Shown here: one piece after another, positions 1 to 64,000 of the stretch | Position numbering within the stretch: the stretch's first letter is position 1 | How the letters are laid out: each line of letters begins with the position of its first letter | DNA from: a bacterium | GTDB taxonomy: Bacteria > Patescibacteriota > Minisyncoccia > Phycocordibacterales > UBA6899 | NCBI GenBank assembly: GCA_043743715.1 | Contig: JAYTWK010000015.1 | Span: 6,576-70,575 of the forward strand | Reading direction: 5' to 3' | Length of the DNA stretch: 64,000 nt | The notes under the pieces: generated by a model | Database searches by the model: none | Told to the model about the DNA's origin: nothing | Seen by the model: the letters and a program-made list of their open reading frames with translations, nothing else | Program-made: the position numbers and the translations under genes

Positions 1-1096
1 GCGCATTCTCAAGGCAAAAGGCCACACCATCATTACTGCTGCGGCAAGTAACGCCCCGTCCTTACCACTCCTAAAGAAGGAGAGCTTGGAGCCGATCGAG
101 ATTCCGCACTATCCTGCATGGGATTGCCCCGACGCGATCAAGAGTATGAAGAGGCTGCTCGACTTACACAAGCCGGACTGCGTTTTGGTCGGAATCTCCG
201 ACACGAAGGCCGGCAGCGAGAAGACTGCGGTGTATGTCGCCGACACTTTGGGTATTCCGACCGTCGGACTCGTCGAAGGCTGGCCGCACATGTGGCTCGC
301 TGCGTATGGCGACAGGGACACACCCATCTATCAACCGCGTGTCGCCAAGATGTGCGTAATGGACACGCTCTCGAAGGTGAGACTCGAGGAGGAAGGGTAC
401 CGGAGTGACCAGCTGGTCGTCACCGGCAATCCGTTCAACGATATCCTCATCTCCTCACTCGCGTACCGCGACGAGGCACGAGATGAAGTGTGCATGCATT
501 TCGGCATCGACCCGCGAGCGCTCAAGTTCTTGTACGCGACTACTGCAGACCTCGACAATCCCGATGAGGAGCGCGAAGGTCACCCCGAATGGCTCGGTCA
601 CAGCGAGGAGTCGGTGCTACGCGAATTCTTGAACGCACTCCAGATTGCCAAGAAACAGTACGGAGAAAAGGAGGTCGAAGGTATTGTGCGTGTGAAACCA
701 CACAGGAAGGGTGTGCGTGTGAAGGAGCTGATCGCCGAGATCTGCCCCTCGGCCCACTTCGACAACGTCGATTATCAGGGCAAGCCGTACCCGCTCCTCT
801 ATGCCGACGTCGTCGTCGGACGCTACACGCTCATGCTCGAGCATGCTGCACTGCTCCAGATTTTGGCAATCTCGTGCCTTCCCAACCTGTTCGACAAGAA
901 GCGGCAGCCGATCGCAAATCAATTGAATGCGGTATTCGCAATCTACACCAAAGGCTACCTCGCCTACCACATGAAGAAGATCGCGAAAGGCCGCGAGCTC
1001 GCGATAGAGGCGATGAGGTCAAGTCTGTCAAAGCTCAATCCAGAAGCGGACGCGACTGGGGCAGTGGTCAGGGTGATTGAAAAATACCTCACATAG
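1..1096 (+). CDS. Hypothetical protein, 5'-partial; the reading frame is open from the window edge and the tracked start at 86 is a TTG
   Basis: Long ORF with no upstream stop in frame. It is followed by a strong rho-independent terminator. No confident family assignment from sequence alone. Confidence 0.4.
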   Translation, partial: RILKAKGHTIITAAASNAPSLPLLKKESLEPIEIPHYPAWDCPDAIKSMKRLLDLHKPDCVLVGISDTKAGSEKTAVYVADTLGIPTVGLVEGWPHMWLAAYGDRDTPIYQPRVAKMCVMDTLSKVRLEEEGYRSDQLVVTGNPFNDILISSLAYRDEARDEVCMHFGIDPRALKFLYATTADLDNPDEEREGHPEWLGHSEESVLREFLNALQIAKKQYGEKEVEGIVRVKPHRKGVRVKELIAEICPSAHFDNVDYQGKPYPLLYADVVVGRYTLMLEHAALLQILAISCLPNLFDKKRQPIANQLNAVFAIYTKGYLAYHMKKIAKGRELAIEAMRSSLSKLNPEADATGAVVRVIEKYLT

Positions 1097-1107
1097 GTGA
1101 TGAAGGT

Positions 1108-1142
1108 GCGCTCGGGAGTTTATTCTCCCGAGCGCTTTTTTT
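1108..1142 (+). terminator. Rho-independent terminator (gcgctcgggag/ctcccgagcgc followed by a T7 run)
   Basis: An 11-bp perfect stem with a 6-nt loop and a T-run, directly after the ORF stop. Confidence 0.8.
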
Positions 1143-1264
1143 ATCTCTTTTTATATCTCTTTATACCATCTTCCAATAACTCTTCGGCAACAGGCTAAGG
1201 GCGCTTCTTGGCTTTGAAAGGGGTGCCATTGGAGAAGCTGCCAGTTGGTTAATGGGGGATGGTA

Positions 1265-1810
1265 TTATATCTCGAAGATGCCTTCGAGTTTGATCACCGT
1301 CATCCCCACTCCACGCGCGAGTATCTCATCATCCGAGAGGAGCGGCATGCTTACTCCGTACCTGCGGAGAATTGCCTTCTTCAGTTCATCTGGACTCTTG
1401 ATATGCTTCATCGAGTATGTAAATGCCTCAGGGAGGAGAGCGTCATAGGGGATATGCTCTCTTTTTTTTACTACTGTGCCGACATAGACATTTTTCACAG
1501 AGAGCACAGGCAACACCTCATCTCCCTCGCCCTTATAATATCCCTGCCGAATGATACGCGGCAGTAGCACCTTCGCTCCCGGCTTATGACCACCGAACTC
1601 CATATTGAAATGCGTAAGAAAGTGGAGGTCATGGTCGATATAGGGATACTCGTCATTTAATATCCGAATGATTGTGCCAATACCGAAGTGACGAGTGAAA
1701 TCTTTTGCGTCATACTCTTCGATTGTTCCGTCTTCACCTTGAATCCGGACGACATCAGGAGCGGCGCTACGTGCAATAGCAAGCGAAGAGTGGTGGACTC
1801 CATGTTTCAT
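1265..1810 (-). CDS. Hypothetical protein (181 aa), no confident family
   Basis: Clean ORF in a compact intergenic context. Weak resemblance to small self-processing or T-fold enzymes, not assignable. Confidence 0.4.
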   Translation of the reverse strand: MKHGVHHSSLAIARSAAPDVVRIQGEDGTIEEYDAKDFTRHFGIGTIIRILNDEYPYIDHDLHFLTHFNMEFGGHKPGAKVLLPRIIRQGYYKGEGDEVLPVLSVKNVYVGTVVKKREHIPYDALLPEAFTYSMKHIKSPDELKKAILRRYGVSMPLLSDDEILARGVGMTVIKLEGIFEI

Positions 1811-1915
1811 GAATCCATGATAGCACGAGAGAGAAGTACGCAGTTCGAGACGTTTTCACAATTATCTTCAATCAGCTATACTTCGAGTAAGCTGTAAAGC
1901 GAGAAATACCCATCT

Positions 1916-3193
1916 GTGAACTACTTACTTTTTGTCATGCCAATAGGCATTATCATGCTGGTCATGTTTCTGGGAGCTACTTCAGGTCTCTACGACACGC
2001 CGCTGTTCCAGGTATTCGTACAAATCTATACCATCATGAGTGTGACGGCATTTCTGTGGGCGCCGCTCCTCTTTGGATGGCTTGCGCAGCACCTATGGCT
2101 CAAGTGGCGGCAAATGGTCTATCTGCGCAAAAGTTATTATCCGTTCATTCTGCTCGAAGTAAAGGTTCCGCGCGAGATAAACAAGACCCCACTTGCGATG
2201 GAGATTGCGATGCATGCATTCGAGCGCGGTCCGAGTGGCAACTGGTGGGAGAGATGGGTCGATGGAAAATGTAAACCGTTCTTCTCGCTTGAGATAGTGT
2301 CGCTCGAAGGCAGTGTAAAATTCTTTATCTACTCGCCGCAGAAGTTCAAGGCGGATATCGAAGCAAATCTCTTTGGGCAGTACCCGGATGTCGAGATACA
2401 TGAGGTGCAGGACTATGTGGCACTCGCGCCATACTTACATGAGCGAAAGGACTGGGAGATGGCGGGCTGCACCTTCTCCTTGAACAAACCTGATCCGTAC
2501 CCCATCAAGACCTATATCGACTATGGACTCGACTCCACACAGACGAAAGAGGAGATGAAGAGCGATCCTATTTCATCGGTCATCGAGTACATGGGCGGTA
2601 TCGGCCGAGGCGAATATATGTGGTTACAGATAGGCATCATGAAGACTGCCCCACGTTTCAAAACCCCGGGCACATGGTTCGGCAAGCACGACTGGAAAGA
2701 TGAGGGTAAGAAAATTGTGAAAGAGCTGCAAGAAAAGTACGCCGGTGAGGTAGGAACGCGCGCCACCAAACGCCAGACCGAAGTCATTCAGGCAATAGAG
2801 CGCTCACTCGGGAAGCCCGGCTTCGACTCTTCATTCCGCGCGGTGTATGTCGCTCGCAAAGAACATTTCGACCGTTCACGCACCGGAGGCATTCGCGACC
2901 TCCTCAACCCGTTCAGTACGCAGGACCTCAACGGTTTCCGCTCGCATGGGCTGTTTCCGGATTATCCTTGGGAAGATTTTAATGATATTTTTTTGAACCG
3001 GAGAAAACGGCGCTTGTTCGACGGATATGTCAGGCGGTCATTCTTTTACCCCCCCTACAAGATGCCGAAGTATGTCCTCAATACTGAAGAGCTTGCGACA
3101 CTGTTCCACTTCCCGGGCGGCGTGACTGAGACTCCGACATTTGGACGCATCGGTTCGCGCAAGGGAGAGCCTCCGTCGAACTTGCCAATTTAG
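1916..3193 (+). CDS. Hypothetical membrane-anchored protein (two N-terminal TM helices plus a large soluble domain)
   Basis: Hydrophobic N-terminus (LLFVMPIGIIMLVMFLG, VTAFLWAPLLFGWL). Its stop lies 3 nt before mltG. Confidence 0.45.
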   Translation: MNYLLFVMPIGIIMLVMFLGATSGLYDTPLFQVFVQIYTIMSVTAFLWAPLLFGWLAQHLWLKWRQMVYLRKSYYPFILLEVKVPREINKTPLAMEIAMHAFERGPSGNWWERWVDGKCKPFFSLEIVSLEGSVKFFIYSPQKFKADIEANLFGQYPDVEIHEVQDYVALAPYLHERKDWEMAGCTFSLNKPDPYPIKTYIDYGLDSTQTKEEMKSDPISSVIEYMGGIGRGEYMWLQIGIMKTAPRFKTPGTWFGKHDWKDEGKKIVKELQEKYAGEVGTRATKRQTEVIQAIERSLGKPGFDSSFRAVYVARKEHFDRSRTGGIRDLLNPFSTQDLNGFRSHGLFPDYPWEDFNDIFLNRRKRRLFDGYVRRSFFYPPYKMPKYVLNTEELATLFHFPGGVTETPTFGRIGSRKGEPPSNLPI

Positions 3194-3196
3194 CTC

Positions 3197-4222
3197 ATGG
3201 AAGATCACAATTTTCAATCTTCACTTCGTACCGATACCGGCAGAATCCTTCCTCGGACTCCACGAGCATCACCACTCCGCTGGCTACGCAATCTGTTGCT
3301 CGTACTCCTCATCCCGGCGGGCATCCTTTGCTATTTCTACATCGAAACCACTGCGCCGCCTGCATTTACTCCTGATACCTTCGTGCTCGTGCCAGATGGA
3401 GCAAGTCTTGGGGAGATAGCAAAGCTGCTTGAGAAAGACAATGTGATCCGCTCGTCGCTCCTCTTTAATATAATGGTCGCGCATCTCGGCAAAGAAAAGA
3501 GTGTCGTAAGCGGTATGTATCTCTTTAGGACGCCGAGCGACCTGTTCGCAGTTGCAGAGCGGATGGCAAACGGTGATCATGGCATCGAGACCAGAAAAAT
3601 AACTCTCCCCGAGGGTTTCACCGTGAGTGACATGTCCGAGACATTCTCGAGACAGCTTCCGAATTTCGATGCTGATGAATTCATCACCACAGCACGCACG
3701 AAAGAGGGGTATCTTTTCCCCGATACATATTTCTTTCTTTTAACTGCAACTTCAGGCCCAGTATTCGCCACACTTTCGAATAATTTCTCCAAGAAGACAG
3801 CCACGCTTTTCTCTCACGCCGCGGAGCTTCACAAGAATTGGTCAGATACAATTATCATGGCCTCAATACTTGAGGGCGAGGCCGCAACAGCGCTTGACCG
3901 AAGGATAGTTTCGCAGATACTGTGGAAGCGCATCTCCATCGGCATGCGACTCGGGGTCGACGCACCGTTTATGTACACACTCGGCAAAGGCTCGCTTCAG
4001 CTCACGCAAAGTGACCTTGCGAGCGACTCACCCTATAATACCTACAAGCATACAGGGCTTCCTCCGACACCCATCGGAAATCCAGGGCTTGATGCGATAG
4101 ACGCAGCGCTACATCCTGCGACGAGCACCTATCTCTACTATCTCTCGGACAAACAGGGGACGATGCACTACTCAAAGACCTTTGAAGAGCATAAATTGAA
4201 CAAAACCAAGTTTCTGTATTAG
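3197..4222 (+). CDS. mltG: Endolytic murein transglycosylase MltG (YceG family)
   Basis: N-terminal TM, then the YceG signature region (...PYNTYKHTGLPPTPIGNPGLDAIDAAL...). Confidence 0.8.
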   Translation: MEDHNFQSSLRTDTGRILPRTPRASPLRWLRNLLLVLLIPAGILCYFYIETTAPPAFTPDTFVLVPDGASLGEIAKLLEKDNVIRSSLLFNIMVAHLGKEKSVVSGMYLFRTPSDLFAVAERMANGDHGIETRKITLPEGFTVSDMSETFSRQLPNFDADEFITTARTKEGYLFPDTYFFLLTATSGPVFATLSNNFSKKTATLFSHAAELHKNWSDTIIMASILEGEAATALDRRIVSQILWKRISIGMRLGVDAPFMYTLGKGSLQLTQSDLASDSPYNTYKHTGLPPTPIGNPGLDAIDAALHPATSTYLYYLSDKQGTMHYSKTFEEHKLNKTKFLY

Positions 4223-4231
4223 TATGGCGAT

Positions 4232-5611
4232 ATGAGCGAGCAAAAAGACATACAAAGCATAACAAAGGCGCATTTTGTGGGACTTGGCGGCATCGGCATG
4301 TCGGCGATACTGCGGCTATTTGCTGCGCGCGGTATTTTTGTTTCCGGCTCTGACCTCAACCTGCCTCCGATTGAAACACTTCCTATCGGTGACTTTTATC
4401 CTTCGCATGACGCGGCATATGTACCAATCGACGCGAGCCTTTTGATTTATTCAGCGGCTGTACCTCCGACCAACCCGGAGCGTATGCGCGCAAAAGAACT
4501 GAATATTCCTGAAATGAGTTACCCCGAAGCACTCGCTTTCGTCACTGCACCGTACACAACCATCGCGGTCTCCGGTACTCACGGCAAATCCACTTCGACG
4601 GCGCTCTTGGGTAAACTGTTCGAAGCAGGAAATCTTCATCCGTCGGTGATTGTCGGTGCTGAGGTCCCGGGGTGGAATGATCACAACCTGCTACGCGGGG
4701 AGGGCGACGTATTCATCGTCGAAGCATGCGAATACCGAAGACACATGATGAATCTCTCTCCGCAGACGATTGTGCTTACCAATCTCGAGCTCGATCATCC
4801 CGACTATTATCGCGATCTCGAGGATATCAAATCAGCGTTTAAAGACTACATCGGAAAACTCGGCGGAGAAGGACTCCTGGTCGCCAACAATGACGATGCG
4901 AACATCCGCGATATCATGCGCGGCTTCGACGGTATCGTGGTTTCGTTCGGAGTCGGGTCCGGTGCGGATCTCGTCGCCAAGAACATCCACACAGGAGCAG
5001 ACCGCCAGACATTTGAGATGGTATGGAAAGGCGCATCGCTCGGAGAATTCACCACGCCGCTTCCAGGGCTCTACAACATCTACAACATTCTTTCTGCCTG
5101 CGCCGCATATCTCGCCTACAGTGGAAAGAGTGAGGCTATCCAGGGAGTCTTAGATGCCTTTCACGGCGTCGGCAGACGTTTCGAAGTCGTCGGTATGCTC
5201 GATAGTACCATCATCGTCTCGGACTATGCACACCATCCGACCGCGCTGCGTGCTGTGGTCGAAGCGGCACTCGCCCGCTACAAAAACAAGCGCGTCCTTA
5301 CCATCTTCCGTCCACACCAAAGAGAGCGCACACAGAAGCTATTCGATCAGTTCGTGGCAGTAATGGGAACTATTCCGGCACTCCTTCTGATAGAAATCTA
5401 TGATGTCGCAGGACGAGAGGAAGGTATGAATATCAGCTCACGCAATCTCATCGCGAGCATACAGGAAAAATTCCACAATCCACAGATCATCTATGCGAAG
5501 GACCTGATCGAAGCCGAAGAGATAGCGCGCACGCAGGCAGAGCACTTCGACGTCATGCTGGTGGTCGGTGCAGGAGATGCCGACCAACTCGCGTATCAGC
5601 TGGTAAAATAA
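4232..5611 (+). CDS. murC: UDP-N-acetylmuramate--L-alanine ligase MurC
   Basis: GLGGIGMSAI Rossmann motif, GTHGKSTSTAL P-loop, and Mur ligase middle and C-terminal domains. Confidence 0.9.
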   Translation: MSEQKDIQSITKAHFVGLGGIGMSAILRLFAARGIFVSGSDLNLPPIETLPIGDFYPSHDAAYVPIDASLLIYSAAVPPTNPERMRAKELNIPEMSYPEALAFVTAPYTTIAVSGTHGKSTSTALLGKLFEAGNLHPSVIVGAEVPGWNDHNLLRGEGDVFIVEACEYRRHMMNLSPQTIVLTNLELDHPDYYRDLEDIKSAFKDYIGKLGGEGLLVANNDDANIRDIMRGFDGIVVSFGVGSGADLVAKNIHTGADRQTFEMVWKGASLGEFTTPLPGLYNIYNILSACAAYLAYSGKSEAIQGVLDAFHGVGRRFEVVGMLDSTIIVSDYAHHPTALRAVVEAALARYKNKRVLTIFRPHQRERTQKLFDQFVAVMGTIPALLLIEIYDVAGREEGMNISSRNLIASIQEKFHNPQIIYAKDLIEAEEIARTQAEHFDVMLVVGAGDADQLAYQLVK

Positions 5612-5615
5612 ACAT

Positions 5616-6830
5616 TTGCATATGAGTAAGAGAGAAGTATATGTCGACATGTCCCCGAATGAATATCAGAATCATCTAACGGGGCAGGCCGGCGGTTCGA
5701 GAAAAATGGTGTTTGTTGGAATGTCAGGGGGAGTAGACTCTTCTGTAAGTGCGGCGCTATTAAAAGAAGCGGGATACGACGTGACCGGAGTATTCATCAA
5801 GGTCTGGCAGGCCGATTTCTTGCCGTGTGACTGGAGAGAGGAGAGGAGAGATGCTATGCGAGCTGCCGCGCACCTCTCAATCCCGTTTGTCACCCTTGAT
5901 CTGGAAAAAGAGTACAAAGAAGAGGTGGTTGACTATATGATACGCGAATACGGTGCGGGGAGAATTCCGAATCCCGACGTTATGTGTAACAAGTACGTGA
6001 AGTTCGGCGCCTTTTACGCATATGCAAAGGAATGCGGCGCGGACTATATTGCGACCGGCCACTACGCGCGAAGTGAGCCGGAAGATGCAAGTCGCAAGCC
6101 ACAAGGAAACACAGAGTCAGAAATACCGAAGGCTTCAGACTTGAAACTTGATACTTGTAACTTCAAACTACTTGCCGGTGTCGACACACAGAAGGATCAG
6201 AGTTATTTTCTCTGGACCATCGAGAAAGACATACTCGCACATACACTGTTTCCCGTTGGTCACCTAAAGAAAAAAGAGGTGCGCGTGCTCGCCGCCAAGT
6301 ACGGACTTCCAAACGCAGAAAAGAAAGACAGCCAAGGACTTTGCTTTATGGGCAAAATAGATATGGCAGAATTCTTGAAACATTATCTCAAGACAACACC
6401 TGGGAATGTCCTCGATGCTAGTGGTGCGGTCATCGGCGTCCACGAGGGAGCGATGCTCTACACTATCGGACAACGCAAAGGTTTTGAAACGCACAAATCA
6501 TCCGAGCGTGAGGAGCCCTACTACGTCATTGCAAAAGACATACAGGCGAATACGATCACCGTCGCCCACAGGTCGCCTGATAATACAACTGCCTCTGCAA
6601 AGGTTGCTATTTCAGATATTCATATTATTTGTCCGCAAACTACCACAGCTGGACTCAGCGCACGTCTCCGTTACCGCGGAGAACTTTTTCCAGTAACCGT
6701 CTCCGGGTCTTTTCGTGAGGGGGGGTCTTGCGATATAGGATTTCTCGAGGACATAGATGGCATTGCTTCGGGACAATCGCTCGTGTTCTACCGCGATGGA
6801 GTGTGCGTCGGCGGGGGAGTGCTCTCGTGA
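5616..6830 (+). CDS. mnmA: tRNA-specific 2-thiouridylase MnmA; the true start is possibly the ATG at 5706
   Basis: PP-loop motif VFVGMSGGVDSSVSA, with the MnmA catalytic and C-terminal domains. Contains a low-complexity insertion. Confidence 0.85.
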   Translation: MHMSKREVYVDMSPNEYQNHLTGQAGGSRKMVFVGMSGGVDSSVSAALLKEAGYDVTGVFIKVWQADFLPCDWREERRDAMRAAAHLSIPFVTLDLEKEYKEEVVDYMIREYGAGRIPNPDVMCNKYVKFGAFYAYAKECGADYIATGHYARSEPEDASRKPQGNTESEIPKASDLKLDTCNFKLLAGVDTQKDQSYFLWTIEKDILAHTLFPVGHLKKKEVRVLAAKYGLPNAEKKDSQGLCFMGKIDMAEFLKHYLKTTPGNVLDASGAVIGVHEGAMLYTIGQRKGFETHKSSEREEPYYVIAKDIQANTITVAHRSPDNTTASAKVAISDIHIICPQTTTAGLSARLRYRGELFPVTVSGSFREGGSCDIGFLEDIDGIASGQSLVFYRDGVCVGGGVLS

Positions 6831-6884
6831 AGTGCGAAAGACCACGACTTTGAAACGCTGGCAATATCGGGGTATACTTACGGG

Positions 6885-7361
6885 ATGGGAAAACATAGCT
6901 TACTTATAGGTGCCCTCGCGCTGTTTGTGCTCATTGGTCTTGGAGCTGCAGTTTCAGGCACTTCTATTATAAACAAGAACAACAGTGCGGCGGCAGTATC
7001 ATTAGCAGACGATTCAATAACTATGGATAACGAAAACACATCTGGACTGAAGATAGAAGTTTTACAAGAAGGGAGCGGAGCTGAGGCCAAGAACGGCGAC
7101 CACATCTCGGTCGACTACACTGGCATGCTTACAGACGGGAAGGTATTTGACACAAGCGTTGGTCGCGCACCGTTCACACTCACACTTGGTGCGGGTCAAG
7201 TGATTAAAGGCTGGGAACAGGGACTGCTTGGAATGAAAATCGGCGAAAAACGCAAACTCACCATTCCCTCTGATCTCGCATATGGAAAGAGCGGATACCC
7301 GGGGGCAATTCCGCCCGATGCGACGCTCATCTTTGATGTTGAACTCAAGTCGATAAAATAG
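6885..7361 (+). CDS. FKBP-type peptidyl-prolyl cis-trans isomerase, secreted or membrane-anchored
   Basis: N-terminal signal/TM segment. FKBP domain (VDYTGMLTDGKVFDTS...LIFDVELKSI). Confidence 0.85.
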   Translation: MGKHSLLIGALALFVLIGLGAAVSGTSIINKNNSAAAVSLADDSITMDNENTSGLKIEVLQEGSGAEAKNGDHISVDYTGMLTDGKVFDTSVGRAPFTLTLGAGQVIKGWEQGLLGMKIGEKRKLTIPSDLAYGKSGYPGAIPPDATLIFDVELKSIK

Positions 7362-7388
7362 ACGCCGACAGAACGCGCATATTCCAAC

Positions 7389-7853
7389 ATGACAAAGTGG
7401 CTCATCATCATCACGCTCGCAATCACCTTGGGGATATTTGGTTTTTTGTATTCACAATCGACTCATCAGAGCACAGCCACTGATCAGGCAGAGACGCAGA
7501 GTGGCAATGGGATTCCGGTGGTGCATTCTTTCAAAGACGGGGTTCATCATTATTCAGGCCAGCTCAAGCTTGCACATTCTTGCTATACAGTCACTGCGGA
7601 GACACAAGGCGATCCGGCGGATGCAAAGAATCAACACATTATCCTTAGCGTCGTCAACAATATGGCGCATGAGGGTTTCTGTTCTCAGATAGTGACGCGC
7701 TATCCCTTTGATGTCATCCTGGATGCACCCGAAGATGTGAACACGACCCTTATGGTCAACGGAGCACTCGTACCAATAAACATCCACGAAACGACATGGC
7801 AAAATCCTACCTCCGGCGGATATATTACTCCCTTGAATAAGACCGGTTTTTAG
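7389..7853 (+). CDS. Hypothetical secreted or membrane-anchored protein
   Basis: N-terminal TM or signal peptide. No recognisable domain. Confidence 0.4.
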   Translation: MTKWLIIITLAITLGIFGFLYSQSTHQSTATDQAETQSGNGIPVVHSFKDGVHHYSGQLKLAHSCYTVTAETQGDPADAKNQHIILSVVNNMAHEGFCSQIVTRYPFDVILDAPEDVNTTLMVNGALVPINIHETTWQNPTSGGYITPLNKTGF

Positions 7854-7854
7854 G

Positions 7855-8697
7855 ATGGATGCGAATATCACGATTATCAAGGCTTCAGGTGAAAGGGAGC
7901 CGTGGAACCGCGACAAGTTGATGAGCTCGCTCATCTCTTCACGAGCGGAGCCAGAGTTGGCAACGGAGATAGTAGACCACGTCGAGAAAGATTTACGTGA
8001 CGGCATGCGCACCACCGACATCTATGAACATGCCTTCAATTTGCTTTCAAAGTACAACCGGCCTATTGCATCGCAATACAGCCTAAAGCGCGCGATGCTC
8101 GAACTCGGACCATCAGGATTTCCGTTCGAGCGCTTTATCGCCGAGATACTTAAGGTAGAGGGGTACCGGACACAGGTCGGCGTCATGGTCGAGGGACAGT
8201 GCGTCACACATGAAGTTGACGTCATCGCAGAAGAGGGAGGCGAGCGCATCCTGGTCGAAGCCAAGTATCACAATTCTCCGGACACGAAGAGTGATGTAAA
8301 GGTCGCGCTCTATGTCCACGCGCGATTCGAAGATATCAGAAAGAAGATTGAGGAGTCACCAAAGGGCGGGGAGGTGTTCACGCGTCCGTGGCTTATCACG
8401 AATACCAGCTTCACTTCGCAGGCGATACAGTATGCACAGTGCGTCGGACTCGCACTCACCGGCTGGAATTATCCCAAGGATCGCACCTTCCAGGACCTCG
8501 TCCTTCGCACACAAACCCACCCCATCAGTGTGCTCACCACACTCTCGAAGAGTGAGAAAAATCAACTGCTACAGAAGGGGGTTGTGCTGTGCAGGGACAT
8601 CATTGATCATACCTACCACCTCGAATCGATTGGAATGAAAAAACATGACATCGATAGAGTCATCGAAGAAGGGACGATGCTTTGTCCGCCTCGATAA
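7855..8697 (+). CDS. ATP-cone domain fused to a restriction-endonuclease-like (Mrr-cat / PD-(D/E)xK) domain
   Basis: N-terminus ITIIKASGEREPWNRDKLMSSL resembles the ATP-cone (VIKRDGR.E.F..KI). Downstream ...HEVDVIAEEGGERILVEAKYH matches a D...ExK nuclease core. Confidence 0.5.
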   Translation: MDANITIIKASGEREPWNRDKLMSSLISSRAEPELATEIVDHVEKDLRDGMRTTDIYEHAFNLLSKYNRPIASQYSLKRAMLELGPSGFPFERFIAEILKVEGYRTQVGVMVEGQCVTHEVDVIAEEGGERILVEAKYHNSPDTKSDVKVALYVHARFEDIRKKIEESPKGGEVFTRPWLITNTSFTSQAIQYAQCVGLALTGWNYPKDRTFQDLVLRTQTHPISVLTTLSKSEKNQLLQKGVVLCRDIIDHTYHLESIGMKKHDIDRVIEEGTMLCPPR

Positions 8698-8765
8698 ATT
8701 TTTTTGAACAGCGGTGTGTAGTTATCTTTCCTCAATTCACGTAATTTTGTATAATAAAAACACGT

Positions 8766-9290
8766 ATGGAAGACTTTGCGGTATCGAACTTTGAACTCAT
8801 GGTGCGGCTCACGGTCGCGGTCATTCTTGGACTTATCATCGGATCGGAGCGCTCACGTGTAGGGAAGCGCGCAGGCATGCGCACCTATGCGCTCGTGTCC
8901 CTTGGCGCATGTCTTTTCATTGTCATGAGTGGCGTGGTCTCGGTGATGTATGCAGAGACGTTCACCTTTGACCCACTGCGCGTCGCCTCTCAGATAGTAG
9001 TCGGTATTGGATTCCTTGGCGCAGGAGTCATCTTTGTGCAAAAGAATGAACTCACCGGACTCACCACTGCGGCGGGACTGTGGGTAGTGGCAGCAATCGG
9101 AGCGACATGCGGGTATGGACTCTACGCCATCGCTACCTATGTCACATTCTTGACACTTTTTATTTTTGAGGCATTATGGTATTTTGAAGAACGCTTTGTA
9201 CGTATCGCGGACAAAACGCCGCAGCAAGAATTTTCAGAAGAAGTATTGAAAGCAAAGAAACCCACTCAGCATCATGAAGACGAAAGTTAA
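8766..9290 (+). CDS. MgtC/SapB family membrane protein
   Basis: MgtC signature (LGLIIGSERSRVGKRAGMRTYALVSLGACLF) with multiple TM helices. Confidence 0.8.
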   Translation: MEDFAVSNFELMVRLTVAVILGLIIGSERSRVGKRAGMRTYALVSLGACLFIVMSGVVSVMYAETFTFDPLRVASQIVVGIGFLGAGVIFVQKNELTGLTTAAGLWVVAAIGATCGYGLYAIATYVTFLTLFIFEALWYFEERFVRIADKTPQQEFSEEVLKAKKPTQHHEDES

Positions 9291-10140
9291 AAAAGCAATC
9301 ATTGCCGTCGCAGGAAGCGGAACGCGTTTTCTCCCTGCCACAAAAGCTCAGCCCAAGGAGATGCTTCCGATTATCGATAAGCCCATCATCCAGTATGTTG
9401 TTGAGGAATTAGTTGATGCAGGCATCGAAGATATTATTCTCGTTACGAAGTGGGACAAGAAGACCCTTGAAGACCATTTCGACCGCTCATTCGAGCTTGA
9501 GCACTCACTCGAGGCCGCCGGAAAGATGAAGATGCTAAGTGCTATTCAAAAAATCTCATCGATGGCGAATTTTATCTATGTCAGACAGAAAGGTCCGTAC
9601 GGCAACGGCACGCCCATACTCTCTGCCGCAAGTCTCATAAATGACGAGCCGTTCGTTTTTGCCTGGGGTGATGATCTTGTACTCTCGAAAACATCTTTCA
9701 CCAAGCAACTCATAGACAATTATCATGAGCACAACGCTCCGGTTATCGGTGTGCAGAAGGTGCCGAAAGACACCGTCGACCGCTATGGAATCGTCAAGCT
9801 CAGGCCGGGCACACGCGAGATGGAGCACGTGGTCGAGAAGCCTTCGATTGAGAAAGCGCCTTCGCAGCTCGCGCAATTTGGCCGCATGATTCTCACGCCA
9901 GAGATAGTCAATATCTTGAAAGAGACCAAGCTTGGTAAAGGTAATGAACTATGGGTCACCGACGCCATTTCCACCTATATCAAACGCGGCGGTAAATTCA
10001 TGGTGCAGGAAGTCGAGAACGGGCAGTGGCTGACTACCGGAGACCCTTTGAATTACCTGAAGGCGATGATCGAGTACGCGCTCGTGCGCGAGGACATCGG
10101 CGATGACTTTCGGAAGCATTTGCACTCGCTGAATCTGTAG
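9274..10140 (+). CDS. galU: UTP--glucose-1-phosphate uridylyltransferase GalU
   Basis: KAIIAVAGSGTRFLPATKAQPKEMLPIIDKPIIQYVVEE nucleotidyltransferase motif. Confidence 0.85.
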   Translation: MKTKVKKAIIAVAGSGTRFLPATKAQPKEMLPIIDKPIIQYVVEELVDAGIEDIILVTKWDKKTLEDHFDRSFELEHSLEAAGKMKMLSAIQKISSMANFIYVRQKGPYGNGTPILSAASLINDEPFVFAWGDDLVLSKTSFTKQLIDNYHEHNAPVIGVQKVPKDTVDRYGIVKLRPGTREMEHVVEKPSIEKAPSQLAQFGRMILTPEIVNILKETKLGKGNELWVTDAISTYIKRGGKFMVQEVENGQWLTTGDPLNYLKAMIEYALVREDIGDDFRKHLHSLNL

Positions 10141-10166
10141 ATACCGCTCTATATCGCCGTAACAAA

Positions 10167-11696
10167 ATGGCGGAGTCGTACCCATTGAGCCATTTTGCTT
10201 GTATAATTATACCAAGTGATATGGGTCGCATATTCAAAAATATTCTCAAAATAGCCGTCGGTATATACGTATTCTTTTTTGCTTACGAATGGTGGCATCC
10301 GATGCCGGATGATCTTCTGGTTGCGCCAAAGACATATCAGGTCCCTGACGCGGGTATACATTTTTTTGCTGACACAAGTTATATCGATACCAAGAAAAAT
10401 CTTCGCGTCCTTGACCAGCACATCTGGGACCAAGTAGGAAAGATCATCGCAAAGGCCAAGCACACCATCACGCTCGACATGTTCTTGTATAACGACTTCC
10501 AGGGTCCGCAGCCGGAAACCGCTCACAAACTTTCACAAGAGCTGACCGACATGCTAATCGATAAAAAAACCACCGACAAGCATATCATTATTGCGCTTAT
10601 CACCGACCCCATAAACACAGTGTACGGCGGAGTGACGTCACCGTATTTCACCAAACTGATGTTAAGCGGAATTCCGGTCATCACCACCGACCTCTCAATT
10701 CTTCCTGACAGCAATGTCCCGTGGAGCGCAGCATGGCACCCGTTCATATCCTGGATGGGTAATTCGACCACTGGAGGCTGGCTCGCGCATCCGTTCGATG
10801 CGACAGGCGGCAAGGTCACACTACGCTCTTGGATGGCGCTCCTCAATATGAAAGCCAACCATCGCAAGCTCTTAGTCGCCGATCAGCCCATCATAAGCGG
10901 CAAGAACGCCGGCAAGCAAAAGATGACTACTTTTGTTTCCTCAGCGAATCCACACGACGGCTCAAGCGGGAACGGCAACGTCGCAATGCAAGTCGACGAC
11001 AAGATATGGCAGGAGGCACTCAGTTCAGAACAAATCGTCGCACGTTTATCGAATGCGGGACTTCCGAACTATGACGCAGCAAGCACCCTTGATGCAGACG
11101 GTAATGTTTCGGTCACACTCCTGCATGAAGCATTCATCAAAGAGCGAGTGCTCGAGCGCATCGTACATGCAAAGCAAGGAGATCAGATCAATCTGGTGAT
11201 GTTCTACCTTTCCGAGCGTGATATTGTGAATGCTCTTGCGGATGCATCGAATCGCGGAGTGAAGATCCGCATCATTCTCGATCCAAACAACGAAGCATTT
11301 GGGTTTCAAAAGAACGGTATTCCAAATCAGCCGATCGCGAGAGAACTCTTACAGCGCTCAAACGACAGCATCCAGGTGCGTTGGTGCGCTACATCGGGCG
11401 AGCAGTGCCATGCAAAGCTCATGTACGGTGCGAGTGCGACGAATTCATATATGTTCATTGGCTCTGCAAATTTCACCAGACGTAACATTGACGGATTCAA
11501 CCTTGAGTCCGACCTTTATGTGGAATCTACCGGCGTGCGCTTCAGTGCTTGGAATGATGCCAATAGCTACTTCGAAAAAATGTGGTCGAACACGGGCGGT
11601 ATATATACGAGCGACTACATGCTGCATCGCGATGATACATTCTGGAAGGCATCGCTAGCCCGGGTGATGGAATTTACCGGCATGTCTTCGTTTTAG
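10167..11696 (+). CDS. Phospholipase D-like protein (two HKD motifs, cardiolipin-synthase-like), membrane-anchored; alternative start at 10221
   Basis: N-terminal TM. Two HKD motifs: HRKLLVAD.. and HAKLMYGA...GSANFTRRN. Confidence 0.7.
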   Translation: MAESYPLSHFACIIIPSDMGRIFKNILKIAVGIYVFFFAYEWWHPMPDDLLVAPKTYQVPDAGIHFFADTSYIDTKKNLRVLDQHIWDQVGKIIAKAKHTITLDMFLYNDFQGPQPETAHKLSQELTDMLIDKKTTDKHIIIALITDPINTVYGGVTSPYFTKLMLSGIPVITTDLSILPDSNVPWSAAWHPFISWMGNSTTGGWLAHPFDATGGKVTLRSWMALLNMKANHRKLLVADQPIISGKNAGKQKMTTFVSSANPHDGSSGNGNVAMQVDDKIWQEALSSEQIVARLSNAGLPNYDAASTLDADGNVSVTLLHEAFIKERVLERIVHAKQGDQINLVMFYLSERDIVNALADASNRGVKIRIILDPNNEAFGFQKNGIPNQPIARELLQRSNDSIQVRWCATSGEQCHAKLMYGASATNSYMFIGSANFTRRNIDGFNLESDLYVESTGVRFSAWNDANSYFEKMWSNTGGIYTSDYMLHRDDTFWKASLARVMEFTGMSSF

Positions 11697-11746
11697 TCTT
11701 GTCTTTTAGCCATTTTGAAGGAGCATGCTATACTCGAAACCATGAA

Positions 11747-11866
11747 TCCCGTTAGAGGTACGAACATGGTATGAATCACTTTTCTATACATATGAACAAC
11801 TTTGCCACGCACTCCAAATTTATCACTCATCTACGGAAGCGCTGCGCTTCCTACCTCTAACGGGAT
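11747..11866 (+). promoter_or_regulatory. pyrH leader. A 14-bp long-range inverted repeat (tcccgttagaggta / tacctctaacggga) encloses an internal 8-bp hairpin and its 3' arm overlaps the pyrH start codon
   Basis: Perfect complementarity between 11747-11760 and 11853-11866. TATACT -10-like hexamer at about 11728. The ATG at 11865 sits inside the 3' arm. Confidence 0.35.
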
Positions 11867-12569
11867 GAAACTCCTCATCAAACTCTCTGGCGAAAGTCTC
11901 GGCAAGGGAAAGCATGGCGCAGAGGAGCGCTACTTTGAGCCGACCTTATCGTTCATCGCGGAGCAGATACGTATCCTGCTTGAAGAGAAACACGAGGTCG
12001 CACTGGTAGTGGGCGGCGGCAATCTCTTCCGAGGTCACGAACTCACCGGTACCTTAGCCATCGAGCGGCCCACTGCAGACTATATCGGCATGCTTGCGAC
12101 CGTGCAGAACGCACTCGTCTTGAGAGACTTCTTCGAATCGAAAGGGATTGAGACACGTGTCTCATCATCCATCAGCATGCCGCAAATCTGCGAGACCTAT
12201 ATTCCGAAGCGCGTCTTGCGCCACCTCGGAAAGGGTAGGGTAGTCATCTTTGCTGCAGGCCTCGGTGCTCCGTACTTCACCACTGACTCGACCGCAGTAC
12301 AGCGTTCACTTGAACTCAAGCGCGACCTGCTTATCATGGCGAAGAATGGTGTCGACGGACTCTATACCGGCGACCCACACAAGGACGTGACGGCAAAGAA
12401 AATAAAGACCATCACTGCCGGCGAGGTACTCGAGAAAAATCTTAAAGTTGCAGACCTCTCAGCGATAGCACTCGCTAAAGAACATGGCCTCACCATCAAA
12501 GTGGTTGGCATCGAACACATTTCTGAGGCGCTCGATGAATCGATTGGGTCTGTTGTCACTCCGTCGTAA
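11865..12569 (+). CDS. pyrH: UMP kinase PyrH (the tracked ORF starts at 11802; the ATG at 11865 gives the canonical N-terminus)
   Basis: LIKLSGESL...VVGGGNLFRG amino-acid-kinase-family motifs. Confidence 0.85.
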   Translation: MKLLIKLSGESLGKGKHGAEERYFEPTLSFIAEQIRILLEEKHEVALVVGGGNLFRGHELTGTLAIERPTADYIGMLATVQNALVLRDFFESKGIETRVSSSISMPQICETYIPKRVLRHLGKGRVVIFAAGLGAPYFTTDSTAVQRSLELKRDLLIMAKNGVDGLYTGDPHKDVTAKKIKTITAGEVLEKNLKVADLSAIALAKEHGLTIKVVGIEHISEALDESIGSVVTPS

Positions 12570-12598
12570 TTCCCATATTCCTAAAAACACTACTTCGT

Positions 12599-13144
12599 AT
12601 GTACGACGAAACCGCAATTGAATTTCTCCAAGAAGGTGGTCTGGGAGTACTCCCGACCGACACCCTCTATGGACTCGTCACAACCGCGCTTGACCCTGAT
12701 GCAGTCGAGCGAGTCTATAAAATAAAGCAGCGTAATCCGAGTAAGCCGCTCATTGTACTCATTAGCGACCTGGAGCAAGTCGAGCAGTTTGGAATTGTGC
12801 TCGATGACGCACTCATTGAACAGTTGAATAGCTATTGGCCAGGCAAATACTCTATTGTGCTCCCGACTGTTGATGATCAATACGAATATCTCTCATGTGG
12901 CACCGACACCATAGCGTTCCGTCTTCCCGATAACGATGAGCTACGCGAACTTATCAGAAATGTCGGCCCGCTTGTCGCACCCTCCGCTAACCCCGAAGGC
13001 TACCCGCCCGCAACCACAGTAGACGAAGCACAAAAGTATTTCGGCTCCGATGTAGACTTCTACGTCGACGGCGGCACTCTCGATGGCAAATCCTCCACCC
13101 TCATTCGTATCGAAAACGGAGAAGTGGAGGTGCTTAGAGATTAG
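12599..13144 (+). CDS. tsaC: L-threonylcarbamoyladenylate synthase (TsaC/YrdC/Sua5 family, short form)
   Basis: YrdC domain (LPTDTLYGLV...KIKQRNPSKPLIVLISDLEQ). Confidence 0.8.
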   Translation: MYDETAIEFLQEGGLGVLPTDTLYGLVTTALDPDAVERVYKIKQRNPSKPLIVLISDLEQVEQFGIVLDDALIEQLNSYWPGKYSIVLPTVDDQYEYLSCGTDTIAFRLPDNDELRELIRNVGPLVAPSANPEGYPPATTVDEAQKYFGSDVDFYVDGGTLDGKSSTLIRIENGEVEVLRD

Positions 13145-13205
13145 ATTTAACTCAAGATCGAGGCCTTGAGCTTAGCAAAATCGCTAAAAGCATTACAATG
13201 AGCAT

Positions 13206-13628
13206 ATGAATTCAACTATCACTAGTCGCCCTTGTGTTTCTGCTGACTATGAAGCCTTACGTGAGTTATATGAAATTCCAAGAACATTCGGGAGACGATT
13301 TGATGCTGATCGAGATTCAAAAGATAGACTTGATGAACAGAGCAGAGAAGACAGACAAAGTATTTTCATTGCGGAAGAAGGAGGAGAAATTGTTGGGACA
13401 GTTTCGATCTTTGCAAACAAACACTTCGCCTGGCTTGTACGTTTTGCCATCACTGACCCCCGTTCAGTAAACCTTCTTTACGAGGTCGCATGCAAAATCC
13501 CTAAAGAGCGTGGACATAAGTAAGTGCTGGTATATGCGCCGGCATCTGATCCTTCGTTTGAGGCTCGATATAATCCCCTTGGTTTCAATAAAGGATACGA
13601 CTACACTTGCTTTTGGCGTGAGATTTAA
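13206..13628 (+). pseudogene. GNAT family N-acetyltransferase interrupted by an in-frame TAA at 13521-13523
   Basis: The N-terminal part (..FIAEEGGEIVGTVSIF..) is GNAT-like. The same frame continues past the TAA (VLVYAPASDPSFEARYNPLGFNKGYDY) with the GNAT motif-A/B region (..RG.K_V......A...Y...GF). Confidence 0.55.
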
Positions 13629-13743
13629 TTTTTAGCGTAGAGTCAAGTTGTGTCGACTAAAATTGTTCCGACTTCGTCGCACACCGCCTCACTTCTGAAA
13701 AATCTCACAGCGGAAGATTTGGCAAGTCATTGCATGTAACGTG

Positions 13744-13779
13744 ATTTGCTAATTTGTCCGATAGAACAAATTAGCAAAT
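13744..13779 (+). promoter_or_regulatory. Perfect 14-bp inverted repeat with an 8-nt spacer (atttgctaatttgt-N8-acaaattagcaaat), about 100 nt upstream of alaS; candidate operator
   Basis: Exact palindrome read directly from the sequence. Located in the alaS 5' region. Confidence 0.4.
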
Positions 13780-13878
13780 ACTGTTTTAATACGACATAGA
13801 TTTAGACTTCCCCAATATCGTGTATGGGTTATGCAGACCCTTTGTGAAAAAGGATAAAATGGTTATAATCGAAAAACC

Positions 13879-15696
13879 ATGCTTACATCATCTGAGATCC
13901 GCTCTCGATTCTTAACGTACTTTAAAGAACGCGGCCATACCATCATTCCTTCTGCTTCGCTCGTACCCTTAAACGACCCAACTGTACTTTTTAATACCGC
14001 CGGCATGCAGCCGCTTGTTCCATATCTACTCGGAGAATCGCATCCTGGTGGAGTACGGCTTGCCGACTCGCAGAAATGCGTCCGTACTCAGGACATCGAA
14101 GAAGTAGGTGACAACACCCACGACACATTCTTCGAGATGCTCGGCAACTGGTCACTTGGAGACTATTTCAAAAAGGACGCAATCAAATGGAGTTACGAAT
14201 TCCTCACTTCAAAAGAGAAGGGTTTAGGACTGGACCCAAGCAGACTCTATGTCACGGTATTCGGCGGAAATGCGGACGCACCAAAAGACGATGAGGCTCA
14301 TGCGGTATGGACGGAAATCTTTGCAAAGGCGGGCATCACCGGAGAGCATATATATTGGATGGAAGGAGAACTCGCAAAAAAGAACTGGTGGAGTGCAGGC
14401 GAGAACGGTCCATGCGGACCCGACACTGAGATGTTCTACGATGTCACCGGCAAACTAAATAGGGGAATGACCTTGGCAGAATATCTCGCAGCAGACGACA
14501 AACAGCAGGTCGTCGAGATCTGGAACGACGTGTTCATGGAATACTTGAAGGAAGGTGGGGTAGTGACCGGCAAACTGAAGAAGCAGAATGTCGACACAGG
14601 ATCGGGACTCGAGCGCGTGACCATGGTCGCCCAAGGAAAGGATAATGTGTTCGCCACCGATCTTTTCTCGGATATGATGCGTATCATCAAGGAGAGCGCC
14701 GAGACTTATGACGAACGCGCCGCACGTATTGTCGCCGACCACATCCGCACTTCGGTCTTTATAATTGCCGACGGCGTCTCTCCTTCAAATACCGACCAAG
14801 GATATATTTTGCGCAGACTCCTGCGCCGTGCAGTACGCTATTCCGACGTGCTCGGAATGAGCCGTGGATTTGATACGCTTATTGACTCTGTGTCGAAACT
14901 GTACACAGGCGTATACGAGAATATCGAAGCGAACCTTACACATATCAAGCAAGAAATTGCCGATGAAGAAGCGAGGTTCCGTATCACACTCGAGAATGGC
15001 ATGAAGCAGTTCGAGAAATTTGCCGAAGCAAAGAATATCTCGGGTGCTGACGCATCGATGCTCTATCAGACATACGGATTTCCGTTCGAGATCATACAAG
15101 AGCTCGCAAAAGAGCGGGGAATCAGCGTCGATGAAGCAGCATACAAAGAGGAAATGAAGAAACATCAGGACCTTTCGCGTTCCGGAAGCGAACAGAAGTT
15201 CAAGGGCGGGCTTGCTGACCATTCGGAGAAGACCGTGCGTCTACATACTGCGCATCACTTACTCCTGCGCGCACTTCAGATAGTGCTCGGCGATGAAGTG
15301 CATCAGAGGGGCTCCAACATCACACAGGAGCGCCTGCGCATCGACTTCGCATATCCGCAAAAGATGACCGACGAACAAAAGAAGGAAGTCGAGCGCATCG
15401 TGAACAAAAAAATTACCGAGCAGCTCCCTGTCACCCGCACTGAGATGAGTCTCGTGGAAGCAGAAAAGCTCGGTGCAGAGCATGAGTTCGGCGCAAAGTA
15501 TCCTGAGCGCGTCTCTGTCTATTCGGTCGGACCAAAAGAAGCCACACCAGAAGACCCGAGGTTTGATAAGCGCTTCTCAATCGAATTCTGCGGCGGCCCT
15601 CATGTCACGAACACAAAGGAGCTGAGTCATTTCAAAATATTGAAGGAAGAAGCAGTTGCTCAAGGAGTACGCAGAATCAAGGCAATACTTGAGTAG
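13879..15696 (+). CDS. alaS: Alanyl-tRNA synthetase, short form (catalytic and editing domains, no C-Ala/DHHA1 domain)
   Basis: N-terminal class II AlaRS core (FNTAGMQP...MLGNWSLGDYFK). Editing-domain HxxxH..CGG motifs (HTAHHLL...CGGPHV). Only 605 aa. Confidence 0.85.
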   Translation: MLTSSEIRSRFLTYFKERGHTIIPSASLVPLNDPTVLFNTAGMQPLVPYLLGESHPGGVRLADSQKCVRTQDIEEVGDNTHDTFFEMLGNWSLGDYFKKDAIKWSYEFLTSKEKGLGLDPSRLYVTVFGGNADAPKDDEAHAVWTEIFAKAGITGEHIYWMEGELAKKNWWSAGENGPCGPDTEMFYDVTGKLNRGMTLAEYLAADDKQQVVEIWNDVFMEYLKEGGVVTGKLKKQNVDTGSGLERVTMVAQGKDNVFATDLFSDMMRIIKESAETYDERAARIVADHIRTSVFIIADGVSPSNTDQGYILRRLLRRAVRYSDVLGMSRGFDTLIDSVSKLYTGVYENIEANLTHIKQEIADEEARFRITLENGMKQFEKFAEAKNISGADASMLYQTYGFPFEIIQELAKERGISVDEAAYKEEMKKHQDLSRSGSEQKFKGGLADHSEKTVRLHTAHHLLLRALQIVLGDEVHQRGSNITQERLRIDFAYPQKMTDEQKKEVERIVNKKITEQLPVTRTEMSLVEAEKLGAEHEFGAKYPERVSVYSVGPKEATPEDPRFDKRFSIEFCGGPHVTNTKELSHFKILKEEAVAQGVRRIKAILE

Positions 15697-15797
15697 ACAC
15701 CCAAAGTTAGATTTAATTTAAGGAGAGTCTGCTTTATTAAATACATGTTCCACTTGACCTCCTTGCCATCAAGGCAATCCGGGGAGATAATAGTGCT

Positions 15798-16310
15798 ATG
15801 GAAACGTCACTGTATCAGATGACCCTGCCTATCCTCACAAGAGGTCTCGAGCGACTTTCGTTGCTCCTTCGCACAGGCGAAGCGTACTCGAATGATGCAC
15901 AACATCCAAGTGGAGAGATGCTGAATGCGCGTCTCTATCCTGATATGTTCACTCTTACGCAACAGGTGCAGTATGCATATTTTTCAGCAATAGAGATTGC
16001 CGAGCATTTATCAGGGAAAGAAGCCCCGAAACTCGCTTATGATGAGACTACGTTCGGCCAGCTTCAATCGAGCCTGAAGGCTGTACTCGATTATCTGCAC
16101 GTCATTTCACCAAAAGATATAGATGGAAAAGAAAGTGCATTAGTACCCTTGTACTGGGACAAGACAACCACTCTGCCGGGGCTTGTGTATGTTCAGGAAG
16201 TCGGGCTGCCAAATTTTTTCTTTCACTATGTAACCGCCTACGATATTTTGCGCAATTTAGGAGTAAAGCTCGGAAAGTCGGACTACATTGGCGAGGTCAG
16301 TGCCGAATAA
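15798..16310 (+). CDS. DUF1993-like (DinB/YfiT-like four-helix) protein
   Basis: N-terminal LYQMTLPILTRGLERLSLLL pattern typical of DUF1993. Moderate confidence. Confidence 0.45.
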   Translation: METSLYQMTLPILTRGLERLSLLLRTGEAYSNDAQHPSGEMLNARLYPDMFTLTQQVQYAYFSAIEIAEHLSGKEAPKLAYDETTFGQLQSSLKAVLDYLHVISPKDIDGKESALVPLYWDKTTTLPGLVYVQEVGLPNFFFHYVTAYDILRNLGVKLGKSDYIGEVSAE

Positions 16311-16359
16311 TAACTGATAATATTTTTGTATATGCGGAGAATATTGCTATAATTAGACT

Positions 16360-17556
16360 ATGGCTCTGTTTCATCGCAAACGCAAAAGCGGACAGCACTT
16401 CATCATTGTGTTCGATATCGGTTCAGCCTCGATTGGAGGGGCTTTTGCAAGTGTCGAGGCAGGCAAAAATCCCGAGGTGATATTCACTACCCGACGCGAC
16501 ATACCATTCCAGGAAAAACTCAACTTTCAGCGCTTCCTCGAATCAATGATCAAAACCCTAGAGGAAATGTTTGTTGCGCTGCAAAAAGCAGGTGGTGGAG
16601 TGAAGGTCGACCAGGCATTCTGTGTGCTTGCATCTCCTTGGTATGCCTCGCAGACAAGGCTCGTCCACTACAATCAGCCACAACCCTTCACTGTCACCGA
16701 GAAGGGACTCCACAAGCTTATTCAGAAGGAGATAGAGTTGTTCCGTAACTCAAAGCTATTCTCGCGCGGAAAATCGAGTGATGCCGCTCCTGAGATCATG
16801 GAATCAAAGAACATTCAGATGAAATTGAACGGCTACGAGGTAAAAAGTCCGTTCGGCAAACGCACGAGCGAACTCGAAGTAGCACTCTATATCAGCATGA
16901 TTCCGAGTAATATCTTCACGTCGATTAACGACTCGATCAAAAAATTCTGGCGTCTTCAGAATGTACATTTCTCGTCATTCTCGTTCACCGCATTCGATAC
17001 TATCCGCGACATCTTCGCAGAGGAGACGTCATTCCTGTTTATGGATATCTCGGGTGAGGTGACGGATATCTCGCTCGCCAAGGATAATGTGCTCCTCGAG
17101 TCGATCTCATTTCCTGCCGGTAAAAACATGCTTATCCGTCAGCTGGTTGCGGGAATGAAGACCGCACCCGCCGCTGCGCAGACCGAGCTCAAGATGTATA
17201 TGGAAGGGAAGTCGACGCGCGATCACGCACAACAGATTGAAAGCATTCTGACTGATTCGAGCAAAGAATGGCTGGTATTCTTCGAGGATGCGCTGTCGCA
17301 ATTCTCTGCAGAATTCCCCATCCCGCGCACTATCTTCTTCACCGCAGACGACGACGTGACGAAGTGGTATGACACCGCTATCCGTCAGGCAAATTTTACG
17401 AAGTTCTCCCAGGACGAAGGAGTGTTCATGATCCGCTCGCTCGGAAATTCCTTCTTGAATAAATTTATCCAAGTACTCGAACCCGACTTCCAAGATCCGT
17501 TCCTCGCCATCGAGACCATTTTCGCAAATAAGATATCAGGACTCGAACGTAGGTAG
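16360..17556 (+). CDS. Actin-fold ATPase-like protein (divergent FtsA/PilM-like)
   Basis: Phosphate-1-like IVFDIGSASIGGAFA and phosphate-2-like LFMDISGEVTDISLA motifs with the spacing of the actin/Hsp70 fold. Confidence 0.45.
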   Translation: MALFHRKRKSGQHFIIVFDIGSASIGGAFASVEAGKNPEVIFTTRRDIPFQEKLNFQRFLESMIKTLEEMFVALQKAGGGVKVDQAFCVLASPWYASQTRLVHYNQPQPFTVTEKGLHKLIQKEIELFRNSKLFSRGKSSDAAPEIMESKNIQMKLNGYEVKSPFGKRTSELEVALYISMIPSNIFTSINDSIKKFWRLQNVHFSSFSFTAFDTIRDIFAEETSFLFMDISGEVTDISLAKDNVLLESISFPAGKNMLIRQLVAGMKTAPAAAQTELKMYMEGKSTRDHAQQIESILTDSSKEWLVFFEDALSQFSAEFPIPRTIFFTADDDVTKWYDTAIRQANFTKFSQDEGVFMIRSLGNSFLNKFIQVLEPDFQDPFLAIETIFANKISGLERR

Positions 17557-17609
17557 TAATCCACTCATCCACTTTCTCGTGGCTCATTAATACAGTAGAA
17601 TACACTCTA

Positions 17610-19289
17610 ATGCCAAAATACTTGATACAAGACATAGTTCCTCCAGAAAAGAGAAAGCGACCCACGGTGGGTGTGACGAGGAGTCCTGCTCCACATCGTA
17701 CTTCTTCTACACATGCCGCGTCTACATCTGCCTCGCATGAGGCACATACCTCACACATCGCACATCCCTCACACACCAAAGGAGAGGCGGTACATCATGT
17801 AAGGCACAAATTACCTGCGGAAGCGAGGCATGCCGCAGAAGTAACTCATGAGGAAGAGCACGAGACCCCCGCACCAAGCATCATGCACACCGCGGAAGTC
17901 GACACGACGCCAACTCATGTAAGCGAACCAGAAGTCAAAAGCGATCCTGTGCTGCGTGACCAATCTGTCATCCTCCAGCATCTCTACAAGGACGCTAATA
18001 TCAGCAAACAGCTCTCGACCGACACCGCTACCGGTTCTTGGCCGTACAACGATGTGGGAGCGAGCGCACAGATTGAGAGATCGAGAAATATGTCTGCCGA
18101 ATTCCCAACCAATGGAGCCGCCTCAGACTGGGGGAAACGCTGGCTTCCGTGGATACTCATCCCGACTATTCTTGCGGTAGGGTTGTTCTTTATTCTCAAT
18201 TACTTCTCGGGAGCGACGGTCATGATTATCCCTAAGCACGATACCATTCCCATCCCTGATACCCAGGTGTTCTCTGCACAGAAGAACCCGACCGACGGCT
18301 CGCTCGCATTCGCGGTTATGAAAGTGACGCTCGATGACACCAGAGAAGTGGCTGCGACCGGATCGAAGATGGTGACCTCAAAAGCGCAGGGCAAGATTGT
18401 GATTTACAACGAGCAGACCGTACCGCAACGCCTTATAAAAAACACCCGCTTCGAGTCGGCAACAGGTAAGACTTACCGCATCAACGACTCAATCACCGTT
18501 CCTAAGGCAACCACCGCAAAAACCGGCAAGCTTACGCCGGGAACAATGTCCATCACTATTTACGCCGATGAAGCGGGTCCGAGCTACAACAGTGACCCCA
18601 GCGATTTTACACTTCCCGGACTCAAGAATACTCCGCAGTACAAGAAGGTCTACGCCCGCTCAAATGGCCCCGTCGTCGGCGGTGCATCCGGCACAACAAA
18701 GAGTGTAGGCGACCAAGACATGCGCGATGCGGGAGACAATCTGCGCGTCTCGCTTGAGACCAAGCTTCGCAACAAGGCGCGTGGTGACGTCGCATCATCG
18801 CAGATCGCATTCGATAAAGGTATCGTCGTCGACCTCAGCGACCCGAAACTCCTCACCGACCAGGCGTCGAGCCAAGACAAAGCAGTCCTTGGCGCATCAG
18901 GCACACTTTATATGGTGGTGTTTGACAGAGATGCACTGACTAAAACTATCGCAAAGGGGCTCGTCCCGACTTATGCCGGCGAAAACATCGAGATGGGAAA
19001 TATCGACTCCCTCAACATTACACTTCCGCCAACGAGCGGCACTCAACTTTGGTCAGTTGAAAAGCTAGATTTCAGCCTGCATGGCACACCACAACTCACT
19101 TGGGTGGTAGATGAGGACAAAGTCAAAAAAGACCTCGTGGGGGTGGCGAAAGCCAACTTTAATGCGGTCATGGGAGGTTACACCACGATCGAGCGGGCAA
19201 AAGCAAGCCTAAGGCCGTTCTGGAAGAGCACTTTTCCAACCGATCCAAACGTCATTTCACTCAAAATCGTTTCTTCTATACCCGACTAA
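17610..19289 (+). CDS. Bitopic membrane protein with a His-rich cytoplasmic N-region, one TM helix and a roughly 360-aa extracytoplasmic domain
   Basis: His-rich low-complexity N-terminus. Single hydrophobic helix (WLPWILIPTILAVGLFFILNYF). Co-directional and adjacent to the actin-like gene. Confidence 0.45.
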   Translation: MPKYLIQDIVPPEKRKRPTVGVTRSPAPHRTSSTHAASTSASHEAHTSHIAHPSHTKGEAVHHVRHKLPAEARHAAEVTHEEEHETPAPSIMHTAEVDTTPTHVSEPEVKSDPVLRDQSVILQHLYKDANISKQLSTDTATGSWPYNDVGASAQIERSRNMSAEFPTNGAASDWGKRWLPWILIPTILAVGLFFILNYFSGATVMIIPKHDTIPIPDTQVFSAQKNPTDGSLAFAVMKVTLDDTREVAATGSKMVTSKAQGKIVIYNEQTVPQRLIKNTRFESATGKTYRINDSITVPKATTAKTGKLTPGTMSITIYADEAGPSYNSDPSDFTLPGLKNTPQYKKVYARSNGPVVGGASGTTKSVGDQDMRDAGDNLRVSLETKLRNKARGDVASSQIAFDKGIVVDLSDPKLLTDQASSQDKAVLGASGTLYMVVFDRDALTKTIAKGLVPTYAGENIEMGNIDSLNITLPPTSGTQLWSVEKLDFSLHGTPQLTWVVDEDKVKKDLVGVAKANFNAVMGGYTTIERAKASLRPFWKSTFPTDPNVISLKIVSSIPD

Positions 19290-19362
19290 ACAACTCCTAA
19301 AAACGCCCTAACTTGACCATTTTTGAACCATCTGATAGCATGCAAAGCACCCACATTGAGAA

Positions 19363-19581
19363 ATGAGTGATGAAAAAGCAAAAGAGTCTGTGATCATGGG
19401 AACGGTCATCGAGGCACTCCCTAATACATTGTTCCGCGTTGAAACGGAAGGAGGAGAGACTGTCCTTGCGTATCTTGCAGGAAAGATGCGCATTCATCGC
19501 ATCAAGGTACTTATTGGCGACAAGGTGGCTCTCGAAGACAACCCCTACGGAGGAAAGCTGCGTATTGTCAAGAGACTGTAG
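19363..19581 (+). CDS. infA: Translation initiation factor IF-1
   Basis: S1-like IF-1 sequence (GTVIEALPNTLFRVETEGGETVLAYLAGKMR...KVLIGDKV). Confidence 0.9.
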   Translation: MSDEKAKESVIMGTVIEALPNTLFRVETEGGETVLAYLAGKMRIHRIKVLIGDKVALEDNPYGGKLRIVKRL

Positions 19582-19653
19582 GCATATTATAATCAACATT
19601 CATTTCAAGCGGCAGTGTGTCGCTGTGAGTATTACTTTTATCTATTTTGAAAC

Positions 19654-19767
19654 ATGCGCGTACGAGCTTCAGTCAAAAAAATCTGTGCGAAATGTAAAAG
19701 CGTGAAGCGACGCGGTAATCTTTATGTTGTCTGCGAGAATCCTCGCCATAAACAAAAGCAAGGATAA
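19654..19767 (+). CDS. rpmJ: 50S ribosomal protein L36 (37 aa; below the ORF-track length cutoff)
   Basis: Manual translation gives [37 protein letters not shown], the canonical zinc-ribbon L36. Sits in the conserved infA-rpmJ-rpsM order. Confidence 0.85.
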
Positions 19768-19818
19768 ATTTTATGTATTTTTCTACTTACTACTTACTAC
19801 CTACTACTTACTAATATT

Positions 19819-20199
19819 ATGCGTATACTTGGTATTACAGTTCCGGAGAATAAGCAGTTGTGGGTCGGCCTCACCGTGTTTTACGGCATCGGCTTCACTA
19901 CTGCGCGCAAGATTTTAAAGGAAGCGAATGTACCCGAGACGAAGAAGCCGGGAGAAATCTCGACCGACGAAGAGACCAAAATTCGTAAGTCTATTGAAGC
20001 GATGAAGATTGAAGGAGACTTGAAGCGCGAGAAGGCGAGCAACATCAAACGCTTGAAGGATATCAAGTCGTTCCGAGGCACGCGCCACACGAAGGGACTT
20101 CCTTCACGCGGTCAACGTACCAAGACCAACTCACGCACTGTTCGAGGTAATGTGAGAAAGACGATGGGTTCAGGACGGCGCAAACTCGAAAAGAAGTAA
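19819..20199 (+). CDS. rpsM: 30S ribosomal protein S13
   Basis: MRILGITVPENKQLWVGLTVFYGIG... S13 signature. Confidence 0.9.
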   Translation: MRILGITVPENKQLWVGLTVFYGIGFTTARKILKEANVPETKKPGEISTDEETKIRKSIEAMKIEGDLKREKASNIKRLKDIKSFRGTRHTKGLPSRGQRTKTNSRTVRGNVRKTMGSGRRKLEKK

Positions 20200-20241
20200 A
20201 CTAGCGAAATAAGACTTAAATTTAATACACAAGTAATTCCT

Positions 20242-20676
20242 ATGGGTAAGAAACGAATAGTAAAGAAGGCAGGTGGGTCCGTGGACCAAGGGCTTAAGGC
20301 GCGGTCGCTTTCGCGCGTGCCAAAGAAGCGTATTATCCACGGAGTTTTAAACATCCAATCGACCTACAATAACACTATCGTCTCCTTGGCAGACGCAGAA
20401 GGAAAGGTACTGATGTGGTCCACCTCCGGATCACTTGGTTTCTCGGGTGCAAAGAAAGGTACCCCGTTTGCAGCCGCTAAAATAGGCGAGCTCCTCGCTG
20501 AAAAAGCCATGCTCATGGGACTCAAGTCAGTGGACGCTGTCGTCCGCGGAGTAGGGAGTGGTCGTGAGTCTGCCATCCGCGCATTCATCGCAAAAGGCGT
20601 CGAGATTCAATCTATAAAAGACAAGACCCCGGTTCCGCATAACGGCCCCCGTGCACGTAAGCCTCGCCGCATTTAA
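20242..20676 (+). CDS. rpsK: 30S ribosomal protein S11
   Basis: ...STYNNTIVSLADAEGKVLMWSTSG...AVVRGVGSGRESAIRA... Confidence 0.9.
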   Translation: MGKKRIVKKAGGSVDQGLKARSLSRVPKKRIIHGVLNIQSTYNNTIVSLADAEGKVLMWSTSGSLGFSGAKKGTPFAAAKIGELLAEKAMLMGLKSVDAVVRGVGSGRESAIRAFIAKGVEIQSIKDKTPVPHNGPRARKPRRI

Positions 20677-20704
20677 TCACCACTACATTTAATCTAAGAA
20701 CACT

Positions 20705-21334
20705 ATGTCCGATCCAAAATGTAAAGTATGTCGACGCGCAGGCGAAAAACTCTTCTTGAAAGCAGAGAAGTGTTTTACACCTAAGTGTATTTTTGAAAAA
20801 CGCCCCACCCCTCCGGGCAAACCCCAGAACGAGCGCAAGCATCGCAGTAACCTGACCGAGTATGGTATCCAGCTCAAAGAGAAGCAGAAGATTCGCAATG
20901 TCTACGGACTCTCTGAGAAACAATTTGCAAAGTATGTAATGGAAGCGACTGACAAAAAGGGAGGCAATCCTGTCGACTCTCTGTTTGAGAAACTTGAGCG
21001 CCGCCTTGATAACGTAGTCTACCGCCTCGGATTCGCAAGGAGCCGCACCATGGCACGCCAAATGGTCGGACACGGGCACTTCGTCGTTGGCAAGCGCAAG
21101 CTCACTATCCCTTCATATCAGGTTAGAAACGATGACATGATTACCGTTCGTGAGGGAAGCCGTGTCTCTCCGATGTTCACCGGAGCTTCCGAAAAACTGA
21201 GCAAGCATGCAACTCCTGCCTGGATGATCACCGACCCAACCAAACTGACCGCAACAGTGAAAGGAACTCCAAAGTTCGACAAGAATGAGATGGGTTTCAA
21301 CTTTCAGTCAGTCATCGAGTTCTACAGTCGCTAA
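20705..21334 (+). CDS. rpsD: 30S ribosomal protein S4
   Basis: N-terminal Cys cluster (CKVCRRAGEKLFLKAEKCFTPKC) plus an S4 domain. Confidence 0.9.
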   Translation: MSDPKCKVCRRAGEKLFLKAEKCFTPKCIFEKRPTPPGKPQNERKHRSNLTEYGIQLKEKQKIRNVYGLSEKQFAKYVMEATDKKGGNPVDSLFEKLERRLDNVVYRLGFARSRTMARQMVGHGHFVVGKRKLTIPSYQVRNDDMITVREGSRVSPMFTGASEKLSKHATPAWMITDPTKLTATVKGTPKFDKNEMGFNFQSVIEFYSR

Positions 21335-21418
21335 TATTTGAAAATTTTATTAAGTACTACTAAACGCACCGGACGAAAAATTACGCCTTGTGCACAGTAA
21401 ATAATTCTATCGCTATGC

Positions 21419-22389
21419 TTGATCACAACGTCGCCTTACCATCAAAACCGAAGCCAGTCCATGAGGAGGGTTTTATGGGCGTGTATGAAATCGAAGGACT
21501 CTATCCCGGCTACGGACACACCCTCGGAAACTCTCTCCGACGCATCATCCTTTCTTCGCTTCCCGGCGCTGCGATTACACAGCTCAAGATCGACGGAGTA
21601 CTCCACGAATTTTCTACCGTAAGCGGCGTCAAAGAAGACGTCATCACCCTCATTCTGAACCTCAAGAAAGTGCGCTTTAAGATGCTCACGGACGAACCTC
21701 AGACCGTCAAACTCTCTGTGAAGGGAGTGAAGTCTGTTTCTGCCGAGGACATCGAAGCATCAGGGCTTGTCGAGGTGCTGAACCCTGACCAGTTCCTCTG
21801 TGAGGTGACAGACAAGAACGCAACGCTCCACATCGAGCTGCGTGTCGAGATTGGACTCGGGTACCTTCCCAAAGAAGCTATCCAGAAGGAGAAGGTAGAA
21901 ATCGGCATGATTGCCGTCGACGCTGCATTCACTCCTATTCGCCGGGTGAACTACGAAGTCGAGACCATGCGTGTTGGTGATCGTACCGACTACAACCGCC
22001 TGAAAATCACCATCGAAACCGACGGAACACTTCTACCCCGCACCGCACTCGAGAACGCTATCGAAGTGATGATCCATCAACTCAAGGCCATCATCGGCTT
22101 TAAAGAGGAGGAACTCGTTCACGAAGAGATGCCGAACACAGAAGAAGGTAAGGGCGATACCGGAGAGGAGGGAAGTGAGGTAGATACCGAATTCCTTAAG
22201 ACTCGTATCGACAGCCTCGACCTTTCTGCACGCACCCAAAACGCACTCACCAGCGCGAACATTCGCACCGTAGGCGGACTGGTTCGCAAAAAGGAAGAAG
22301 ATCTTCTGGACCTCGACGGACTCGGTGAGAAGGGACTTCAGGAAATCAAACGTGCACTTTCGAACTTTGGAGTAACACTCAAGCAGTAA
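21419..22389 (+). CDS. rpoA: DNA-directed RNA polymerase alpha subunit (the tracked ORF begins at 21388)
   Basis: GHTLGNSLRRIILSS N-terminal-domain motif. C-terminal domain with RTQNALTSANIRTVGGL. Confidence 0.9.
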
Positions 22390-22481
22390 GGAGTTGCAGT
22401 ACTCCGTATATCGTATAGAGTATTGAAATCTCTGAACTGACATACTGCATACAATATACAAGATACTAAATACTGAATTAT

Positions 22482-22841
22482 ATGAGACACCACAATAAAA
22501 ACAAGAAATTCGGACGTCAGCGCGGAGAGCGCGACGCACTCATGCATGGCCTCACCGTGTCTCTCATCGAGCACGGCAAGATCACCACAACAGAGTCACG
22601 CGCGAAAGCACTTCGCCCGCGCATCGAGAAGATGATCACCAAGGCTCGCACTGCAGACATCGCAGGAGTCCGTATGCTCCGCGCACGACTCGGTAACAAT
22701 CGCGCGATCACTGAGAAGCTCGTGAAGGAGGTTGCTCCCAAGTATAAGGGCGTAGCCGGCGGATACACCCGTATCACAAAGCTAGGGGCACGCAGTCAGT
22801 CTGGCGATGCGGCTGAGATGGCAATGATTGAGCTGATCTAA
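22482..22841 (+). CDS. rplQ: 50S ribosomal protein L17
   Basis: MRHHNKNKKFGRQRGERDALMHGL... Confidence 0.9.
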   Translation: MRHHNKNKKFGRQRGERDALMHGLTVSLIEHGKITTTESRAKALRPRIEKMITKARTADIAGVRMLRARLGNNRAITEKLVKEVAPKYKGVAGGYTRITKLGARSQSGDAAEMAMIELI

Positions 22842-22892
22842 ATTTTAAGACCGCTACTTTAAGACCGCTAAGAAATATAAAGAAAAATTATT

Positions 22893-23237
22893 ATGGAACA
22901 CGTTATTGACGCAAAAGGAAAATCTCTCGGACGAGTAGCGAGTGCAGTCGCTCACATCCTCCTTGGGAAAGACACCACTACGGTGAAGAAGAACGCTGTT
23001 GCGGAAGTTTCTGTGCGCGTCATTAACGCGAGCGGCCTTTCGATACAGGACAAGAAGATGACCCAAAAAACCTACCACTCGCACAGCGGATACCCCGGCA
23101 GCGACCGCGCAACTATGCTAAAAGACATCATCGCAAAGAAGGGTCACAGTGAGGCACTCAAACGCGCGGTCAAAGGTATGCTTCCTGGCAACACTCTCCG
23201 CGACAAGCGCATGATGCATTTAACCGTCGAGGAATAA
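22893..23237 (+). CDS. rplM: 50S ribosomal protein L13
   Basis: L13 fold sequence (..DAKGKSLGRVASAVAHILLGKD..). Confidence 0.8.
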   Translation: MEHVIDAKGKSLGRVASAVAHILLGKDTTTVKKNAVAEVSVRVINASGLSIQDKKMTQKTYHSHSGYPGSDRATMLKDIIAKKGHSEALKRAVKGMLPGNTLRDKRMMHLTVEE

Positions 23238-23241
23238 TCAT

Positions 23242-23718
23242 ATGGATACAGTAACAACACTAAAACCCGCAGAAAAAGCAGTAGAAAAAGCGAAGCCGGC
23301 AAAAGCTCCCAAAGTCGCTAAGGCGAAGGAAGCGTACATCGAGGGTATCGGGCGCCGCAAGACTGCTATTGCTCGCGTACGCGCCACCGTAGCCGCAAAG
23401 AACAGCTATACCGTGAACGGTAAGACGCTTGAGGAGTACTTTAAAACCCCACTCCTGTGCGACATCGTTACTTCTCCTCTTATGCGCGAAGGTTTCGAGG
23501 GAACATACACCGTTTCAGTAAAGGTTTCCGGTAGCGGCATCCACTCACAGGCAGAGGCAATCCGCCATGGACTCTCGCGTATCTTGGTTGAAGAAAATGC
23601 TGACGACAAATCTGAACTTAAGAAGCTCGGATATCTGAAGCGCGACTCTCGCAAGAAAGAGCGCAAGCACTTCGGACTCAAGAAGGCTCGCAAGGCTTCA
23701 CAGTGGTCAAAGCGCTAA
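23242..23718 (+). CDS. rpsI: 30S ribosomal protein S9
   Basis: C-terminal ...LKRDSRKKERKHFGLKKARKASQWSKR. Confidence 0.9.
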   Translation: MDTVTTLKPAEKAVEKAKPAKAPKVAKAKEAYIEGIGRRKTAIARVRATVAAKNSYTVNGKTLEEYFKTPLLCDIVTSPLMREGFEGTYTVSVKVSGSGIHSQAEAIRHGLSRILVEENADDKSELKKLGYLKRDSRKKERKHFGLKKARKASQWSKR

Positions 23719-23827
23719 AAAGGAAGACTTATCTTTTTAAGGCGTTCACACCCCAAAAAAAAGAAGATGCCGCCTTCAGGCGGTATTTCTTTTCTCGAGG
23801 ATATTTATTCGGTATACTAAGCTAGCT

Positions 23828-24451
23828 ATGCAAGATGATATAAAAAAGGACGAGGTTCAGCCCGTGTCCCCTGAAGTAGAAACAGGCGAACTTGACGATG
23901 TAGTTATTGAATCGTATAATGATGAAGAACTGAACGGAGGAGATATGACTGACTCAGATCGCATAAAAGATTTGCGTCAAAAACTCAAAGTAGCAGTCAA
24001 AGAAAAGCAGGAATATCTAGACGGCTGGCAACGCCTGAAGGCTGATTTTGCAAACTATAAAAAGCGCGAAGAAGAGGGAAAGCTCGACTTCATGAAATTC
24101 GCCCGCGAGGGCCTGGTCGCCGACCTCCTGCCGGTCTTAGAGAGCTTCCAAATGGCATTTGCAAACAAGGATGCGTGGGAGAAAATAGATAAGTCCTGGC
24201 GTACTGGTGTCGAGTATATCAATACCCAGCTGGTGCAAGTTTTAGGAAGCCATGGACTTACTGAGATGCGTCCCCTCGGTGAAGAATTCGACCCGAAGGT
24301 ACATACTTCCATCGGCCACATCCGTACCGAAGACGCGGCAAATGAGCACAAGATTGCCGAGGTCGTGCAGCCGGGATACGAACTTTCAGGAAGAGTCATT
24401 CGCTCTCCAAAAGTGAAAATATTCACAACCGGAGCAGATGACGCAACCTAA
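23828..24451 (+). CDS. grpE: Nucleotide exchange factor GrpE
   Basis: GrpE core (KADFANYKKR...LLPVLESFQMA...). Confidence 0.85.
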   Translation: MQDDIKKDEVQPVSPEVETGELDDVVIESYNDEELNGGDMTDSDRIKDLRQKLKVAVKEKQEYLDGWQRLKADFANYKKREEEGKLDFMKFAREGLVADLLPVLESFQMAFANKDAWEKIDKSWRTGVEYINTQLVQVLGSHGLTEMRPLGEEFDPKVHTSIGHIRTEDAANEHKIAEVVQPGYELSGRVIRSPKVKIFTTGADDAT

Positions 24452-24550
24452 GAAGATATTTCGCAGTTACCAGGATATGTGACAAGAGTCAAACAAAGAA
24501 ATATTTTCTTTTCAACATTGTATTATAAGTACGCTCATAATTAAACATAT

Positions 24551-26452
24551 ATGGCAAAAATTTTAGGAATCGATTTAGGAACAACAAACTCAGCGATGGC
24601 TATCGTCGAGGGAGGCGAGCCGCGCATCATTGAGAATGCGGAAGGTGTTCGCACGACTCCGTCGATAGTCGCTATCGCAAAGACCGGCGAACGTGTCGTT
24701 GGTCTTTCTGCGAAGCGCCAGGCGGTCACCAATCCAAAGAACACCATCTATCAGATCAAGCGCTTCATCGGCCACAACTTCGAGGAAGAGATGATGCAGA
24801 AGGATAAGTCACTTGTTCCGTTTGAGATGCGTCGCTCAAGTAACGGCGGTATCGAAGTCCAGATGGGAGACAAGTGGTATCGCCCTGAGGAGATCTCAGC
24901 AATGATTCTCGGCAAGCTCAAAGCTGACGCAGAAGCAAAGCTCGGCGAGACTATCACCGAAGCGGTCATCACCGTCCCGGCATACTTCAACGACTCACAA
25001 CGCCAGGCAACCAAAGACGCTGGCAAGATTGCCGGCCTCGACGTGAAGCGCATCATCAATGAGCCGACCGCAGCCGCACTCGCATACGGCTTCAACAAGA
25101 ACAAAAATGAGAAGATTGTGGTGTTTGACTTCGGAGGCGGCACGTTCGATATTTCGGTCTTGGAAGTCGCAACGGCGGACGGCGAGAATTCAATCGAAGT
25201 GAAGGCAACCGACGGTGACTCACACCTCGGAGGCAAGGATATCGACCAGAAGATTATCAACTGGCTGGCAGAGGAATTCAAGAAAGAGTCAGGTATCGAT
25301 GTCCGCACCGACACGCTCGCAAAGCAGCGCCTCGATGAGGCCGCTGAGAAGGCAAAAATAGAACTCTCGAGTGCTGTAGAGTCTGAGATCAATCTGCCTT
25401 TCATCACCTCTGATGCAACAGGCCCGCGCCACTTCGTCATCAAGATGACCCGTGCAAAGCTCGAGGAGCTGACACAGGAGTTCATCGACCGCGCAATGGA
25501 AATCACCAAGCGCGCAATGGCTGCTTCGCCCTTCAAAATTGAAGAAATCAATGAAGTCATTCTGGTCGGCGGTCAGATTCGTATGCCCGCAATGCAGAAG
25601 GCAGTTGAGAATTACTTCAAGAAGAAGCCGAATATGAGTGTGAACCCTGACGAAGTGGTCGCTATCGGCGCCGCTATCCAGGGAGGCATTCTCCAGGGCG
25701 ATGTGAAAGATATTCTCTTGCTTGACGTGATTCCACTCTCACTGGGAATTGAAACCATGGGCGGGGTTGCGACCAAACTCATCGACCGCAATACTACCAT
25801 CCCCGCATCGCGCTCACAAATATTCTCGACCGCAGCAGATAATCAGACCTCGGTAGAGGTGCATGTGGTCCAAGGAGAACGCCCGCTTGCAAGTGACAAC
25901 AAATCGCTCGGGCGCTTCATGCTCGAAGGAATTCCCCCCGCACCGCGCGGTATGCCTCAGGTCGAGGTGACCTTCGACGTCGACTCAAACGGCATCTTGA
26001 ATGTGAAAGCCAAAGACAAGACCTCCGGCAAAGAACAATCAATCCGCATCGAAGCACGTTCATCACTTTCGAAGGAGGATATCGAGCGCATGCAGAAAGA
26101 AGCGGAACTTCACGCTGATGAAGACAAGAAGAAGCATGAAGAGATAGAAGTGAGAAACATCGCTGAGAGCATGATCTACACTGCAGAAAAAGCACTCAAG
26201 GATAATGGTGAGAAAGTCCCAGCTGATATCAAAACTGATGTCGAAGAGAAGATCGCCGAACTCAAGAAAGTGAAAGACGGCACCGACACAGAAGCTATCA
26301 CCAAGGCATCGACCGCACTTTCGGATACAATGCAAAAAATAGGCGAAGCGATGGCAAAAGAAGCCAGCACCCATGAAGGGGAGGCGCCGAAAACCGATGA
26401 ACCAAAAAAGGACGAAGGTGAAGCACCGACCGGCAAAGTCCACGACGTATAA
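24551..26452 (+). CDS. dnaK: Molecular chaperone DnaK (Hsp70)
   Basis: [18 protein letters not shown] and [11 protein letters not shown] Hsp70 signatures. Confidence 0.95.
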
Positions 26453-26458
26453 AAAGAG

Positions 26459-26482
26459 ACGCCCCTCATTGAGGGGCGTTTT
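26459..26482 (+). terminator. Rho-independent terminator after dnaK (acgcccctc/gaggggcgt followed by a T-run)
   Basis: 9-bp GC-rich stem with a 3-nt loop and TTT. Confidence 0.7.
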
Positions 26483-26499
26483 GGCGGTAGCGCGCGATA

Positions 26500-26763
26500 T
26501 CATCGAAAGCTGTAAAAACTTGCGAATCCTCCCCACACTGCAACCACGGGTGTAAGGCGCAGTAATACCTGCCGCTTCGACGAAGCCAACTTGGTGCAAA
26601 TTGCAGCGATCGAGCGGATCGGCGCGCCGGGAAGAACGTACTCAAACAAGATCGCACCAAGCCAGTACAAACTCCAGAACACCGAATAGCCGACGGACCA
26701 GTGGCAACCGATCCAAAAACCGAACAAGCAGACGACGGTCATGGCGACAAGTTCTTTGAACAT
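26500..26763 (-). CDS. Possible small two-TM membrane protein on the opposite strand between dnaK and dnaJ, in a locally GC-rich patch
   Basis: 87-aa ORF with two hydrophobic helices. No homology support, so it may be spurious. Confidence 0.25.
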   Translation of the reverse strand: MFKELVAMTVVCLFGFWIGCHWSVGYSVFWSLYWLGAILFEYVLPGAPIRSIAAICTKLASSKRQVLLRLTPVVAVWGGFASFYSFR

Positions 26764-26826
26764 ATTTTTCTCCGAATCGAAGAACGAGAATCAATAGGAG
26801 TTTTATGATAGCATTCATTAGTATAC

Positions 26827-26854
26827 TTGTCAAATTTAGATAACCTGCTATAAT
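26827..26854 (+). promoter_or_regulatory. Near-consensus sigma70-type promoter (TTGTCA, 16-nt spacer, TATAAT) upstream of dnaJ
   Basis: Hexamers read directly: TTGTCA at 26827-26832 and TATAAT at 26849-26854. Confidence 0.5.
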
Positions 26855-26912
26855 ATTTGAGTTAAGCTTAAATTTACCTAGCTACTATTTCCTAACTACT
26901 ACCCACTGACAT

Positions 26913-27989
26913 ATGGCAAAAAACTATTACGAAGTACTCGGCGTCGAAAAAAAGGCGACCAAGGATGACATCAAAAAGGCATTCCACAAGCTTGCGCACA
27001 AATTCCATCCCGATAAAAAGGGTGGAGATGAGGCGAAGTTTAAGGAAGTGAATGAAGCGTATCAGACACTCTCTGACGAAGGAAAAAGACGCGAATACGA
27101 TACATATGGACAGACGTTCAATGGTGGAGGGGCACCTCCCGGACATGGCCAAGGATTCGGCGGAGCTGGCTTTGGAGGACAAGGATTCGACGGCGTTGAC
27201 CTTGGTGATATCTTCAACGATTTTTTCGGCGGCGGATTTGCTAATCAGGGAGGACAAAGAGTCGAGCGTGGTAGCGATATATCAATTGATATCGAAATCA
27301 CTTTCGTTGAAAGTGTCTATGGTGCCGCCCGTAAAGTGGTCTTGGGAAAGACCGGTGTTTGCGATGTTTGCAGCGGCTCCGGAGCGAAGCCGGGCAGCAA
27401 AATGAAGAAGTGCGCTACCTGTAACGGTAAAGGCAAGGTGACTGAACAGCGTAGATCATTCCTTGGAACCTTCTCGACCGTCACCACTTGTAATGTCTGC
27501 AGCGGCAAAGGCGAGGAGCCGGAAGAAAAGTGTAAGACCTGTGGCGGCTTGGGTATCACCAAGAAGCAAGAAGAGATATCGATTAAAGTCCCTGCGGGTA
27601 TTCAAGACGGGGAGATGATTCGCATGTCGGGGCGCGGCGAAGCGGTTGTGCATGGCATTCCGGGTGACCTGTATGTACGCATTCATGTGAAAACTCATGA
27701 AGTGTTTCATCGCGAGGGTGACAACCTGGTGATGGACCTCGATATCAAACTCACCGACGCACTGCTTGGTGCCAGCTACATGATTAATGACCTTGACGGC
27801 AAGAAACTTGATGTGAAAATCCCCGAAGGAGTGAAGTTTGGTGACATCCTACGACTTAAAGAAAAGGGTGCCCCTACTGCGCGCGGCAGACGTGGTGACA
27901 TTCTCATCAATGTGAACATCAGTATCCCCACAAAACTCTCGAGCAAAGCAAAGAAGCTACTCGCCGAACTTAAGCAAGAAGGGATATAG
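26913..27989 (+). CDS. dnaJ: Molecular chaperone DnaJ
   Basis: J-domain with HPD (KFHPDKK). G/F-rich linker. Four CxxCxGxG zinc-finger repeats. Confidence 0.95.
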   Translation: MAKNYYEVLGVEKKATKDDIKKAFHKLAHKFHPDKKGGDEAKFKEVNEAYQTLSDEGKRREYDTYGQTFNGGGAPPGHGQGFGGAGFGGQGFDGVDLGDIFNDFFGGGFANQGGQRVERGSDISIDIEITFVESVYGAARKVVLGKTGVCDVCSGSGAKPGSKMKKCATCNGKGKVTEQRRSFLGTFSTVTTCNVCSGKGEEPEEKCKTCGGLGITKKQEEISIKVPAGIQDGEMIRMSGRGEAVVHGIPGDLYVRIHVKTHEVFHREGDNLVMDLDIKLTDALLGASYMINDLDGKKLDVKIPEGVKFGDILRLKEKGAPTARGRRGDILINVNISIPTKLSSKAKKLLAELKQEGI

Positions 27990-28026
27990 TCATAATTCAT
28001 AGTAGTCTGTATAATTACACTGACAT

Positions 28027-28425
28027 ATGAATCACAAAGATCTCATTTCAAAAGGCGTCGAGAAATCCTTGGGAACCGTTGCCTTTCACCAAAATGGACC
28101 ATTCAAAAGATATGAGCTATTGCAAATAGATGCGGTGACCGGTGATGGGGGATTCCGCGTCGTTACACATATCATAAGCGAATTGCCAAAACTAGTGCGG
28201 CCATATTGTGAAGTACACTATCACGATTTTGATGAGATCAATCTTATTCTCTCGGATGATGACACGCTCGCATATCGCATCACACTCGATGATGAAATAT
28301 TCGAAGTGCACTCTCCATCAACAGTGTATATTCCGGCAGGAGTACGACACGCTGCAGAAGTGATATCTGGTAAGGGAGTATTTGTCGCGATCACGTTCAC
28401 AAAGGATTACAAAGCGATGCAATAA
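28027..28425 (+). CDS. Cupin-domain protein (small, 132 aa)
   Basis: Cupin motif-2-like PAGVRHAAEV and motif-1-like HYHDFDE. First gene of the E1-like cluster. Confidence 0.5.
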   Translation: MNHKDLISKGVEKSLGTVAFHQNGPFKRYELLQIDAVTGDGGFRVVTHIISELPKLVRPYCEVHYHDFDEINLILSDDDTLAYRITLDDEIFEVHSPSTVYIPAGVRHAAEVISGKGVFVAITFTKDYKAMQ

Positions 28426-28426
28426 C

Positions 28427-29536
28427 ATGATAAAACCTAGATTCTATAAGAACAGATCCGCGCTTCCTCATGGAACAACATTCATCGACGCAACAGAAAG
28501 TGCGAGACGGGAGCTGTTCTTCATTGAACACCCTCATTTCAGTAAAACAGATCCAAAAGCAAAAGCTCCACTCAAGACTTTTCTTGCGCAGAAAAAAATA
28601 ACAACTTTAGTCTATTACCCGTGGCTACATACCGCTGTGGAGGTACCTTCGGAGGATATTTATTATCGTCTTCGCACCGCGCGCAACAGACATCTCATTA
28701 CCGAAAAAGAGCAGACGGTATATCGTAACACCGTCGTGGGAATTGCCGGACTTTCAGTCGGGTCCGCTGTGGTAGCGTCAATGGTCGCTACTGGTGGCCC
28801 AAAGCAGATCAAAATAGCTGATCCTGACTTCATTGAGATCACAAACCTCAACCGCATGCGTGCAACACTTCTTGATGTCGGAGCAAATAAAGCTGAGACA
28901 GTAGCAAAAGGGGTTTGGGAGCTCGATCCCTTTGCTGATATCGAAGTGTGGAACAAAGGACTACTGAAGACAGAATTGATCAAGTTTCTTATCAAAAAAC
29001 CGAAGATCGACATATTTGTCGACGAGATGGATGACATCGCAATGAAGGTGTCTGTGCGTTTTGCGGCGCGAGCAAAACGTATCCCCGTAGTGATGGCGAC
29101 TGATAATGGAGACAGCATTATCGTTGATATAGAACGCTTTGACCTCGAACCAAAGCGACCTATCTTTCATGGTAGAGTAAAACTGACACAAAAAGAAATG
29201 AAGCATATGGACAGGAGTCAGTTCATTGCACTTTCAACTAAGATCATCGACCCGACATATTTCACCGGCAAACAGCAGCAGTCGATTCTTGCTATAGGAA
29301 AAGAGCTTTCGGGTATCGCACAAATAGGGACCGCAGCGACCATCGCAGGAGCAGCACTGGCGTTCGTTGTACGACGCATCGCAAACGGAGACGAAATGCC
29401 TTCGGGAAGATATGTTATGGGTTGTGAATCAACGTTCATTCCAAACTACAACAGCGCAGGCGAGAAGAATAAGCGCAAACGCGACACAGTAAACTTTCTT
29501 AAGGCAATGACTGCACCGAAAAAGCGAGCGAAATGA
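28427..29536 (+). CDS. E1-like (ThiF/MoeB/HesA/MccB family) adenylyltransferase with a roughly 110-aa N-terminal extension
   Basis: Rossmann VVGIAGLSVGSAVVASMVATG, then ADPDFIEITNLNRM (the DxDxVExSNLNRQ motif). The N-terminal extension (YYPWLHTAVEVPSEDIYYRL...) is not part of the E1 fold, so it may be a peptide-clamp or RRE-like domain. Confidence 0.7.
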   Translation: MIKPRFYKNRSALPHGTTFIDATESARRELFFIEHPHFSKTDPKAKAPLKTFLAQKKITTLVYYPWLHTAVEVPSEDIYYRLRTARNRHLITEKEQTVYRNTVVGIAGLSVGSAVVASMVATGGPKQIKIADPDFIEITNLNRMRATLLDVGANKAETVAKGVWELDPFADIEVWNKGLLKTELIKFLIKKPKIDIFVDEMDDIAMKVSVRFAARAKRIPVVMATDNGDSIIVDIERFDLEPKRPIFHGRVKLTQKEMKHMDRSQFIALSTKIIDPTYFTGKQQQSILAIGKELSGIAQIGTAATIAGAALAFVVRRIANGDEMPSGRYVMGCESTFIPNYNSAGEKNKRKRDTVNFLKAMTAPKKRAK

Positions 29537-31006
29537 TCAGGAACGTTTAACCCAACGATGTTTCCTTCCCGGAACGGTATCTATCAAGCCGTGTACAACC
29601 AGTGAAATACGAGGGAGCGCTCGATCACCTAGGACAGAGTGGAGTTTCGCGTACTCGCTGTTGACGTGCGCTATGTTCTCGGCAATCTCTCTCGAAAGCT
29701 CGTCGACAAGCGCCTCGGAAGGCTTCTTGCTTTTTGCCAACTCAATAGTGACATCGAATTGCTGATCCATTTTCCCCGTATACGAAACGCTCATAGTGAA
29801 AAGTCCCGAGAGACGCGTCGCATACTTCGAATGTTCGAGCGCATACTTCAGGTTTTCATTATAGATGATTAACGCATAGAACGAGATAGCGAGGTCTTTG
29901 CGTCCAAACAAATAGATGAATGGCAATTGCCATTCATCGAGCGCGACACTTTTATCTTTGGCGAGCGATATGAGTGAAGTGTTACCGAGAATTTCGGCTG
30001 GCAAAATTCCGCCGTTGTCGCGAGTATTATAGCGAATCAAAGGAAGTCCTGCGTTTGCCGTGAGAACAATGGAATCTCCGGACACTACTTCAAAGTAGCG
30101 GGCCATGGGGTTGTATTGATAAAGCCCGGTTGCGCGGGTAAGGTCAGAGAAGTAGGGAGCATCGCCAGCGCATGCCTTAAGGTGACGACGCAAGAGTATG
30201 GACGCAGGGGTTTCGTGCGCAACAATTCCGGATTCAGCCATACCGTAAATATTTACCGAGCGGGAGAGCGGATCACTGTGTATCCCTGCAAGAGCAAAGA
30301 CACTATCTCTCCATGCTTCGCTTACCGCCTCGCCTGCAAAAAATAAACGCACATCCATATCTTTCCAGTTGATACCGTTCTCAGAGCCGTGATCAAGAAT
30401 ATCTTTGATGAATGGGGGGTAACCCGCGAGCACGACCCGCGAATACAGCGGCGCTAGTTTTTTAACCATATTGATTGTCTCGACTTTGTCGATACTCGGA
30501 GTGACGACGGTAATAGCGGTACCGTGCTCTGCTGCGAAGCGCACTGAGTTAAAGAATTCCATTCCGGCTATCCATGTCCCGAGCGAGAACGAATTCACAA
30601 AAAGTGTAGTGCCTTCATGTGCGCCAAAGATCTTTTCGTAGATAGGCTGGGTAATCTCGCCGATGATGAGATCCTGCGCTTCGCCACGTGGCCAAAAAAA
30701 AGGGACTCCCGTCGACCCTGAACTTTTTGAAACATAGGTTGCGCGAGTGAGTGTTCCGTCCCAGCTCAGCTCCTTGAGATCATATTGCGAAAAATAATTG
30801 ACCTTGTCAGTGAGTGGAACGCTGAGGAAATCCGATTCATTGCGGATGTCTTGATGTTTTATTCCTGCCTTTGTGAGGAAGTCTTTGTATGCAATTACGC
30901 GCTCTGCAGCCTCATGAAAGAGATGGAGTGCATTTGCAAATGCGGATTTTTCCGGTTGCCCGGTTGATTGTGTCATGCGGAGTTCTCTCTTTGGTGGGAA
31001 TTCCAT
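29537..31006 (-). CDS. PaaK / coenzyme-F390-synthetase-like adenylate-forming enzyme (ANL/GH3 superfamily); alternative start at 30976
   Basis: SKSSGSTGVPFFWPRG P-loop-like AMP-binding motif (compare the PaaK SSGTTGKP motif). Length and domain layout fit the PaaK/F390 synthetase family. Confidence 0.65.
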   Translation of the reverse strand: MEFPPKRELRMTQSTGQPEKSAFANALHLFHEAAERVIAYKDFLTKAGIKHQDIRNESDFLSVPLTDKVNYFSQYDLKELSWDGTLTRATYVSKSSGSTGVPFFWPRGEAQDLIIGEITQPIYEKIFGAHEGTTLFVNSFSLGTWIAGMEFFNSVRFAAEHGTAITVVTPSIDKVETINMVKKLAPLYSRVVLAGYPPFIKDILDHGSENGINWKDMDVRLFFAGEAVSEAWRDSVFALAGIHSDPLSRSVNIYGMAESGIVAHETPASILLRRHLKACAGDAPYFSDLTRATGLYQYNPMARYFEVVSGDSIVLTANAGLPLIRYNTRDNGGILPAEILGNTSLISLAKDKSVALDEWQLPFIYLFGRKDLAISFYALIIYNENLKYALEHSKYATRLSGLFTMSVSYTGKMDQQFDVTIELAKSKKPSEALVDELSREIAENIAHVNSEYAKLHSVLGDRALPRISLVVHGLIDTVPGRKHRWVKRS

Positions 31007-31054
31007 AGTGTTTTGTATAGAAAGCATTATACTAAATATACTTTCTCTATACCA

Positions 31055-32146
31055 ATGGTTATGTCCGATACGAGCAACACACAACCCCTTTCACAAACTT
31101 TTGTAAAAGAATTGATAGCCCGGGCGATACATGCACCGTCGGGTGATAATTCTCAACCGTGGCAGTTCTCTTTCGACGGCAATGCGGTAATTTTATCGAA
31201 TCTGCCCAACGCGGATGAAACACTCTACAATTTTCGTCAACGCGGATCATATGTCGCGCATGGTGCGGTGATAGAGAACTTGTCCCTCGTCGCGGGGGAG
31301 TCAGGCTATGACCTTGATATCCAGCTCTTTCCTCACATTCCCGGGGCAACTGCGAAGATATCATTTGTTCCAGGAACAAAAAGGGCCTCTGCGCTTACCC
31401 AAAAAATCGAGGAACGTGCGACGAACCGCAAGTCATATAAACAGACACCGTTTGAAAGCGGACACCGCAAGATCCTCGAGGATACGTTTGCTGGCAACAC
31501 CGGTGTACAGCTGAGATTCATTGAACAAAGAGAAGACATCGACACACTTGCAAAGACCGTAAGTCTCAACGAACAACTCCTGATGGAGAATCGTCCGCTG
31601 CATGATTTCCTCTTTAGTATCATCAGGTGGAATGCGGGAGAAGAGCGAAAGTTACCCGGACTATATCTCAAGACCATGGAGCTGCCTCCTCCGGTACAGA
31701 TCATGTTCCGTTTTGTACTCCGTCACTGGGGAGCTGTAGAAGCTCTGAATCACATCGGACTTTCCCGTTTTATTCCTAAACAAAGTGCACTGGTATACGC
31801 CGCCTCATCTGCGTTCGGCGCAATCATCTTGAGTGGAGATGCGAATGAAGACTTCGTTGCTGCTGGCAGGGCATTCCAGCGCATGTGGCTCACCGCGACT
31901 GGGGAGGGGATGAGCATACAGCCGACGACCGCACTGCCGTATCTCATGCAGCGGGTCACTGCGAATGAGGCTTCGGCATTCACACCCGAACACCGAGCGC
32001 TCATCAGTAAAGCTTACGGCAATATTTCGCGTACGTTCCATCTAGAGGGAAGAGAACATATCGCCATGCTGTTCCGCATTGGCTATGGAGATAAACCCAC
32101 CGCCGTTTCACTGAAGACCCGGCCGCCGTTCGCCGACTTCTCATAA
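31055..32146 (+). CDS. Nitroreductase-superfamily flavin dehydrogenase with a split or duplicated fold (SagB/McbC-like)
   Basis: APSGDNSQPWQF matches the nitroreductase signature (APS..N.QPW.F). A C-terminal second lobe (..QRMWLTATGEGMSIQP..) is present. At 363 aa it is larger than simple nitroreductases. Confidence 0.6.
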   Translation: MVMSDTSNTQPLSQTFVKELIARAIHAPSGDNSQPWQFSFDGNAVILSNLPNADETLYNFRQRGSYVAHGAVIENLSLVAGESGYDLDIQLFPHIPGATAKISFVPGTKRASALTQKIEERATNRKSYKQTPFESGHRKILEDTFAGNTGVQLRFIEQREDIDTLAKTVSLNEQLLMENRPLHDFLFSIIRWNAGEERKLPGLYLKTMELPPPVQIMFRFVLRHWGAVEALNHIGLSRFIPKQSALVYAASSAFGAIILSGDANEDFVAAGRAFQRMWLTATGEGMSIQPTTALPYLMQRVTANEASAFTPEHRALISKAYGNISRTFHLEGREHIAMLFRIGYGDKPTAVSLKTRPPFADFS

Positions 32147-32149
32147 GAC

Positions 32150-33838
32150 ATGAATGTACTCATTTCTCAATTGCATAGTTCTTCACTCGATCTGATTATT
32201 CTTTTGATTGCACTTGCGATCGATATATTCCTTGCATTCATCGTCTATCTCAGCAATACAAAAAGCGCCACCAACAAGGTGTTCTCACTCCTCACTCTCT
32301 TCATGATGTTCTGGCTCGTGACGACCTATGCGCCGAGGATACCTGAATTACTGCCATACTCACTCCTCCTGCACCGGCTAGGAATATTCTTTGCCGCAGC
32401 AATGAGTGCGCTTTTTTTCCTGCTTGCGCACACAATGCCGGAAGAAAAGATTCAGCTGAAGAAACCCTGGTCCATCGCGTTCTGGATGTCGACGCTCCTG
32501 ATGATGACCCTGAACCTCTCACCATATGCATTCGTCAGCAGCACTATGGTAGACGGAGTGAGCCAGCCTCAGCCGGGCATAGGATTCATTCCATTTGCAT
32601 TTTTTTCGACATTATTCAGCATCCTTACGGTGTATGTCCTAGTTCATAAATATCGGCACTCCTCGGGGCATATCAAGCGCCAGATATGGTTGGTACTTTC
32701 GGGAATAGTCATCATGCTTGCCCTGGTCATTGCGACCATTCTTATTCCAATCATGTTCTTTGACTCACTCCAGTTCCTCTCCTTTGCGCCGCTCTATACA
32801 CTAGTATTCCTCGGCATGACCGCCTATGCCATCACCAAGTACCAACTGTTTGATATCAAAGTACTTGTCACTCAGGCGCTGACGCTCATCCTCTGTCTGA
32901 TACTTTTTGCAAAATTCTTAGGCGAAGGAAACGTCAGCGGCCGCGCTGTCGACGGTCTTCTCCTGTTTGTTGTTTCTATTTTGGGTTTCTTTCTCGTAAA
33001 AAGTGTGCGGAAGGAAGTCGAAGCACGCATTGAGATTCGTTCACTCGCAGACGAGCTCGCAGCAACCAACGTACAGCTTGAAGTCTCAAACGAGCGACTG
33101 CGCATCCTTGATCAGCGCAAGAGTGAATTCGTTTCGATTGCGTCTCATCAGCTGCGTACGCCGGTGACCGCGATGAAAGGATATTCATCACTGTTGCTTG
33201 AAAACGCGTATGGAGCACTGCCGGAGAAGATGAAAGATCCGGTAGAAAAGATATTCCGTTCGTCGGACCGCCTGGCGCTCATGATCAACGACTTCCTGAA
33301 CGTATCGAAGATCGAGCAGGGGTCGATGACCTACGCCTTTGTACCTCTTGATCTTAAGAAGATGGTCATAGACCTCGTGCAAGACTTCCACATCGTGGCT
33401 GGAGAGAAGAAGCTTGATCTTGAAACCGACATTCCTGATGGCGAGAAATTCAATGTAGTCGCGGATGAAGGAAAGATCAGGCAGATTATCTCAAACCTCA
33501 TTGATAACTCTATCAAATACACTCCAAAGGGTAGCGTACGCCTTATCCTTGCGAAAGAGCCGACACACGGCGAGGACGGTATGATACTGCTCCAGATCAA
33601 AGACACCGGTATCGGACTCTCTCAAGATGACATCCACCATCTGTTCGGCAAATTTACCCGCGGGGCAGAGGGCTCGAAAGTGAATACTTCAGGCTCCGGC
33701 CTCGGCCTGTATGTGGCGAAGAAAATGATGGAAGAGCACAAGGGAAATATTTGGGTGGATTCAGAGGGGAAAGGGAAAGGCTCGGTGTTTTGCATAGAAC
33801 TACCTGAGTTTCACAACGAGCTACCGAAGACTCCGTAA
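32150..33838 (+). CDS. Sensor histidine kinase (7-TM N-terminal sensor, coiled coil, HisKA, HATPase_c)
   Basis: H-box SHQLRTPVTAMKGY. G-boxes GSGLGLYVAKKMMEEHKGNIWVDSEGKGKGSVF. Multiple N-terminal TM helices. No response regulator in the window. Confidence 0.85.
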   Translation: MNVLISQLHSSSLDLIILLIALAIDIFLAFIVYLSNTKSATNKVFSLLTLFMMFWLVTTYAPRIPELLPYSLLLHRLGIFFAAAMSALFFLLAHTMPEEKIQLKKPWSIAFWMSTLLMMTLNLSPYAFVSSTMVDGVSQPQPGIGFIPFAFFSTLFSILTVYVLVHKYRHSSGHIKRQIWLVLSGIVIMLALVIATILIPIMFFDSLQFLSFAPLYTLVFLGMTAYAITKYQLFDIKVLVTQALTLILCLILFAKFLGEGNVSGRAVDGLLLFVVSILGFFLVKSVRKEVEARIEIRSLADELAATNVQLEVSNERLRILDQRKSEFVSIASHQLRTPVTAMKGYSSLLLENAYGALPEKMKDPVEKIFRSSDRLALMINDFLNVSKIEQGSMTYAFVPLDLKKMVIDLVQDFHIVAGEKKLDLETDIPDGEKFNVVADEGKIRQIISNLIDNSIKYTPKGSVRLILAKEPTHGEDGMILLQIKDTGIGLSQDDIHHLFGKFTRGAEGSKVNTSGSGLGLYVAKKMMEEHKGNIWVDSEGKGKGSVFCIELPEFHNELPKTP

Positions 33839-33861
33839 CTCTGCTAAAATCGCTCTATTAT
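33833..33861 (+). repeat. Left copy of a 29-nt direct repeat (CCGTAACTCTGCTAAAATCGCTCTATTAT) flanking the AT-rich island
   Basis: 27 of 29 positions identical to 35968-35996. Confidence 0.7.
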
Positions 33862-33882
33862 CAAATATGCCCAAAAAAGAAT

Positions 33883-34308
33883 ATGGATCTCACCATTCAA
33901 CTTGAAGGAATAAAACTAAATATACGGGTTGCGATACTTATTAAAACAGCAAAGGGGTACCTCTTTGAGAAGGGAAACAAAGGTTATTTATTTACGCTTG
34001 GAGGAAGAGTAAAGATAGGTGAAACTTCATTTGAGGCAGCAAAAAGAGAGGTGTTCGAAGAAATTGCCTATGATATTAAGAACATCAAACTTATGGCGAT
34101 TGTTGAAAATTTTTTTGGTCCTCTTGATGCACGGGTACAGGAGATCTGTTTTGTGTATAGCCATGAGGGAACAGTCGATATCAAATTGCCAGCAGAATTT
34201 GTCGAATTAAAAACATCTGAACTTGCCGACCAGGATATCAGGCCTGAGGTTATGAAAAAGATCATCGCTGAATCAAAAGATGGGATCAATCACTACATTA
34301 TTAAATAA
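33883..34308 (+). CDS. NUDIX hydrolase
   Basis: Nudix box GGRVKIGETSFEAAKREVFEEIAY (Gx5Ex7REUxEExGU). Confidence 0.75.
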   Translation: MDLTIQLEGIKLNIRVAILIKTAKGYLFEKGNKGYLFTLGGRVKIGETSFEAAKREVFEEIAYDIKNIKLMAIVENFFGPLDARVQEICFVYSHEGTVDIKLPAEFVELKTSELADQDIRPEVMKKIIAESKDGINHYIIK

Positions 34309-34356
34309 CATGGTGATTCGTTTATAATTTCCCTACAACGTAAAATTTGAATTATA

Positions 34357-35235
34357 ATGGAAAATGCGAATGAAATGTTGTTTTCTAGGCACCTTGATGA
34401 AGTCGATGACCTGAAAACATACGGGCGAGACGCACCACTCGAAAGATCACCAGAAAATCACGAAAAATTAGAGAAGGCAACTGAAGCGATATATCAAAAA
34501 ATAGTTACTTCGGGTAAAAAAGCGGTACTCTTTATTACTTCTCCAAGAGTGAGGGCAACCGAAACCGCTGAACTGATCGCAATGGGATTAACGCAGAGAG
34601 ACCCTTCTCTCAAAATAAGATTTTCTTCAAATGAGGATTTGAAAGCGACTGAACAGGGAGAATTCGTGCTGCCTGATGATTACGAGCAAAATAATTTTTT
34701 TGTGGGCCTTGATATCGCATCTAAGATATTCACAAAAGAAGCTCACCTGTCGGATGAGCAAGGAATGGAGGATAATATCTCTTATCGATTTGGGGATCCA
34801 ATACAATTACCTGATGGTAGCTACAAATATCCCGAGCTAGTCGAACACTTCACTAAAACAGGCGAATCATATGCTGAGACTCTCTCACGCATTTTCAATT
34901 CTGTTCTTGAAATGAGTGGGAAGTACGACAAGCTTATGGAAGCAACGGAAGTCGTGATCGTTGCACATGGTCAAATTTATCACGTACTAAGAGGGCTGTC
35001 AGAGATTCATCGAATGATCAAAGATGGTGAGATCGAATTCAAAAAAGGCGACTCAATGAAACTTATATGGAAAATCTATAATGATTGTGATCCAAGTCAA
35101 AAAGTAACAGGAATATGTATGCCATTAGATTTTAATGCACTAAATGACCCTGCTGCCATGTCTTTGCTTGAGGGAGAAAGAGAGATATTACAAGGAGCCA
35201 CTGATTCTGATAGCCATGGACATCGAAAAACTTAG
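34357..35235 (+). CDS. Histidine-phosphatase (phosphoglycerate-mutase-like) superfamily protein, tentative
   Basis: ...ITSPRVRATETAE... and ...VVIVAHGQI... resemble the SixA/PGM branch motifs. The N-terminal RHG motif is degenerate (SRHLDE). Confidence 0.35.
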   Translation: MENANEMLFSRHLDEVDDLKTYGRDAPLERSPENHEKLEKATEAIYQKIVTSGKKAVLFITSPRVRATETAELIAMGLTQRDPSLKIRFSSNEDLKATEQGEFVLPDDYEQNNFFVGLDIASKIFTKEAHLSDEQGMEDNISYRFGDPIQLPDGSYKYPELVEHFTKTGESYAETLSRIFNSVLEMSGKYDKLMEATEVVIVAHGQIYHVLRGLSEIHRMIKDGEIEFKKGDSMKLIWKIYNDCDPSQKVTGICMPLDFNALNDPAAMSLLEGEREILQGATDSDSHGHRKT

Positions 35236-35908
35236 CCGCGAGATACCACTCTTAGGCTGCAGCGAAAATATAAAGTGCTTTTTATTATATGGTTCTTTGC
35301 TTAATAAAAACCTAGGTGACAAAAAAGACTCTGACATCATAGTTGTACTCAAAGACATGGGGGCAGATCAAAAGGAATTGGCTGATTTTATTTATAATAA
35401 TCTTCCAAATCCTGATCTTCATGTGTATTCCTCAGAAGAAGTTGAGAGTGATCTTGCATTTTATACCAGAGAATATATCCTCGAATACCTTTCAAAAGGA
35501 TATGTTTTGTATGGCGAGAACGTATTCAAGAAAAAATTCAGTCAGGTGGCAAAAAAACAATACTGTGAAAGTATTCTTATCAGATCATTTGCGCATGTAC
35601 AAATGGTCAGAAAGACATATTTTAATACCAATCACAATCTTGAATATAAATCATCTTATACTAAAAAATACATCATTAGATTATCGAAGAATATACTTCT
35701 TTTTAAGGGCCTCGAGACTTACGATAAGCTGGACATCTTGTCAGATGAACAGGTGGTGGAAATCATCCAAAAAAATGATTTACTCGATGCGGGGTATCGC
35801 TTTAATGATAATACTCAGCCACTTGAATATTTCTTTAGATTATTTTGCGATCTTGGGCATAACTTGATAGATTTTCAAAATGAATTCGCTAAAGAACAAA
35901 AAGCCTGA
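35216..35908 (+). CDS. Nucleotidyltransferase-domain protein (KNTase-like: N-terminal minimal NTase plus a C-terminal helical domain)
   Basis: LLYGSLLNKNLGDKKDSDIIVVL matches the GS...D.D NTase motif. The start was reassigned to the ATG at 35216. Confidence 0.5.
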   Translation: MDIEKLSREIPLLGCSENIKCFLLYGSLLNKNLGDKKDSDIIVVLKDMGADQKELADFIYNNLPNPDLHVYSSEEVESDLAFYTREYILEYLSKGYVLYGENVFKKKFSQVAKKQYCESILIRSFAHVQMVRKTYFNTNHNLEYKSSYTKKYIIRLSKNILLFKGLETYDKLDILSDEQVVEIIQKNDLLDAGYRFNDNTQPLEYFFRLFCDLGHNLIDFQNEFAKEQKA

Positions 35909-35967
35909 TTTTTCGTGTCTGCCCGATATGACATACGTTTGTAATTGCTGCGTCCTACCAAATACCC

Positions 35968-37055
<1,088 letters not shown>

Positions 37056-37071
37056 TGTCACTCCCACAACC

Positions 37072-38013
37072 ATGCACCCGATATCTGTGAAAGGACTGCT
37101 GTCGGTGTATCTATTTCTGCCTCTCGTCCTACTGTTCATATTCTGCGACCACTTCTTCTTCCATGGTGCAGGAAAGCATATCCTACCGCGTCACCCGGAG
37201 ACACTGCTTTGGTACACACTCCTATTTAATCTGCCGCATATCTTCACCAGCTTCTTCAGCTTCGCCGACAGGGAATATCTCGCATTCTATAAATGGCAGC
37301 TTCTCATCGGGCTTCCGCTCATCACGCTCCTTGCATTTCTTCTTCCGTCATTTGACCTCATCTCGACCGTATTCATGCTCGTCCTCTACACGCTGTACCA
37401 CAATGTGTCGCAGCAGACCGGCGTCACAATGTCGCTGATGCGTTATAAGAGTCTCGCAGTAGAGGCATGGCGATGGGTGAATATTGTCCTTGGGCTCTAT
37501 TTATATTTTCTTATCTATCCTCCCGTCGCAATACCGATACTGCAGATATATGCGACACCTATACTTCTCATGCTGTTTACGGCATCACTCTTCCTCACGC
37601 TTTCATTTCTGCGCCACAGCAAGACAATGGAAGGAAAACTCTATGCGCTCGGGACCGCCGGCATTGCAGGCATCGGCATCATCTCATTCTTCACCGGCTA
37701 TCCGTTCTTCATCGCGACGTCACTGCGCGTCGTTCACGACATCACTGCATTCATCTTCTATATCACTCATGACATGAACCGCAATCGCGAGCGCATGTAT
37801 AATTTTATTTACGCTGCGCTCCTTCCGAGCACAAAGCTCTTTATTGTCGGCATCCCACTGTATGCGATATTTTTTACATTCATCGCACAACAGGGCGGCC
37901 CTAGCCTGGTACTTCAGGCATTCTTTCTCATCTCGGTGACACATTTCTATATCGAGGGTTTCATGTGGAAAAACGGCTCTATCCATAGGCGTGAAATAGC
38001 TTTTCAGTTCTGA
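37072..38013 (+). CDS. Polytopic integral membrane protein, hypothetical
   Basis: Roughly 8 hydrophobic helices. No family assignment. Confidence 0.45.
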   Translation: MHPISVKGLLSVYLFLPLVLLFIFCDHFFFHGAGKHILPRHPETLLWYTLLFNLPHIFTSFFSFADREYLAFYKWQLLIGLPLITLLAFLLPSFDLISTVFMLVLYTLYHNVSQQTGVTMSLMRYKSLAVEAWRWVNIVLGLYLYFLIYPPVAIPILQIYATPILLMLFTASLFLTLSFLRHSKTMEGKLYALGTAGIAGIGIISFFTGYPFFIATSLRVVHDITAFIFYITHDMNRNRERMYNFIYAALLPSTKLFIVGIPLYAIFFTFIAQQGGPSLVLQAFFLISVTHFYIEGFMWKNGSIHRREIAFQF

Positions 38014-38049
38014 CTTTGAGGTATTCTTGTATTTTTTTACGTCTTCGCT

Positions 38050-38530
38050 ATACTCATAAGACCTAGGGATTTGGATGAAATACGAGGCAGGGAGAAAGCG
38101 ACGAGGAAGACATATTCCTATATGTTGACCGAGTTGCAGAGGCTCCCTAACAAAGTAGTTCGCCAAATACGTAGGTCTTACGCCTATGACCCGGCAAACA
38201 CCGGAGAGGGTGAGGGAAGAACACCTGATACGTTTCGGGTTAGTAGAGCTCTCCGGAACTGCTCCGACAAGCAGATAATCAAGTTAGCATGCTCTTTAAA
38301 AAACCTATACCCATCTAATCCAAAAATTTCGACTACGACTTTTTGAAAAATGTTCGACATATCTTGATAAGACTCACATTTTTCAATTCGTCTCGTCAGA
38401 AATTTTAGAATTATCTAGGTAAGAGTTTTTTAAGAACATACTTAAACCAGGGTGGCACCGCGACGAAGGAATATTTCCTAGACGCCCCTGCGAATTTATT
38501 CACATGAATGAATTTGGAGGGGCGTTTTTG
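38050..38530 (+). promoter_or_regulatory. T-box riboswitch leader for aspS: stem-I-like hairpin with a GAC (Asp) specifier, a canonical T-box sequence and a terminator
   Basis: AACCAGGGTGGCACCGCG at 38445-38462 matches the T-box consensus AAUUAGGGUGGNACCGCG. The variable N is C, which fits discriminator G73 of tRNA-Asp. Terminator hairpin gacgcccct...aggggcg plus a T-run at 38481-38530. Upstream extended hairpin at 38050-38167 has a GAC in an internal loop. Confidence 0.75.
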
Positions 38531-38560
38531 TTACCCAAATACAAGTTAAATATAAAAGAT

Positions 38561-39952
38561 ATGACAAGAACACACATTAAAGATCTGAAGGCGCATATCG
38601 GCGAAGAAGTAACTCTCAAGGGTTGGGTCGATATCCGCCGCGACCAGGGTAAACTCATCTTCATCGACTTCCGTGACATGACAGGCAAGGTGCAGATGGT
38701 CGCGCTACCAATGCACAAAGAGGCCATAGAAGCGGCGAATACCGTACGCCCCGAGTGGGTACTCGAAGTGCAGGGCAAAGTGAATGCTCGCCCAGAGAAG
38801 AATGTGAAAGCGGACGAAGAGAACGGCTCACTCGAAATAGAAGTGCTCGGAATTTCCGTACTTAGCAAAGCGGAGACGCCGCCCCTTGATGTGCGCAGCG
38901 ACGGTATGGAAATAGGTGAAGACGTACGCCTCAAGTACCGCTACCTCGACCTGCGTCGTCCGCGTATGCAGAAGAATATTCGCATGCGACACGACATCGA
39001 ACTCTTCGTACGCAACTTCCTCTCAAATGAAATGTTCACCGAGATAGAGACTCCGCTCTTGTCGAAGTCGACACCTGAAGGATCACGTGATTACTTGGTA
39101 CCAAGCCGTCTTGAGCAAGGCAAGTTCTATGCGCTGCCACAGTCTCCGCAGCAGTATAAGCAGCTGCTGATGGTCGCGGGGTTCGAGCGTTACTTCCAGT
39201 TTGCTCGCTGCATGCGCGACGAGGACACTCGCGGTGATCGTCAACCGGAATTCACCCAACTTGATATGGAAATGAGTTTTGTGGAGAGGGAAGATGTCAT
39301 GGCGCAGAATGAGAAACTGCTGATAGAGCTGGTTCAGAAAGTCGCTCCACATAAAAAGATCCAGCAGATTCCTTTCCCGCGCATGACCTACGCCGAGGCG
39401 ATGGAGAAACACGGAAACGACAAACCCGATATTCGCACCGACAAGAATGATTCTGACCTCTTGGCATTCTGCTGGGTAATTGATTTTCCGTTTTTCGAGA
39501 AAACCGATAAGGGCGGCTGGACCTTTACCCACAATCCTTTTTCTGCCGCAAAACCCGAGCACACTGACATGCTGATGAACAAAGAAAAGATTGGTGATAT
39601 TCTCACTACTCAGTACGATGTAGCGCTGAACGGTTTCGAAATTGGTGGCGGAAGCATCCGCAACCACACACCAGAGGGACTCACCAAGGTATTCGAGATT
39701 ATGGGTCACACTTCTGAAAGTATTAGTGCAAACTTCGGGCACATGCTCGAAGCATTCTCATATGGAGCGCCTCCGCACGGCGGTATTGCCTGGGGACTCG
39801 ACCGCTTGATTGCCATACTACAGAATGAGCCGAATATCCGCGAGGTCATCGCATTTGCCAAGACCGGCGAAGGCAAGGACCTGATGATGGCCGCCCCTTC
39901 GGAAGCATCAGCAGAGCAATTGGTTGAACTCGGCCTGCGAATCGTAAAATAA
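38561..39952 (+). CDS. aspS: Aspartyl-tRNA synthetase (short, archaeal/eukaryal-type). The tracked ORF start at 38504 lies inside the T-box terminator, so the start was reassigned to the ATG at 38561
   Basis: OB-fold N-domain. Class II motifs (FYALPQSPQQYKQLLMV..FERYFQFARCMRDED...QLDMEMSF; GGGSIRNH). Confidence 0.85.
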   Translation: MTRTHIKDLKAHIGEEVTLKGWVDIRRDQGKLIFIDFRDMTGKVQMVALPMHKEAIEAANTVRPEWVLEVQGKVNARPEKNVKADEENGSLEIEVLGISVLSKAETPPLDVRSDGMEIGEDVRLKYRYLDLRRPRMQKNIRMRHDIELFVRNFLSNEMFTEIETPLLSKSTPEGSRDYLVPSRLEQGKFYALPQSPQQYKQLLMVAGFERYFQFARCMRDEDTRGDRQPEFTQLDMEMSFVEREDVMAQNEKLLIELVQKVAPHKKIQQIPFPRMTYAEAMEKHGNDKPDIRTDKNDSDLLAFCWVIDFPFFEKTDKGGWTFTHNPFSAAKPEHTDMLMNKEKIGDILTTQYDVALNGFEIGGGSIRNHTPEGLTKVFEIMGHTSESISANFGHMLEAFSYGAPPHGGIAWGLDRLIAILQNEPNIREVIAFAKTGEGKDLMMAAPSEASAEQLVELGLRIVK

Positions 39953-40112
39953 GAGTTGAATTTCATTCAACTCTTGCAACGCCATCGCTCGGCTAAAGAG
40001 CAATAGAACATTGTTCTTTTCCTCGCTTGACGTAGTAACCTTTATTTTCAAGTTATCCACAAAAACCGCTCTAGAGAACGGTTTTTGGGTTTTTCCGTGA
40101 TAGAATTGACTC

Positions 40113-40913
40113 ATGGACGACACCGCAGTTTTAGACTCGCCCGAAGTATTGGGAGAAACAAAAGTAAATTATCACATCAAACACGAACAGTTTGAAGGGC
40201 CACTTGATCTTTTGCTCAATCTTATCGAAAAACGAAAGCTGTTCATCAGCGACTTTTCGCTCTCGAAAGTTGCCGACGACTACATCGAACATATTCGTCG
40301 TTTCGAAGAGTATCCAATGAACGACGTAGCGAATTTTCTTCTTGTCGCATCAACCCTGGTACTTATCAAATCAAAGACCATCCTTCCACAGCTCACACTC
40401 ACACACGAAGAAGAAGGAGATATCGATGACCTCAAGAAACGCCTCGCTATGTACGAACTCTTTCGCAATCTCGCAGGCGAGATAAAAAATGTCTACGGCA
40501 AAACCCTCATCTATGAGCGCAGCGGACGCCCGGAGCTTGTACCGGTATTTGCTCCTGATGCAAGGACAAGCATTGCGGGAGCGCACGAAGGAGTACTGCG
40601 CGTAATAGCCGCACTTCCGAAGAAAATTTCTCTACCGAAAGCTGTAGTGAAGAAAGTCATTTCACTCGAAGAGATGATGACCCGACTTGCGACACGTGTG
40701 ACGGCTGCACTTAAGACCAGCTTCTCGCAATTCTCTCGCTATACGAAAGGTAAACAGCTACAGAAGGAAGAGAAGGTCGAGGTGATCATCTCATTCCTCG
40801 CGATGCTCGAGCTGGTGAAGCAGGGGATTGTGCATGTCACGCAGCACGAGGACTATGGCGATATCGATATCGAAACTCATCAGTTCGGAATACCGAATTA
40901 TGGCAGTACGTAG
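40113..40913 (+). CDS. scpA: Segregation and condensation protein A (kleisin ScpA)
   Basis: FEGPLDLLLNLIEKRKLFISDFSLSKVADDYIEHI. Confidence 0.8.
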   Translation: MDDTAVLDSPEVLGETKVNYHIKHEQFEGPLDLLLNLIEKRKLFISDFSLSKVADDYIEHIRRFEEYPMNDVANFLLVASTLVLIKSKTILPQLTLTHEEEGDIDDLKKRLAMYELFRNLAGEIKNVYGKTLIYERSGRPELVPVFAPDARTSIAGAHEGVLRVIAALPKKISLPKAVVKKVISLEEMMTRLATRVTAALKTSFSQFSRYTKGKQLQKEEKVEVIISFLAMLELVKQGIVHVTQHEDYGDIDIETHQFGIPNYGST

Positions 40914-40995
40914 ATCATAGTACGTAGTTCGTAGTCTACGTATTGCATCTCACTATAGTCTACGGTCTACGTACTACGAACTAACACGCGTACTT
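40905..40995 (+). repeat. Cluster of short direct and inverted repeats of TACGTAG/GTCTACG units between scpA and scpB
   Basis: agtacgtag occurs twice, (g/a)tagtctacg twice, and gtagttcgtag with its reverse complement ctacgaacta(a)c. It overlaps the scpA stop codon. Confidence 0.6.
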
Positions 40996-41055
40996 CAACA
41001 AACGACTGATTTACGCTAGACTCTAAAAGACAGAATTAAGCCCCAAATCATAACC

Positions 41056-41802
41056 ATGGAATTAGCAAATCTCATCGAAGCCATACTGTTCTACCAAGCC
41101 GAACCGCTTTCCGCGAAACGACTTGCCACGCTTACCAAGAAAAGTGAGGGGGAAGTTTGTGATGCGCTCAAGATACTTGAAGAGAAGCTTTTGAATACCG
41201 GACTGCGACTACTGACAAACGGTGATGAGGTTGCACTCGGCACTTCACCCCTCGCAGGAGCTACTATTGAAGCAATTACCAAAGAAGAGCTTTCGAAGGA
41301 GCTTTCCAAAGCCTCGCTCGAAACGCTTGCTATCGTGCTCTATAAAGGACCCCTCACGCGCGCCGAAATAGACTACGTGAGAGGCGTGAACTCAACATTC
41401 ATTCTGAGAAATCTCCTCATTCGCGGACTGGTCGAGAAGATAGATAATCCGGGAGACCAGCGAAGCTTCCTGTACAAGCCGACATTTGCACTCCTTGAGC
41501 ACATGGGCATAACACGAATAGAAGACCTGCCCGGTTACAGCCAGACTCAATCTGCGCTTCTGGAATTCCTTGCCACACATGCAGAAGAAACAAAAGCTGA
41601 TGATGTATCGACTGAGAGTGAGGAGGCAAGCGCGCTACCCGAGACAGAGCCCGATGCTCCGGATGAAACAAGTGAATCAGGTGACGCTATGGACCCTATG
41701 AACGAGGTCATAGCGGATATCACTGAAGAAGATGAGGCGGGAGGGAATTTCGATGACCAAGCGCTCCAGGATCACCGCAAGACTGACGAAATGAGTGTCT
41801 AA
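41056..41802 (+). CDS. scpB: Segregation and condensation protein B (ScpB) with an acidic C-terminal tail
   Basis: Tandem winged-helix ScpB pattern (LIEAILFYQAEPLS...LETLAIVLYKGPLTRAEIDYVRGV). Confidence 0.8.
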   Translation: MELANLIEAILFYQAEPLSAKRLATLTKKSEGEVCDALKILEEKLLNTGLRLLTNGDEVALGTSPLAGATIEAITKEELSKELSKASLETLAIVLYKGPLTRAEIDYVRGVNSTFILRNLLIRGLVEKIDNPGDQRSFLYKPTFALLEHMGITRIEDLPGYSQTQSALLEFLATHAEETKADDVSTESEEASALPETEPDAPDETSESGDAMDPMNEVIADITEEDEAGGNFDDQALQDHRKTDEMSV

Positions 41803-41807
41803 ACATT

Positions 41808-42848
41808 ATGTCGAGAATCCAATTACAATTTCTTTTAGTGGTGATGATACTGGGGTTCCTTACCGGACCCCGTGTGTTAACCGCACTTGAAAAAATCGTT
41901 CCAAATAACGGACTCTCAAATACCGAACAAGCATCAGGGATTGTCGCACTAGGAGGGCAGCCTATATCCGGCAGTGGCAGAGCGAGCGATGACCCGTATG
42001 AACGCCTCCATCTCGATGCGCGCAGCGTTTACGTATGGGACAGTCAGACCGGCAAAAAATTGTACGGCAAGAACGAACACGAAGTGCTGCCACTCGCGTC
42101 GGTGACCAAGATGATGATGGCACTTGTGGCGGTCGAACTCTTGCCGCAGAGTACCGAAGTGAGCATCGCACCGATTGACCTCCTCGAAGAAGGCGACACA
42201 GGCCTGTTGGTAGGTGAGAAGTGGGCGCTCTCGGACCTCCTTAAATTCACACTGGTCGCATCATCAAACGATGGCGCAAGCGCAATAGCAAGTGTGGGAG
42301 GAGCATCGCTCATGCGTGAAGCATCATCGACCGATCCGTTCACAAACAAGAGATTGTTCATTAAGCGCATGAATGAGAAAGCCGACTCTATTGGATTATT
42401 GAACACCAGGTTCGCGAACGAAAGCGGCCTCGATATCGACAGTGTGACCGCTGGTGCATATGGCTCGGCGCGCGACATGGCGAGACTATTTGAGTATATT
42501 GCCCGTAAGTATCCTGAACTCTTCGCTGCGACTACTTACTCGAAGATAGACGTGCGCTCCGACTCAAATGTCATCCACCATGTCGCAAACACAAACGCAG
42601 GCGTCGAAGAGGTGACCGGACTCATAGGCTCGAAGACCGGCTACACCGATCTCGCGGGCGGCAATCTTGTCGTGGTGGTCGATATTGGTGTGAGTCATCC
42701 TGTGGTCATCGCAGTACTCGGCTCAACTAAGGGCGGCCGCTTCACTGATGTGAACAAGCTCGTCAATGCGACGGTCGAGAAGATTACCGGCGGCTACGGC
42801 ACAGCGAGCACCACACCAACAACTGCCACTAGCAGTACTGCTGGGTAA
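41808..42848 (+). CDS. Serine-type D-Ala-D-Ala carboxypeptidase (low-MW PBP, DacA-like) with a Thr-rich C-terminus
   Basis: SxxK motif ASVTKMMMALVAV. SxN (SSND) and KTG (KTGYT) motifs. Confidence 0.8.
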   Translation: MSRIQLQFLLVVMILGFLTGPRVLTALEKIVPNNGLSNTEQASGIVALGGQPISGSGRASDDPYERLHLDARSVYVWDSQTGKKLYGKNEHEVLPLASVTKMMMALVAVELLPQSTEVSIAPIDLLEEGDTGLLVGEKWALSDLLKFTLVASSNDGASAIASVGGASLMREASSTDPFTNKRLFIKRMNEKADSIGLLNTRFANESGLDIDSVTAGAYGSARDMARLFEYIARKYPELFAATTYSKIDVRSDSNVIHHVANTNAGVEEVTGLIGSKTGYTDLAGGNLVVVVDIGVSHPVVIAVLGSTKGGRFTDVNKLVNATVEKITGGYGTASTTPTTATSSTAG

Positions 42849-42926
42849 GTATTACAATAAATGTAGGGTCGTGCGGTGATTTTGCATTCACTACCTACTA
42901 CTTACTACCTACTAACTACTAACCTC

Positions 42927-43982
42927 ATGATCACCGATGTACTCAAGATACTCATCCCGTCAGCGGTGGCATTCTTCATCGGCATCCTCATCACTCCGAC
43001 CGTTACAGACTTTCTCTACAAACATAAGATGTGGAAGAAATCGAGTGTGAAGCTGGCGATGGATGGACAAGCGGCAACTATTTCCTCGAAACTGCATAAC
43101 GATGAAGAGCGCAAGACCCCGCGCATGGGCGGCATCATCGTCTGGGGGAGTATCGCTCTTACGACAACGCTCTTTTGGGTGATAGCGCATCTGTTTCCGA
43201 CCACTGAAACAGCAAAACTGAATTTCTTTTCGCGCAATCAGACATGGCTACCGTTTTTCATACTTCTCGCAGGAGCCACATGCGGACTCATCGACGACTA
43301 TCTCGTCTGCAACGACAAGGGCACATACAAAGGCGGAGGCCTTTCGCTCAAGACACGCATACTATTTGTCTCTCTCCTTGGTGCGCTCGGTGCATGGTGG
43401 TTCTACGGGAAACTCGGTGTTGACTACGTGCACATACCGTTCTGGGGTGATCTGCATCTTAGACTCCTCTTTATTCCCGTGTTCATCGTCTTTGTCATCG
43501 GCATCTACTCGGGCGGTATTATCGACGGCGTCGACGGACTTTCAGGCGGCGTATTCGCGATCATTTATGCCGCATACGCGGTCATCGCATTCGCCGGCGG
43601 ACAGATCGATCTTGCGGCGTACTCGGCGGTAGTCGTCGGCGGACTCTTGGCGTTCTTGTGGTTCAACATTCCGCCTGCGCGCTTCTTTAATTCCGAGACC
43701 GGTACCATGGCGCTCACCACCTCACTCGTCATTGTCGCATTCCTTACCAAGGCTGTGGTGCCGCTTCTTATCATCGGATTTCTTCTCATTGCGACCAGCG
43801 CATCGAGCATCATCCAGATACTCTCGAAGAAATATCGAGGAGGGAAGAAAGTCTTTATTGTCGCCCCCTTACACAATCACTTCCAAGCGCTCGGCTGGCC
43901 AAGCTATAAAGTGACTATGCGCTACTGGGTCATCGGCATGATGTTTGCGGTAATTGGCGTCATCGTCGCACTAATCGGGTAA
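42927..43982 (+). CDS. mraY: Phospho-N-acetylmuramoyl-pentapeptide transferase MraY (the tracked start at 42876 would translate the upstream TACTAC repeat)
   Basis: MraY motifs (..MGGIIVWGS.., GIIDGVDGLSGG, ..LIIGFLLI..). Confidence 0.85.
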   Translation: MITDVLKILIPSAVAFFIGILITPTVTDFLYKHKMWKKSSVKLAMDGQAATISSKLHNDEERKTPRMGGIIVWGSIALTTTLFWVIAHLFPTTETAKLNFFSRNQTWLPFFILLAGATCGLIDDYLVCNDKGTYKGGGLSLKTRILFVSLLGALGAWWFYGKLGVDYVHIPFWGDLHLRLLFIPVFIVFVIGIYSGGIIDGVDGLSGGVFAIIYAAYAVIAFAGGQIDLAAYSAVVVGGLLAFLWFNIPPARFFNSETGTMALTTSLVIVAFLTKAVVPLLIIGFLLIATSASSIIQILSKKYRGGKKVFIVAPLHNHFQALGWPSYKVTMRYWVIGMMFAVIGVIVALIG

Positions 43983-44232
43983 CGAGTAATTTTAGCGATC
44001 TGCTTCGTCGCGCGCGCCGAAAACCCCTCCAAAATATATGAATACTCCTCAGGGGTATTCCGACTTCGCTTCTCGCATCTCATCTAAAATAACTTGTTAC
44101 CACCCGGTACAACCCAAAAAGTACTGCTTCGGCATCGCCTCAAATTTGCCTCAAAGCTAGCGCGCTTGCATTCGTCTGAACATTGGGCTCAGGAGCTTCC
44201 ATAAATCAGAAAGTTCGCTATAGTGAATCAAC

Positions 44233-47200
44233 ATGAAGCCCGAAGGAGCGATTGATATATACCTGCAAAAAGTGGCTTCCGGGCTTGCAACGGGTCATGC
44301 GCGTGAACATGCGCATCGACCCGCATTTCAGGAGCTCATCCAATCATTCGAGAAAGAACTCCAGATCGTGAACGACCCAAAACGCAGTGAGTATGGAGCT
44401 CCAGATTTTATTTTTCTGCGTAAGGACCTTACGGTCGGATATGCCGAGACAAAGGATGTCGGCGTGAGTTTGGACAAGACCGAAAAATCTGAGCAGATGG
44501 CTCGTTATCTAGGATACTCAAATCTTATCCTGTCGGACTATCTCGAATTTCGCTTCTTCCGCAATGGCGAACGCTATGCAGAACCAATCATGATTGCGGA
44601 AATGAAGAACGGCACTCTGCTCATGAAGCCCGAGAACTTCAGACTCCTCTCGGATACGATCGCGGACTTCCTCAAGGCAGCGCCAGAGAACATACGCAGC
44701 GGTACTCGCCTCGCGAAGATCATGGGCGGCAAGGCAAGGCGCATCAGGGAGAACGTCGCAAAGTTCATCGAGGATGAATCAGAACGAGGGAGCGAACTAC
44801 GCGCGATCTACGCGATTATCAAGAAGCTTCTCGTTCACGATCTTTCCGCCGAGGCATTCGCAGATATGTACGCACAGACCCTCGTCTATGGGCTTTTCGT
44901 AGCCCGCTATCACGACGAAACACCCGAGAACTTCACAAGGCAGGAAGCGCGCGACCTCGTACCTCCGTCCAATCCTTTTCTTCAGCATTTCTTCGACCAC
45001 ATTGTCGGTCCAAATTTCGACAAGCGTCTCTCGTATATCGTCGACGAGCTTTGTGCGGTCTTCTCAGTCGCAGATGTAAAGAAATTGATGGGAGACTATT
45101 TCAAGCTCGGTGAGAAGGAGAAAGACGCACCCGACCCTGTCATCCATTTCTATGAAGATTTCCTTAAAGAATATGATCCCGCACAGCGACTCAAACTCGG
45201 TGCATTCTACACACCGCTTCCGGTCGTGCGCTTCATCGTCCGCGCGATTGACGACATCCTCATCCGCGACTTCGGGCTCACAGAAGGTCTCGCCGATACC
45301 TCGAAGATCGAGCGCGACGTCGTCATGCAGGGGAGGAAGGGGAAAGAGTCGCTTCATCGCGTGCAGTTCCTTGACCCTGCGGTCGGGACGGGCACATTCT
45401 TGAATGAAGTAGTAAAGGAGATCGCGGAAAAGTTTAAAGGGCAAGAGGGAAGATGGAAGAGCTACGTCGATGCTGAGCTTTTGCCACGCCTCCACGGCTT
45501 CGAGCTGATGATGGCACCGTACACCATCGCACACCTCAAGCTCGCAATGACGCTGCGTGACAGCGGCTATGAAAAGTTCAGTAGGCGACTTGGTATCTAC
45601 CTCACCAATTCGCTTGAAGAAGCGCACGAGGATGACAATTCGCTCTTTGGCCCAGGCGTGACGGGCTCAATAGCACAAGAAGCACTCGACGCATCGGACA
45701 TCAAGAACAACAAGCCAATCATGGTGGTCATGGGGAATCCGCCTTACAGTGGCGTCTCTTCAAATAATGGTGAATTTGCGCAAAATCTTGTAGCGAGATA
45801 CAAAGTCGAACCAGGTGGTCTCAATAAACTCAAAGAACGTAATTCGAAATGGATTAATGATGATTATGTAAAATTTATCGCATTTGCTGAGAGCATGATT
45901 GAAAAGAATGGTGACGGTATTCTTGGCTTCATTACGAATAATGGCTATATCGACAATCCCACATTTCGAGGAATGCGGTGGCATCTCGCAAAGACTTTTG
46001 ACAAAATTTATATAGTCGACCTTCATGGAAATGCAAAGAAAAAAGAAACAGATGCCAGTGGAGGAAAGGATGAGAATGTATTTGACATTCAACAGGGCGT
46101 TGGCATCTTGCTTGCAGTAAAAACAGGGCAGAAGAAAAAAGGTGAACTCGCTCAAGTTTTTCACGAAGAACTTCTCGGTATGCGTAGTAGAAAATTTGAC
46201 ACGCTGAGCAATCATGCAGTTTCATGGAGAGAGGTTGTACTCGATGCAACAACGATGGCTTTTTTGCCAGAAGAAAATCCAGAACTCAAAACAAACTACA
46301 AAAAGTTTATTTCTGTGCGTGAATTATTTCACGAGAACGTACTGGGATTTCAAACACATAGAGACGAATTTGCGATATGCGATAGTCGCGAGGAGGTTGT
46401 TCGACGTTTGGATGTACTTTTATCTGATGTGGATGATAAATTTATCTCAGAGAAGCATAAAGTAAACAACAATAGGGACTGGAACTTAAAAGAAGCGCGC
46501 ATACGATTGCGTACGCAATCTGAAAAAGAACGTAGTAATTTAAATTCGACTTGTTCCTACCGACCTTTTGATACAAAGTGGACCTATTTAGATGAAGTTT
46601 TTTCAGATTATCCTCGAACCACTTTTAAGAAACATTTATTAAATCGAGAAAACTACGTACTTGGCATTGGTCGTCAAGGATTGGCGGTTGGTGGGATTGA
46701 ATGGTGTCTCGTTTTTGTTTCTAAAGATGCAATTGATGCGAACATGTTTCGTCGCGGTGGCATAAACGCATTTCCCCTCTATCTTTACGCCGACGATGGC
46801 TCAAAAGTCTCGAATCTTGATACAAAAATAGTTGAGAAGATTACAAAGAGATTTAAAGAGAATGTTCTTCCTGAAGATATCCTTGATTATGTTTACGCGG
46901 TGCTTCACTCGCCGAGCTATCGTGAAAGGTATAAAGAGTTCCTCAAGATCGATTTTCCGCGTGTGCCGTATCCGAAGGACGAAGCAACGTTCTGGAAACT
47001 CGTTGATAGGGGACGCGAGCTGCGCAAGCTCCACCTCATGGAGTCTCCCATACTCGCGAAGCTCATCACCACATTTCCCGAAGCAGGGGAGAACGTGGTC
47101 GAGAAAATATCATACTCGAACGGAAAAGTATTCATTAACAAAACCCAATATTTCGGCAGCGTCCCCGAGGTAGCATGGAGCTTCTATATCGGCGGCTACC

Positions 47201-47340
47201 AGCCCGCACAGAAGTGGCTCAAGGATCGGAAGGGAAGAGCGCTCACAAACGACGACCTCGTACACTATCAGAAGATCATTGTGGTACTCGTCGAGACTGA
47301 CCGGATCATGAAGGAAATAGGCGGAATCGATTTTCTTTGA
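44233..47340 (+). CDS. Type IIG/IIL restriction-modification enzyme (MmeI/Eco57I-like): N-terminal PD-ExK nuclease, gamma-class N6-adenine MTase and C-terminal TRD
   Basis: N-terminal ..PDFIFLRKDLTVGYAETKD.. (D...ExK). NPPY motif in VMGNPPYSG. FxGxG-like AdoMet region (LDPAVGTGTF). 1035 aa single polypeptide. Confidence 0.75.
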   Translation: MKPEGAIDIYLQKVASGLATGHAREHAHRPAFQELIQSFEKELQIVNDPKRSEYGAPDFIFLRKDLTVGYAETKDVGVSLDKTEKSEQMARYLGYSNLILSDYLEFRFFRNGERYAEPIMIAEMKNGTLLMKPENFRLLSDTIADFLKAAPENIRSGTRLAKIMGGKARRIRENVAKFIEDESERGSELRAIYAIIKKLLVHDLSAEAFADMYAQTLVYGLFVARYHDETPENFTRQEARDLVPPSNPFLQHFFDHIVGPNFDKRLSYIVDELCAVFSVADVKKLMGDYFKLGEKEKDAPDPVIHFYEDFLKEYDPAQRLKLGAFYTPLPVVRFIVRAIDDILIRDFGLTEGLADTSKIERDVVMQGRKGKESLHRVQFLDPAVGTGTFLNEVVKEIAEKFKGQEGRWKSYVDAELLPRLHGFELMMAPYTIAHLKLAMTLRDSGYEKFSRRLGIYLTNSLEEAHEDDNSLFGPGVTGSIAQEALDASDIKNNKPIMVVMGNPPYSGVSSNNGEFAQNLVARYKVEPGGLNKLKERNSKWINDDYVKFIAFAESMIEKNGDGILGFITNNGYIDNPTFRGMRWHLAKTFDKIYIVDLHGNAKKKETDASGGKDENVFDIQQGVGILLAVKTGQKKKGELAQVFHEELLGMRSRKFDTLSNHAVSWREVVLDATTMAFLPEENPELKTNYKKFISVRELFHENVLGFQTHRDEFAICDSREEVVRRLDVLLSDVDDKFISEKHKVNNNRDWNLKEARIRLRTQSEKERSNLNSTCSYRPFDTKWTYLDEVFSDYPRTTFKKHLLNRENYVLGIGRQGLAVGGIEWCLVFVSKDAIDANMFRRGGINAFPLYLYADDGSKVSNLDTKIVEKITKRFKENVLPEDILDYVYAVLHSPSYRERYKEFLKIDFPRVPYPKDEATFWKLVDRGRELRKLHLMESPILAKLITTFPEAGENVVEKISYSNGKVFINKTQYFGSVPEVAWSFYIGGYQPAQKWLKDRKGRALTNDDLVHYQKIIVVLVETDRIMKEIGGIDFL

Positions 47341-47356
47341 TCGCGTGATATACTGA

Positions 47357-48382
47357 GTGGAATCAATGAAATTTACTCGGACAAAAAAACTAGCATTTGT
47401 CAATAATAAGGGTGGGGTTGGAAAAACAACACTTGCTTTTAATTGTGCTGTTTCTTTTGCTAAAGAGGGATATAAAACAGTGCTCATCGATCTCGATCCG
47501 CAATGCAATCTTTCACGGCTCGCAATGGGCGAGAGCTATTATATCGACCATTTATTTTCTCCGCTTGAAAAAACTATTTACGATGTACTGCGCGGGGTGA
47601 TCGAGGGAGGGAGCGACATTGATCTCAGCACAGCTTTTTTGCCGGTACAAGCGCATACAAACCTCTCACTCCTCAAGGGTGACATTAATCTGTCGATGTA
47701 CGAGAGTTTACTTGCGACTGCGTATGGATCAGCGGCTGCGGGTCAACCCCTTGGATACTTTCAGACCAGTGCCATCGATAGGTTTTTGCGTGAAAAGGGA
47801 CTGAAAGAGGAAGTGGACATTTTCATCATCGACACTTCTCCGAGTTTAGGCATTCTCAATCAAACCATACTTCTCGGGACAGACTACTTCGTAGTACCAA
47901 TGATGCCCGATGCGTTTAGTGTGCAAGGTATAGAAAATCTGGGGACTATCTATGAAAGATGGAAGAATCAGTGGCGGGTTACCGCAAAAGCACTTTCTGG
48001 GAATACTGAAACAAAAAATGTACTCCCCGGTGATCCATTGTTTATTGGTTATATCGTCAACTCATACAATGTGTACGGCAAACAGCCGATCGCGGATCAC
48101 CGCTCATGGATGAAAAAAATCCCTGATCACGTGCGGAGATATTTATCAGAAAAGCATTGCCGAAATGGGCTCGTAGAAAAAAGTTGGAAGGAGCCACTGC
48201 AGATAGTCCAAGACTACGGTAGGATACCTGCAAAATGCCAAGAATTGGGCGTCGCGGTATTTGAACTCGACCCAACACTCGTTGAAGATCATCATCAGGG
48301 GACAAAAGATAACATCGACAAATCAAAAGAGGAATTCAAAAATCTTTCCGACCGCATCTTGCAGATCCTTGCCGCTTATTGA
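47357..48382 (+). CDS. ParA/MinD-family P-loop ATPase with a roughly 90-aa C-terminal extension
   Basis: Deviant Walker A KGGVGKTT, and DLDPQCNLS. Immediately downstream of and co-directional with the RM enzyme. Confidence 0.7.
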   Translation: MESMKFTRTKKLAFVNNKGGVGKTTLAFNCAVSFAKEGYKTVLIDLDPQCNLSRLAMGESYYIDHLFSPLEKTIYDVLRGVIEGGSDIDLSTAFLPVQAHTNLSLLKGDINLSMYESLLATAYGSAAAGQPLGYFQTSAIDRFLREKGLKEEVDIFIIDTSPSLGILNQTILLGTDYFVVPMMPDAFSVQGIENLGTIYERWKNQWRVTAKALSGNTETKNVLPGDPLFIGYIVNSYNVYGKQPIADHRSWMKKIPDHVRRYLSEKHCRNGLVEKSWKEPLQIVQDYGRIPAKCQELGVAVFELDPTLVEDHHQGTKDNIDKSKEEFKNLSDRILQILAAY

Positions 48383-48428
48383 TACTGCATAGGTCGAGAA
48401 ATCCAGCATAAAAGCCTATCACACGCTA

Positions 48429-49568
48429 TTGGGGACAGCGAAAGCTCGATTCTGGGCTATAATACAGACCATGCACAGTCGCGGCGGAGTCGACAGAGTT
48501 TTCTTGGCTATCATCGTTACTCTTATCTCTCTAGGAGTATTGGTGTTTATTTCCGCATCACTCGGCACGCTCTCAAGTAATACCTCGAAATTCACCAACC
48601 TCCTCATCAGCCAGCTCGGCTTCGGGCTTGTGCTTGGAAGCATAGCGATGTACGGTGCATCGCGTCTCAAATATCAGTTCTGGCGCAAGCACGCGTTCTG
48701 GATTTTCCTTATCTCAATTATTCTCTCGGTGCTAGTATTCATTCCTGGAATCGGCATGGAGCACGGGGGAGCACGGCGCTGGATAGACCTGCGAATCACT
48801 ACACTCCAGCCCGGAGAGTTCCTTAAGTTCGGAGTCATCGTCTATCTCGCCGCATGGTTCACCTTTATCAAGAAGCGAATTCACTCGCCGCTGTTTGGTA
48901 TCTATCCACTCATGGGCATGCTCGGTATCGCAGGAGGACTCCTCCTGGCGCAACCTGATACCGGAACTTTCCTCATCGCGGTCGCAGCCGGAGCGGCAAT
49001 GTATATTGCAGCCGGAGCACGCTGGCGCGATATATTTATATTATTTCTACTCGGAATAGTCGTCGTCGGCGCTGTCGCGGTATGGAAACCGTATGTGCGG
49101 GCGCGCATTGTCACACTCATCCATCACAGCGACTTTCAAGGATCGGGCTACCAGCTCAAGCAGTCACTTATCGCCATTGGTAACGGCGGAGTATTCGGAA
49201 AGGGGTTAGGGCAGAGCGTACAAAAATTTAATTATCTTCCGGAAGCACAGGGAGATTCTATCTTCGCAGTCTTAGGCGAAGAATTCGGCTTCGTCGGCTG
49301 CACGGTCATCGTCATGCTCTACGTGCTTTTTGCCCTACGTGGCCTATGGATAGCATCGAAAGCGCCCGATAAGTTCGGTGGACTACTCGCAGTAGGGCTT
49401 GTTATACTTATCACGGCACAGTCATTCATCAATATCGCCTCAATGCTTGCTATCGCCCCACTTACGGGCGTGCCACTCATCTTCATTAGTCAGGGTGGGA
49501 CCGCGTTATTACTTGCTATGGCTGAGGTAGGCATTTTACTTAATATATCCAGGTTTAGAAACACTTAA
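48429..49568 (+). CDS. ftsW: SEDS-family peptidoglycan glycosyltransferase FtsW/RodA (possible start at 48471)
   Basis: 10-TM SEDS topology. Sits in an ftsW-murG context. Confidence 0.8.
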   Translation: MGTAKARFWAIIQTMHSRGGVDRVFLAIIVTLISLGVLVFISASLGTLSSNTSKFTNLLISQLGFGLVLGSIAMYGASRLKYQFWRKHAFWIFLISIILSVLVFIPGIGMEHGGARRWIDLRITTLQPGEFLKFGVIVYLAAWFTFIKKRIHSPLFGIYPLMGMLGIAGGLLLAQPDTGTFLIAVAAGAAMYIAAGARWRDIFILFLLGIVVVGAVAVWKPYVRARIVTLIHHSDFQGSGYQLKQSLIAIGNGGVFGKGLGQSVQKFNYLPEAQGDSIFAVLGEEFGFVGCTVIVMLYVLFALRGLWIASKAPDKFGGLLAVGLVILITAQSFINIASMLAIAPLTGVPLIFISQGGTALLLAMAEVGILLNISRFRNT

Positions 49569-49758
49569 ACCACAACATGAACTTTGACCACACACATTAC
49601 CAGACTCACACGCGCAATGATGGAATTTTGGATGCAATGCGGCTTTGTTTTTCGAAGAATGTCGCAGGGGCTGTAGTCGGCTACTGTCACGCGACTTCGC
49701 AGGAAAACAAAGATGCAGTGCGCCGAAATTACGCATTGCGCAGCTAAACAATTACCAC

Positions 49759-50898
49759 ATGAAGATATTATTTGCAGGAGGCGGTACAGGCGGGCACTTC
49801 TATCCGATAATCGCTATCGCAGAAGAAGTGAATAAGCTGATAGACACGACACACCTCGTGGGTATCGATATGTATTTCATGTCGGACTCTCCGATTGACC
49901 TCGAACTCCTCAAAAAAACCGGCATCACCTATATCGAGGTGCCGGCAGGGAAGCGTCGCACCTATGCTTCGATACAGAACTATCTCGATATCTTTAAGAC
50001 GCTTTACGGCTGCGTCGTTGCGACGTGGAAGATATTCTTCCTCTATCCCGACGTGGTCTTCGGCAAGGGCGGCTATGCCAGCTTCCCGGCGATGTTCGCT
50101 GCAAAGCTCCTGCGTGTGCCTGTGGTCATTCACGAATCCGACACCGTGCCAGGGAAGGTCAATAAATATATCTCACAGCATGCACAGAAGATAGCCATCT
50201 CATACCCTGAAGCCACGCAGTTCTTCCCGAAAGGAAAAGGTATGCAGGAGAAGATGGCGCTCACAGGCCAGCCGGTGAGGAAAACATTGCTTGAGATGCC
50301 GCCCGAAGATCCGTATGAAATATTCCACCTTGAAGCGAATATTCCTATCATTTTAGTGCTCGGTGGCTCACAAGGCTCGGAAAACATCAACGAGAACTTA
50401 ATCGACATCATGCCTCGACTGGTACAGAAGTATCAGGTCATTCATCAGACTGGCGAAAGCAACTACGAGTGGATGAAGAAACGCGCAGCAGGAGCACTCG
50501 CAGGGATAACGCATAACGAGCGTTATCATCCCTTCGGTTTTCTTGAGGTCAAGCAATTGCGCATTGCCGCGAAAGGCGCATCGCTCGTCGTTTCGCGTGC
50601 GGGCTCGACTATTTTTGAGATATCACTCTGGGAGAAACCGTCTGTTCTCATCCCGCTCGCCATCGCGCGCGATGACCATCAGCGCAAGAATGCCTATAGC
50701 TATGCGCGCAGCGGGGCAGCACTTGTGGTCGAGGAGCAGAATCTTAAACCCGAACTATTTTACAATGCGGTCGAAGGAATTATGGATGATCCTGCGCGTC
50801 AGCAGGTGATGATCGAAGGAACCAAGCAGTTCGCGAAAGTTGATGCAGCAGAAAAAATTGCACAGTTACTACTCTCGATATCAACGCATCACGAATAG
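49759..50898 (+). CDS. murG: UDP-N-acetylglucosamine--N-acetylmuramyl-(pentapeptide) pyrophosphoryl-undecaprenol N-acetylglucosamine transferase MurG
   Basis: MKILFAGGGTGGHFYPIIAIAEE. GT28 N- and C-terminal domains. Confidence 0.85.
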   Translation: MKILFAGGGTGGHFYPIIAIAEEVNKLIDTTHLVGIDMYFMSDSPIDLELLKKTGITYIEVPAGKRRTYASIQNYLDIFKTLYGCVVATWKIFFLYPDVVFGKGGYASFPAMFAAKLLRVPVVIHESDTVPGKVNKYISQHAQKIAISYPEATQFFPKGKGMQEKMALTGQPVRKTLLEMPPEDPYEIFHLEANIPIILVLGGSQGSENINENLIDIMPRLVQKYQVIHQTGESNYEWMKKRAAGALAGITHNERYHPFGFLEVKQLRIAAKGASLVVSRAGSTIFEISLWEKPSVLIPLAIARDDHQRKNAYSYARSGAALVVEEQNLKPELFYNAVEGIMDDPARQQVMIEGTKQFAKVDAAEKIAQLLLSISTHHE

Positions 50899-51037
50899 GT
50901 GGCACTGCAGTAGATGGGGGTGAGTACATACTAGGTAGCAGATGCAATTCTTCGTATTTCCCTGCCTACTGTCTACTAACTACTATTTTTAGCTTTCCCA
51001 TGGAAATGTCCGAGAAAATAGGGCATAATCGATAGAT

Positions 51038-52405
51038 ATGCCCGAAGCAGAGCCACAAAAAGTTGTCACCAGATTTGCACCCAGCCCGACGGGCTTTCTT
51101 CATGCCGGAGCTTACCGCACGGCGATTTTCTCATATCTCTATGCACGCAAGAACGGCGGTCGCTTTGTCCTGCGCATCGAAGACACCGATAGGGACCGCT
51201 CAAAGAAAGAGTATGAAGATAATATTCTCGAAAGTCTTGCCTGGCTCGGACTCTCACATGACACGTTTGTACGCCAATCGGAGAATGTCGCGCGCCACAA
51301 AGTCGTGCTCGAAAAAATGATTGTCGATGGCCACGCATATGTGTCAAAAGAACCGGCAAAGGACGGCTCGGGTATCATCAAAGAGATAGTGCGTTTCAAA
51401 AATCCAAACATCGAGGTCACATTTCATGATGCAATCAAGGGTGAAGTGATGATGCATACGGAAGACCTTGGTGATTTTGTCATCGCAAAAAGTATTGAGC
51501 AACCTTTGTTTCATCTCGCCGTAGTTGTCGACGACTGGGATGAAGGCGTCACCCATGTGATCCGTGGCGAAGATCATGTATCGAACACCCCAAGGCAAAT
51601 GCTCATTCAGCGAGCTATCGGTGCGCCGACTCCAACATACGCGCATCTGCCGCTCGTTCTCGGAGTCGATAAACAAAAGCTCTCCAAACGTCGTGGGGCT
51701 CTTGCACTCACCGAATACCGCGTACGTGGATATCTCCCCGAAGCGATACTGAATATGGTCGCAATGATTGGATGGAATCCCGGCACCGACCAAGAAGTAT
51801 TCACCCGCGAAGAACTCACGACCGCATTCTCGCTTCTGCGTATTCAGAAAAGTTCCGGAGTATTCAATCCCGAAAAGCTCGAATGGATGAACAAAGAGCA
51901 TATCGGCAGACTCACAAATGACGAACGTTTTGATTTGGTCAGAGGATACCTTAGCGAGTCTATCGTAACTCTTCCGAATTTCAGCGACGAGAGACTGCGC
52001 GCAATACTTCCGATAGTCATTGAACACATCACCAACTTTGGTCAGGTGCGCACCATGTGCGAAGGCGGTGAGCTTTCGTTCTACTTCACCGCACCAACCT
52101 ATCCCAAAGAAAAACTGCTGTGGAAAGACGAGACCGATGTCACAAAACTTACTACTCGACTCTTAACTATTCAGGCGCTCTTGGAAGGCGTCCCGGAAGT
52201 TGATTTCAACGCACTAAACGTCAAAAACGCCCTTTGGAGCTACGCGGAAGAGGAGGGGAGGGGTCAGGTGCTTTGGCCACTACGCTACGCCCTTTCTGGG
52301 CGTGATAAGTCCCCTGACCCGTTCCAAATAGCCAGCATCATCGGCAAAACTGAATCTGTACACCGTGTCGAATCGGCCATCGCTTTATATCATGCGGACA
52401 AGTAA
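51038..52405 (+). CDS. gltX: Glutamyl-tRNA synthetase
   Basis: RFAPSPTGFLHAGAYRTAIFSY (HIGH region) and KLSKRRG (KMSKS). Confidence 0.9.
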   Translation: MPEAEPQKVVTRFAPSPTGFLHAGAYRTAIFSYLYARKNGGRFVLRIEDTDRDRSKKEYEDNILESLAWLGLSHDTFVRQSENVARHKVVLEKMIVDGHAYVSKEPAKDGSGIIKEIVRFKNPNIEVTFHDAIKGEVMMHTEDLGDFVIAKSIEQPLFHLAVVVDDWDEGVTHVIRGEDHVSNTPRQMLIQRAIGAPTPTYAHLPLVLGVDKQKLSKRRGALALTEYRVRGYLPEAILNMVAMIGWNPGTDQEVFTREELTTAFSLLRIQKSSGVFNPEKLEWMNKEHIGRLTNDERFDLVRGYLSESIVTLPNFSDERLRAILPIVIEHITNFGQVRTMCEGGELSFYFTAPTYPKEKLLWKDETDVTKLTTRLLTIQALLEGVPEVDFNALNVKNALWSYAEEEGRGQVLWPLRYALSGRDKSPDPFQIASIIGKTESVHRVESAIALYHADK

Positions 52406-52415
52406 GCATACATTC

Positions 52416-53732
52416 ATGTTGACAATTAGTAGTGCAGTTCTTGCCATGCTTTTTTTTGCATTATTTTTTCTCTCTACATCGACTGTTGCTGAAGCACAGG
52501 ATGCTTCGTCGACTGCCGGGTTACCAAGTGCCGTCTCCTCTCGCATCGATGAACTTAAGCAAAACATCTCCGGCCACACCGGTCAGATTAAGCAGCTCGA
52601 AGCAGAAATAGCGGAATATAAAAACAAGCTTGTGGATGTCGGTAATCAGAAGAAGTCTCTACAGGGTGCCGTACAGTCGCTCGACCTGACGCGAGCGAAG
52701 CTCGTTGCTGATACCAAGCTCACGCAGGTGAAGATATTGCGCGCGACTGACTCTATCACCTCACTCTCGACCAACATTGTCAGCAAGCAAGACCATATCG
52801 ATCAGGACAAGAGACTTATCGGCGACATCATACACAAAATTGATCAGGCAGACAACAACACCATGTTCGAGCGCATGCTCGGCTCTGAGAGCATCTCAGT
52901 CTTCATTCAAGACTCGGAAGACCTTGGGAGGCTGCAGACAAGCATTCGCAACGGCATCACCAGCCTCGAACGCTTGAAGAGTGAGCTCGGCAATCAACGC
53001 TCGGACGCACAGAAACAGCAGAAACAACTCCTCGGACTCAAGACACAGCTTGCTGACCAGAAGCAACTCGCAGATGAGCAGCGTAGAGAACAGGCGCAGC
53101 TTTTGGTCGATACCAAGAATCAAGAATCGAATTACACAAAGCTACTGGCGGATAAGCAGAGACGAAAAAAGCAATTCGTGAAAGAGGTCGACGACTTTGA
53201 AGCCCAGCTACGCGCGGTCATAGACCCGAACACATTTCCTAAACCTGGCACCAAGGTGCTCATCTATCCCTTAGATGACGTACGCATCACGCAGAAATTC
53301 GGCAAGACCGCCGACTCAGTGAGACTGTATGCGGCAGGCACACACAACGGAATGGACTTCGCCGCGTCTCCCGGTACTCCTATCAAAGCTTCCGCCGACG
53401 GTACTGTTGCAGGTACCGGCAACACCGACGATGCATGTCGAGGCGCGTCATATGGACGCTGGGTCATGATCAGGCACCCAAACGGCCTTGCAACTTTGTA
53501 TGGACACCTGCAGCTCATTAAAGTTGGCAAAGGTCAGCAAGTGAACGCCGGTGATATCATCGGCTACAGCGGGGCTACAGGCTATGCAACCGGGCCGCAT
53601 CTGCACCTCACCGTACTCGTTTCGAGCGTCGCACAGATAGTAGATTTGCCGAGCAAGACTTGTCCGGGAGCAATATTCCATATTCCTGTTTCTCCTGCCA
53701 ATGGATATCTTGATCCTCAGTCTTACTTATAA
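52416..53732 (+). CDS. M23-family peptidoglycan metalloendopeptidase with an N-terminal coiled-coil (EnvC/NlpD-like)
   Basis: Signal/TM segment, a long Q/K-rich coiled coil, and the M23 catalytic region (HNGMDFAASPGTPIKA...GATGYATGPHLHL). Confidence 0.8.
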   Translation: MLTISSAVLAMLFFALFFLSTSTVAEAQDASSTAGLPSAVSSRIDELKQNISGHTGQIKQLEAEIAEYKNKLVDVGNQKKSLQGAVQSLDLTRAKLVADTKLTQVKILRATDSITSLSTNIVSKQDHIDQDKRLIGDIIHKIDQADNNTMFERMLGSESISVFIQDSEDLGRLQTSIRNGITSLERLKSELGNQRSDAQKQQKQLLGLKTQLADQKQLADEQRREQAQLLVDTKNQESNYTKLLADKQRRKKQFVKEVDDFEAQLRAVIDPNTFPKPGTKVLIYPLDDVRITQKFGKTADSVRLYAAGTHNGMDFAASPGTPIKASADGTVAGTGNTDDACRGASYGRWVMIRHPNGLATLYGHLQLIKVGKGQQVNAGDIIGYSGATGYATGPHLHLTVLVSSVAQIVDLPSKTCPGAIFHIPVSPANGYLDPQSYL

Positions 53733-53768
53733 AAGTGTTTTTATGAACTTACTCATCCTCAATAATTT

Positions 53769-53948
53769 ATGATTATCCGTATCCTCATCGCCTTCGTCAT
53801 CTTTGCAGGACTCGCATACTATTTTAATATCGACGTGCGTACTGTGGTCGATAAGAGTGGCGTCCCTGCCTGGCTTGCCGAACACGGCGTGAGGACCAGT
53901 GCCACGAGCTCAGGCGTATCAGCAACAAACGCATCGCAAGGCCTATGA
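53769..53948 (+). CDS. Possible small membrane protein (59 aa), overlapping the NUDIX start by 4 nt (ATGA)
   Basis: Manual ORF MIIRILIAFVIFAGLAYYFN... with one TM helix. The ATGA overlap suggests translational coupling. Confidence 0.3.
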   Translation: MIIRILIAFVIFAGLAYYFNIDVRTVVDKSGVPAWLAEHGVRTSATSSGVSATNASQGL

Positions 53949-54400
53949 TCTGGCAACTGCTCTACGAACTCGCGCACACTCTACGACGTATCTATTGGTT
54001 TATCGTCCATCCAAACACACGCGGGGTGAAAGTGGTCATCTTGCATGAAGGCAAATACCTGTTCATAAAACACGGCTATGGAGTAAAACGCTGGACACTT
54101 CCGGGCGGCGGCATCAAGAAGAGCGAGACACCCGAAGCAGCTGCCAAGCGCGAAGTATGGGAAGAGGTCAGACTTGATCTCCATGCACTGCGTCCGATAG
54201 GAAGTTTTGTCACCACACTCGAATATAAGCACGATACGGTGCACTGCTTCTTCGCGACCACATTGCGCGAGAAGCCAATACTCCATCGCGGTGAAGTCAT
54301 TGCATACGGCTGGTTCCCCAAGAACGATCTGCCAAGTGATATCTCTATGAACTCAAGGAAGACGTTTGAACTACTTGAAGCGTACTCACACAAGAACTGA
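53945..54400 (+). CDS. NUDIX hydrolase
   Basis: Nudix box GGGIKKSETPEAAAKREVWEEVRL. Confidence 0.75.
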   Translation: MIWQLLYELAHTLRRIYWFIVHPNTRGVKVVILHEGKYLFIKHGYGVKRWTLPGGGIKKSETPEAAAKREVWEEVRLDLHALRPIGSFVTTLEYKHDTVHCFFATTLREKPILHRGEVIAYGWFPKNDLPSDISMNSRKTFELLEAYSHKN

Positions 54401-54488
54401 TTTCGCTTTCTGAACAAAGAATCTCACATGAAACGCGTAGTCCATACAGTGCCTTGTGCGACATAAATCTACCTGTTAAGATTGCTCT

Positions 54489-55124
54489 ATGGGGGCAAAC
54501 ATTAACTGGACTGAGGAAAAAATCGCAAACGGTTTTGCGCGATTTATCGAAGAGCATGGTCATGCTCCCACCTCACGCGAAATCGATACCTATCCGCACT
54601 TGCCGTCATCACGACAGATTCAACGGCGTTATGAGGGAGGGTTGCCAGCACTGCGTAAACGCTTACAGCTCGCGGGGCCGGAAGACTTCACAAAAGGCGC
54701 TTATAGTTCAGAGCGCGCACGTACTATTAATAAACGCGCTCACCATCTTGAAAAAGAAGTGTGTGACTATCTGGTGGGAAGATTCGGAAAGCCCTATGTC
54801 CATAGGGAATACTTTTTTATCGACGATCGACGAACAAGAACGGACTTTTTCATATATTGTAAGAACGGTAATTTTTGTGTTGATGTATTTTATCCCAAAG
54901 ATCGACATAATCTGATCAATTGCCTCAACAGCAAAATGCGCACATATGGATATGCAGCTATGCTCGAATTCCCGGTCATATTTTTAATGATGAACCATGA
55001 AATCAGTGGGGCGGAGGTCACGCAAATAATCGAGCAAAAGAAGAAGAAACTACACTTGAAGCAACATGTCATGACGTATGAAAGATTCAGGAAGTATGTG
55101 GAGACAAAAATGCCGCTTGATTAG
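54489..55124 (+). CDS. Hypothetical protein in an AT-rich stretch; the N-terminus resembles the small DNA-binding module seen at homing-endonuclease and phage-protein N-termini
   Basis: WTEEKIANGFARFIEEHGHAPTSREIDTYPHLPSSRQIQRRYEGGLPALRKRL pattern. AT-rich coding sequence. Confidence 0.35.
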   Translation: MGANINWTEEKIANGFARFIEEHGHAPTSREIDTYPHLPSSRQIQRRYEGGLPALRKRLQLAGPEDFTKGAYSSERARTINKRAHHLEKEVCDYLVGRFGKPYVHREYFFIDDRRTRTDFFIYCKNGNFCVDVFYPKDRHNLINCLNSKMRTYGYAAMLEFPVIFLMMNHEISGAEVTQIIEQKKKKLHLKQHVMTYERFRKYVETKMPLD

Positions 55125-55275
55125 TAGGTGTGAGTAAAACGTTATGTAGTATACTTATTATAAGCAAATGTCGTATAACGTATCTGATAAAAAGATATAT
55201 TGTGCGACGCATTGGCAAAGAGAAGCTGCAAGCCCGTAAGCTTGCTTTGCTTCTATTCCCTACATTGCCGTGTAC

Positions 55276-55908
55276 TTATTCCGGTACTGTTTTTTGTCTT
55301 TCGAGTTTGTCGTAACGAGCCATAAGTTCTGCGGTCTCTAAAATGTGTCCGGTCATTTTTGCTTCAACATCGGCTTTTGATGCCCCTGCCGGAATATCTA
55401 ATTTTCGGTCCAAGGCATAGAGTTTGAAGAAATACCGGTGCTCACGGTCCGGCGGACACGGACCGATGTATCCGGGCTTGCCGGCGCCATTTAACCCCTG
55501 AATGCCTACTAACGTCGATGAGGCTGATACTCCAGAGACCTTCGGGTCGATGTTGTAGACTACCCAATGCACGAACATGCCGTCGGGTTTGATCGATGTC
55601 GGAACATCAGGGTCATCTACAATGAGCGCAAGTGTGACCGTACCAGCCGGGACATTAGACCAAGCGAGGTCGGGATTGGCATTAGCCGCATCACATGTGT
55701 AGAGGCTTGGTATCATCTGATTCTGTCCGAATGCGCTGCTGGTGATGTTCATGGTTGTTGTTTGTGCGGATGGTTGTACTTGTTGTTGCGCCGGCGTACG
55801 ATTTTGCGACTCATGCATGTTCTCCGCCTTATTATTATACAACGTTAGTACATATAGAGTCAAGAGTACTATACATGCGATTCCAACAATTATATATGTA
55901 TTTTTCAT
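55276..55908 (-). CDS. PEBP / YbhB-YbcL family (Raf-kinase-inhibitor-like) protein, secreted or anchored
   Basis: GPCPPDREHRYFFKLYALD signature. N-terminal TM or signal peptide. Confidence 0.75.
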   Translation of the reverse strand: MKNTYIIVGIACIVLLTLYVLTLYNNKAENMHESQNRTPAQQQVQPSAQTTTMNITSSAFGQNQMIPSLYTCDAANANPDLAWSNVPAGTVTLALIVDDPDVPTSIKPDGMFVHWVVYNIDPKVSGVSASSTLVGIQGLNGAGKPGYIGPCPPDREHRYFFKLYALDRKLDIPAGASKADVEAKMTGHILETAELMARYDKLERQKTVPE

Positions 55909-55971
55909 ATAAAGTTTGTTTTACTATCCTTCTCCACAATTACCGATATAAGCGACAACAAAAATTGGTTC

Positions 55972-56721
55972 TCATTCTTTCGGCCAGCTCAACTGTTCGT
56001 CGGCACGGGGCTTGGTCTTAAGGACCAAGGTGCGATTCTCGGCGTCATATTCATCGTACCTCGCTTCTGCCTCTCCCCTTTCCCTGCCGCCTTCCACGTG
56101 ACGCTTCACGGTGTGTGCGCGCAGCGACGCGGCATCATCGTCGAGAAAATAACTATGGTCATAAAGTGCCGGCAAATCCTTCCACCCAGTCCCGCCATAC
56201 AAGAGCCACAGACCCTCTATCAGCATAAGTGCAGGTCCCTCGGGTACCTTTATCACTCCCTGCATCGGCTCGTGCAGTTTACGCGAATAGACCGGCAGTC
56301 TTAAACTGGTACCGTTCTTAAAGTCTTCAAGATCTCGCAGAAGTGCGGGTACATCATAGGTATCGTAGCGGCCCTTCACATCTTTCAAAGTCTCTTCCTC
56401 TTCCCCTGCTTTTGTCTGCGAGAGATACTCATTCGGAAAATGATAAGCGTCGATAGAGACAGGAACGATGCGCACACTCTCGTCTATCTGCTTACCGATA
56501 GTTTCTGCAAGTATTGAGAGATATGACTTCCCGCTCCCTGAAGGGCCGACGATGGAGACAATCTGTCTGCGCTGTTCACCATCGCCAGTACTCTCCTTCT
56601 TATAATTCGAAATGAGTCTTTCGGTAAAACGAATGACAAATTCTTTCCTCTCCACACTTAAATGTGTGCAGTCGATTTCCTGCTCGGTAACGATGATGTG
56701 GTCGGGAAATTCGATGTTCAT
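55972..56721 (-). CDS. P-loop kinase of the PRK/uridine-kinase/pantothenate-kinase (CoaA-like) family
   Basis: Walker A GPSGSGKS. ..VSIDAYHFPN.. and ..PVYSRKLHEP....LMLIEGLWLL.. parallel CoaA/UK motifs. Confidence 0.5.
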   Translation of the reverse strand: MNIEFPDHIIVTEQEIDCTHLSVERKEFVIRFTERLISNYKKESTGDGEQRRQIVSIVGPSGSGKSYLSILAETIGKQIDESVRIVPVSIDAYHFPNEYLSQTKAGEEEETLKDVKGRYDTYDVPALLRDLEDFKNGTSLRLPVYSRKLHEPMQGVIKVPEGPALMLIEGLWLLYGGTGWKDLPALYDHSYFLDDDAASLRAHTVKRHVEGGRERGEAEARYDEYDAENRTLVLKTKPRADEQLSWPKE

Positions 56722-56798
56722 ATGTATATTCTATCAGTTCTTTAAAATTCTGAGTTAGGCTAGCGGATTCCTCCTTTTTTGTTATACTCGAATCTACT

Positions 56799-56869
56799 CG
56801 GGCTATCGGATAGTGGTAGTCTACATGCATGGGGTGCATGTGGCGGCAGTTCGATTCTGCCTAGCCCGA
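56799..56869 (+). tRNA. tRNA-Pro (anticodon GGG), no encoded CCA
   Basis: Manual cloverleaf: acceptor cgggcta/tagcccg (C1:G72, A73). D-stem with two G.U pairs and an AGTGGTA loop. Anticodon stem catgc/gcatg with loop aTGGGgt. T-arm ggcag-TTCGATT-ctgcc. Confidence 0.7.
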
Positions 56870-56905
56870 CAAGTCAACAGTCGCCAAACAAGCAGTTCTA
56901 GCATG

Positions 56906-56960
56906 CAATGGGGTGTCTATATTCATTACTGGGACGGCAGTTCGATTCTGCCTAGCCCGA
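56906..56960 (+). repeat. Duplicated tRNA-Pro 3' portion (anticodon-arm-like segment plus exact T-arm and 3' acceptor strand) with no 5' acceptor strand
   Basis: ggcagttcgattctgcctagcccgac is repeated exactly at 56845-56870 and 56935-56960. Upstream catgcaatggggtg mimics the anticodon arm. No cgggcta 5' partner occurs within 90 nt. Confidence 0.6.
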
Positions 56961-57144
56961 CTGGAAGGAGGTGCTAAGAAAGCGTAGCTTTCGCGGCAGA
57001 ATCGAAAAGCGCAGTCATGTTGAGGCTTTGCGAAACGAACGAGCTGGGGTCGAGAGTACTTAGGATTTTTCCGTGCAAGTAACGGAAAAAGACTTAGTAA
57101 CTCGTGACCGATCTGCTTAATGCCGAAGTTTTGCCAGTATAAAA

Positions 57145-57561
57145 TCACTGCATTTCTTTGCAGGCAGCAGCAGGATGATAGCCTTTCGCGATCGCTTCCT
57201 CGACGCTTGCGAACCAAACTTTATTTGCATCTTTGATGCGTTTTACCCCGCCGCAGGTCGGGAGGTAGTAGGAACGACCCGAGCGAGAACCTACATACAT
57301 TGCTTTCTCTCCCGTCGTCTCCCCTGCCCCAGCCGGGTTATTAGGAGTACTCCTGGCATTTGAAACTGTGGCTGTAGCTTGAGTTATTTTGATGCTTGGG
57401 AGTTTATTTTGCCCTGAATCGCCCTTAGCAATATGATACGCGAGGAAGCCGGAGACTGAAATCAGGCCTATAAATATGAATATAAAGATATCCCGAGGCA
57501 TGTCAGGCAAAGTCTTGACCCCGTTAGAGATCGCGTGCACATAATCTTTACTTTTATTCAT
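57145..57561 (-). CDS. Membrane-anchored protein with a C-terminal Ada-like zinc-binding domain
   Basis: C-terminus YYLPTCGGVKRIKDANKVWFASVEEAIAKGYHPAAACKE matches the Ada metal-binding pattern (..C...KR......F.S..EA...G.RPC..C). N-terminal TM helix. Confidence 0.5.
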   Translation of the reverse strand: MNKSKDYVHAISNGVKTLPDMPRDIFIFIFIGLISVSGFLAYHIAKGDSGQNKLPSIKITQATATVSNARSTPNNPAGAGETTGEKAMYVGSRSGRSYYLPTCGGVKRIKDANKVWFASVEEAIAKGYHPAAACKEMQ

Positions 57562-57683
57562 ATTTTACGCCTTATTTTCAGGTTTTCAGACCAATACCAT
57601 TTGTTTTCCACATTTGCATGCGCACTATCTCTAACGGGGTTGATTTTATCGCTCATATCTGTTACTCTCATGTGACGCTTCTT

Positions 57684-57810
57684 CAGAGAACCTGAGGAAA
57701 CGAATGAAATACGAGGCATGGAGAAAATGATGAGGAAAGCATATTCCTATATGTTGACCGAATCATAGAGGCTCCATAACGAAGTAGTTCGTCGTTTGCG
57801 CAGGTTCTCT
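57684..57810 (+). ncRNA. Second copy of the aspS-leader stem-I-like structured RNA core, upstream of rpmA, with no T-box antiterminator or terminator
   Basis: About 86-nt core that is roughly 85% identical to 38065-38150. Three helices covary between the two copies (see findings). Confidence 0.5.
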
Positions 57811-57838
57811 ACGGGTATACTACGAGTAATATAACAAT

Positions 57839-58114
57839 ATGGCAACAAAAAAATCAGGAGGTTCAACAAAAAATAACCGAGACTCACAACCAAAGTATCT
57901 TGGCACCAAGCTTCATGACGGCCAGAAAGTATTTGTCGGCAACGTCATCGTGCGCCAGCGTGGCACCAAAGTCACCGCAGGTGCACATGTGAAAGTCGGA
58001 AAGGATCACACACTTTACGCACACAAGGCAGGCAAGATTGTCTTCAAGACCATCCGCAAGACCCGCTTCGACGGCAAAGTCGTCATCCGTAAGCAAGTCT
58101 CTGTCGCTCTGTAA
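57839..58114 (+). CDS. rpmA: 50S ribosomal protein L27
   Basis: ...[38 protein letters not shown]... Confidence 0.9.
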
Positions 58115-58158
58115 ATACAACAGACAAAAGTCACTAATACGAGCAGACCATATAAAAA

Positions 58159-58191
58159 ATACCCACAGACACTAGTCTGTGGGTATTTTTT
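58159..58191. terminator. Palindromic rho-independent terminator after rpmA (acccacagac-ACTAGT-gtctgtgggt), flanked by A- and T-runs, potentially bidirectional
   Basis: 10-bp stem read directly, with a downstream T7 run and an upstream A-run. Confidence 0.75.
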
Positions 58192-58221
58192 TACACTTGA
58201 ATAAGTGAGAGCAGTCGCTCT

Positions 58222-58380
58222 TCAACTTCTTCCCACGCCAATAATGAGCGCGTCGCCTTCCTGTGAGATGAGTACCTCCCCTCCCTCATGTAGCGAGAGC
58301 CCGGAGGCGAGTGACTTCGGCAATCGTACTGCCAAACTATTTCCCCACTTTTGTACCCTCTTTTGTACCCTGGTTGTCAT
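58222..58380 (-). CDS. AbrB/MazE/SpoVT-family DNA-binding protein (antitoxin-like), about 52 aa. The tracked ORF extends to 58503 through a tandem repeat; the start was reassigned to MTTRVQK
   Basis: VQKWGNSLAVRLPKSLASGLSLHEGGEVLISQEGDALII matches the swapped-hairpin AbrB/MazE fold. No partner toxin gene was found. Confidence 0.5.
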   Translation of the reverse strand: MTTRVQKRVQKWGNSLAVRLPKSLASGLSLHEGGEVLISQEGDALIIGVGRS

Positions 58381-58943
58381 ATGTATATACATGTATATAC
58401 ATCGAATTTGTCTGGCAATCACAAATCCAATATGACATTTCTCAACGAGAAAGACTGTTGTGATTACGAAACCCAACCATTTACTAACTCCGCTGATAGG
58501 CAAAGTTAGTAAATATCACCCCACTGTCTTAACAAACCTCCAAGTCCACTCTGTTCCATATCCAAGCACAGCCCTTGGATATGCTTGATTAAGATTACTA
58601 TTTATTGAGCACTCCCCCCTCGCTAAAACCCTGTGCCAAAGAATCCTAGCAATGGTAAATTGACTGCTTCGATTACAACACGAAAATCTGTTTTTTGGAG
58701 GGTCTGACCCCTATTCCTCAGTTCTACGGCTTAACCACAAGCTGGAATGGTCAAATTAAGCCACGATTTTTGTATATTATGCCCCAAAATAAGACCACTC
58801 ACATCAATGAGTGGTCTTATAAAAACTTTCAGATTTAGATGCAATGCGAAGTCCTGGACGGAGGCTGTATTTGAGAAGCTGCACTAGAGTACTGCTTCCA
58901 AACCCGTCGAAGGAAGGACAAGCAGAGCGCCAAATGTGGAAGT

Positions 58944-59387
58944 TTACTCAGCTTCGATGATGACTTTGAACTTCGCAGTCTTCTCTCCCACCTTCGCATC
59001 AACCTCAAATTCTCCGAGCTGTTTGAGTGGCTTCTCAAGATCGATGTGTGCCGACTCGATTGCTGCGCCGATGGCCTTGCCGAGCGCCTCCGCGAGATCG
59101 TGCTGGGTGACGCCTGCATAGAGGTGACCCTCTTCGTTGGCTGCACGCTTGACGATGACAATCGTGTCAGAAACGCCGTCGAGCGCCTTCTGGAGCACAT
59201 CGTGCTGCTTCTTTGCCTCACTCTCACGCTTCTTGGCGAGCTCTGCGACGCGTCGAGCTGACGACTTGGTGACCATCTCTCCTAAGCTCCTGGCAATAAT
59301 GAAATTACGCGCATAGCCCGGAGCGACATCGACGATTTCATACTTCTTGCCGACGTTCTTCACATCGGAAGTTAAAATAACCTGCAT
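58944..59387 (-). CDS. rplI: 50S ribosomal protein L9
   Basis: MQVILTSDVKNVGKKYEIVDVAPGYARNFII... Confidence 0.9.
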   Translation of the reverse strand: MQVILTSDVKNVGKKYEIVDVAPGYARNFIIARSLGEMVTKSSARRVAELAKKRESEAKKQHDVLQKALDGVSDTIVIVKRAANEEGHLYAGVTQHDLAEALGKAIGAAIESAHIDLEKPLKQLGEFEVDAKVGEKTAKFKVIIEAE

Positions 59388-59805
59388 AACGTAATACGTA
59401 TTTAGTTCGTATAAGACATCCTTCGAAACACGAAAGTCGATATTCGGCGCATTGCTTCGTTATCGATTTCACAAGGTCTCGGAGCAGTAGTTTTATCTAC
59501 AGCCCACTTCGACACTTGCTCATCGATGCCTCGCACTGCATCCAAATCTCGACTTTCTTGAGACTTTCTTAGGTAAATGAGTATGACGAGTACCCAACTG
59601 CGTGAGGCCTAGTATACCTATATTATAGAAAATGGCAATACAATGCTGTTGAAAGCTAAGAAAAAGGGGCTCCTTTCGGGCCCCTGTGGTTGACTGTTGG
59701 ACTGACTTTTCCGTGCGTACCGATACGCCCCTCTTTCAAGGTGGCGACGGCAATAAATATACTAAGAAAAAGACCGCCTTGAGTCAAGCTGCCTTTTCTT
59801 TTGGT

Positions 59806-61212
59806 TTACTTAACAGGAGTGACTGCCGGACTCGTCGTCGCGGTGTCCTGCTTCGGGATGATACCGGTTTTAAGTATCTTTATTGCCGCCTCGAGCTGAG
59901 GGTCGCGACCGGCCTCGACATCTTCCTTAGTGATATCAATCTTCACATCCGGGTCGATGCCGCCTGCCGAAAGATTGGTGCCGTTTGGAGTGATCCAGCG
60001 TGCGATGGTGACCTTCAGCGATGTGTCTTTGGTGATAGGCACGAGTTCCTGAACTGATCCCTTGCCGAAACTCTTGGTGCCAACCAGTGTCGCAACTCCT
60101 TGTTGCGAAAGCGCACCAGCTAAAATTTCCGCAGCGGACGCAGAGCCTCCGTCAATCAGCATCACCACATCGAGTTTCCCAAGTTTCTGATTGAGCACGT
60201 CGACGTAGCCCTTGGAACGGAAGACCTCTCCGATGCCAGTCTTCTCTTCTTCGCTCACAATGACTTTGCCTGATGGGAGGAACCAGCTTGCGATATCGAC
60301 CGCAACTTCGAGATATCCGCCAGGATTGCCGCGCACATCGATAACGAGTTTGTGATCTCCAGAATCGACGAATTCTTTGAGAGCGTTTCTGAAGAGATCA
60401 GCACCGGTTGCAGGGAATCCGTACAAGTGAATAACAAACACGTCACCCTTCTTCTCGGTGTCGATAGTAGGTACCTGTATGACTTCGCGAATAACTGTGA
60501 ATTCAAGCGGCACCTTCGAGCCTTCGCGTATCATGGTGAGGTGCACAGGCTTGCCTATCTCGCCGCGGATGAGGTAGAGCGCCTTGTCGACGTCCATATT
60601 GGTCGTTGTTGCATTGTCTATTTTGTATATCCGATCGCCCTTCTTGATGCCGGCCTTCTCAGAGGGTGAACCCTTAAGTGGAGCGATGACCGTGATGACC
60701 CCATCTTTGACTCCTATCTGCATGCCGACACCACCGAAGCTGCCGGTGACGTTCTGCTCGAAGATAGATTTCTCTTCGGGGGGCATGAAATAGGTGTATG
60801 GGTCGCCAAGCGAATTGGCCAGACCTCCGATAGCGCCCCAGAGCTTCTCCTGATTCGAGACAGCTTTGTGCTTGGTTGGGACATATTTCTCATTGATGAC
60901 ATTCCAAGCTTTCCAGAACTGCTCGAAGTCCGCGTCGCTTAAGCCCTTGTCAGTGATGCCGTCGCGACTTAAGATACACGGCACTTCTGCGCCCTTCGCA
61001 TCCATACAAGTACCAAGGTCTGAAGATGAAGATGTAGCGGTGGAGGCAGGCTGTGCGGTATGAATGGCACCAACCACCTTGTCGACTTCTTTGCCGCTCC
61101 TGTTTCCCACCATAACTCCGCCTAAGAAGAGGAGTGCGCCGACGATCACAAGAAAGATGATATGTGAAGAATTCTTGCCGGAGATCTTTTCGAGAAATTG
61201 CATGAGACCCAT
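59806..61212 (-). CDS. ctpA: Carboxyl-terminal processing protease (S41 family, PDZ-containing); the tracked ORF extends to 61383
   Basis: N-terminal TM helix. PDZ domain. S41 motifs (..LIDGGSASAAEILAGAL.., ..GTKSFGKGSVQ..). Confidence 0.8.
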   Translation of the reverse strand: MGLMQFLEKISGKNSSHIIFLVIVGALLFLGGVMVGNRSGKEVDKVVGAIHTAQPASTATSSSSDLGTCMDAKGAEVPCILSRDGITDKGLSDADFEQFWKAWNVINEKYVPTKHKAVSNQEKLWGAIGGLANSLGDPYTYFMPPEEKSIFEQNVTGSFGGVGMQIGVKDGVITVIAPLKGSPSEKAGIKKGDRIYKIDNATTTNMDVDKALYLIRGEIGKPVHLTMIREGSKVPLEFTVIREVIQVPTIDTEKKGDVFVIHLYGFPATGADLFRNALKEFVDSGDHKLVIDVRGNPGGYLEVAVDIASWFLPSGKVIVSEEEKTGIGEVFRSKGYVDVLNQKLGKLDVVMLIDGGSASAAEILAGALSQQGVATLVGTKSFGKGSVQELVPITKDTSLKVTIARWITPNGTNLSAGGIDPDVKIDITKEDVEAGRDPQLEAAIKILKTGIIPKQDTATTSPAVTPVK

Positions 61213-61313
61213 TATCGCAGATAACCAGGAAGCAGACAAATAAGATTCGCAAAATTCATAAAAAATGACCGCACCCACAGAAAGTGAGTGCGGCCTTTGA
61301 CCGACGGAGAACT

Positions 61314-61835
61314 TCAGCCTTGCCAGCGCGGAAGATAGAGCTGCGGCACATCCTTGCGCTCGCCTATTGCGTACGCGTAGCATGCGGCTGCGTCATCGAC
61401 AAAGACATTGCGCTGGTTTTCGGGAAAACGGCGCACCATCGCGATTGCGACAGCGGTCCGCTTGAAACCATAACCGCGGTAGTCACTCGCGCGGTTCATG
61501 TGTCGCAGAGTAGCTTCGATGGCTGCGAAGTCAAGCTTGAGGTCGGCATTGTTGTGCAGAAACGTTTCGCGCCAACGCTTTGAAGCCCGACGTGACCGAT
61601 AGTAGAAGGACTCAAACACAGCAGCCACCACAAGTACGAGGCAGACAGCGAGTCCAGAGTACAGCCACTCGCGGTGAATGATCCACACTTGGGGGCTTGT
61701 GAGCGCGCTGACGATACAGATGAGTACGACGAACCACAGAGCATACACCACCTCCTCGAGCTTGCTTGGCTTGTTTGAGGGATAGTTGATGTATTGCGGT
61801 TCTCCTACATGTGCGGTATGTGCGGACATGGACAT
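61314..61835 (-). CDS. Hypothetical membrane protein
   Basis: Two hydrophobic helices followed by a basic soluble region. No family assignment. Confidence 0.4.
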   Translation of the reverse strand: MSMSAHTAHVGEPQYINYPSNKPSKLEEVVYALWFVVLICIVSALTSPQVWIIHREWLYSGLAVCLVLVVAAVFESFYYRSRRASKRWRETFLHNNADLKLDFAAIEATLRHMNRASDYRGYGFKRTAVAIAMVRRFPENQRNVFVDDAAACYAYAIGERKDVPQLYLPRWQG

Positions 61836-61962
61836 GATGTATTTCCCTAAATCAGTTAAACAACAAAAAACCAGACTTTATAATACCTATTTCATATAAA
61901 TTGTCAAATTATATGTGGTAATTCATAGCCAAATAGAGTCAGAATTCGTATAATAGTTAGGT

Positions 61963-62874
61963 ATGATCTCTCGAAATAAGTATCGCGACCTGTTGTGGAT
62001 CGACGCCGAGCGCCCGACCCATGAAGAGATACGCGCGCTGATGGATGAATTCGATATTCACCCGATAGTGGCGGACGAGCTCCTCACTCCCTCACTGCGT
62101 CCCAAGGTAGACCATTACGAAAATTTCATCTACCTCATACTCCACTTCCCTGCTATCCGCCACTCACATTCAAATGTCAGCCAGGAGGTCGACTTCATCA
62201 TCGGCAAGAAGTTCATCATCACCGTGCGCTATGAGCTCCTCGACCCGCTCCACAAATTCTCGAAGGTGTTCGAGGTGAATTCAATACTCGACAAGTCAGA
62301 CATCGGCGAGCATGCCGGATTTTTGTTCTTCTATATGATCAGGAAGATCTACTCGTCGCTGCAGCATGAGCTCTCTATCATCGGCGAGCGCCTAAAGGAT
62401 GTGGAAGATCGCATCTTCAGCGGACAAGAAAGAGCAATGGTGCAGAGTCTCTCAAACACGCACCGTGACCTCCTTGCCTTCCATCGTGCGATGCGCCTGC
62501 ATAAGCCGGTACTCTCCTCGCTCGGCGTCGCATGTGAAGAATTCTTCGGCAAGGATTTCCGCCACTATACCGACAACATCATCGGCGAATATTATAAAGT
62601 AGATGAGCTTCTTGAGGATCAGAAAGAAGTCCTGAACGACCTGCGCTCAACCAATGACTCACTCCTCTCGACCAAGACCAATGAAATCATGAAGGCCTTG
62701 ACCGCCACCACATTCCTGATGCTTCCTGCCACCCTGATTGCCCAGATATTCAGTATGCAGACACAGGATATTCCCATCGTTCACCAAGCAAACAGCTTCT
62801 ATATCATTATCGGCATCATGCTTTCGGTCGCCTTTTGTACGTTCATCTTCTTCCGCAGTAAGAAGTGGTTGTGA
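61963..62874 (+). CDS. corA: CorA-family divalent cation transporter with a degenerate GMN motif (SMQ)
   Basis: C-terminal two-TM region ...LPATLIAQIFSMQTQ...YIIIGIMLSVAFCTFIFF parallels the CorA pore region (YGMNF). Confidence 0.55.
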   Translation: MISRNKYRDLLWIDAERPTHEEIRALMDEFDIHPIVADELLTPSLRPKVDHYENFIYLILHFPAIRHSHSNVSQEVDFIIGKKFIITVRYELLDPLHKFSKVFEVNSILDKSDIGEHAGFLFFYMIRKIYSSLQHELSIIGERLKDVEDRIFSGQERAMVQSLSNTHRDLLAFHRAMRLHKPVLSSLGVACEEFFGKDFRHYTDNIIGEYYKVDELLEDQKEVLNDLRSTNDSLLSTKTNEIMKALTATTFLMLPATLIAQIFSMQTQDIPIVHQANSFYIIIGIMLSVAFCTFIFFRSKKWL

Positions 62875-62885
62875 TATAATAGGTC

Positions 62886-64000
62886 ATGGCGCTCAAGCTC
62901 TACAACACTGCCTCGCGCAGCCTTGAAGTATTTACTCCACTTTCAGGTGATGCGGTCGCGCATGCCCCGTATACGGTGACGATGTATAACTGCGGGCCGA
63001 CGGTATATAACTACGTGCACATCGGCAACCTGCGCGCATATGTGTTCGCCGATATCCTGCGGCGCGCACTCGAACGCGACGGATATGACGTGAAGCAGAT
63101 AGTGAACATCACCGACGTCGGACACTTGGTCTCGGACGGTGATGAAGGCGAGGACAAGATGACGGTAGGCGCTACCCGCGAAGGCAAGAGTGTTGAAGAA
63201 ATCATCGCACTCTATTCTGACGCGTTCCATGCCGACATAAAGTCGCTGAATGTGCACATGGCGCAGAAATTCCCACGTGCAACGGCATATATAAAAGAGC
63301 AGAAAGAAATGATTGAAGTGCTCGCACAGAAAGGATTCGCGTACATCACCTCCGACGGGATTTATTTTGATACTGAAAAATTTCCCGCTTATCCTGACTT
63401 CGCCAAGCTCGATGTCTCAGGTATGCAGCCAGGCTTGCGTATCGACATGGGCGAAAAGAAAAGCAGCACCGATTTTGCATTGTGGAAATTCTCTCCCGAG
63501 GATGGCAAGCATCGCGAGCAGGAATGGGATTCCCCTCTTGATATCACGAGGAAAGGTTTCCCCGGCTGGCATATCGAATGTTCGGCCATCATTAAGACAG
63601 AGCTCGGCGATACTATTGATATCCATACCGGCGGCATCGATCATATCCCGGTCCATCACACCAATGAGATAGCGCAGAGTACTTGTGCCAACGGCGTAGA
63701 GCTCGCGCGCTTCTGGATGCACAGCGCATTCATGAATGTCGAGGGAGAGAAGATGTCGAAGTCACTCGGCAATACATATCGGCTCATCGATCTGCGTGAG
63801 CGCGGTATTCCCCCCTTAGCATTCCGCTACTGGCTCCTCACCGCGCACTATCGCACGCAAGTGAACTTCACATGGGAGGCGCTCGCCGCCGCGCAGTCCG
63901 GATACAACAAACTGACCAGTGCTGTGTACGAACTTCCGCGCGCGACCGATGCATCACCGATAAAAGAGTACATGGATGAATTCGTCGCCACCCTTGAAGA
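62886..64000 (+). CDS. cysS: Cysteinyl-tRNA synthetase, 3'-partial; runs off the window end
   Basis: MYNCGPTVYNYVHIGNLRAYV (HIGH). KMSKSLGN is in frame at 63753. Confidence 0.9.
   Translation, partial: MALKLYNTASRSLEVFTPLSGDAVAHAPYTVTMYNCGPTVYNYVHIGNLRAYVFADILRRALERDGYDVKQIVNITDVGHLVSDGDEGEDKMTVGATREGKSVEEIIALYSDAFHADIKSLNVHMAQKFPRATAYIKEQKEMIEVLAQKGFAYITSDGIYFDTEKFPAYPDFAKLDVSGMQPGLRIDMGEKKSSTDFALWKFSPEDGKHREQEWDSPLDITRKGFPGWHIECSAIIKTELGDTIDIHTGGIDHIPVHHTNEIAQSTCANGVELARFWMHSAFMNVEGEKMSKSLGNTYRLIDLRERGIPPLAFRYWLLTAHYRTQVNFTWEALAAAQSGYNKLTSAVYELPRATDASPIKEYMDEFVATLE

Follow-up and report, generated by a model that had tools for sequence, protein, structure and literature searches.

Partial copies of tRNAs lying beside tRNA genes are usually read as the scars of integrases or as annotation noise. 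The closest described systems are the attL/attR tRNA repeats of integrase-mobilised islands and of their integrase-less derivatives, with which the locus presented here shares a direct repeat running from the T loop to the 3′ end and placed 3′ of an intact tRNA; related loci add repeat-bounded cassettes, tandem arrays, precise gain and loss and, beside one homologous module at a tRNA-Leu, a serine-integrase remnant. The present loci differ from such islands in that the segments between repeats are 66–120 nt long and gene-free, the tRNA-Pro cassettes are without a recombinase, the modules are conserved across genera and show RNA-type covariation, each copy of the module here called D carries an antisense copy of the tRNA, and the upstream genes once proposed as cargo are core genome. 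Partial tRNA fragments in prokaryotes have been ascribed to integrated elements or CRISPR activity and treated as annotation noise (van der Gulik et al., 2023; PMC9897764). Like those fragments, the one described here lies beside a canonical tRNA gene and is not called by tRNA finders, but it belongs to ordered arrays within one promoter-driven cassette that includes conserved non-tRNA sequence.

Two further systems offer looser parallels. The tRNA-like domain of tmRNA and the tRNA-like ends processed by RNase P or RNase Z are examples of tRNA-like structured RNAs and natural tRNA scaffolds. By analogy D would share with them a closing helix of acceptor type that stacks on one resembling a T stem, a position abutting the tRNA 3′ end and a terminus made of the acceptor 3′ strand and discriminator, whereas D is ~136 nt long and has no T loop, anticodon arm, ORF or Rfam match. 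The integron attC is a folded single-strand recombination site. D may be likened to it in having two imperfect inverted-repeat pairs around a variable or branched centre, in size (about 60–140 nt) and in the accumulation of cassettes beside a fixed site; the D loci differ in having neither an integron integrase nor ORF cassettes, in that their repeats are the tRNA end, and in the sequence conservation of the central hairpins and junction nucleotides of D.

The tRNA-Pro cassette and its duplicated 3′ half

In the window, the whole 64 kb stretch of DNA analysed, ARAGORN makes a single call, an intact tRNA-Pro(GGG) at 56799–56870 (+), to which the Rfam tRNA model assigns 53.9 bits over 56799–56869, confirming the complete tRNA-Pro that an earlier, sequence-only reading had placed there. 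The tRNA-Pro(GGG) genes at 17 related genome loci match it at 96–100% identity. A disrupted tRNA gene (split, permuted or with a non-canonical intron, as in Archaea) was rejected in view of this intact, high-scoring tRNA. The conserved cassette promoter TTTTTTGTTATACTC (56770–56798, +), located by a position weight matrix and ending 10 nt 5′ of the tRNA, contains the extended −10 element TGTTATACT (56780–56788, +). Its score of 27.6, against 13.6 for the runner-up site in the 64 kb, is partly circular because the 16 distinct related cassette promoters that make up the matrix include the window's own, common to locus L001. The promoter motif heads every related cassette, 9–464 nt upstream of the tRNA.

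The 25-mer GGCAGTTCGATTCTGCCTAGCCCGA occurs exactly twice, at 56845–56869 within the tRNA and again at 56936–56960, and found no match in 100 shuffles with up to three mismatches permitted. The similarity covers 32 nt at 94% (56839–56870 versus 56930–56961; 91 nt start to start), of which 56936–56961 (+) is an exact 26-nt copy comprising the T arm, the 3′ acceptor strand, the discriminator and the following C. The repeat is direct, follows the tRNA on its 3′ side with orientation unchanged, spans the T loop to the 3′ end, and begins after an interval of 66 nt. The exact second copy 66 nt on, and its want of a 5′ acceptor strand, had both been noted from the sequence. The copy also lacks a D arm and is in tRNA register over positions 41–72 only; neither ARAGORN, the check proposed at that time, nor Rfam calls a second tRNA.

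This copy forms the boundary repeat (sense copy) of a longer segment, unit 2, present in the window, in L001 (identical), in L005, in L007 and, as a tandem pair, in L024. The spacer that follows the tRNA (56871–56901, +) is not conserved, its 47–49% identity to the equivalents in L005, L007 and L024 being the level of unrelated sequence, whereas the adjoining 34 nt of non-tRNA-register sequence (56902–56935, +) are 89–92% identical in the same loci. These 34 nt consist of an anticodon-loop-like piece, catgcaatggggtg (56902–56915, +), and a conserved 20-nt segment, tctatattcattactgggac (56916–56935, +). The anticodon-arm-like piece reported before the copy therefore exists, but it is out of tRNA register by 13 nt. 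T-stem position 50 of unit 2 differs in each of the four (G in the window, A in L005, C in L007, T in L024), and nowhere is the difference compensated; since this position varies freely, it is something other than the T-arm hairpin that is conserved in unit 2. No fold or motif that convincingly accounts for the conservation of the 20-nt segment was found. Unit 2 as a tandem tRNA duplicate or pseudogene was rejected on its partial register and the lack of neutral decay outside the parts that could be homogenised. A degenerate tandem tRNA, the alternative offered in the sequence-only reading, came nearer than an island, but the copy is not decaying and its non-tRNA part is conserved across genera.

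The 25-mer is common to 18 genome loci, all from Patescibacteria; 17 of these keep the tRNA-Pro(GGG) intact, and nearly all carry additional tRNA fragments, those upstream coming from the 5′ part and those downstream from the 3′ part. Some 25 related tRNA-Pro loci display a modular cassette in which a promoter is followed by zero to four truncated 5′ pseudo-units, the tRNA and then cassettes ending in the 3′ repeat. Presence and absence of modules is precise and repeat-bounded, for unit 2 between L005 and L015 and for D between L018 and L010, and cassettes occur in tandem copies in L024 and L034. The arrays of 5′ pseudo-units, found upstream of tRNA-Phe as well as tRNA-Pro, are simple tandem duplications. 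The D loop of 5′ pseudo-units is the insertion site of 'I', a D-related element of ~120 nt. An independent assembly (L001) has the window copy unchanged.

The D module in relatives and in the window

D in relatives is ~136 nt long and directly abuts the tRNA. Near its 5′ end it carries an antisense copy of the tRNA T loop and the 3′ side of the T stem, its 3′ end repeats the final 16 nt of the tRNA in sense orientation, and together these copies close the fold through helices P0 and P1. The family, as defined in the present analysis, comprises H1, P1, P2 and P3 closed by the antisense and sense copies of the cognate tRNA. A covariance model built from seven relatives scores 93–156 bits at 10 loci; the RNAalifold consensus has −42.9 kcal/mol, and 94% of cells are paired compared with 32–47% in slid controls. 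Compensatory changes affect nine pairs among seven sequences and 25 of 46 pairs among 11, the latter counted on related sequences in an alignment fitted to the model, and were matched by none of 500 shuffles. On the tRNA-sense strand there are 24 G-U against 10 A-C pairs. D is a structured RNA. It has no match in Rfam, where nothing but tRNA reaches its gathering threshold and the next best family is Clostridiales-2 (15.8 bits against a threshold of 58.6, E 1.5). The pairing of sense and antisense copies is not universal, since L007 and L024 carry unit 2 without D.

In the window the 5′ third of D lies at 56962–57006 (+), aligning to the start of D in at least seven relatives. It gives the sole match of the D model in the window, even with filters off, at 26.8 bits (E ~5e-5) compared with the range above for full members; the alignment takes in the first 44 nt together with a weak 3′ strand of P1. 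It contains a Shine-Dalgarno-like AAGGAGGTG (56965–56973, +), overlapped by GGTGCTA (56970–56976, +), which is complementary to TAGCC; the hairpin H1, GAAAGC-GTA-GCTTTC (56978–56992, +); and the antisense 12-mer GGCAGAATCGAA (56995–57006, +), complementary at 12 of 12 positions to TTCGATTCTGCC in both tRNA copies. The last of these corresponds to the short inverted tRNA fragment previously noticed near 56990. The order of sense and antisense copies is permuted in the window, the sense copy lying upstream. In the predicted fold 56962–57006 pairs with 56941–56958 in a three-way junction (−32.2 kcal/mol, z −4.1), the 12-mer pairing fully with 56941–56952 and GGTGCTA with TAGCC; the same fold is predicted for L005.

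The remainder of D (57007–57099, +), delimited by covariance-model alignment, repeat finder and fold, has diverged to 49% identity with the D of L005, which is background level. Hairpins P2 and P3 are not recognisable there in the covariance-model alignment, and the window copy may therefore be a non-functional relic. A long hairpin occupies 57057–57099, with arms of 18 nt (57057–57074 and 57082–57099) that are 83% complementary, and includes GATTTTTCC (57065–57073), aligned by the model as the weak P1 3′ strand. The hairpin had been described as terminator-like at 57068–57093; it is real, but on both strands its T run is 5′ of the stem and its A run 3′, and the terminator scan did not call it, so it is not a canonical intrinsic terminator.

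Flanking genes and recombinases

The sequence-only reading had taken 54400–56760 for a low-GC accessory block and a decayed integrated element. GC falls to 0.36–0.41 at about 54800–55400 only; the rest of this interval, at 0.43–0.54, is like its flanks. Kinase, PEBP, NUDIX, M23 peptidase, GluRS and MurG genes keep the same order in GCA_043744595.1 (L002). The kinase-family gene for a nucleoside or nucleotide substrate (55972–56721, −; Pfam PRK, NCBIfam PRK09270) is a core gene that adjoins tRNA-Pro in L002, L004 and L009. On the other flank, a core gene for a small protein with an Ada/'sunset'-type zinc-binding C-terminus (57145–57561, −), overlapped by a terminator-like site at 57148–57163 (−), has homologues flanking the cassette in L006, L007, L009, L016 and L032–L036, and L004 repeats the arrangement L27, small protein, tRNA-Pro, kinase. 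The 211-aa ORF has 198 homologues at 50–71% identity across Parcubacteria, and in L037–L040 its family occupies the same position as in the window (FtsW-MurG-GluRS-M23-54aa-ORF). Moreover, integration at a (+) tRNA's 3′ end places an element downstream, between the repeats, so 54400–56760 is on the wrong side to be cargo. The island comprising the NUDIX, 211-aa ORF, PEBP and kinase genes was accordingly rejected as syntenic core genome of related Parcubacteria: the claim fails on synteny, on the lack of a recombinase and on geometry (66 nt between repeats), and the block expected to be missing from relatives with an intact tRNA is syntenic in L002 and L037–L040. The modules are vertically conserved across Lloydbacteria-like Parcubacteria, inside an otherwise core gene neighbourhood.

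The integrase or recombinase fragment sought nearby was not detected, either by Pfam scans of the neighbours from 53.9 to 59.4 kb or by tblastn of the window with the serine recombinase of L009, and none was found in or near any of the ~25 tRNA-Pro cassettes. Viral contigs, phages and plasmids, collections in which Patescibacteria are possibly under-sampled, gave no match to exact or full-region queries, and nothing in them truly matched unit 2, D or the tRNA core; two matches to a degenerate D pattern were rejected, neither D nor a tRNA being present. The only D homologue outside tRNA-Pro loci, L009:5426–5556, ends in 16/16 nt of a tRNA-Leu and has a 13/13 antisense copy. Between it and the tRNA-Leu lies a decayed gene of the phage serine integrase type, a 378-aa ORF with Recombinase and Zn_ribbon_recom domains. 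A recombinase origin of the repeats is possible given this neighbour, and for the tRNA-Leu homologue a mobile-element origin is no worse a reading than a host function. The att-type repeat proposed earlier is partly supported, by the direct 3′-end repeat, the repeat-bounded indels at related loci and the tRNA-Leu module; its island cargo is not.

Origin and role of the modules

We hold, at about even confidence, that unit 2 is a cassette of ~91 nt (56871–56961) in the 3′ trailer of the tRNA-Pro(GGG) transcription unit, that the second copy is the repeat bounding it on the 3′ side, and that a degenerate copy of another cassette, D (56962 to ~57100), follows it. Both would be transcribed from the single conserved cassette promoter and would act at the RNA level, and copies would be gained and lost by recombination between the tRNA-3′ direct repeats. 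In the window, D would no longer have recognisable P2 and P3 hairpins or a 3′ closing strand of its own, and its conserved 5′ third would pair instead with the tRNA 3′ half of unit 2 to give a compact three-way junction shortly downstream of the tRNA. The likeliest role would be a stable trailer or tRNA-like ncRNA domain excised by tRNA-processing enzymes; a folded recombination site is possible. Either site-specific recombination at the T loop or unequal crossing-over could have produced the first repeat.

It seems rather unlikely that unit 2 and D are non-functional att scars, or miniature non-autonomous derivatives, of elements serially integrated at the T loop or 3′ end of tRNA-Pro, each insertion by a site-specific recombinase regenerating the tRNA end and pushing the old one downstream, with similarity between genomes reflecting repeated insertion by related elements and not host function. 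The extent, direction and downstream placement of the repeats, their precise, repeat-bounded indels and tandem accretion, and the L009 homologue with its serine-integrase-like ORF all agree with such a history, as does the orientation of the cassette, which between the same flanking genes is opposite in the window to that in L002 and L006. It is opposed by the missing recombinase in the window and the ~25 cassettes, the shortness of the inter-repeat segments, the lack of a true match in mobile-element collections, the unchanged copy in an independent assembly and the 5′ pseudo-unit arrays, which need no integrase; the compensatory substitutions and one-strand G-U bias of D fit selection on a folded single strand. 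Neutral partial tandem duplication in place, by slippage or unequal crossing-over at the palindromic anticodon stem with gene conversion from the tRNA and no role for the product, would explain why units are regularly spaced (89–104 nt start to start), why they are near-identical within single loci (L017, L019, L021 and L022; L024), why tRNA-identical parts are exact (26/26 in the window, 30/30 in L006) and why 5′ arrays also occur at tRNA-Phe. We consider it improbable: gene conversion from the tRNA can maintain neither the 34 non-tRNA nucleotides of unit 2 beside their unconserved spacer nor the covarying P2 and P3 of D, the predicted repeat of the tRNA's 3′ flank after the copy is absent in the window, and neutral DNA is expected to be short-lived in streamlined genomes.

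A separate small gene is highly improbable, whether for a minihelix-like RNA (a partial 5′ acceptor strand TGGG, T arm and 3′ acceptor strand) with its promoter in the 20-nt segment or for an alternative tRNA 3′ half. CCCG in the acceptor 3′ strand is a possible pairing partner for TGGG (CGGG in L007), which lies just 5′ of the T arm, and TATATT in the conserved segment resembles a −10 box; but the clade matrix finds no promoter copy at 56902–56935 (best score −4.7, rank 1597), T-stem pair 50–64 is broken in three of four lineages, the minimum-free-energy fold takes the antisense pairing instead, and an alternative 3′ half would change nothing because both halves are identical in the window. 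A wider proposal, tentative and in our estimate unlikely, makes D and 'I' a new class of tRNA-matched structured modules of Patescibacteria, serving as folded single-strand recombination sites, accretion-directing RNAs or tRNA-scaffolded ncRNAs. Each copy would carry a guide-like antisense segment together with a sense counterpart, both matching the 3′ side of the T arm of a single specific tRNA (Pro or Leu). Cassettes would accrete at tRNA genes, possibly through a large serine recombinase acting in trans, or else the ncRNAs would mature through RNase P and RNase Z. The repeat and antisense 12-mer of the window would then represent a member with permuted order and partial decay.

Related candidate-phylum bacteria keep, directly behind tRNA-Pro, a small structured module that appears to be undescribed. 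In this clade of very small genomes, partial tRNA copies are ordered, conserved parts of a tRNA cassette, and a repeat of a tRNA 3′ end is by itself insufficient to call adjoining genes an island. Among these parts is D, a structured RNA with covariation support that Rfam lacks and that closes through helices fitted to the adjoining tRNA. Should the modules be functional RNAs, they would point to RNA biology linked to tRNAs at a level not previously known in Patescibacteria; should they be recombination sites, they would define a miniature cassette system targeted to tRNAs.

The tRNA-Pro gene and its surroundings

A complete tRNA-Pro(GGG) at 56799-56870 on the forward strand is the sole tRNA found in the window by ARAGORN (Rfam, 53.9 bits), and it is followed by a second copy of its own 3' half. 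The 25-mer GGCAGTTCGATTCTGCCTAGCCCGA occurs exactly at 56845-56869 and at 56936-56960 and nowhere else, while shuffled sequence gives zero matches to the repeat; tRNA and copy are alike over 32 nt at 94%, with a start-to-start distance of 91 nt. The copy is without a 5' acceptor strand, an anticodon-loop-like catgcaatggggtg is present at 56902-56915 although its register is 13 nt off, and the inverted tRNA-like fragment, GGCAGAATCGAA at 56995-57006, is a perfect antisense of the T loop and the 3' T stem. An independent assembly (L001; Logan SRR23617269) is 100% identical to the window over the whole region. The duplicate described in the sequence-only reading is confirmed in these particulars. 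The hairpin at 57057-57099 is likewise real, but it is not a canonical terminator, because the T run sits 5' and the A run 3' of the stem; there is no 3' U tract on either strand, and a terminator scan leaves it uncalled.

The same reading had treated 54400-56760 as a low-GC accessory block or decayed island. Gene assignments from Pfam and NCBIfam place here a NUDIX protein (53945-54400), an unassigned 211-aa ORF (54489-55124), a YbhB/PEBP protein (55276-55908) and a PRK09270-type nucleotide kinase (55972-56721), with a small Ada/'sunset'-type zinc protein, L27, a MazE-like ORF, L9 and an S41 peptidase following the tRNA. The MazE-like ORF, resembling antitoxins of the MazE/AbrB type, separates L27 from L9 at 58222-58503 on the reverse strand (Pfam MazE_antitoxin, 1.1e-10). 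The order kinase-PEBP-NUDIX-59aa-M23-GluRS-MurG-FtsW is unchanged in the related locus L002 (GCA_043744595.1), and L004 (GCA_964395465.1) presents S41-L9-L27-small protein-HxlR-tRNA-Pro-kinase. The 211-aa ORF has no assignment in Pfam, NCBIfam or PHROG, giving nothing but a sub-threshold HNH_repeat match, and belongs to a Parcubacteria-wide family of 198 homologues at 50-71% identity. It occupies the slot after FtsW-MurG-GluRS-M23-54aa in four further contigs, is preceded throughout by a 54-59-aa ORF, and in one of the four (L038) the region beyond it runs HxlR, tRNA-Pro, L27, L9, S41. GC is low only near 54800-55400 (0.36-0.41) and not elsewhere in the block. This synteny, the conservation of the 211-aa ORF and the local extent of the low GC refute the accessory-island reading, and the upstream block is core genome. 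The geometry does not suit an island either: integration at the 3' end of a forward-strand tRNA places the element downstream of the gene. An att-type duplication of the tRNA end is possible, but only over the 66-250 nt that follow the tRNA and not for an island that includes the upstream genes.

A modular tRNA cassette in Patescibacteria

Scanning one genome per species with the 25-mer returned 18 loci, Patescibacteria without exception (labelled Lloydbacteria, Taylorbacteria, Parcubacteria and, in two cases, 'Saccharibacteria'), 17 of which carry an intact tRNA-Pro(GGG) at 96-100% identity to that of the window; additional loci were reached via protein neighbours, and L024 via a metagenome scan. 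When the flanks are oriented, a modular cassette emerges, consisting of a promoter, 5' pseudo-units, the tRNA and downstream cassettes, each closed by the tRNA 3' end. There is a single strongly conserved promoter, TTTnTGnTATACTC, which scores 27.6 at 56770 against 13.6 for the next best site in 64 kb, a value that is partly circular since the matrix was built from 16 sequences including the window's own. Most relatives have one to four 5' pseudo-units of ~89-92 nt in tandem between promoter and tRNA (L006:3758-3940; L019; L020:2196-2380; L021; L022:4571-4960; L017:1-193; L038:7912-8080; and others). Each comprises tRNA positions 1-43 with the anticodon loop enlarged to 12-16 nt (e.g. ATATCGGGATAGnGT) and then an AT-rich spacer, and the units are near-identical within any one locus. 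The window cassette has zero 5' units and two downstream cassettes. A tRNA-Phe(GAA) at L008:4213-4370 (reverse strand) also has two tandem 5' pseudo-units upstream, with a 76-nt period and the start GCCGAGGTAGCT, so that in these genomes such arrays are not confined to tRNA-Pro.

The window cassette is on the forward strand between kinase and zinc-protein genes on the reverse strand. In GFS_5687, whose two contig ends (L006 and L002) overlap across the tRNA, all three are co-directional. The window cassette (56799-57100) is inverted with respect to most relatives with the same flanking kinase and zinc protein (compared: L002 with L006, L009, L034 and L035); in L016 its orientation relative to the zinc-protein gene matches the window.

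The first downstream cassette, unit 2 (~91 nt, 56871-56961), to which the second 3'-half copy belongs, recurs as GCATGCA(A)TGGGGTGTCTATATTCATT(A)CYGGGACGnCAGTTCGATTCTGCCTAGCCCGAC in L005, in L007 and, as a tandem pair with a 104-nt period, in L024. L005 and L015 share their flanking genes, and unit 2 is precisely present in one and absent in the other between the tRNA and D, the module described below. The metagenome scan for unit 2 gave nine matches, eight of them chance 18-mers and the real one L024 only. A promoter copy within its conserved 20-nt segment was considered and rejected, as the clade promoter matrix gives no score there.

Several further structures were seen near these cassettes. 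An element of ~110-130 nt, here called 'I', sits in the D loop of 5' pseudo-units (L018:4319-4440; L009; L022; two copies in L008; L034; L035) and in L010 after position 38 instead (5299-5420, 5479-5600). It has three hairpins, conserved GUGUGA, GGGAA, GCAAGA and GUGKACAG and a UGUAA loop, with 96% of cells paired against 31-55% in slid controls and compensatory changes at 13 of 36 pairs; it has no match in Rfam and matches the D model weakly (14-22 bits). At L013:4940-5260 (Taylorbacteria, JACPHR010000011.1) neither ARAGORN nor Rfam calls a tRNA; there are 5' fragments and a cloverleaf resembling tRNA-Pro(GGG), whose T arm is atypical (CCCGG-AGCATTA-CCGGG) and whose acceptor is CGGGGTA/TACCCCG; 34 nt further on comes the 25-mer of canonical T arm and 3' acceptor. 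The region can also be read as a tRNA whose variable region carries a 58-nt insertion; by eye, an IS200-like Y1 transposase ORF lies ~1.3 kb off. A Patescibacteria MAG contig (L011:3400-6702, reverse strand) encodes a 1100-aa ORF, Cas9-looking by sequence, ~800 nt downstream of its tRNA-Pro cassette.

The structured module D

Directly 3' of the tRNA or of unit 2, a ~136-nt module, D, is found in L002/L012, L005, L008, L009, L015, L016, L018, L034, L035 and L038; it is precisely present in L018 and absent in L010, and in L034 a second D begins behind it. From its 5' end it presents a Shine-Dalgarno-like GGAGG with GG(A/U)GCUA, hairpin H1, GGCAGAAUCGAAG, the long hairpin P2, GGGUACUG, the short hairpin P3 with an nGUAR loop, and GAGAUUCUGCCUAGCCCGAC. 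RNAalifold on seven sequences gives -42.9 kcal/mol with 46 pairs, 94.4% of cells being paired, a share that drops to 32-47% on sliding the partners by 1-3 columns; compensatory changes occur at nine pairs, and 0 of 500 shuffles reached the observed values. In an 11-sequence alignment that was fitted to the model, and so leans towards it, 25 of the 46 pairs show compensatory changes. On the tRNA-sense strand G-U pairs number 24 against 10 A-C pairs. The covariance model recovers the copies at 93-156 bits, and no Rfam family matches D. Its closing helices are P0, an acceptor-like pairing of GG.GCUA with UAGCCC, and P1, GGCAGAAUC with GAUUCUGCC; D therefore holds an antisense and a sense copy of the 3' side of the tRNA T arm.

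In the window, 56962-57006 can be aligned to the first third of D and is the sole match of the D model, filters off included (26.8 bits, E about 5e-5). P2 and P3 are unrecognisable, and the 3' strand of P1 is aligned only weakly, GAUUUUUCC. The antisense 12-mer and GGUGCUA are predicted to fold back onto the duplicated 3' half in unit 2, giving a 66-nt three-way junction (-32.2 kcal/mol, z -4.1) equalled in stability by 0 of 200 shuffles; a similar sense/antisense junction is predicted for L005. One structure would thus unite three features given separately in the sequence-only reading: the 3'-half copy, the inverted fragment and the stretch that separates them. Known RNA families reach this site only below threshold, the best being Clostridiales-2 at 56962-57002 (Rfam, 15.8 bits, E 1.5). 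This motif has AAGGAGG(G)UGCUnAG, a hairpin and CG..UCGAAG in common with the 5' third of D, a likeness that is probably chance; a literature search on it found nothing.

The motif CTAGCGGATTCC lies at 56759-56770, directly 5' of the cassette promoter, and does likewise in L005 and L015 despite different upstream genes; in reverse complement it shows a weak likeness to the tRNA 3' end (GATTCTGCCTAGCC). A regulator site and a cassette boundary are both conceivable roles. An alignment suggesting a remnant of the D 3' end beside the kinase start is doubtful, as the motif is also present in L005 and L015, which are kinase-less; CTAGCGGATTCC more probably belongs to the cassette itself, as an upstream element.

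Origin and meaning of the repeats

The best-supported reading, to which we give about an even chance, is that unit 2 is a conserved repeat-bounded trailer cassette and that the sequence behind it is a degenerate copy of a structured, tRNA-matched module that is so far undescribed; both would share the tRNA's transcript and work as folded single strands. A neutral tandem duplication appears improbable. The 5' arrays of tRNA-Pro and of tRNA-Phe in L008 are plain tandem duplications of a segment spanning the tRNA start. In unit 2, the 34 nt that do not derive from the tRNA are 89-92% identical between the window and L005, L007 and L024, the copy of the 3' half is 88-96% identical, and the spacer just upstream is at the level of unrelated sequence (47-49%); gene conversion from the tRNA is no explanation for the conserved non-tRNA part. 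That unit 2 is a separate minihelix-like gene is highly improbable: position 50 of its T stem is G, A, C or T across four lineages, uncompensated, so the T-arm hairpin is not what is conserved, and the minihelix fold is rejected with pair 50-64 broken in three of the four.

That the repeats are non-functional att scars is possible though unlikely, and two observations bear on it, the opposite orientations of the cassette described above and the locus L009. There the D model also matches 5426-5556 (38 bits), in a copy whose 3' end equals tRNA-Leu(TAG) positions 66-81 (16/16 nt) and whose P1 5' strand matches positions 63-75 exactly in antisense (13/13 nt). Within L009:4099-5556, tRNA-Leu(TAG) is followed by a 378-aa ORF on the opposite strand and then the module; the ORF has Recombinase and Zn_ribbon_recom domains without the catalytic N-terminal (resolvase) domain, and is 22-30% identical to phage serine integrases. 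In its order of tRNA, integrase remnant, module and repeat, the locus is arranged as a decayed integrated element would be; another possibility is that an integrase element entered between the tRNA and a resident D. Under either origin D's arms vary together with the tRNA they match, an argument that pairing matters. Neither the window nor any of the tRNA-Pro cassettes was found to have a recombinase. Viral contigs gave no match to the tRNA core, to unit 2 or to one pattern for D, a degenerate D pattern gave two matches that have neither D nor tRNA and are ascribed to chance, and BLAST against phages and plasmids gave no match; viral relatives of the L009 recombinase are just 27-30% identical, with no D or tRNA close by. 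Together with the plain duplication of the 5' arrays, the lack of a recombinase at the cassettes and of matches in mobile collections argues against a purely mobile reading.

Two described systems were rejected as explanations. Group I introns in Patescibacteria (PMC13011429) are far larger and interrupt tRNA-Asn and tRNA-Asp, at position 35/36, and so have no bearing here. Compared with TIGR arrays as summarised in PMC12045711, the units here are ~90 nt, near-identical per array and without the look of a guide array. Among known systems, the analogues are att repeats at tRNAs and fragments of tRNA genes (PMC9897764). Relative to these, what is new is the conservation of the modules across genera, the pairing of antisense with sense copies, a D core with covariation support, and D arms fitted to two different tRNAs.

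Follow-up and report, generated by a model that had tools for sequence, protein, structure and literature searches.

A conserved hairpin ahead of rpmA in a CPR genome belongs to a dispersed and possibly mobile repeat family

In a 64-kb window of bacterial DNA, by which we mean the whole stretch that was analysed, the gene for ribosomal protein L27, rpmA, is preceded by a long hairpin (copy B), and another copy of the same hairpin (copy A) stands in front of aspS (Table 1). The L27 homologs put the organism in the Parcubacteria/Paceibacterota part of the CPR, near Lloydbacteria. Upstream of copy B we infer an rpmA promoter (its window copy is not flagged by a consensus promoter scan) that would place the transcription start about 10 nt before the hairpin. 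The L27 mRNA would then start with a structure of −54 kcal/mol, followed by a spacer without a Shine-Dalgarno sequence; this spacer measures 27 nt to the ATG at 57839, where the original prediction had given about 50 nt. A further promoter-like sequence (TTGCCA-17-TAGTAT, 57817-57845, minus strand) overlaps the rpmA start and reads the other way, through the complementary strand of hairpin B and into the divergent gene; were it genuine, the hairpin region would be common to the 5′ leaders of the two divergent mRNAs, which would overlap there. The divergent gene is itself interrupted, its 5′ part being split (ORFs 57558-57719 and 57145-57561) by a separate 123-nt palindromic insert at 57518-57640 that has 22-nt arms (ACCCCGTTAGAGATCGCGTGCA, 3 mismatches) and no other copy in the window. 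Its ortholog in the closest relative found (L001, L27 96% identical) is a single 125-aa ORF.

Table 1. Features of the window that bear on the hairpin family (R1 and R2, covariance models, R2 being the broader one; bits, model score).
Feature	Position	Strand	Evidence or context
Hairpin copy A	38057-38180	+	5′ end of aspS T-box leader; R2 110.6 bits
Candidate for the T-box's own short stem I (UAUGA, then CCGG-CAAACA-CCGG)	38182-38209	+	Rfam T-box alignment on L019; identical in window
Possible degenerate member, inside palindrome 38283-38444	38312-38417	-	R2 27 bits, E 7e-5, with filters off only
T-box sequence AACCAGGGUGGCACCGCG (38445-38462), antiterminator, terminator (38483-38529)	38445-38529	+	upstream of aspS
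aspS	38561-39952	+	T-box leader 38049-38529 upstream
Member with 3′ end over stop codon of convergent glycosyltransferase gene (42876-43982)	43978-44101	-	R2 66.6 bits; ORFs, Pfam
Member between two plus-strand genes, sense	49613-49740	+	R2 44.7 bits
Inferred rpmA promoter TTGATT-N17-TACTCT	57640-57668	+	TTGATT-N17-TAnnnT kept in L001, L002, L003, L006
Hairpin copy B	57684-57811	+	inferred rpmA 5′ leader; fold z −8.6; R2 105 bits (57686-57809)
rpmA (L27)	57839-58114	+	ORF; PF01016 homologs
Member between rplI stop and its terminator, antisense to rplI, end overlapping TAA stop	58821-58947	+	R2 41.6 bits
Divergent member upstream of rplI, sense to rplI	59430-59559	-	R1 52 bits, R2 83 bits

Copies A and B make up the longest direct repeat of the window, in which 38054-38176 matches 57683-57805 over 123 nt with 78% identity. 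Two words, the 22-mer CATATTCCTATATGTTGACCGA and the 15-mer ATGAAATACGAGGCA, are shared by the copies and found nowhere else in the window; shuffles expect 0.00 and 0.22 occurrences, respectively. The repeat had been described at first as a recurring 86-nt core; the recurrence is real, but the quoted coordinates were off by about 10 nt, position 38075 being the counterpart of 57704 (offset 19629). On the plus strand, both copies fold into the same rod, with −53.9 kcal/mol for A and −54.1 kcal/mol for B and z-scores of −7.5 and −8.6, none of 200 shuffles being equally stable. The minus strands reach only −39 and −42 kcal/mol, a difference of about 13–15 kcal/mol. Folding and alignment of the two copies confirmed the outer, closing, second and third helices and the compensatory changes reported for them. 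In contrast, the innermost pairing, proposed to be AGGAA with UUCCU, has to be replaced by GG/CC plus ACAUAU/AUAUGU; other copies covary with the latter and break the former. The copies encode no peptide, as had been stated: the candidate frame MKYEA... stops after 8–20 codons and is not conserved, and its third codon varies between Y, F, C and S like a base-paired position. The view that the copies represent a conserved folded structure rather than a decaying duplicate is supported by the fold, by the compensatory changes and by the homologous copies described below.

The original prediction recognised two copies, whereas the window contains at least six. A covariance model built from six copies, in which 25 of 43 pairs showed compensatory changes, located divergent copies both within the window and in related genomes, and the broader model R2 finds six clear copies plus one weak copy in the 64 kb, about one per 10 kb. 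The orientation of the six clear copies is mixed (+, −, +, +, +, − along the window) and thus not replication-polarised. For the copy upstream of rplI, the fold amounts to −58.2 kcal/mol as compared to −42.2 kcal/mol for the reverse strand. Beyond the window, a strict subfamily pattern derived from three copies had 0 matches in species genomes and matched eight metagenome loci; two of the eight are chance matches, and the remainder represent two further distinct true sequences, one of which lies between ftsA and ftsZ, antisense to both. We then scanned one genome per species for a basal motif (GAUGnnnUnCGAGGC ... AACrAAGnAnnnCG), which yielded at least 120 genome loci, with about 10 expected by chance as estimated from the information content of the pattern. 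Nearly all of these matches fold into the same rod. In 100 of the at least 120 loci, the covariance model gave 119 matches, 19 of which had not been selected by the search pattern. Among the 80 matches listed, about 47 belong to the CPR (Nomura-, Kaiser-, Lloyd-, Wolfe-, Zambryskii-, Campbell- and Taylorbacteria, Saccharibacteria, Peribacteria, Paceibacterota) and about 27 to other phyla (Burkholderiaceae/Burkholderiales, Dechloromonas, Methylophilus, Neisseria, Gammaproteobacteria, Coxiellaceae, Bdellovibrio-like bacteria, Bacteroidales, Clostridia); some of the non-CPR matches may be mis-binned, while those at the Burkholderiaceae isc operon and the Neisseria NmsRb sRNA locus are genuine. 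A lack of further copies, combined with a recent segmental duplication of the two copies and their flanks, had been named at the outset as the observation that would speak against a functional structure, and because the covariance-model search of the genome and its relatives found further copies in other genomes, this objection does not hold.

Copies can also be tandem or clustered, with two to three of them within 0.5–1 kb (L097:4788-5238, L065:5209-5460, L067:1240-1489, L037:3798-4743). In Lloydbacteria, one family member (L147/L148/L149:349-477, minus strand) lies between rpsO and a gene for an NYN-domain protein, sense to both. Three patterns gave 0 family matches in 2.9 million viral contigs, where the single pattern match was due to chance, and the family was not found among PLSDB plasmids or by blastn against 5,426 E. 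coli genomes. A phage or plasmid vehicle was rejected on the basis of the viral contigs and PLSDB, neither of which contained a true match. In Rfam 15, including the self-cleaving ribozymes, no family reaches threshold on copies A and B, neither hairpin having a relevant match even at E≤10, and 11 other loci gave no match at E≤0.1. A full-text search of the literature found no description of the hairpin family, which is apparently undescribed.

The window also contains several other repeats. Beyond a tRNA-Pro(GGG) gene (56799-56870), after a gap of 60 nt, the 3′ end of this gene is repeated over 32 nt with 94% identity (56930-56961), which could be the scar of an integrative element. A G-poor, CU/A-rich leader of 39 nt (CTACTTACTACTTACTACCTACTA...ATG) stands directly before start codons at 19783-19821, 26878-26916 and 42891-42929 and may serve as a Shine-Dalgarno-independent translation leader. 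Finally, a 44-nt repeat with 86% identity is found at 33821-33864 and 35955-35998; it could provide both places with a common promoter or leader, and its second copy extends as far as the start codon of trpS.

At copy A, the hairpin occupies the 5′ end of a genuine T-box leader and precedes its antiterminator; both copies contain UUGACC, and the hairpin is long, irregular and of about stem-I size. Copy B had been proposed to be a stand-alone T-box stem I that binds tRNA-Asp via its GAC and serves as a sensor or decoy in L27 expression, or else a remnant of a T-box. We consider either version very improbable. The Rfam T-box model (RF00230) matches 38346-38492 in the window (17.7 bits) and 129-288 of locus L019 (16.8 bits), whose AspRS is 95% identical, and the hairpin lies outside both matches. 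In the more compact leader of L019, the stem I of the model is a separate element directly 3′ of the hairpin: a K-turn-like AUGA is followed by the short hairpin CCGG-CAAACA-CCGG, a stem II with AGUA/GAA and an F-box-like CUCCGACA. Because the score is 17 bits against a gathering score of 93, the assignment of the short hairpin next to copy A as the T-box's own stem I is provisional. For copy B, there was no relevant Rfam match, including to the T-box, at E≤10, and no intrinsic terminator was predicted, in line with the earlier statement that it has neither antiterminator nor terminator. Indeed, these downstream parts are present only at copy A and absent at copy B and at more than 100 other copies, which adjoin unrelated genes.

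The fold of the family likewise differs from stem I in every defining feature examined. A specifier loop sits near the base of stem I and has an S-turn, with the codon on its 3′ side and a purine next to it. Here, GAC is instead found high up, in the upper third, within UGAC(C/U)(G/A)A, where GA contributes to tandem purine mismatches and C(C/U) forms base pairs with (G/A)G, so that the triplet is partly paired. The 2-bp helix holding its C covaries (CG 46–55, GC 22–27, UA/AU), the base after GAC is C or U, and the triplet is not conserved among 119 family members. The apex is a plain stem of 5–7 bp (yGUAy/rUACr) with a variable loop of 3–7 nt and has no AG bulge or distal-loop platform, and the base of the rod consists of Watson-Crick helices (UGAA/UUCG, UAC/GUA) and a 1x1 purine mismatch, with no K-turn. 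The distribution of the hairpin also speaks against a stem I: the closest relatives have no element at rpmA, and relatives with 84–92% identical AspRS have neither a T-box nor the hairpin. Annotators should be aware that such hairpins can pass for riboswitch or leader domains.

The aspS leader has some peculiarities of its own. The T-box leader was found only here and in L019, and in the relatives with 84–92% identical AspRS the spacers are 13–97 nt long. It resembles the 'ultrashort stem I' type, with an Rfam score of only 17–18 bits. The terminal loop CAAACA displays AAC-A, an Asn codon plus purine, instead of GAC, and UGGC fits a G discriminator, which hints at tRNA-Asn sensing by a non-discriminating AspRS. 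A TATACT box is located just upstream of the start of copy A. Between the F-box-like hairpin and the antiterminator, an AT-rich palindrome of about 160 nt (38283-38444) has been inserted, which is absent in L019 and yields spurious miRNA matches.

At rpmA itself, the hairpin is an occasional feature. The spacer upstream of rpmA is 42 nt long and free of the element in L001, and no element is present at this position in L002, L005 and L006-L009 either (spacers of 42–44 nt). An orthologous copy with a similar terminal helix (GAGAAYCUG) occupies the site in L003/L004, whose L27 is identical to that of L002; L003 has 133 nt where L002 has 8 nt, and the flanks are 88–92% identical. A leader specific to L27 was rejected, as close relatives are without the element upstream of rpmA. 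In a broader version of this idea, L27 or another ribosomal protein would bind the hairpin as an rRNA mimic and regulate its own operon, and copies do occur near rpmA, rplI, rplL, rpsJ, rplB, rplE, rplF and rpsP, in both orientations overall. However, besides the lack of conservation at rpmA, most of the copies associated with ribosomal proteins are antisense and follow a stop codon, and there are many non-ribosomal neighbours too. Ribosomal-protein neighbours are expected by chance, since CPR genomes consist largely of housekeeping genes, and we give autoregulation of this kind hardly any credence. At rpmA, the hairpin would have at most a generic influence on mRNA stability or translation and would sense neither a tRNA nor L27. 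The lead of L27 being controlled by an orphan T-box stem I can be dropped.

Conservation of the structure becomes evident when the family is aligned. Among 119 members, 91.3% of the cells are paired (shuffles, 59.5%; slid partners, about 36%), and both sides have changed in 40 of 43 pairs. Two features stand out: a purine-rich internal loop (5′ ..CrAGGC.. / 3′ ..AAC-r-AAG.., in short AGGC / AAC.AAG.A) and the apex GAG-yGUAy..rUACr-yGA (GAG-GUAC..GUAC-UGA). Both persist in the 19 matches that lie outside the selection by the search pattern. Within the loop, AAC is near-invariant (116–117 of 119 members), unpaired and without a GTT partner. The terminal helix, in contrast to this core, is variable across the family (consensus uARRAYUU..AARUYYUa), and two to three inner helices covary. 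Orthologous copies stay paired through many double changes (A versus L019:11-133, B versus L003, 58821 versus L005), suggesting that the constraint acts in situ and not only on a master copy. The unpaired purines conserved across phyla, the strong covariation and this compensatory evolution at orthologous sites are all points in favour of a functional RNA family that is maintained by the host, be it a cis-acting UTR element, an antisense, processing or stability element, a protein-binding RNA or a new ribozyme, and that has been spread by duplication and kept by function. Its retention in streamlined CPR genomes, even within ribosomal-protein operons, points the same way. We regard such an RNA as a possible, though less than likely, explanation.

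Arguing against a host function, the hairpin is dispensable, with the same site being empty in genomes that are about 90% identical. The 3′ site of rplI, for example, is filled in the window and in L005 (L005:1641-1768) and empty in L002 and L003. The window junction at this site reads GAG-TA|element|TA-AGACC and fits a TA duplication at the TAA stop codon. In two Burkholderiaceae MAGs, copies that are 98–99% identical to each other occur at many loci and are flanked by TA, TAA or TAG, and in the Burkholderiaceae isc operon copies directly follow the iscS and iscA stop codons. A TA duplication fits the rplI site and most Burkholderiaceae junctions, many CPR copies being without clear TA flanks, and it is clear at only a few junctions. 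In the CPR, the copies are old, their pairwise identities having a median of 44%. Further neighbours include genes for an ABC transporter and DEAD helicases as well as def, infC, clpP, ftsZ, rpoD, gyrB, recR, nusG and isc genes. These and the ribosomal-protein genes form an unselected sample of housekeeping functions with no gene specificity. A tie to any gene function, as might be expected of a functional RNA, is not seen, and host transcripts carry the element in either orientation. The loci examined revealed neither a transposase nor any other mobilising gene. About 1 Mb of locus DNA contained no split element halves around an ORF, the arrangement by which an autonomous parent element would be recognised.

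The position of the hairpin relative to genes is non-random. In 54 of 132 copies (41%), a long convergent ORF terminates no more than 6 nt from the 3′ end of the element (stop codons TAA 27, TAG 22, TGA 5), whereas a co-directional stop codon at the 5′ end is seen in 4 of 132 copies; random positions give 2%. Sense copies are located a few tens of nucleotides upstream of start codons. Moreover, the same strand folds better regardless of gene orientation, and G.U outnumbers A.C by about 3:1 on this one strand, whatever strand the mRNA carries. In the 49 copies whose neighbouring mRNA carries the other strand, there are 86 G.U as compared to 29 A.C, counted in a model-fitted alignment that leans towards G.U. 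Both the placement relative to start and stop codons and the strand-specific folding preference would suit a functional RNA, but the better-folding strand is often not the mRNA strand. The RNA interpretation is further weakened by the absence of a match in Rfam, including all known self-cleaving ribozymes, and by the flanks, which exhibit no fixed −10 box upstream and no U-tract downstream.

Two specific kinds of RNA were tried and rejected. An independent sRNA gene with its own promoter does not fit, as −10-like hexamers show no positional enrichment upstream of the copies. An intrinsic or polar terminator is excluded as well: U-tracts are not enriched in the flanks on either strand, a true terminator follows the rplI copy, and antisense copies reside within ribosomal-protein operons and hence are not polar terminators.

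The strand specificity and the abutment to stop codons would both be explained if the hairpin were a recombination or transposition site folded from single-stranded DNA, either attC-like or IS200/REP-like, and handled by a tyrosine or HUH enzyme. The hairpin shares several traits with integron attC sites: it falls in their size class (57–141 nt), is conserved in structure and not in sequence, and lies directly against the stop codon of the preceding ORF, to which its better-folding strand is antisense. The near-invariant AAC and two Xer-like genes that carry the element at their stop codon could be added in support. However, the AAC is unpaired within an internal loop and has no GTT partner, the ends do not conform to RYYYAAC/GTTRRRY, and R″/R′ boxes, cassette arrays and intI are missing from the hairpin family. 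Copies are instead scattered among core genes, and their orientation in the window is mixed. The Xer association is not conserved either. Two of the three Xer-like recombinase genes in the examined DNA adjoin an element, with the xerD 3′ site being filled in L056 and L065, but it is empty in L147-L157, which represent four further XerD protein clusters from at least four genomes, and a link to this recombinase was rejected. Overall, we consider a single-stranded DNA site of this type improbable.

We thus favour, with some reservation, the interpretation of copy B as a MITE-like, non-autonomous, non-coding dispersed hairpin of about 125 nt that is a passenger in the rpmA 5′ leader. This reading is based on the multiple copies, the filled and empty orthologous sites, the occurrence in several phyla, the tandem copies and the lack of gene specificity. 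The element is or was mobile under such a scenario and would insert at TA, very often within a TAA or TAG stop codon that is regenerated in the process. The conserved loops could represent a recognition feature for some mobilising enzyme or host factor acting on the folded single strand, and after insertion the element would be carried passively in neighbouring transcripts. Several points do not sit well with a MITE. Judged from the alignment, variation is found in the terminal helix, which would be the TIR, and conservation in the asymmetric internal loops, a pattern opposite to that of a typical MITE of a DDE transposase, and the core is conserved across phyla, unlike in ordinary MITEs. Furthermore, no mobilising gene was found, the CPR copies are old and show compensatory evolution in situ, and clear TA duplications are few. 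The abutment of stop codons to the 3′ end and the one-strand excess of G.U are left unaccounted for by the MITE-like interpretation.

Among known systems, the nearest kind is that of the ERIC-type repeats of enterobacteria, which form hairpins, end in TA and are associated with a TA target duplication (PMC2759123). ERIC elements (also IRU or RU-1) and related MITE-like repeats of enterobacteria measure 127–168 bp as compared to about 125 nt here, and share with the hairpin family a long imperfect hairpin without coding capacity, an intergenic and co-transcribed location, TA ends, presence or absence at orthologous sites and an occasional fusion to gene 3′ ends. The two have no sequence similarity (no family match by blastn in the E. 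coli genomes), and they differ in that ERIC is limited to Enterobacteria and Vibrio, whereas the hairpin family spans CPR, Proteobacteria, Bacteroidota and Clostridia and has a variable terminal helix together with conserved asymmetric internal loops. We know of no description of an end-specific abutment to stop codons for ERIC. Correia elements (NEMIS/CREE) and the RUP elements of pneumococcus are TA-flanked inverted repeats of 100–155 bp that give rise to hairpins within mRNAs and do not encode a transposase, and the Correia TIRs (TATAGTGGATTAA..) have a conserved sequence. In Neisseria, the copy of the hairpin family (L082:6339-6461) has other ends than these TIRs, and no Correia element is present at this locus. 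REP and REPIN-RAYT systems are similar to the hairpin family: their extragenic palindromes are abundant, fold in single-stranded form and persist over long times by vertical inheritance. In contrast, REPs measure only 20–40 nt and share a conserved GTAG, and REPINs consist of two such units on either side of a RAYT gene, whereas the hairpin family forms a single rod of 125 nt with no conserved GTAG, and no RAYT gene was seen at the loci examined.

We tentatively raise the possibility that the family constitutes an undescribed class of strand-specific structured element, either a mobile hairpin that some enzyme handles as a folded single-stranded nucleic acid, in an attC- or REPIN-like manner but with a new core, or a functional RNA (antisense, processing or catalytic) that has colonised gene ends, with conservation from CPR to Proteobacteria. 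If this is true, the docking of the 3′ end on stop codons would reflect a new mechanism of insertion or selection. CPR genomes are among the most streamlined known, yet the window holds about one such hairpin per 10 kb, and relatives harbour them even within ribosomal-protein operons. The family therefore offers a handle on how small elements spread and persist in reduced genomes, on the recognition of purine loops and on stop-codon docking. Cultivable representatives exist for both Saccharibacteria and Neisseria, and the copies found in these groups, together with the recent bursts in Burkholderiaceae, make these questions testable.
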